DNA of 20,000 bases, from IMG/VR virus record IMGVR_UViG_3300045923_000198; one strand, 5' to 3'. This document shows, piece by piece, positions 1 to 20,000 of this stretch. The notes beneath the pieces were generated by a model, which was not told the DNA's origin, did not search any database, and saw only the letters and a list, made by a program, of their open reading frames with translations. How positions within the stretch are numbered: the first letter of the stretch is position 1; every line of letters begins with the position of its first letter. This DNA comes from an uncultured virus (IMG/VR IMGVR_UViG_3300045923_000198). Taxonomy: Duplodnaviria; Heunggongvirae; Uroviricota; Caudoviricetes. A program made the translations under genes and the position numbers.

Positions 1-1
1 G

Positions 2-211
2 TTGCAGCTCCTTGTCCCACTCTTCGGCCTCCGGACTGCCGGAGACGACCTCGTAGCACTTCCAGCCGATAGGGACCTGCTTCGGGTCATCCCCGGGCAG
101 GACCGTGACGCCTTCTCGTCGTGGAATCACGATGTCCGGTTTGGGGGCATCGACCGTCAGTCTAAGCTGCGCGGGATCCGTGATGAGACGGTTCTTCCAG
201 TCGTCACTCAT
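2..211 (-). CDS. Hypothetical protein, N-terminal part (runs off window edge)
   Basis: Not in the ORF track. Manual translation gives ATG at 211, MSDDWKNRLITDPAQLRLTVDAPKPDIVIPRREGVTVLPGDDPKQVPIGWKCYEVV..., open to the window edge. Preceded by CGGTGTA-N9, directly after the stop of 228..1337. Confidence 0.65.
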   Translation of the reverse strand, partial: MSDDWKNRLITDPAQLRLTVDAPKPDIVIPRREGVTVLPGDDPKQVPIGWKCYEVVSGSPEAEEWDKELQ

Positions 212-227
212 GCTCGGCACTACACCG

Positions 228-1337
228 TCAGTCGAAGACCGAGGACACAGAACCGAGCATGACACGGATGCGGTGTCGGCTGCCAAGTTGGTAGGTCTCG
301 AACTCGCTGTAGCTCTTCGGCGTGTACGGCCAGGAGTCGCCCTTGCGGCCCGTGAACGTGACCGTGTAGCTCTCCTCGCGACCGGACTCACGCTCCTGCT
401 CCCCATCCTGCAAGGGCGGCGGAGTCGTGTCGGGCCACCTGACATCGGACGTGGTGCCGTTCGCCATGGCGTCTCGGTTGTGCCCCCAACCCCAGAAGTC
501 CCACTCGTAGAAGTCCGCGTAGATCGGCAGGTCTGCGTAGTCGTTCACGCTGCATGTCTTCGGGTCGCAGATCGTGGAGCAGACAGGGTCCGCCTGCGTG
601 CAGCTCTTGAAGCCGTTGTTCAGCTTCGTGCACACGGGCTTGGGCGTCGTGCAACTGCTCCTGTCCGTGCGGCAGTTTTTCGTGCCACAGAGGGACGCGT
701 CGGTCACACGGTGATGGCCGACCAGGACATGGTAGTTCCACCCGTTCTGACGCTGCCCGTCGTTGACGAGGTTCAGCGCACCCGAGGGCACGGTGAAGCC
801 GCTGTCATGCCGCAGCGAGTAGCGGTCGATGTGGATGGTGCGCTGCCAGGCGAGAGCCGTGACCGTGCCGTGCAGGTCGAGGGGCTTGAAGAGGAAGTAG
901 CCGCCGATGATGAGCGCCAGGACGATCGGGATAGCGATGGCCCACCATGGCAGGCCCTTGGAACGACGGCGCGTTTCCAAGATGGGAGGGGGAGCGTAAG
1001 ACGACATGGTCTTCCGCCCTTCAGGCCGGGTCGGAGCTTCAGAGGAGAATGAGCGTGCGCGGGGAGTCTCCCCCTGGTCCTGCGAAACGCCGCACTGCAC
1101 GCACTCCCCGCTGTCCCGACGCTCGGCCGAGCCGCAGAAACGACACTTCCAGTCCACCCCCGCAGCCGCCTGCTCGACGAAGGACTCGTCGGCCACGGGC
1201 GTCAGACCGCCGTCGTCGATGTCCCCATCCACGTCTGTCTTCGGCTTCCCGCAGACCTCGCAGACCTTGAGGTGGCCCTCGTTGAGGTGCTTGTTCTCAC
1301 ACTCCCACTTCAACTCGACGAAGAACTGACGCGACAT
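228..1337 (-). CDS. Membrane-anchored protein: N-terminal zinc ribbons, one TM helix, Cys-rich external domain
   Basis: Cys pairs in the N-terminal part (WECENKH...CEVC, WKCRFC...CVQC), a hydrophobic helix WWAIAIPIVLALIIGGYFLF, then a Cys-rich stretch (CGTKNC...CTTPKPVC...CTQADPVCSTICDPKTC). Confidence 0.75.
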   Translation of the reverse strand: MSRQFFVELKWECENKHLNEGHLKVCEVCGKPKTDVDGDIDDGGLTPVADESFVEQAAAGVDWKCRFCGSAERRDSGECVQCGVSQDQGETPRARSFSSEAPTRPEGRKTMSSYAPPPILETRRRSKGLPWWAIAIPIVLALIIGGYFLFKPLDLHGTVTALAWQRTIHIDRYSLRHDSGFTVPSGALNLVNDGQRQNGWNYHVLVGHHRVTDASLCGTKNCRTDRSSCTTPKPVCTKLNNGFKSCTQADPVCSTICDPKTCSVNDYADLPIYADFYEWDFWGWGHNRDAMANGTTSDVRWPDTTPPPLQDGEQERESGREESYTVTFTGRKGDSWPYTPKSYSEFETYQLGSRHRIRVMLGSVSSVFD

Positions 1338-1348
1338 GCCCCTATTCT

Positions 1349-1364
1349 TACACCAGGTGGTGTA
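1349..1364. promoter_or_regulatory. Palindromic divergent element TACACC-aggt-GGTGTA (putative back-to-back promoters)
   Basis: Each GGTGTA half lies exactly 11 nt before an ATG (1337 on -, 1376 on +). The same motif precedes other starts (221-226, 10228-10233, 11555-11560). Confidence 0.6.
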
Positions 1365-1375
1365 TCGTGGGCACC

Positions 1376-1648
1376 ATGTCCGAGCTAACGGGATGGACGA
1401 AGGTTGGGGACAAGATCGAAGGCAAGGGCAAGTGGGTCGTCTACCGCCTGAAGAAGGGGTTACTGCCCACGCCCACCATCGTTGGCGAGGAGTTCGAGCC
1501 GACCGATGCGAAGAAGGCCCTGCGTGAGTATCAGAAGCGCGCCACGGAGATGACCACGAGCAACCGCAGCGGGGGTCTCTGGCTCGTGAACCCGGAAGGC
1601 GTGGTCGCCAGCGTCGTCTTCATCGCCCCGCAAATGCGCTTCTATTGA
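1376..1648 (+). CDS. Hypothetical protein (~90 aa)
   Basis: ORF 1367..1648 with protein-like composition. ATG 1376 preferred because it is 11 nt after GGTGTA. Confidence 0.65.
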   Translation: MSELTGWTKVGDKIEGKGKWVVYRLKKGLLPTPTIVGEEFEPTDAKKALREYQKRATEMTTSNRSGGLWLVNPEGVVASVVFIAPQMRFY

Positions 1649-3848
1649 GCCTCGTCAGGAACCTGTCGAGCACGCGCTGCGCGATGATCTTCCGGTCCTT
1701 CATGGCCGCGAACAGCTTGTCGTAGAGCGGCATGATCTCCTTCTCGAAGCGTGCCTGCTCGATGTACTTGGGGTCGTCGTACTGGAGCCACGTGAGCCAG
1801 GGGTTGCTCACGCCCTGCCGTGCGAGCTTCGTGTAGACGTACTGCTCGGTCACGCGCGCCCAGACCTCTGTGGCGCTGTGGTAGTACGTGAGCTTGCGGT
1901 TGTCGCCGTCCATCATCTGCGTGTACCGCTTGGTCGCCTCGGCAAGCAGCTCCGGAGGCACCTCGGACTTGTACTGCGCGTCCAGAGCCTTCGCGTACGG
2001 GTGATCCTTGGGCAAGTCGTAGCGGCTCTTGCCCGTGAGCGTCTCAACGGCCTTGTCCCCGGTGAACTCCATCAAGTTCCCAAGCATGTCCTCCCACCGC
2101 TTGTAGTCGGGGGTGTTGCGGATCGCTTTGAGAACGTCTGACAGCTCGGGAAGAGTCTTGTCGATGTACGCGCGGTTGGACTTGTCGGTCACGTAGTCGA
2201 GGGGAACGCCTGTGTTGGCGACGCCACCTGGACCCGAGTACACGCCAAATTCACGCTTCATCTTCTCCACGTGCTCGGGGTTGTCGCGCGCCGCGAGGTC
2301 ACGTGACACCATGTCGTCCAGATAGTGGCTCAGCTCGTGCGCCAGCACACCCTCGTAGTCCTCACCGAACGTCACCCTCGGCTGCCACGTACGGCGATCG
2401 TCCCACTGGAAGTAGTGGGCCTTGGCCATGAAGCTCGATGACCCGCCGAAGTTGAACGCCAGCTTCTTTCCGTGCTTGCCACAGAAGCCCTTGCCGAAGA
2501 CCGTCTCCAGATCGCTCACCGCGCGAGAGACCCGCCCAAGAAGCTCGTGCCGCTTCTCCTCCGGGATGTCATCCGAGAACTCGATCGGCCCCGTGTCATG
2601 CCGCGCCTGGAACTCTTCAGGGGTCGTTGGCTGCCAGGTGAGGGGGACGAGCGGGATGCCCTCTTTGATGGCGATGTTCTTCTGCGCCTCGTCGATCATC
2701 CGCTTGATGTCGGTCACGGCGTCGCCGGTCAGGATGCGGCGGTTCACCGCTTCCTGGATGATGCGCAGGAGCGTGTCGAACGAGCGCGACTTCTCGATGA
2801 GCGTCAGGAGTTTCTTGTACTCCATCGGCACGCTCTTGGGCTTCACCGGCTTGTCGTCAGGCTTGTTGTCCCTGCGCTTCCGTGATGGTCCCTTGGTACG
2901 CTGTACCGCGTACTCAGCGGACCTGCGTACGTAGTCCGAGACCTGCTTGAGGATCCACTCAGTTGGGCCGTCAGGGTCGTTCTTGGACTCGCGCTTGAGC
3001 ACCACATCCAGGGGCTCTTCTTGAGCGGCTCCGGCCGGTGTTCCAGAGCGGCGGATGGTCTCGACGTTGACGCCAGCCTCTCGCTGGACCTTCGCAAGAG
3101 CTGCCGCGTTCTCCTTGTAGAGCTTCGAGCGCGTATCGGCATCGGTCGTCTGCCACGCGTTCATGATCTCGGCACGTTCAGCGGTGAGGCGCTCGACTTC
3201 TGCACGCAAGGCGGCCTTCTGACCCTCGTCCATCTCGAAGAACGCGCCGGGCGTGGTTTCCTCGTGCGGTTCTTCCGAGACCTCCGAAGAGGGCAGCTTG
3301 AGGATCTTGCGCAGTAGCGTTCGAATCGGCGCGGGTACGACCTCAAGACGGATGACGTCCTTGAGCATCTCCTCACGCTCGCGAGACCGCCAACCGTACT
3401 GGTCGTCCTCGGAAGGGTTGTCCTCCCCGATCACGTAGATCGCGTGGCGAATCAGACGGAACACCCTCGCGTCCACGTCCGTGTGCTTCAAGTGCTTCAA
3501 GCCGCGCAGGATGCGCACGACCGCAACAAGAGCCTGTCGATCTTGCGTGGGACTCAGATGCTCGATCGCCCGGAGCCCTGGCGCTGCAGGCTTTGCACCG
3601 GCTCCCAGAGTGCCGTCATCGATCGCCTCGCCAAGCACCTTGCAGGCAGCAACGAACTGGCCGTGAAACTGACGGCGCAGAGCGAGGAACTTCCGGATCT
3701 CTTTCTCGTCGAAGAAGGGCGCTGCGACGATCTTGCTCTGCGCGATCACAAGAGCGATGCCGGCTGTGACCGTGGAGACCGCATCGTCCAGGCTCATAGC
3801 GGCAGAGGGCTCGTCGGCGGCCCATCTGTGGTCGTAGGTGTAGTCCAC
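1620..3848 (-). CDS. Large polyvalent-type protein with C-terminal zincin metallopeptidase (LPD1/MPTase-like) domain
   Basis: 751-aa ORF containing VLAHELSHYLD (HExxH, 2325-2339) and downstream YYHSATEVWARVTEQYV, which resembles the LPD1 'Y..S..E..AR..E.Y' signature. Start uncertain (3875, GTG 3848 or ATG 3797). Confidence 0.7.
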   Translation of the reverse strand: MDYTYDHRWAADEPSAAMSLDDAVSTVTAGIALVIAQSKIVAAPFFDEKEIRKFLALRRQFHGQFVAACKVLGEAIDDGTLGAGAKPAAPGLRAIEHLSPTQDRQALVAVVRILRGLKHLKHTDVDARVFRLIRHAIYVIGEDNPSEDDQYGWRSREREEMLKDVIRLEVVPAPIRTLLRKILKLPSSEVSEEPHEETTPGAFFEMDEGQKAALRAEVERLTAERAEIMNAWQTTDADTRSKLYKENAAALAKVQREAGVNVETIRRSGTPAGAAQEEPLDVVLKRESKNDPDGPTEWILKQVSDYVRRSAEYAVQRTKGPSRKRRDNKPDDKPVKPKSVPMEYKKLLTLIEKSRSFDTLLRIIQEAVNRRILTGDAVTDIKRMIDEAQKNIAIKEGIPLVPLTWQPTTPEEFQARHDTGPIEFSDDIPEEKRHELLGRVSRAVSDLETVFGKGFCGKHGKKLAFNFGGSSSFMAKAHYFQWDDRRTWQPRVTFGEDYEGVLAHELSHYLDDMVSRDLAARDNPEHVEKMKREFGVYSGPGGVANTGVPLDYVTDKSNRAYIDKTLPELSDVLKAIRNTPDYKRWEDMLGNLMEFTGDKAVETLTGKSRYDLPKDHPYAKALDAQYKSEVPPELLAEATKRYTQMMDGDNRKLTYYHSATEVWARVTEQYVYTKLARQGVSNPWLTWLQYDDPKYIEQARFEKEIMPLYDKLFAAMKDRKIIAQRVLDRFLTRLNRSAFAGR

Positions 3849-4112
3849 GCCTCTGTAGGTTGAAAAACGGACCACCGGGTTGATTCTGGTCGGGCTCGGG
3901 TTGTAGTCCCCTGTGAAGGACCACTAACCCACCCAAAGAAGGAGTTTTCCGGGCTTTTTCGTGGGTCCCCTATGCGGGACCTGCGTAACAGACTGGGCCC
4001 CGCATGGGCCAGAAGAGGCCGCCCACCTCCAGAAGCGCTTGCCCCCCTAAGACGAGGGTGTTACCACCACTAGGTGAACTTGCTTAGCCAACCCCCAAAC
4101 AACAGGAACCAG

Positions 4113-5006
4113 ATGAACACCTCGAACGCAGTCACTCAGATCCGTGAGGCCGCCCGCAGCGTGCAGGCGAGCAAGCAGGCGCTCAACGCGAGCACCACCG
4201 CCTTCACGCTGGCCGTCACCGAAGCCGCCAAGGACCCGAACGTCATGGCGTCCCTCATGCTCAGCATGCTGCTCGGCGAAGACCCCGCAGCGGCGGTCAA
4301 CGTCTCGACGCCGACGAACGGCGAGACCGCTGTCACCGCTCCCGTCATCAGCAACGTCGGCCGCAACGCGACCGTCGCTCGCGAAGATCCGGGCACGCTC
4401 CCGGTGCGCCTCGCCTTCATCCTCGCCGATGCTGGCGTCGGCAACTCGCTCACCGTCGATCAGGTCATCGAGCAGCTCAAGGTCCGCGGCTGGAAGCCCA
4501 AGTCGAAGGATCTGCGCAAGTACATCGGCGTGATGCTGCCGCACCTGAGCGCCGAGAAGAGCAAGGCCGGCAAGGACATCGCCATCCTGCGCGACAACGG
4601 CAGCTACACCATCAACCCCGACGCGGTGATCTCGATGGGCCGCAAGGGCAACCGCGTCACCGTGACCGTCAAGGATCTCCTCAAGGGAGCGTCCATGCCG
4701 AACGCGGCGGCGGTCGCCGAAGCTCGCGCGGAGGCCACTGCATCGGCCCCGGCCGAGCCGAAGCGCAAGATCGACGTCAAGGGTCGTGCGCTCAAGGCGC
4801 TCAAGGGCATGCGCAAGCCGGTCAGCTTCACGGACATCACCACGGCCGCGAAGGTCGAGTCCAAGAGCTTCCAGATGATCGGCATGGGCTTCATCCGCAC
4901 CGGCCTGCTCAAGAAGACCCGCAAGACCGACGAGGCGGGGCGCAAGCTGTTCGAGGTCGTCCACCCGAAGGTCAACGCGGCCATCAAGAAGGTCGCCGCT
5001 TCCTGA
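4113..5006 (+). CDS. Basic Ala/Lys-rich putative DNA-binding protein with two winged-helix-like segments
   Basis: AGGA RBS before ATG 4113. Strong C/G-ending codon bias. Segments LTVDQVIEQLKVRGWKPKSKDLRKYIGVML and ALKALKGMRKPVSFTDITTAAKVESKSFQMIGMGFIRTGLLKKT look like wHTH. Confidence 0.6.
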   Translation: MNTSNAVTQIREAARSVQASKQALNASTTAFTLAVTEAAKDPNVMASLMLSMLLGEDPAAAVNVSTPTNGETAVTAPVISNVGRNATVAREDPGTLPVRLAFILADAGVGNSLTVDQVIEQLKVRGWKPKSKDLRKYIGVMLPHLSAEKSKAGKDIAILRDNGSYTINPDAVISMGRKGNRVTVTVKDLLKGASMPNAAAVAEARAEATASAPAEPKRKIDVKGRALKALKGMRKPVSFTDITTAAKVESKSFQMIGMGFIRTGLLKKTRKTDEAGRKLFEVVHPKVNAAIKKVAAS

Positions 5007-5030
5007 GCGGCGGACCACTAGAAGGTCGCG

Positions 5031-5351
5031 ATGGAAGGCATCCGCATCGCACCGGGCCAAGTCTTCGTTGACGTAGACAAGCGCAACGTCGGCTTCCGCC
5101 TCGTGCAGTTCGAGCGCACCTTCTTCGGCCTCGACCGCTACGGCGAGCGCGTCACATACGCTGCCTGCCGTATCCTCACAGCCGGGGGTCGTCCGTGTGA
5201 CTTCACGGACACCCCCTGGCTCAAGGGAACAGGTGCGGTCGGACAGATCACGTACATCCGTCTGGATCGTCTCTTGACGCTCCGGTTTTACATCCCGGCT
5301 CCGCAGCCGTCGTTCGAGATGTTCGAGCAGTTCCACCCACTGGCAGCCTGA
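5031..5351 (+). CDS. Hypothetical protein
   Basis: 106-aa ORF filling the gap in a co-directional gene run, with GAAGG upstream. Confidence 0.65.
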   Translation: MEGIRIAPGQVFVDVDKRNVGFRLVQFERTFFGLDRYGERVTYAACRILTAGGRPCDFTDTPWLKGTGAVGQITYIRLDRLLTLRFYIPAPQPSFEMFEQFHPLAA

Positions 5352-5360
5352 CGTGAACCC

Positions 5361-6245
5361 ATGAGCGAGACCGTGAAACGAGGAACCATCCACTGGTACG
5401 GCACGATGCCGGAGTCCCGTGGGGCAGCATCGGCCCCCGCCTCAGGGGTGGTGGAAATCGGCCACTACCCGAGCGGGGAGCCTGTCATCAACTTCCCCAA
5501 CCGGGGAGTCCAGGTCAAGAGACTTCTCCTGCGTCCCATGTCGATGCTCGACCTCATGGGAGGACTGTTCTTCGCCGATGCGCTCCAGGAACGGGGGCAG
5601 AGGTTGATCGAACTGGTCCTGCCGTTCGTCCCCGGCGCGCGGCAGGACAGGATGAACTCCGAAGGGGACTACCTCTTCACGGCGAAGTCCGTCGCGAAGG
5701 ACATCAACGCCCGGACCTTTCGCAAGGTCACAGTCCTCGACCCGCATTCGGAGGTGATCTCCGGCATGATCAACCGCTGCTCCATCGTCCACGCCGACGA
5801 GTGCGTGCGCTACGGCTTGGGGCACGGCCTCGTCACCGCCTCGCGCTACACGGCGGTCGTCTCGCCGGACTCGGGTGCCGAGAAGAGGGCTGGCGCCGTC
5901 GCGAGGATGCTCTCACTGCCGATGATCCACGGGTGGAAGACGCGCGACGTCTCCAACGGCAAGATCACCGGCTTCGGACTCGAACGGGCGGACATCTCCG
6001 GGCACGTCCTGGTCGTGGACGACATCTGCGACGGCGGCGGGACCTTCGTCGGTCTCGCGTCGATCCTGAAGGAGCGGAACCTGAAGGCGGACCTCTACGT
6101 CACGCACGGGATCTTCTCGCAGGGCACCGCGAGGCTCCTGGAACACTACGAGCAAGTGATTTGCACGGACTCCTTGGAGGTAGTTCCCTCGACTGGTGTA
6201 GTAGTCCTTCCCGTGAGCCAGAACCTCTTCGAAGGGACGACCTAA
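5361..6245 (+). CDS. prs: Ribose-phosphate pyrophosphokinase-like protein (candidate ADPR-PP synthetase, Adps)
   Basis: PRPP synthetase motifs: PGARQDR, LDPHS, SPDSGAEKRA, KTRD, VVDDICDGGGTF (PRPP-binding loop), VTHGIFS. Confidence 0.9.
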   Translation: MSETVKRGTIHWYGTMPESRGAASAPASGVVEIGHYPSGEPVINFPNRGVQVKRLLLRPMSMLDLMGGLFFADALQERGQRLIELVLPFVPGARQDRMNSEGDYLFTAKSVAKDINARTFRKVTVLDPHSEVISGMINRCSIVHADECVRYGLGHGLVTASRYTAVVSPDSGAEKRAGAVARMLSLPMIHGWKTRDVSNGKITGFGLERADISGHVLVVDDICDGGGTFVGLASILKERNLKADLYVTHGIFSQGTARLLEHYEQVICTDSLEVVPSTGVVVLPVSQNLFEGTT

Positions 6246-6248
6246 ACC

Positions 6249-7766
6249 ATGCGTAGCTGCCTCATTCCCGGAACGTTCGTGCCCGATCCGATGACCCTCA
6301 TCGACGGGTACAAGTTCGACCACCGCCGTCAGTACCCGCCGGGCACGAGCCTGGTCAGCTCGAACTGGACCCCTCGCAGCTCGCGCGTACCGGGGCACAA
6401 GAAGGTCGTCTACGCAGGCGGGCAGTATTTCCGCCAGAAGATCCTCGTCGAAGCCTTCCGTGAGTTCTTCGGCGACAGCGAGAACGCTGCGGCCAAGCGC
6501 TACGAGCGGCGCACCAACGGCTATCTCGGCCCCAACACCATCGGATCGGATCACATCCGGCAGCTTCACCGGCTCGGGTACATCCCGCTCCTGTTCCGTG
6601 CCGTCCCCGAAGGCACTGCGGTGCCCCTGCGTGTGCCGATGGTCACCATCGAGAACACGCACCCGGACTTCGCGTGGATGCCCAACTACTTCGAGACGAT
6701 CATGTCGTGCGAGCAGTGGATCCCCTGCACGTCAGCGACGACTGCTCTCGGGTTCCGGCGCCTCCTCGAAGCGGCGGCCAAGAAGACCGGCAGCCCTCCC
6801 GAGTTCGTGGACTGGCAGGCGCACGACTTCTCCTTCCGGGGCTTGCCTGGCCTCGAAGCCGCGATGCTCTCGGGTCTCGGTCACCTGCTCTACTTCACGG
6901 GCACGGACACGGTCCCTGCACTCGATCTGATCGAGGACTACTACGGCGTCCCCGATGGGTACCTCATCGGGGGGTCGGTCAACGCCACGGAGCACTCTGT
7001 CATGTGCGCTGGCGGCGAGGGCAACGAGCGGGAGACGATTCTTCGCCTGCTCGACCTCTATCCCGAAGGCATTCTGTCCGTCGTCTCCGACACGTGGGAC
7101 CTCTGGCATGTCCTCACGAAGATCCTGCCCGACCCCGAGGTCAAGGCCAAGATCATGAACCGCAACGGCAAGTACGTCACCCGGCCCGACTCGGGCAATC
7201 CGGCCAGCATCCTGTGCGGGATCCCGGGCTCGTACCGCAGCGACTACAACAAAACTCCCGCCGAGAAGGGCGTCATCGAGTTGCTGTGGGAGACCTTCGG
7301 CGGCACCGTGACTTCAACGGGGCACCGCTTGCTCGACTCCCACGTGGGGGCCATCTACGGGGACTCGATCACCCGGGAGCGTGGACAGGAGATCACTAGC
7401 CGCCTCGATGAGCAGAGGTTCGCTTCGGCCAACGTCGTCTACGGCATCGGCTCGTACACGTACCAGTACGTCACTCGCGATACCTACGGTTTCGCGATGA
7501 AGGCTACGTACGTCGAGATCAACGGCAAGGGCAAGGACATCTTCAAGAGCCCCAAGACCGACGACGGGGTGAAGCACTCCGCCCGCGGTCGCCTCGCTGT
7601 GCTCCGGGGCTCGGACGGCGAGATGCACCTCGTCGAACAGGCGACGCCCGAGCAGGAGGCGATGTCCCTTCTGCGCCCCGTCTGGAAGGACGGCAAGCCG
7701 CTCCTGCACGAGACCTTCGACATGGTACGCGCAACCGCCAGGCTCGCCCTGGCAGAACCGGCCTGA
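6249..7766 (+). CDS. nadV: Nicotinamide phosphoribosyltransferase-like protein (candidate Namat)
   Basis: NAMPT motifs: DGYKFDHRRQYP, HDFSFRG, FTGTDT, ATEHSVMC, SVVSDTWD, RPDSG, IYGDSIT, GIGSYTYQYVTRDT, KSPKTDDGVKHSARG. Starts 3 nt after the prs-like gene. Confidence 0.93.
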   Translation: MRSCLIPGTFVPDPMTLIDGYKFDHRRQYPPGTSLVSSNWTPRSSRVPGHKKVVYAGGQYFRQKILVEAFREFFGDSENAAAKRYERRTNGYLGPNTIGSDHIRQLHRLGYIPLLFRAVPEGTAVPLRVPMVTIENTHPDFAWMPNYFETIMSCEQWIPCTSATTALGFRRLLEAAAKKTGSPPEFVDWQAHDFSFRGLPGLEAAMLSGLGHLLYFTGTDTVPALDLIEDYYGVPDGYLIGGSVNATEHSVMCAGGEGNERETILRLLDLYPEGILSVVSDTWDLWHVLTKILPDPEVKAKIMNRNGKYVTRPDSGNPASILCGIPGSYRSDYNKTPAEKGVIELLWETFGGTVTSTGHRLLDSHVGAIYGDSITRERGQEITSRLDEQRFASANVVYGIGSYTYQYVTRDTYGFAMKATYVEINGKGKDIFKSPKTDDGVKHSARGRLAVLRGSDGEMHLVEQATPEQEAMSLLRPVWKDGKPLLHETFDMVRATARLALAEPA

Positions 7767-7767
7767 C

Positions 7768-8409
7768 ATGCCCCACATTGTCCCTCACGAAGAGACGAAC
7801 GAGCAGCGGTACAAGCGCCAGAACAAAGAGCGCGAGGACCGCATCGCCGCCTGCCCCATCAAGGAGACCAACCTCCTGTCGATCAGCCGGGGCACGGACA
7901 AGTGCATCTCGTACGTCACCCTCGATTGGGGAGATAACGACGACCGCATCACCTGGCTCACGTTCGGTGAGGCGTCCCTTCGCACGAACGATCGCCGGGA
8001 TGGTCGGTGGAACCTCGAAGCCCGCATGGGCCTCGGCGCCACGGACCCTGAGCACGACACCGCGTTCGCACTTCGGTTGCCGCTCATCGGCGTCGAGTTC
8101 GAATGGGCTGATCACCACCAGTTCCGGTTCCACGGGTTCGTGGACCCTAGCGCTGGGGAAGGGCGCCACCCGACCTTTCACGTCCCGCTGCCCGGATACA
8201 ACCCGACCAAGCATCCCAAGGCCGAGATGTGCGACGGGATCTACAACGAAAAGGCGGGGAAGTATTGCAAGTGGAACGACAAGAAGAAGCACGTCATCGT
8301 GCCGGAGGGCTTCTACGTCCCACCGTTCAACGCTGACCTGTTCAAGCTCGTGGCGGGCCTGCGGGTCTCGATCATCATGGGCAAGAACCACGACAAGGAC
8401 GACGAGTAG
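7768..8409 (+). CDS. Hypothetical protein
   Basis: 213-aa ORF starting 1 nt after the nadV stop, with typical codon usage. Confidence 0.7.
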   Translation: MPHIVPHEETNEQRYKRQNKEREDRIAACPIKETNLLSISRGTDKCISYVTLDWGDNDDRITWLTFGEASLRTNDRRDGRWNLEARMGLGATDPEHDTAFALRLPLIGVEFEWADHHQFRFHGFVDPSAGEGRHPTFHVPLPGYNPTKHPKAEMCDGIYNEKAGKYCKWNDKKKHVIVPEGFYVPPFNADLFKLVAGLRVSIIMGKNHDKDDE

Positions 8410-8414
8410 GAAAT

Positions 8415-8444
8415 TTGGCCCTCGAAACCTGAAGCCCGTACGCT
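8415..8444 (+). promoter_or_regulatory. Putative sigma70-type promoter TTGGCC-N18-TACGCT, leaderless to ATG 8452
   Basis: Partial -35/-10 match in a 42-nt intergenic gap. The ATG lies 7 nt after the -10 hexamer. Confidence 0.35.
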
Positions 8445-8451
8445 CGGGGGC

Positions 8452-8691
8452 ATGAAGGTCACATTCGCTGTCGAACTAGACGTAGACGAAGAACTCCCGG
8501 CGTCCGAAGCCCACGACCGCATGACCGCCCTGCGTGTGCTCGTTCACGTGGCCGCCAAGTCTTGCTTCCAGGGCGTAACTGTGCGACCCATTCAAGCTCA
8601 ACTGTCCGCTAGGGGAAACCATGCTGAAGATCATCCGCGTCCTGCCTCTTGTCCTGTTCACCCTCCTCTTCTCCGGGCTCGGGCAGGCTGA
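8452..8691 (+). CDS. Small hypothetical protein
   Basis: 79-aa ORF with a protein-like N-terminus. Its 3' end overlaps the next gene by ~70 nt, so it is less certain. Confidence 0.45.
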   Translation: MKVTFAVELDVDEELPASEAHDRMTALRVLVHVAAKSCFQGVTVRPIQAQLSARGNHAEDHPRPASCPVHPPLLRARAG

Positions 8692-8992
8692 CAACAGCTC
8701 CGCGATCCTCAAGGCCATCTCGGAGTGCTTCCACCCGCTCTCGGACTACGTGGACGGGTACATCGGGAGCCCCTACCCGGTGGGCGAGCACACGCGGGCC
8801 ATGGACGGAAGCCTCCGCTACCGTCAGCTCGACAACCACGTGAAGCGGATGCCCTTCCAGCTTCAAGTGCGTGACGTGGACGGAGAGCGCATGTGGCGCG
8901 TCGTGCCCGACGACGAGGGTGACAACGGCCAGTTCGGACCCAGCGCCTCATGCAACATGCGGCAGTGGCATAGCAGCGGATCGGGAAACTGA
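8621..8992 (+). CDS. Putative secreted protein with signal peptide
   Basis: AGGGGA RBS. MLKIIRVLPLVLFTLLFSGLGQA resembles a Sec signal peptide. Two Cys in the mature part. Confidence 0.7.
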   Translation: MLKIIRVLPLVLFTLLFSGLGQADNSSAILKAISECFHPLSDYVDGYIGSPYPVGEHTRAMDGSLRYRQLDNHVKRMPFQLQVRDVDGERMWRVVPDDEGDNGQFGPSASCNMRQWHSSGSGN

Positions 8993-9004
8993 CTGACCTG
9001 CTCG

Positions 9005-9235
9005 ATGAACAACTACCTCGAACGCCGCGAGTTCCGCAGGTACGACCAGAGTACCGGGACTCTCAATCCGCCGCGCACCACAGCCCCGTGCTTCGTCGGA
9101 CGGCATGACAGGTGTAAAGGGCGCTGCTTACCGCCTGTCGAATACTACCTCGCGAGTGAGATCGTTCCTGGCTCAGATGGGACCGTTGCGTGCGAATGTC
9201 CCTGCCATCCTGTGGTAGTGGTCCCGGAGGAGTGA
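9005..9235 (+). CDS. Small Cys/His-rich hypothetical protein
   Basis: 76-aa ORF with CFVGRHDRC and CECPCH. Tiles between its neighbours. Confidence 0.55.
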   Translation: MNNYLERREFRRYDQSTGTLNPPRTTAPCFVGRHDRCKGRCLPPVEYYLASEIVPGSDGTVACECPCHPVVVVPEE

Positions 9236-9236
9236 C

Positions 9237-9887
9237 ATGATCCGCGCCATCGGCTTTGAAGGTGTCCCTGGTCCGCAGCGTCAACCCGCACGTCTCGCGG
9301 GCATCTTCGTGGACGAGGACAACTGCCGTGTGACCTGGAAGGGCAACGGTTTTCGTCGCATGTCCAACCGGACCGTAACTCATCTCCCGGCCAGCTCCAC
9401 AACCCGCATCGAGCCGCCCATCGAGGCGATCGTGGACTCCGCCTTCCTCGTGCTCGATAGCCGTGACCTGGAAGTGTGGCAGGCTGCCGCTTTCCAGAAC
9501 GAGCCCCCGAACGCTCTGCCCGGCCCCGAGAAAGTCCGCGACCAAATGCGGGCCATCGGTGGGATGTGCCATGCGTGGCTCTGCACGCCACCGGCCGCCC
9601 TGCGTGTGCTTGGCGTGCTCCGCGACGCCGCCATTTGGGACCTATCCGCAGCGCTGGCGAAGAGCGACGACATCCGGGTCTACGAGCTGGCTTGGCGCGT
9701 CCACCGCTGCGCTGTCAACGACGACGACATCTTCATCGTCGCCGCTGCCCTGGAGCAGTCCATCCACCCTGACCGCGCTACCGACTTGCTCAAGGGGCAC
9801 TTCTACGAGATGCCGCCCACTGCTCAGGAGTCCGCACTCAGCCTCGCCAGGACACGGCTTGACGCGCTCAAGAGCCTAGTCCCCTAG
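9237..9887 (+). CDS. Hypothetical protein
   Basis: GGAGGAG RBS before ATG. 216 aa. Confidence 0.7.
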   Translation: MIRAIGFEGVPGPQRQPARLAGIFVDEDNCRVTWKGNGFRRMSNRTVTHLPASSTTRIEPPIEAIVDSAFLVLDSRDLEVWQAAAFQNEPPNALPGPEKVRDQMRAIGGMCHAWLCTPPAALRVLGVLRDAAIWDLSAALAKSDDIRVYELAWRVHRCAVNDDDIFIVAAALEQSIHPDRATDLLKGHFYEMPPTAQESALSLARTRLDALKSLVP

Positions 9888-10217
9888 ATCATCTTCCTCA
9901 GGTCCGCGGTCTTCCAGGACGATGTAACCCGGATGAAGACCATCATGAACCTCGCGATGGCATCGACAACAGAGCAGGACGCACTTGTCCAGCTCGCGTT
10001 GAACGCGAACCCATGAGGACACGCCGGACGAGATTTCGAAGTCCTTCTCCTGCGGGTCGAGATGGTGGAAGTCGAAGGCGGCCGGCGACTTGTCGTAGCC
10101 GCAGATCGCACAGCGACCACCCTTGTAAGCGACCGCTCGATCTCGTAGGTCCCGGCGACGACTAGCGGCCTTCTGTCGCCGCTGCCAGCGCTCCTCATCC
10201 GATTTCACCGAGGCCAT
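9876..10217 (-). CDS. HNH endonuclease family protein (Zn-binding)
   Basis: YKGGRCAICGY...FDFHHLDP...ELDKCVLLCCRCHREVH is a typical phage HNH pattern. Real start is probably ATG 10217, not 10823. Confidence 0.85.
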   Translation of the reverse strand: MASVKSDEERWQRRQKAASRRRDLRDRAVAYKGGRCAICGYDKSPAAFDFHHLDPQEKDFEISSGVSSWVRVQRELDKCVLLCCRCHREVHDGLHPGYIVLEDRGPEEDDLGD

Positions 10218-10247
10218 CGCCTGCCCCGGTGTACAAGTAGGAAGACG

Positions 10248-10865
10248 ATGTTCTTTCGAGACGAAGACGACGATCTGCGCCGCACACCGCCTCGCAACCT
10301 CGGCATCGAGGCAGGCTTGAACGATCGTGAACGAGCGCAGGCGGCGTACGACCGGATGATGCGGAGCCACCCCGGCCAGATGATGGACTCCGGGGTCACC
10401 GTGGACGATGTGCTGAAGAAGCCGTTGCCAACCCCGCCACCTCGTCCTGCCAAGCCTGAAGAACCCACGGGTGCGATGGCCCGCTACACCGCTCGCATCG
10501 AGAAGTTCGAGAAAGACGGGCGTCCCATGCCCCGTCTTCGGCATCATGCCCTCTGGCTCCTGCACAACTGCGTGGCGCACCCACTTCTGGCCGTGACAGG
10601 CAAGAACGTTCAGCCGCTCGCCGTCGAGTTCCACGAGTTGACGAGCCAGTGGCTCAATCACAAGAGGGCCGCCAATGTTCCAGGTGGCCCCGTGGAACGC
10701 CGTGACCGCTTCCTCCAGATCATGATGCCCCAGGTCGAGAACGAAGGCTCCTGGTTCATCCACAATGTCCTCGCCCACGTGGCCATCGGCCTCGTGCCCT
10801 GCAAGACCACCTTCGACCTGCACGACTGGAGCGCCGAAGTGATGGGCGTTCCTGGATGGGTCTGA
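10248..10865 (+). CDS. Hypothetical protein with duplicated W-x-x-HN-x-x-AH motif
   Basis: AGGAAG RBS and an upstream CGGTGTA. Internal repeat WLLHNCVAHP...FHE / WFIHNVLAHV...LHD. Confidence 0.75.
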   Translation: MFFRDEDDDLRRTPPRNLGIEAGLNDRERAQAAYDRMMRSHPGQMMDSGVTVDDVLKKPLPTPPPRPAKPEEPTGAMARYTARIEKFEKDGRPMPRLRHHALWLLHNCVAHPLLAVTGKNVQPLAVEFHELTSQWLNHKRAANVPGGPVERRDRFLQIMMPQVENEGSWFIHNVLAHVAIGLVPCKTTFDLHDWSAEVMGVPGWV

Positions 10866-11551
10866 GCGAGAAGGTCGCCGCTGCCATCGAGGCCGCCGAC
10901 TTCGTGGTGGGGTCGGACGAGTGCGGATACGGTGCCTGGGCCGGTCCCCTGGTCGTCTGCGCGGCCGTTCTGCCCAAGGCGTGGCCCTACGTCCACCTGG
11001 TCCGAGACTCGAAGCAGGTGCGGACTGAGGAGCAGCGCGAGGCCATTGCCAGGCAGATCCTCCCGCACCTCACCTACGAGATCCTGAGCGTCCCTCCCGA
11101 GGACATCGACCGCATCGGCGTGTCCAAGGTGCTGCCTTGGGCGCACGGCAAGGTGCTCGACCTGGTCATCGCGAAGCACGAGGCGTCGGGTGCCAGGGGC
11201 CAGCGTATCGTCATCGTAGACGGCTCGCTGAGCATCCTCTACGGCGAAGGCCAGAAGGCGATCTCGGTCGTCAAGGGCGACTCCCTCGTCACAGCGGTGT
11301 CCGCGGCCAGCATCCTCGGCAAGGTCGCCAGAGACACGACCATGATCGCCTTGGCGGCCAAGTTCCCCGGCTACGGCTTCGAGAGCCATAAGGGCTACGG
11401 TGGCGGAGACGACCACGCGCACACCCTCGCGCTAGAGAAGCTCGGCCCCTGCGAGATCCACCGCAAGAGCTACAGCCCGGTCCGGAACCGGATGCAAGGC
11501 CCGAGCACGAGCCTCTTCGATCTGGCGATGAGCGGAGAGCTGGACGACTAA
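10856..11551 (+). CDS. rnhB: Ribonuclease HII
   Basis: GSDECGYGAWAGPLVV, RDSK, IVDG, KGDS..VSAASILGKVARD, HKGYG, G.C.IHRKSY. Confidence 0.93.
   Translation: MGLSEKVAAAIEAADFVVGSDECGYGAWAGPLVVCAAVLPKAWPYVHLVRDSKQVRTEEQREAIARQILPHLTYEILSVPPEDIDRIGVSKVLPWAHGKVLDLVIAKHEASGARGQRIVIVDGSLSILYGEGQKAISVVKGDSLVTAVSAASILGKVARDTTMIALAAKFPGYGFESHKGYGGGDDHAHTLALEKLGPCEIHRKSYSPVRNRMQGPSTSLFDLAMSGELDD
11507..11548 (+). repeat. Coding repeat copy 1: TSLFDLAMSGELDD
   Basis: acg agc ctc ttc gat ctg gcg atg agc gga gag ctg gac gac. Matches 12428..12469 at 34 of 42 nt, and all differences are synonymous. Confidence 0.95.
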
Positions 11552-11569
11552 CGCGGTGTAGGGGGTCGC

Positions 11570-12481
11570 GTGAAACACGCGCACCCGTTCATCAAGTGGG
11601 TTGGCGGCAAGACGCAGCTATTGCCCAAGCTCCTGGGACTGATCCCGAAAGAGATCAAGACCTACTACGAGCCGTTCCTGGGAGGGGGTGCTGTCTTCTG
11701 GGCCCTCGCCAAAGAGGGGCGCTTCGAGCAGGCCATACTCAACGACTGGAACGAGGAGCTGACCAACACATACAAGGTCGTCCGCGACAAGCCGGAGTCC
11801 CTCATCGAGCAGCTCACTATCTTCGCGGACGAGTACAAGGCCAACCCAGAGGAGACATTCAGTACCATCCGCGCGTACGACCGCGAGGACATCACGAAGT
11901 ACAACCCCGTGGTCCGCGCAGCACGGATGATCTTCCTCAACAAGACCTGCTACAACGGCCTGTACCGGGTGAACAAGGCGGGCCAGTTCAACAGCCCGTT
12001 CGGCGAGTTCAAGACTCCGCCAACCGTCTGTGATGCGCAGAATATCCGGGACTGCTCTGCGGTACTCGAAAAGGTACCAACCATCCACACGGGGGACTTC
12101 GCCCTGATCGCAGAGATGGCGACCGAAGGGGATGTGGTCTACTTCGATCCCCCGTACGAGCCCGTCTCGGACACGGCCGACTTCACCTCATACACGGAGG
12201 TTGGCTTCGGACGAGAAGACCAGCTCCGGCTGGCCTCCCTGTTCAAGAAGCTCGCCGAGCGTGGCGTCCGGGTGCTCATGTCCAACCACGACACGCCGAG
12301 CATCCGCGAGATGTACGCGGGCTTCGAGGTCATCCAAGTTCCGGCCCGACGCAACATCAACAGCAAGGGCTCGAAGCGCGGGCACGTCATGGAGGTTGTT
12401 GTTGTGAGCCACCCGGTGCCGAAGGACACCAGCTTGTTCGACCTCGCGATGAGCGGGGAGCTGGATGATGCAGCACCATGA
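11570..12481 (+). CDS. dam: DNA adenine methyltransferase (Dam/D12 family)
   Basis: PFIKWVGGK, YYEPFLGGGAV (motif I), FLNKTCYNGLYRVN...FNSPFG, YFDPPY (motif IV), RRNINSKG. GATC specificity is inferred from family only. Confidence 0.93.
   Translation: MKHAHPFIKWVGGKTQLLPKLLGLIPKEIKTYYEPFLGGGAVFWALAKEGRFEQAILNDWNEELTNTYKVVRDKPESLIEQLTIFADEYKANPEETFSTIRAYDREDITKYNPVVRAARMIFLNKTCYNGLYRVNKAGQFNSPFGEFKTPPTVCDAQNIRDCSAVLEKVPTIHTGDFALIAEMATEGDVVYFDPPYEPVSDTADFTSYTEVGFGREDQLRLASLFKKLAERGVRVLMSNHDTPSIREMYAGFEVIQVPARRNINSKGSKRGHVMEVVVVSHPVPKDTSLFDLAMSGELDDAAP
12428..12469 (+). repeat. Coding repeat copy 2: TSLFDLAMSGELDD
   Basis: acc agc ttg ttc gac ctc gcg atg agc ggg gag ctg gat gat, followed by AAP and stop. 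Confidence 0.95.
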
Positions 12482-12834
12482 GGCGGTTCTATCTACGGCG
12501 TGACGAAGATCTGAGCGGGGTCTCAGGGAGCGGAGTCGTCGCCGAGGGTGTGGTGTTCTGGAACGGCAAGTGCGTGCTCAACTGGCGCACGAAGTTCACG
12601 AGCACGGCGCACTACGACGACCTGGAGACGCTCTTGAACGTGCACGGGCACGGCGGCAAGACCCGGCTCATCTGGTTCGACGACAAGCCTTCGGAGCCGA
12701 AGGCCAGCATGGGCGAAGCCGCTCAACCGGCTTGCTCATTCTGTAGCAAGCTCGCGAACGAGGTGAAGCTCCTCACCTCCGGGTTGCCTTCGTCGCACGC
12801 GTACATCTGCGACGAGTGCAAGGCCAAGCCTTAG
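12478..12834 (+). CDS. Phage-type hypothetical domain fused to a ClpX-type C4 zinc finger
   Basis: ATGA overlap with dam. N-terminal RRFYLRRDEDLSGVSGSGVVAEG...HGHGGKT. C-terminal CSFCSK..EVKLLTSG...YICDEC resembles the zf-C4_ClpX pattern CSFCGK..V..L..G...ICDEC. Confidence 0.75.
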   Translation: MRRFYLRRDEDLSGVSGSGVVAEGVVFWNGKCVLNWRTKFTSTAHYDDLETLLNVHGHGGKTRLIWFDDKPSEPKASMGEAAQPACSFCSKLANEVKLLTSGLPSSHAYICDECKAKP

Positions 12835-13199
12835 CCGAGCTTCGGCGGCTTGGGGAAGTGCAGCCACTTGTTGCGGGCGAGCAGGTCGTAGAGCACCGGC
12901 TCCAAGAAGGACACGACCATCTCCTCGCGGGCGATCCGGGAGTCCCGAGTTCGGCCGCCGAGGACCTTCTCCTTCATGTCCCCGCTGTGCGCGTGGAAGC
13001 ACACGTGAAGAAGCTCGTGGAGGAGCTTCATCTTGAGGAACGCCTCGTCGGGACACCACGAGATCTCGATGGTGCTGGTTTCCTCGTCGTAGTACGCGTC
13101 GCAGGGGATCCCATCGAGGATGATGGGCTTCTTCGTCAGGTAGACGCGAACCTCACTCCCGTGAGCTGCAACCTTGCACCAGAGGCGACGCCCCTTCAT
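12831..13199 (-). CDS. Small HExxH zincin-like metallopeptidase domain protein
   Basis: DAYYDEETSTIEI...LLHELLHVCF...EEMVV, with HExxH at 13005-13019 plus a distal Glu. GAGG RBS. Confidence 0.7.
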   Translation of the reverse strand: MKGRRLWCKVAAHGSEVRVYLTKKPIILDGIPCDAYYDEETSTIEISWCPDEAFLKMKLLHELLHVCFHAHSGDMKEKVLGGRTRDSRIAREEMVVSFLEPVLYDLLARNKWLHFPKPPKLG

Positions 13200-13208
13200 C
13201 GCGGCCTC

Positions 13209-14501
13209 TCACTTCCCACCCCGAGAGACGGGGATCTCCTCCCGGTAGGCCGTGTCGTCCTCGATGATCTGCGGCTTCTCCATCTCGAAGTACGCGCGGT
13301 ACTCGTGGATGAAGGACCGCAAGGTCCCGTGTGACGTCAGGTCCCAGGAAAGGATCATCCCTCCGATCGCCGGCGCGCCGCCAAGCGACTTGGAGAAGGC
13401 GCTACCGCCACCTTGGAACGTCGGACACGCCACCGCGTGGACTCCGCGCTCGTAGACGTGGCAGTACACGTGCCAGTGACCTGCCAGGAGGATGTTCGGC
13501 TTCTCGCCCGAAGCGTACTTCTCGACGTGCTTCTGGAGGGCGTACGAGCGGGCGTACGACACACCCGAACGCGGGTGCCAAAGGTGGACGATGGCGCCCT
13601 TGACCTTGAGGAAGGCCCCGCGGTTGCCGTAGAAGTGCAGGTCGTTGCGGCCGCGCTTGCGGAAGTAGCCGGTCAGGAAGTGGCCGACGTCCACGCCCGA
13701 GTTCTCGGTGAACGTGAAGTCGTGGTTGCCGGTGATGGCCCGGTAGTTGAGCCCCGGCAGTTGCGGTAGGGTCTCGAAGAGATCCCGCGCTTGGTCGTCC
13801 AGACCCACGTGCGATACCTCGAAGACGCCGTGCCTGTACATACCGTCGAGAACGTCGCCCGGGTGCAGGATCTCCCTCACACCTTGCTCGTAGGCGTAGT
13901 GGACGAACTCCTTGAGCTGCTCCCGCATGCAGTATTTGGAGCCGAGGTGCGTGTCCGAGATGACACCGACCTTCTGGCGCTCTCCGATGACCGGAGCGAT
14001 GCCCACCTGGCGCACGCGCTCTTCAGGCTGCGCGGAGCGGATACCGACGTGGTTGTTCTCCACGTGCAGCCGGATCCCCATCTCCTTCGCTTGCTCGATG
14101 AGCCCGCGCGTCTTGGACGGAGACAGGTCCAGCTTGTCGCACAGGTCGGCGAAGACCACTGGACCACGCCGGGAGACCTGCACGAGCTTGTGTAGGGGAC
14201 TTCCTGGGTCGAACCCGTTGTCGTCCTCGCCCTCGTCGTCATCCTCTTCGTCAGCGGCATTGTTGGGGCCGCTAGCGTTGGGGGACATTCTGTCCTGTTC
14301 ATCGGACTCATCGTCCTCTGCACAGTACGTAGAGGGAGGTCCCAGCTCGTGTCTCAGGAACACTGACCTGAGCGCGTGTGCTGTTACATCACGGCCGATG
14401 ACTCGTTGAATCTCTTCAACTGCATCGCGAAAGCGCCCGACTGAGTATTTACGCAGGATCTCTTTGGCTCGCCTGAGATCCGCCCCCGTCCATACAACCA
14501 T
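13209..14501 (-). CDS. Calcineurin-like metallophosphoesterase with N-terminal HTH-like domains
   Basis: All five motifs present: SDTH, GDVLDG, GNHD, WHP, GHWH. Acidic linker. HTH-like LCDKLDLSPSKTRGLIEQAKEMG. Confidence 0.85.
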   Translation of the reverse strand: MVVWTGADLRRAKEILRKYSVGRFRDAVEEIQRVIGRDVTAHALRSVFLRHELGPPSTYCAEDDESDEQDRMSPNASGPNNAADEEDDDEGEDDNGFDPGSPLHKLVQVSRRGPVVFADLCDKLDLSPSKTRGLIEQAKEMGIRLHVENNHVGIRSAQPEERVRQVGIAPVIGERQKVGVISDTHLGSKYCMREQLKEFVHYAYEQGVREILHPGDVLDGMYRHGVFEVSHVGLDDQARDLFETLPQLPGLNYRAITGNHDFTFTENSGVDVGHFLTGYFRKRGRNDLHFYGNRGAFLKVKGAIVHLWHPRSGVSYARSYALQKHVEKYASGEKPNILLAGHWHVYCHVYERGVHAVACPTFQGGGSAFSKSLGGAPAIGGMILSWDLTSHGTLRSFIHEYRAYFEMEKPQIIEDDTAYREEIPVSRGGK

Positions 14502-14548
14502 CGGAGTCTCCGGTTGGGTAGCGCCGTCGAGATCCGGATGCGGATTCG

Positions 14549-14586
14549 ATCTAGCAAGGCCCTGGATTTACCGAGCCTTGCTAGAT
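14549..14586. other. 12-bp perfect inverted repeat (hairpin or operator) in intergenic region
   Basis: ATCTAGCAAGGC (14549-14560) / GCCTTGCTAGAT (14575-14586) with a 14-nt spacer. No U-tract. Confidence 0.7.
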
Positions 14587-14605
14587 GAACCCTATAGAGA
14601 GAACC

Positions 14606-15697
14606 TTACGTGGGGTTCGAGTTCAGATACCCAATCCACTCGCAGACCCCCATTTTGATGTAGCGTTCGAGGTGGTGCAGTCCCTCTTCCGCTCCATGTG
14701 TGTCCCACAAGAGATGGGAGCCCACGCGAGAGATCTCCTCGGCGGAGTCGGGGTTCGCGTGCCACGAGCTGGGGGTCCATTCGATGGCCGGTCCGACAAC
14801 GCTCGGAACACCTTCCGTAGCAGCGTCGGCGGTCACGATGTTGAACGTTTCCGTGAACGAGACCTGGAGGCAGAGGTCCATGTGCCCTACCGTGTGGCGG
14901 AACGAGGACCACTCCTCCCACGGAACCTCAACGATCTTCGCCCAGCGCAGGCCGGAGAACATGTTGCGGACCGTGTGCAGAACGCTGCCGCCCTGCGAGT
15001 TCTCCTTGCGGCCGACGTTCATGTAGAACTCCAGATCGGAGCCCCGACGTTCGGCCATCATGAGAGCGGCCGCCGCAGCGGTCGAGTGGTTCTTCAAGAG
15101 GCGCAGCGCGCCGAAGCTGCCGATGCGCAGATTGCGGTGGCTGTGGCTCTCATCGCGCTTGCGGTTCACCCGCTCGACGTCGTAGAGGTTCGGCAGGTAG
15201 AGGCAGCGCGACGAGTACGTCTTCTGGAGGAACTCCTGGAGACGGCGCGTGTTGCAGGCAACGCTCAGATTGAGCTGCACATCCTGCAACTGGAGCATCT
15301 CGCGCAGAAGCTTCACTGCCCCCGGCTCCACCTGAAGGAACCCGATCTGGGAGTGCGACCGCACGATGAAGTGAACGTGGGGGAACTCCGTGAGAAGCTC
15401 CGCCATCTCGTTCGTCTTGACCCAGAACGCCTCGATGAGGAGGTGTGAGGGCGCGTACTGTTGAAGAACCTTGCGCAGACCATCGACGTCCCAGACCGGG
15501 GCGATGTCGCAGCGAATGTGGTGCTTACGGAGCACCTTCGCCGTCTGCAACGCGTTGATACCGAGGCCGCGGTGACAGAAGTAACCGCCTCCCTCGCTGC
15601 CGTAGTCGTCGCCGTAATCCCCATACGACTTGAAGTCGCGGTAGCAGATGACGACGTGTGCTCGCTCTTTCTTGTGATCCAGATAGTGCATGTTCAT
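14606..15697 (-). CDS. GT-B fold glycosyltransferase (GT4-like)
   Basis: FGALRLLKN and VSFTETFNIVTADAATEGVPSV, resembling the S..E.F.....[ED]A...G.P.V motif. Also YLPNLY and RSHS. Confidence 0.75.
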   Translation of the reverse strand: MNMHYLDHKKERAHVVICYRDFKSYGDYGDDYGSEGGGYFCHRGLGINALQTAKVLRKHHIRCDIAPVWDVDGLRKVLQQYAPSHLLIEAFWVKTNEMAELLTEFPHVHFIVRSHSQIGFLQVEPGAVKLLREMLQLQDVQLNLSVACNTRRLQEFLQKTYSSRCLYLPNLYDVERVNRKRDESHSHRNLRIGSFGALRLLKNHSTAAAAALMMAERRGSDLEFYMNVGRKENSQGGSVLHTVRNMFSGLRWAKIVEVPWEEWSSFRHTVGHMDLCLQVSFTETFNIVTADAATEGVPSVVGPAIEWTPSSWHANPDSAEEISRVGSHLLWDTHGAEEGLHHLERYIKMGVCEWIGYLNSNPT

Positions 15698-15775
15698 CCT
15701 GCCGCCGGCCTTTGCCCTTAGGTCCCAGCGGCAACCTCGCTAAGGCGGTGGCAAAAGGTGAACTATCGCCAACAG

Positions 15776-16507
15776 TCAGGTGAGGAAACGAGCAGCGACA
15801 CGCTCGGCGAGCCCAAGCGAAGCCGTTTTCGTTACGGCAGTTGACCCCTCGGTCGTGTAGGTGGATTCGAGCCCAGGATCGAGATAGTTGAAGCGAATCA
15901 AGTCCGCTTCCAGACCGACCTCATCGGCCACCTTGTCGAGAGTCTTGAGGAACTCAGCGCGAAGCACCTTGGTACGAGCCCGGCGCTGCGTGGGAAGCGA
16001 TTGCCCGGCCGACCGTGTTTCGTTCAGAGCCGAATGCATCCTGACGTTGGCGTTGTAGCCTCGGATGTCCTTCATCGAGAGCTTGTGCCGGCTCAAATAA
16101 TCCCCGACCATCTCGGCCGTGACCCTGCCTGTGTCGTGGGCGAACAGCTCGTCGTTGTCGTCTTCTGTGGTCTCGAACGCCGTCTGAAGAGCCTGGATGA
16201 TGGTCCGGTTCGCTATCGGCCGACGCTTGCCAGCGCTTCGGTAGGTCGCGGACCACTCTTCCTCCCCCAACTCGACGTTCTTCTTACGCCAACCCACGGG
16301 GTCCTCGTTGGTCTCCACCATGAGGCCAACCGCCAAAGCCGTGAGGAACCTGTTCGGGTCTCCAGAACTCAAGTCGCGGCGGATGCGTCCCTGCATCGAC
16401 TCGACCGCCGAACGAATGCGGCTCAAGCGTCGCGAGGTCGAGCGTGCCTTGCGCTCCTCGCTCATCATACCCTTGGCTTTCGCGCGTGCGAGAACGTTGA
16501 AGTTCAC
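15776..16507 (-). CDS. Degenerate DNA topoisomerase IB catalytic-core homolog
   Basis: RIRRDL...ALAVGLMVET, LF...VT...V.DYL, KDIRGYNAN, VADEVG...IRFNYLDP follow the bacterial/viral TopIB order. Start GTG 16507 has a GAGGAGG RBS and a GTGA overlap with the upstream stop. Confidence 0.75.
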   Translation of the reverse strand: MNFNVLARAKAKGMMSEERKARSTSRRLSRIRSAVESMQGRIRRDLSSGDPNRFLTALAVGLMVETNEDPVGWRKKNVELGEEEWSATYRSAGKRRPIANRTIIQALQTAFETTEDDNDELFAHDTGRVTAEMVGDYLSRHKLSMKDIRGYNANVRMHSALNETRSAGQSLPTQRRARTKVLRAEFLKTLDKVADEVGLEADLIRFNYLDPGLESTYTTEGSTAVTKTASLGLAERVAARFLT

Positions 16508-18756
16508 GCTGTGGCCTCCTCGTCGGCGGGCGGCAAGCCCTCGGGAGCCTTGCCGGTCTTGATGACACTCAGGAGCCACTTCGAGGGCTCTTCCTTGAGG
16601 TGGCCAAGCACGAACGTTGTCAGCAACTCGGCGAACCATTCCATGTGGTTCTTGCGCGAGTAGGTCGTGGGGACCCAATCGTGGAGCTGCACTTCGTAGC
16701 GGTCGTCGGGCTTGCTGATCTCTCCCTTCAGAGTCTCATAGACCTCGTGCCGTTCCTTCTCGACCTCTTTCAGCTCCCGCTCCTTCGCCTCGTCCTTCCC
16801 CACGTAAGTCAACGTGGAGGCAGACTCCGGCACGACAAGCGGGCCTGGCCCACGACGATACATCGAGCTGCGGAGGAGGTACTTCTCCGGCGCTTCGATG
16901 ATCTCGATGAGGACGTCCCGGCCCTTCTTGCCGACGATCTTCCCCTTGATGTGGTACTGAACACCGTTTGACCAGGTGTCGTACTCGACCACGGTTCCCT
17001 TGCGTGGGAGCGGCCGGTGGATGTACTGCGTCTCTTCCAGTTCCTTGTAGCGCTTGTTGAGTACGTCGAGGCGCCGCTTCAGCACGTCTCGCGATCCCCC
17101 AGCTTGCGTGCGCTTCTGGCGCATGGCCCACATGAAGCGGGTCATGACCTCGACGTTGTTCTGGCCGCCCGGCACCACCTTGTCGTGGTAGTAGTGCGCC
17201 AGCTCGTGGATCAACGTGTGGAGGAAGCTTGCGTCCTCGTACGCCTTGGGTGCCACCTGGATCGCGGGTGGGCTCGAACCCATGTGGTACACGGCGGCTG
17301 CGTGCGAGCCGATGCCGCCACCGTAGAGCGCCACAAGGATGTTGTCCTGAAGCGGCACCCCGGCGGCCTGGTACTTCTGCTCGGACTCCAGGAGTAGCTT
17401 GCCAACTTCTTCGAGGTGCTCGGCGTGCTGCTTGATGTAGCGCACCTTGAACCGACCGAACTGCTCCTCGTTGAACTGCACTGCCGCGTGCCGGTTCTTG
17501 AGGGCGTCGCGAAGGCTCTGGTCCGGGCCGATGCCGAGGTTGTTCCGAAGCGTGTTCGCCATCGAGTGGGCCTCGTTGTACGAGATCCCCATCTCCTGCA
17601 TGATCTGACGGTCGCTCATCCCTGACATGAACAGGTGGGCGAAGTCGTGGAGCTTCTTGTCGAAGGCCCCGCCACCCGTGCACTTGCAGCCGCCAGCGGT
17701 CTTGCCGGCCGCCTCGGCTTCCGCCTGTGCCTTGAGCGCGTTCTCCTTCACGTCTGCACGCCAGACCTTGTAGAGCCCGAAGACCTTGTTCTGCTTGCGG
17801 CCCTTGGGAATCGGCTCGACTTCGATCGTGGGGTTGCCCCACTTGTCCGTACTGAAACCAACGATCTTGCCGCGCTTGTTCTTGTACTTGCCGTACAGAA
17901 CGATGTCGCCCGGCTTGAAGTAGTTCGCGTACTTGAGTGCGACGCTGGCGGCGAGTCGGTCCATTCCCCCTTGCTCGTCGAAAAGTAGCTTAGCCTGCTC
18001 CATCCGGTCGTAGACGCCCTTGAGGATGGTCGCCTTGTTCTTCGGCGTCAGATGGTCCTCGATGACCTTCCACGTCGTGGACAGAAGCAGCGCGTAGTGC
18101 AGGAGTTTCTGATTGGGGTGGGGGTCCTTCTCGGCGCGCTCCCGTAGCATCACATGCATCTGGTCGCTCTTGCCGACGTTGTGGATCACCTCGTCGGCGA
18201 TCTGCTGCATGAAGGCCCGGACCTCCGAGGGATCGTTGATGTATGGACCCCAGGCCGCCTCCCCCTTCTCCATGACTTCCTTGGGGGAGTAGGTCAGCCC
18301 TTTCATGTGATCCATCTCGGCGGCGTGCGTCGCCTCGTGGATCAGGAGTGAGTACAGGCCGTAGTTCAGGCACGTCTCAGCCCGGCACGAGTGAATGGGC
18401 TGGATGCGAAGAGGAGCCGTGAGGGACCCTTCTGTGTTCAGGTACTCGGCCGGAGTGAGCGCCCCGTTGATCTCCAGCTCGATCACCCCGGGACGTGTCC
18501 GGCCTCCGAGCACGGCAGCGTACTTGCCCTTAGCCTCACGAGCCGACACGTAAACGTCGTACCGAAGAGGGTAGCCTTTGACGGACTCGATCCGAAGCGG
18601 CTCTCCGCGGACGATCCCGTCCACATGCCCGATCGGCTCGTCTTGCTTCTGCCGGCGCAACCAGCGCACGATCTCCGGCACAAGCTGGCCTTCGACGAAC
18701 TGCGCAATCGCGCCCTTGTCGAGCCAGATCGGTCGGGTAGCAGAGCGGTCCATCAT
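16504..18756 (-). CDS. Multidomain polyvalent-type protein: two HExxH zincin domains, an SH3/KOW-like and an HTH-like module
   Basis: LIHEATH...DPSEVRA; FKPGDIVLYGKYKNKRGKIVG; MSGMSDRQIMQEMGISYNEAHSMANTLRNNLG; LIHELAH...YSRKNHMEWFAE. AGGAG RBS and an ATGA overlap with the upstream gene. Confidence 0.8.
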   Translation of the reverse strand: MMDRSATRPIWLDKGAIAQFVEGQLVPEIVRWLRRQKQDEPIGHVDGIVRGEPLRIESVKGYPLRYDVYVSAREAKGKYAAVLGGRTRPGVIELEINGALTPAEYLNTEGSLTAPLRIQPIHSCRAETCLNYGLYSLLIHEATHAAEMDHMKGLTYSPKEVMEKGEAAWGPYINDPSEVRAFMQQIADEVIHNVGKSDQMHVMLRERAEKDPHPNQKLLHYALLLSTTWKVIEDHLTPKNKATILKGVYDRMEQAKLLFDEQGGMDRLAASVALKYANYFKPGDIVLYGKYKNKRGKIVGFSTDKWGNPTIEVEPIPKGRKQNKVFGLYKVWRADVKENALKAQAEAEAAGKTAGGCKCTGGGAFDKKLHDFAHLFMSGMSDRQIMQEMGISYNEAHSMANTLRNNLGIGPDQSLRDALKNRHAAVQFNEEQFGRFKVRYIKQHAEHLEEVGKLLLESEQKYQAAGVPLQDNILVALYGGGIGSHAAAVYHMGSSPPAIQVAPKAYEDASFLHTLIHELAHYYHDKVVPGGQNNVEVMTRFMWAMRQKRTQAGGSRDVLKRRLDVLNKRYKELEETQYIHRPLPRKGTVVEYDTWSNGVQYHIKGKIVGKKGRDVLIEIIEAPEKYLLRSSMYRRGPGPLVVPESASTLTYVGKDEAKERELKEVEKERHEVYETLKGEISKPDDRYEVQLHDWVPTTYSRKNHMEWFAELLTTFVLGHLKEEPSKWLLSVIKTGKAPEGLPPADEEATA

Positions 18757-19862
18757 CGTCTCCTGACCAGGATGCGGTCGCCCTGGCTGTTCATAAGGGC
18801 GATCTGATCGTCTGACAGACGGTTGGGGTGCGTCGCGTAGAGCGTCACGGGTCCCTTTCGAAAGACGATCTTCACGCGAACCTCGCGGCCGCCCTTGTCC
18901 TGCCAGACATCGGCGACCGTGCCCTTCTCGCGCGCCCCGATGTCCAGGTCCCGGGAGCCTTTGAGCACTTCGATCGTGTCACGAGGCTTGAGTGCGAACT
19001 CGCCTCGGATCTTGTTCGGATCGTCCTGGACCTCGAAGAGCTTCTCGTGCTTGCGCTTCTGTTGGAGGATCTGGAACGAGGTCGGGATGGGATTCGAGGG
19101 CCGAAGGTGGATCCCGATGCGTGCCGTCTCGATCGCATCGTCCTTGCTCGGAGCATCATCAACGATGACCTTACCGTCGTTCGTGAGCACCTTCCAGACG
19201 TTACCCTCCTCCGTGACCCGCACGTCCACGCCGAGGATAGAGCCCTGGAAGAGCTTGGGGTGCACCTCGCGCAAATCAATGTCCTTGACCGGACGTTTGG
19301 CGACGTACTCCTTGGCGTCCTCGATCGACATGGGCACCATCTTGTGATCCGGGTGCACCACAAAGAGGTCCACGTCATGTACCCCCACGGTCATCGAGCA
19401 CCCAAGCCCGAAGTTGCAGATGTTGGCGTCGATCACCGCAGGCTGCTTCTCGGGGCCGTTCGGGTCGAACTCCACCTTGGGGTCGAGATGGTGAAACGTG
19501 GTGCCGATCGCGTCGTACTTCGCGAGGAAGAGGTCGTCCCCGTAGCGGCCGCCCCGCAGCCGGTTGCCGACCTCGATGACCTCCGTAACGTTCTCGGCCC
19601 ACGATGCTCCGTGAGCACGTTCAGCGGGAGTCGAGTAGGTGCCGCCCGTGATCTGGCCAGTCTTGAGGATGCGGACCAGCTCCTCCCCGTCGAAGATGCG
19701 GTAGAGGGTGAAGCTGGAATCGAACTCGGCGACGATCTGGTTCGGCAGAGACGTGAACCGCTGGCGGATCTTGTTCGTCGCGTCACGGTCGATGAGGATG
19801 CGGACCGTGCGCGCGTAACGCACTCGAAAGCGCGTCAGAACACGGGTAGTCAGCGCGTCCAT
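18753..19862 (-). CDS. Hypothetical multidomain protein (possible ART-like N-terminal domain, C-terminal SH3/KOW-like)
   Basis: 369-aa ORF translationally coupled to the next gene. Contains TLYRIFDGEELVRILKTGQI...GASWA and LKPRDTIEVLKG...EKGTVADV. Confidence 0.75.
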   Translation of the reverse strand: MDALTTRVLTRFRVRYARTVRILIDRDATNKIRQRFTSLPNQIVAEFDSSFTLYRIFDGEELVRILKTGQITGGTYSTPAERAHGASWAENVTEVIEVGNRLRGGRYGDDLFLAKYDAIGTTFHHLDPKVEFDPNGPEKQPAVIDANICNFGLGCSMTVGVHDVDLFVVHPDHKMVPMSIEDAKEYVAKRPVKDIDLREVHPKLFQGSILGVDVRVTEEGNVWKVLTNDGKVIVDDAPSKDDAIETARIGIHLRPSNPIPTSFQILQQKRKHEKLFEVQDDPNKIRGEFALKPRDTIEVLKGSRDLDIGAREKGTVADVWQDKGGREVRVKIVFRKGPVTLYATHPNRLSDDQIALMNSQGDRILVRRR

Positions 19863-19865
19863 GCC

Positions 19866-20000
19866 CTACCGCCGGCATCGAAACAGAACCGCCCCAGGAG
19901 GGACGATGAGCTGTTCGAGCCAGCCGTAGAACCCGTTGATGTCCGCGAATTGAGGGAAGAATCTGGACGCGCCGCCGGCGTCGCCAGGGTCGGTCCCCCC
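19866..20000 (-). CDS. C-terminal fragment of an upstream hypothetical protein
   Basis: Open frame from the window edge (GGTDPGDAGGASRFFPQFADINGFYGWLEQLIVPPGAVLFRCRR*), stopping 3 nt before ATG 19862. Confidence 0.4.
   Translation of the reverse strand, partial: GGTDPGDAGGASRFFPQFADINGFYGWLEQLIVPPGAVLFRCRR

Follow-up and report, generated by a model that had tools for sequence, protein, structure and literature searches.

Shared C-terminal peptide of RNase HII and Dam

A single 14-residue peptide, TSLFDLAMSGELDD, is common to the C-terminal regions of the adjoining RNase HII and Dam-type methyltransferase genes of a high-GC jumbo phage. The explanation that we favour, with modest confidence, is that this flexible tail was copied from RNase HII to Dam and may dock both enzymes on the beta clamp of the phage, giving fork-coupled repair and methylation. 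The phage record (IMG/VR IMGVR_UViG_3300045923_000198) comprises 362,937 bp (approximately 363 kb) and was estimated by CheckV to be 76% complete; the window is the 20,000-nucleotide stretch of it that was analysed. The relevant features of the window are listed below.

10856..11551, + strand: RNase HII gene, 231 aa (ORF; Pfam PF01351, RNase_HII)
11507..11548, + strand: tag copy 1, TSLFDLAMSGELDD, RNase HII residues 218–231, extreme C-terminus
11570..12481, + strand: Dam-type (D12 class) N6-adenine DNA methyltransferase gene, 303 aa, GTG start (ORF; PF02086)
12428..12469, + strand: tag copy 2, TSLFDLAMSGELDD, Dam residues 287–300, 8 synonymous nucleotides different from copy 1
12470..12481, + strand: Ala-Ala-Pro extension (12470–12478) and stop codon (12479–12481) of Dam
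12478..12834, + strand: gene for a protein of 118 aa that carries a ClpX-type C4 zinc finger at its C-terminus (PF06689, 1.3e-7; phrog_7499)

The bodies of the two enzymes belong to unrelated families by Pfam. RNase HII, whose open reading frame ends in QGPSTSLFDLAMSGELDD before the stop, matched PF01351 over residues 18–207 with an E-value of 3.9e-23 and a score of 82.8 bits (cut-off 25.8). The predicted Dam ends in PKDTSLFDLAMSGELDDAAP and matched PF02086 (MethyltransfD12) over residues 10–263 with an E-value of 1.3e-65 and 222 bits, the match spanning profile positions 1–253 of 253. In RNase HII the catalytic domain is followed by a flexible linker and then by the tag. The AF2 model had a confident catalytic fold, with pLDDT of at least 96 to approximately residue 210 and values of 76, 55 and 46 thereafter, and contained a short low-confidence helix at residues 219–225. 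The end of the Pfam domain together with the fall in pLDDT from 96 to 46 over residues 211–231 indicates a flexible terminus of the kind in which clamp-binding motifs are sited. The Pfam domain of Dam stops at residue 263 of 303, ahead of the tag, and by these domain limits and the predicted model the tag belongs to a flexible terminus and to neither of the catalytic domains.

Pairwise codon comparison of the two tag copies gave 8 nucleotide differences in 7 codons and no amino-acid changes, exactly as an earlier note on this DNA had described, coordinates included. Seven of the differences are at third codon positions and one is at the first position of a leucine codon (CTC/TTG). By the Nei-Gojobori method 8 of 8.67 synonymous sites differ against 0 of 33.33 non-synonymous sites (one-sided Fisher P = 7.6e-8), and when 8 random substitutions were placed in the tag a fully synonymous outcome was obtained in 0 of 200,000 simulations. 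Identity between the flanks of the two copies was at the random level, 30% over 60 nt upstream and 33% over 30 nt downstream, so the sharing is confined to the tag. It is the peptide and not the DNA that is conserved, as the earlier note had proposed, and the tag is under purifying selection. Its further statement that both enzymes end in the tag holds for RNase HII, while in Dam the three residues AAP follow.

The two genes adjoin and share a reading frame, with the tag copies 921 nt apart, which is the expected origin of a duplicated 3' end, and the second copy could in principle be a functionless remnant of a neutral local duplication of the upstream gene. The contrast between saturated synonymous sites and an unchanged protein already contradicts that reading, and there was no sign of an overlapping nucleic-acid element that might constrain the two copies. 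The synonymous codon difference between the copies is 7/13, compared with 0.24–0.49 for eight genes between this phage and their orthologues in its closest relative, L032. Because the copies have diverged at least as far as the orthologues, the tag duplication is old, which fits the presence of the tag on both genes in both phages.

Conservation of the tail in related phages

In L032 the RNase HII tail is GLFDLATSGELDD and Dam ends in ESLFDLAMELD, so that both tails have been kept although the proteins have diverged to 59% and 74% identity. Conservation in orthologues, on which the earlier note had made its reading depend, was therefore found. An RNase HII and a Dam identical to those of this phage are also encoded on a contig of 569,965 bp. 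Among the matches listed, 96 of 120 RNase HII homologues carry a net-acidic hydrophobic tail; the corresponding counts are 47 of 361 for the proteins of this genome as a whole and 23 of 120 for the homologues of Dam. A stricter tail pattern, which gave 64 of 119 RNase HII sequences, missed tails of the EAWxGLDDE type and was replaced by this simpler criterion. On these counts the tail is native to the RNase HII of this jumbo-phage clade.

Tails of the LFDLA type on both enzymes were found in this phage and L032. In a second relative (L033), and in two pairs put together on the strength of their contigs being equally long, the RNase HII tail is FDFSTLGG and that of Dam is FDYSxLG, and one further pair has LWELLDDD and LYEVLDEE. 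Across 31 RNase HII/Dam pairs the tail score within the same genome was 17.6, against 14.3 ± 0.8 for shuffled pairs (P = 5e-4), and the matching persisted when the window of this phage was left out (P = 0.013). In some genomes, judging by these tails, Dam bears that genome's own version. A clearly shared tail is present in only 6 of the 31 pairs, and the Dam of many relatives has no tail or has a zinc ribbon in its place. The occurrence of independent tail types on the same gene pair in other genomes, together with retention of both tails in L032, leaves neutral duplication nearly untenable.

When all 362,937 bp of the record were scanned in six frames, GELDD or LFDLA adjoined a stop only in RNase HII and Dam. 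Comparison of the DNA of the region with 50,697 GenBank phage records gave no matches. An exact degenerate-DNA search of IMG/VR for LFDLAMSGELDD also gave none, the pattern being too strict since the tail varies among relatives. For RNase HII loci in IMG/VR, a single-sequence search returned 0 and an alignment query 1.

Distribution of tails within the genome

Beyond RNase HII and Dam, tag-like tails in this genome were found on a further pair of DNA methyltransferases and on two proteins without an assigned family. These methyltransferases end in QKDLFDEMADLPE and QMELFAHAQTIE, similar tails that contain QKDLF and QMELF and conform to the canonical Qx[DE]LF. The 936-aa methyltransferase has orthologues in two other jumbo phages, one finishing in ETFNLLAELDQEF and one with QQAFELMLGLGQEE in its terminal part. 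The pattern [SD]LFD occurs 8 times in the 361 proteins, with 4 occurrences in the last 20 residues against 0.56 expected (P = 0.0013), and [SDE]LF occurs in the last 16 residues of 10 of the 361, including 3 of 3 Pfam-defined DNA methyltransferases (P = 1.5e-5); the motif patterns and their statistics were set post hoc, with the data already seen.

The prediction that further DNA-metabolism enzymes would bear the tail was thus upheld for methyltransferases and not supported for the enzymes that the earlier note had named. The tag-like tail is not on PolA, the NAD ligase, the 5'-3' exonuclease or the helicases of the record, and the usual positive control is consequently missing. The family A polymerase (979 aa) ends in LNLSDGAIYPYPRA and so does not bear an epitope in the manner of the T4 polymerase; it was the only polymerase found in the 76%-complete record. 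Absence of the tail from orthologues and from other DNA-metabolism proteins, which according to the earlier note would, combined with lack of a binding partner, point to a neutral duplication, is not what was observed, because orthologues and other DNA-metabolism enzymes both carry tails.

Other C-termini of this genome are also acidic and hydrophobic, among them DDADIPF, HRRLMGDDEY and DFTDLFDNL. Since many of its proteins end in such different tails, several docking codes may coexist. Proteins ending in DFTELLDNV and DFTDLFDNL were considered as clamps or SSBs and rejected, as neither had a family match; their bodies are unrelated and their best BLASTP segment was the tail itself (E = 0.011).

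A tail that can be carried by unrelated enzymes might alternatively serve in sorting, by directing them into the capsid for co-injection or into a replication compartment. Capsid-like compartments are known to use C-terminal cargo peptides, and the virions of jumbo phages take up many proteins. General Pfam and PHROGs scans gave no match to signs of a nucleus-forming phage, every carrier of assigned function is a DNA-transaction enzyme, and the motif is similar to clamp peptides, all of which makes sorting highly improbable.

The zinc-finger gene downstream of Dam

The stop codon of Dam overlaps the ATG of the next gene (position 12478) in an ATGA arrangement. This next gene encodes the zinc-finger protein, which has no homologue in L032, where Dam is adjoined directly by a homologue of gene 12831–13199; a homologue was found downstream of Dam in another relative (L039). 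The AAP extension of Dam accompanies an additional gene downstream, one that is missing from the closest relative.

The ClpX-type finger of this protein, and a phage ClpX of 427 aa (G000:88778-90061) with zinc-finger, AAA_2 and D2-small domains, raise the alternative that ClpX or the zinc-finger protein reads the tail as a degradation or adaptor signal, which would time the removal of both enzymes. C-terminal ClpX degrons are non-polar, whereas the tails here end in acidic residues. L032 keeps both tails yet lacks the zinc-finger gene at that position, and the RNase HII tail is clade-wide and also present on contigs with no visible zinc-finger neighbour. A degradation signal is thus very unlikely, and on present evidence the zinc-finger protein is a weak alternative partner that stands outside the tag system.

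The phage clamp and its loader

The receptor proposed for the tail is encoded elsewhere in the record, as follows.

G000:244949-246259, minus strand: divergent beta sliding clamp, 436 aa (profile and fold searches)

This protein was spotted through its DnaN-like N-terminus and then examined by profile and fold searches. The profile of its family matched PDB beta clamps (8dt6_A, 3.2e-10). The AF2 model (pLDDT 96.7, pTM 0.93) has a three-domain DnaN-type fold, and the Foldseek matches listed were beta-clamp (DnaN) entries with E-values of approximately 1e-16 and TM-scores of 0.61–0.80. The family is present in 3 of the 4 relatives searched, including a complete genome of 398 kb. Six-frame searches of this record and three relatives gave no matches to the Pfam beta-clamp families PF00712, PF02767 and PF02768 or to Pol III alpha (PF07733), and no PHROG sliding-clamp match was obtained among 144 proteins scanned. 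The clamp-loader subunits tau/gamma, delta and delta' were found by Pfam and PHROGs, and a beta clamp and its loader subunits are therefore present in the same genome as the tails.

A 269-aa protein beside delta' was also considered as the clamp and was rejected, as it had no PDB match and its Atlas neighbours were unknown viral proteins; it gave a weak eCIS_core hint. Seven longer proteins were found as natural fusions of the clamp family, one with an MCM P-loop match and one with an HTH match, none of which bears on the tag.

Co-folding of the clamp with RNase HII residues 200–231, run without controls, gave scores of 0.64, 0.02 and 0.01, with a median of 0.02 against a mark of 0.32, an outcome that weighs on neither side of the binding question. 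The docking motif could also be real and its receptor another hub, such as an SSB-type protein, the family A polymerase, DnaB, RNA polymerase or another phage protein. The evidence from selection, flexibility and covariation applies equally to such a receptor, the tail is acidic with a helix-like spacing of hydrophobic residues, the polymerase has no tail of its own, and other acidic-hydrophobic tails are present in the genome. E. coli RNase HII, according to passages of PMC11253446, has no interaction with the beta clamp and partners RNA polymerase instead. No candidate for such a hub was found, whereas the SLFD[L/M] core agrees with a clamp peptide of known structure, the canonical Qx[DE]LF is present on two other methyltransferases, and the phage has a clamp and loader. 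We regard a different hub as possible but doubtful.

Proposed role of the tail

In the clamp-docking explanation, the 14-residue peptide would act as a short linear motif for docking, borne by a flexible linker at the C-terminus. Dam would have acquired the tail of the adjoining RNase HII when the 3' end of that gene was duplicated locally, long ago, and purifying selection would since have maintained it in both enzymes. The likeliest receptor would be the beta-type clamp that the phage itself encodes, bound at its hydrophobic cleft and presumably loaded by the phage tau/gamma, delta and delta' subunits. Riding on the clamp would set RNase HII, Dam and the methyltransferases with QKDLFDEMADLPE and QMELFAHAQTIE tails directly behind the polymerase, where ribonucleotides and primer remnants could be nicked, and GATC-type and other sites methylated, once the duplex had been made. 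The clamp as receptor and the fork-coupled outcome are inferences, the first of them plausible from the presence of a phage clamp and loader and from the likeness of the tag core to the RB69 and QL(D/S)LF peptides.

A broader version, which we put forward only tentatively, is a private clamp-centred system of these jumbo phages in which all the DNA methyltransferases and RNase HII would work on the phage clamp through a genome-specific tail 'dialect'. Such dialects (LFDLA, FDFSTLG, LWELLDD and others) would co-evolve with the phage clamp and would separate the clients, keeping those of the phage off the host clamp and those of the host off the phage clamp. To recruit a new client, it would be enough to copy 40 bp from an adjoining gene.

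If the tail docks on the clamp, methylation of phage DNA would be coupled to replication, closing the interval during which freshly made phage DNA has no methylation and is exposed to host restriction, and the arrangement would be the counterpart in a bacterial virus of the eukaryotic design of DNMT1 and RNase H2 on PCNA. Because synonymous sites are saturated while the protein is unchanged, the tag gives unusually clean evidence of a 14-residue motif moved between genes and then held by selection. The tail also offers a practical handle for pull-down of its receptor, and the dialects a read-out of interaction networks in uncultured giant phages.

Comparison with known docking tails

The tails share the hydrophobic and acidic character of the clamp-binding C-terminal epitopes of T4-type phages. 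RB69 gp43 ends in KKASLFDMFDF and has S-L-F-D-[L/M] in common with the tag; passages of PMC2988020 describe its last 11 residues co-crystallised on the RB69 clamp, and describe the T4/RB69 epitopes as hydrophobic-plus-acidic, joined by variable flexible linkers and interchangeable among unrelated phage proteins. The T4 clamp-binding termini are ASLDFLFG in gp43 and PSLDFLYEAND in gp55. These two tails, cited as precedents in the earlier note, were confirmed from the sequences and its QL(D/S)LF consensus from a passage of PMC6511837; the gp33 precedent was encountered in review passages of PMC2988020 alone. The tag is longer than the T4/RB69 epitopes, running on to AMSGELDD. The T4/RB69 carriers are the polymerase, the late sigma factor gp55 and the co-activator gp33, while here they are RNase HII and DNA methyltransferases, and the T4/RB69 clamp is a trimer of the gp45/PCNA type whereas that of this phage is of the beta (DnaN) type.

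Clients of the bacterial beta clamp carry a clamp-binding motif (CBM) with the consensus QL(D/S)LF, which tolerates variation and is sited in flexible termini (passages of PMC6511837). The tag shares with them its flexible terminal position and [S/D]-L-F. Against the consensus, its T-S-L-F segment agrees at 3 of 5 positions (S, L and F), with no glutamine and with threonine for leucine at position 2; the QKDLF and QMELF sister tails fit better. QLxLxL is the hexapeptide form of the beta-clamp motif. Unlike the CBM, the tag has conserved hydrophobic residues beyond the phenylalanine and an acidic tail, and the commonest variant of the family, xSFDFSTLGGDDE, has Ser/Gly-Phe where the consensus has Leu-Phe. 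The hydrophobic spacing F-D-L-A-M...L looks more like that of a short amphipathic helix than that of the canonical extended beta-clamp peptide. The literature searched contained no description of a clamp-tethered Dam or of a bacterial or phage RNase HII on a clamp.

In T7 the gp4 helicase and the gp2.5 SSB dock through acidic C-terminal tails on the gp5 polymerase, and the present phage is similar in having a family A polymerase and two unrelated replication proteins with an acidic tail and a key aromatic residue. The T7 tails end in phenylalanine and bind basic patches of the polymerase, whereas the tag of this phage has its aromatic residue in the interior, and the phage has a clamp to offer.

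Archaeal RNase HII and eukaryotic RNase H2B have PIP boxes that bind PCNA. Dnmt1 likewise bears a PCNA-binding motif, as stated in a passage of PMC9690074. These PCNA systems differ in that the tag has no QxxLxxFF, the clamp is of another type and the enzymes here are encoded by a phage, but the logic is the same, in that a terminal peptide tethers a type 2 RNase H, and likewise a maintenance methyltransferase, to the sliding clamp.

A peptide common to RNase HII and Dam

The RNase HII and Dam genes adjoin in the window, and each carries one copy of the same 14-residue tag near its C-terminus.

Genes and tag copies, in window coordinates
10856-11551, RNase HII gene (Pfam 3.9e-23)
11507-11548, tag TSLFDLAMSGELDD in RNase HII
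11570-12481, Dam gene (Pfam 1.3e-65)
12428-12469, tag TSLFDLAMSGELDD in Dam

The open reading frames and a codon comparison agreed with the earlier note that one peptide ends two enzymes at these positions and has diverged by synonymous change only. The copies differed at 8 nucleotides across 7 codons, all synonymous, with 8 of 8.67 synonymous and 0 of 33.33 non-synonymous sites changed (Fisher P = 7.6e-8), and the peptide was kept intact in 0 of 200,000 random trials of 8 substitutions, a pattern of selection on the peptide. The DNA flanking the copies was 30% and 33% identical, which is the chance level. Two copies in adjoining genes might suggest a neutral duplication, an explanation that is hardly credible beside this substitution pattern. 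Scanned in all six frames, the entire record had exact LFDLA and GELDD next to a stop in these two genes only. Dam had been described as ending in the tag; in fact Ala-Ala-Pro intervenes before its stop codon.

The copies share a reading frame and are 921 nt apart. Were the repeats identical, recombination between them would remove Dam. Selection against such a loss may have promoted the synonymous divergence of the copies; such selection on codons would supplement, not displace, the case for selection on the peptide.

The Pfam domain of RNase HII (231 residues) stops at residue 207, and that of Dam (303 residues) at residue 263. The AF2 model of RNase HII had a mean pLDDT of 94.0, with values of at least 96 to about residue 210 followed by 76, 55 and 46, and the sole structure drawn in the tail was a short low-confidence helix on SLFDLAM (219-225). 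As modelled, the tail is a flexible appendage.

The Dam stop is overlapped by a gene at 12478-12834 (+), whose 118-aa product has a ClpX-type C4 zinc finger at the C-terminus and matches phrog_7499 in its N-terminal part. The gene is missing at the same position in the closest relative (L032) and follows Dam in L039.

Other carriers of the tail in the genome

Gene calling from GC3 bias gave 361 genes in the record. With patterns picked after the data were seen, [SD]LFD occurred 8 times in the 361 proteins, 4 times within the last 20 residues against 0.56 expected (P = 0.0013; RNase HII, Dam, a 936-aa methyltransferase and a 280-aa protein), and [SDE]LF lay in the last 16 residues of 10 of the 361, including all 3 Pfam-defined DNA methyltransferases (hypergeometric P 1.5e-5, or 1.5e-4 when two weaker methyltransferase-like proteins were included).

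Further proteins with related C-terminal ends
N6/N4 DNA methyltransferase, 936 aa, ends ...SQKDLFDEMADLPE
280-aa protein of no known family, ends ...NDFTDLFDNL
288-aa neighbour of the 280-aa protein, unrelated body, ends ...GDFTELLDNV
third DNA methyltransferase, 242 aa, ends ...RRQMELFAHAQTIE
452-aa unknown protein of the replication module, ends ...KEQLDLLLPILS

The 936-aa enzyme has orthologues in two other jumbo phages, with the ends ...ETFNLLAELDQEF and ...QQQAFELMLGLGQEEKSGNHS; both fit the same pattern, F-[DNE]-L-x-x-x-L. The tail recurs on DNA-modifying enzymes: the scan for tag-like termini proposed in the earlier note returned RNase HII, Dam and two more DNA methyltransferases, besides proteins of no known family. 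The polymerase, ligase and nucleases had also been expected to carry it, and the polymerase, ligase, exonuclease and helicases of the record were without it. A sorting signal could likewise be common to several proteins, and as a reading of this set of enzymes it is highly improbable.

The 288-aa and 280-aa genes (G000:251754-253603 (-), in coordinates of the whole record) lie between RecA and RecD2 without family hits, and their tails follow long acidic disordered linkers. A 121-aa acidic Cys/His-rich protein without an SSB domain (G000:2525-2890 (+)) ends in ...EGDDADIPF, which we take to resemble the C-terminal tip of bacterial SSB; it may be a mimic of, or a competitor for, SSB-tip binding sites. 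A second tail family, which may be a separate docking code, was found on otherwise unannotated proteins (...TAWKRLMSTDDDD, ...TAHRRLMGDDEY, ...TAHQRLMSDDEY, ...TAYDHLLGDTLGEDE and ...TWYQHITDGDEGHE; G000:6446-7135, 26917-28413, 33166-33771, 82653-83189 and 42254-42589).

Origin and conservation of the tail

The RNase HII search returned 3,390 proteins at E <= 1e-10 among 4,180 candidates, and the C-termini of the best 120, many of them on contigs of 300-620 kb, were examined. The catalytic domains of these homologues stop at a conserved HR[KR]S[YF] motif, past which most run 15-30 residues into a hydrophobic-plus-acidic end such as xGSFDFSTLGGDDE (the commonest), GLFDLATSGELDD, DLFDMAMSGDLD, VLDLIALLDDDPV, NLWELLDDD or EDDPLFIIS. 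A tail with a net charge <= -2 in the last 14 residues and at least three F/W/Y/L/M/I in the last 18 was present in 96 of the best 120 RNase HII homologues (64 of 119 by an earlier, stricter pattern), compared to 23 of 120 Dam homologues and 47 of the 361 proteins of this genome. These counts mark the tail as native to this phage RNase HII lineage and Dam as its recipient.

In L032, RNase HII (59% identical) ends in ...NGLFDLATSGELDD and Dam (74% identical) in ...ESLFDLAMELD. Because this Dam also carries the tail, the tag on Dam is older than the split of the two phages; the proportion of degenerate codons that differ, 7 of 13 between the tag copies against 24-49% for window-L032 orthologous genes, agrees with this. 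Across window 10248-12481, identity to L032 is 57-74% for RNase HII, its upstream neighbour and Dam, and 81-89% for the flanking genes on both sides, which points to a cassette that evolves faster or was recombined.

For 31 RNase HII/Dam pairs that are not phylogenetically independent (14 from loci, 17 inferred from equal-sized contigs), the mean of the best ungapped tail matches was 17.6 within genomes and 14.3 +/- 0.8 for shuffled pairings (P = 5e-4; P = 0.013 with the window left out), and a clearly shared tail was present in only 6 of the 31. The pair at locus L033 ends in ...GGFDFSTLGGEDE (RNase HII) and ...PKFDYSSLGV (Dam), and database pairs, joined solely by equal-sized contigs, end in ...FDFSTLGGDED and ...KFDYSQLGE, ...FDFSDLGGDDE and ...KFDYSTLGV, and ...NLWELLDDD and ...PLYEVLDEEE. 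In other relatives the Dam tail is absent, of another type, or replaced by a C-terminal zinc ribbon; at L001/L002 the tails differ (RNase HII ...EPLFSWEVDL, Dam ...DPFTYMNALMEEF). RNase HII and Dam form a recurrent module, found together in 18 of 93 sources, many of them short or with a tail-less RNase HII.

In a complete 398-kb relative (G004), RNase HII ends in ...PDIMELLDSLE and Dam in a zinc ribbon with PDVFPLEC just before it. Three of its proteins of unknown family (L118:2568-2870, L120:8721-9194, L120:12548-13159) end in ...NMTLWDYIQEEG, ...TTLWEYLTDENEND and ...EKDLWDYVKG.

Replication genes and the phage beta clamp

The window corresponds to bases 54882-74881 of a record that spans 362,937 bp on a single contig (62.6% G+C, 76% complete by CheckV), assigned to a jumbo tailed phage by scans with Pfam (328 proteins outside the window set) and PHROGs (144 proteins). 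In IMG/VR the record is listed as a provirus, yet a 569,965-bp contig has proteins identical to the window RNase HII and Dam; the 363-kb record may have been trimmed from a far larger phage genome.

Replication and associated genes of the record
family A DNA polymerase, 979 aa
DnaB helicase, primase zinc ribbon, Toprim
5'-3' exonuclease, NAD ligase
RecA, RecD2, UvrD, SNF2 helicase
ribonucleotide reductase, ThyX
three clamp-loader subunits: tau/gamma-like 497 aa, delta 333 aa, delta' 318 aa
G000:88778-90061, ClpX, the phage's own full copy
G000:244949-246259, - strand, divergent beta sliding clamp, 436 aa, outside the window; also L025:1223-2533

With a full ClpX in the genome, the tail might be a ClpX or zinc-finger signal, which we consider very unlikely.

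A six-frame Pfam search of this record and of three related records matched neither the three DnaN domains nor Pol III alpha. The 436-aa protein, located in the replication module, has a DnaN-like start and belongs to a family of 154 representatives at E <= 0.001. A family profile (89 sequences) matched the PDB beta clamps 8dt6_A (3.2e-10, nearly full length), 1vpk_A (3.5e-8) and 7rzm_A (2.8e-6), and the Foldseek matches listed for its AF2 model (pLDDT 96.7, pTM 0.93) were bacterial beta clamps (E about 1e-16, TM 0.61-0.80). The phage encodes both a clamp and a clamp loader. Of 4 relatives searched, 3 had the clamp family, among them the complete 398-kb genome with terminal repeats; only a 27%-complete fragment lacked it. 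In jumbo phages with a T7-like polymerase and a clamp loader the clamp had gone undetected (PMC7824862); if the phage group is the same, the 436-aa family may be that clamp.

The record also encodes a ribosomal protein L7/L12 homologue, a Cpn60 chaperonin and a Volactin-family protein (PF25216, 2.5e-74) at G000:271599-272012, 263979-265628 and 186698-187711. At window 5361-7766 (+) a PRPP-synthetase-like protein adjoins a nicotinamide/nicotinate phosphoribosyltransferase (PF04095, 2.9e-34), and the two may form an NAD-salvage module of the phage; elsewhere the genome has NUDIX and NADAR genes. A small HNH endonuclease between phage genes on the opposite strand (9876-10262 (-); weak Pfam match, E 9e-4, under the gathering cut-off) may be a homing endonuclease. 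The window further contains a metallophosphoesterase of 430 aa whose N-terminal region is acidic (13209-14501 (-)) and a 300-aa protein (15776-16678 (-)) whose score for the eukaryotic-type topoisomerase I catalytic core lies exactly at the Pfam cut-off (23.7 bits).

Comparison with known docking motifs

On balance we lean towards the tail being a clamp-docking peptide, for which the cleft of the phage clamp would be the receptor. A clamp left on new duplex would then hold RNase HII and the methyltransferases, which would nick ribonucleotides and primer junctions and methylate adenines directly behind the fork.

GenBank records bear out the SLDFL-type ends that the earlier note gives for T4: gp43 ends in ...EEKASLDFLFG and gp55 in ...DDSPSLDFLYEAND, while RB69 gp43 ends in ...EKKASLFDMFDF. 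A review of T4 late transcription (PMC2988020) describes T4-type clamp epitopes as freely interchangeable and carried on a divergent unstructured linker, with the last 11 residues of RB69 polymerase co-crystallised on the hydrophobic patch of the clamp; this peptide and the tag both contain S-L-F-D-[L/M]. For bacterial clamps, the consensus in PMC6511837 is QL(D/S)LF, in agreement with the QL[SD]LF of the earlier note, with variation tolerated and flexible termini as the setting. The tag has the S-L-F of this motif and lacks the Gln, while the tails of both sister methyltransferases contain Q-x-[DE]-L-F. Dnmt1 is a known case of methylation tethered to PCNA (PMC9690074).

The missing Gln counts against a clamp receptor, as do the absence of the tail from any polymerase in the record and the different clamp type of T4 and RB69. 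The hydrophobic positions past the Phe are conserved and the helix is drawn there, which hints at another binding mode or receptor; that another hub receives the tail is nevertheless rather unlikely, and docking on the phage clamp remains the preferred reading. In the full-text literature searched, no paper described Dam, or an RNase HII from bacteria or phages, bound to a clamp.

Clamp-docking C-terminal tails on unrelated phage proteins are textbook knowledge for T4. The present case differs in its carriers, an RNase HII clade with Dam and other methyltransferases, in the beta type of the clamp, and in that selection is demonstrated by the substitution pattern and by within-genome matching.
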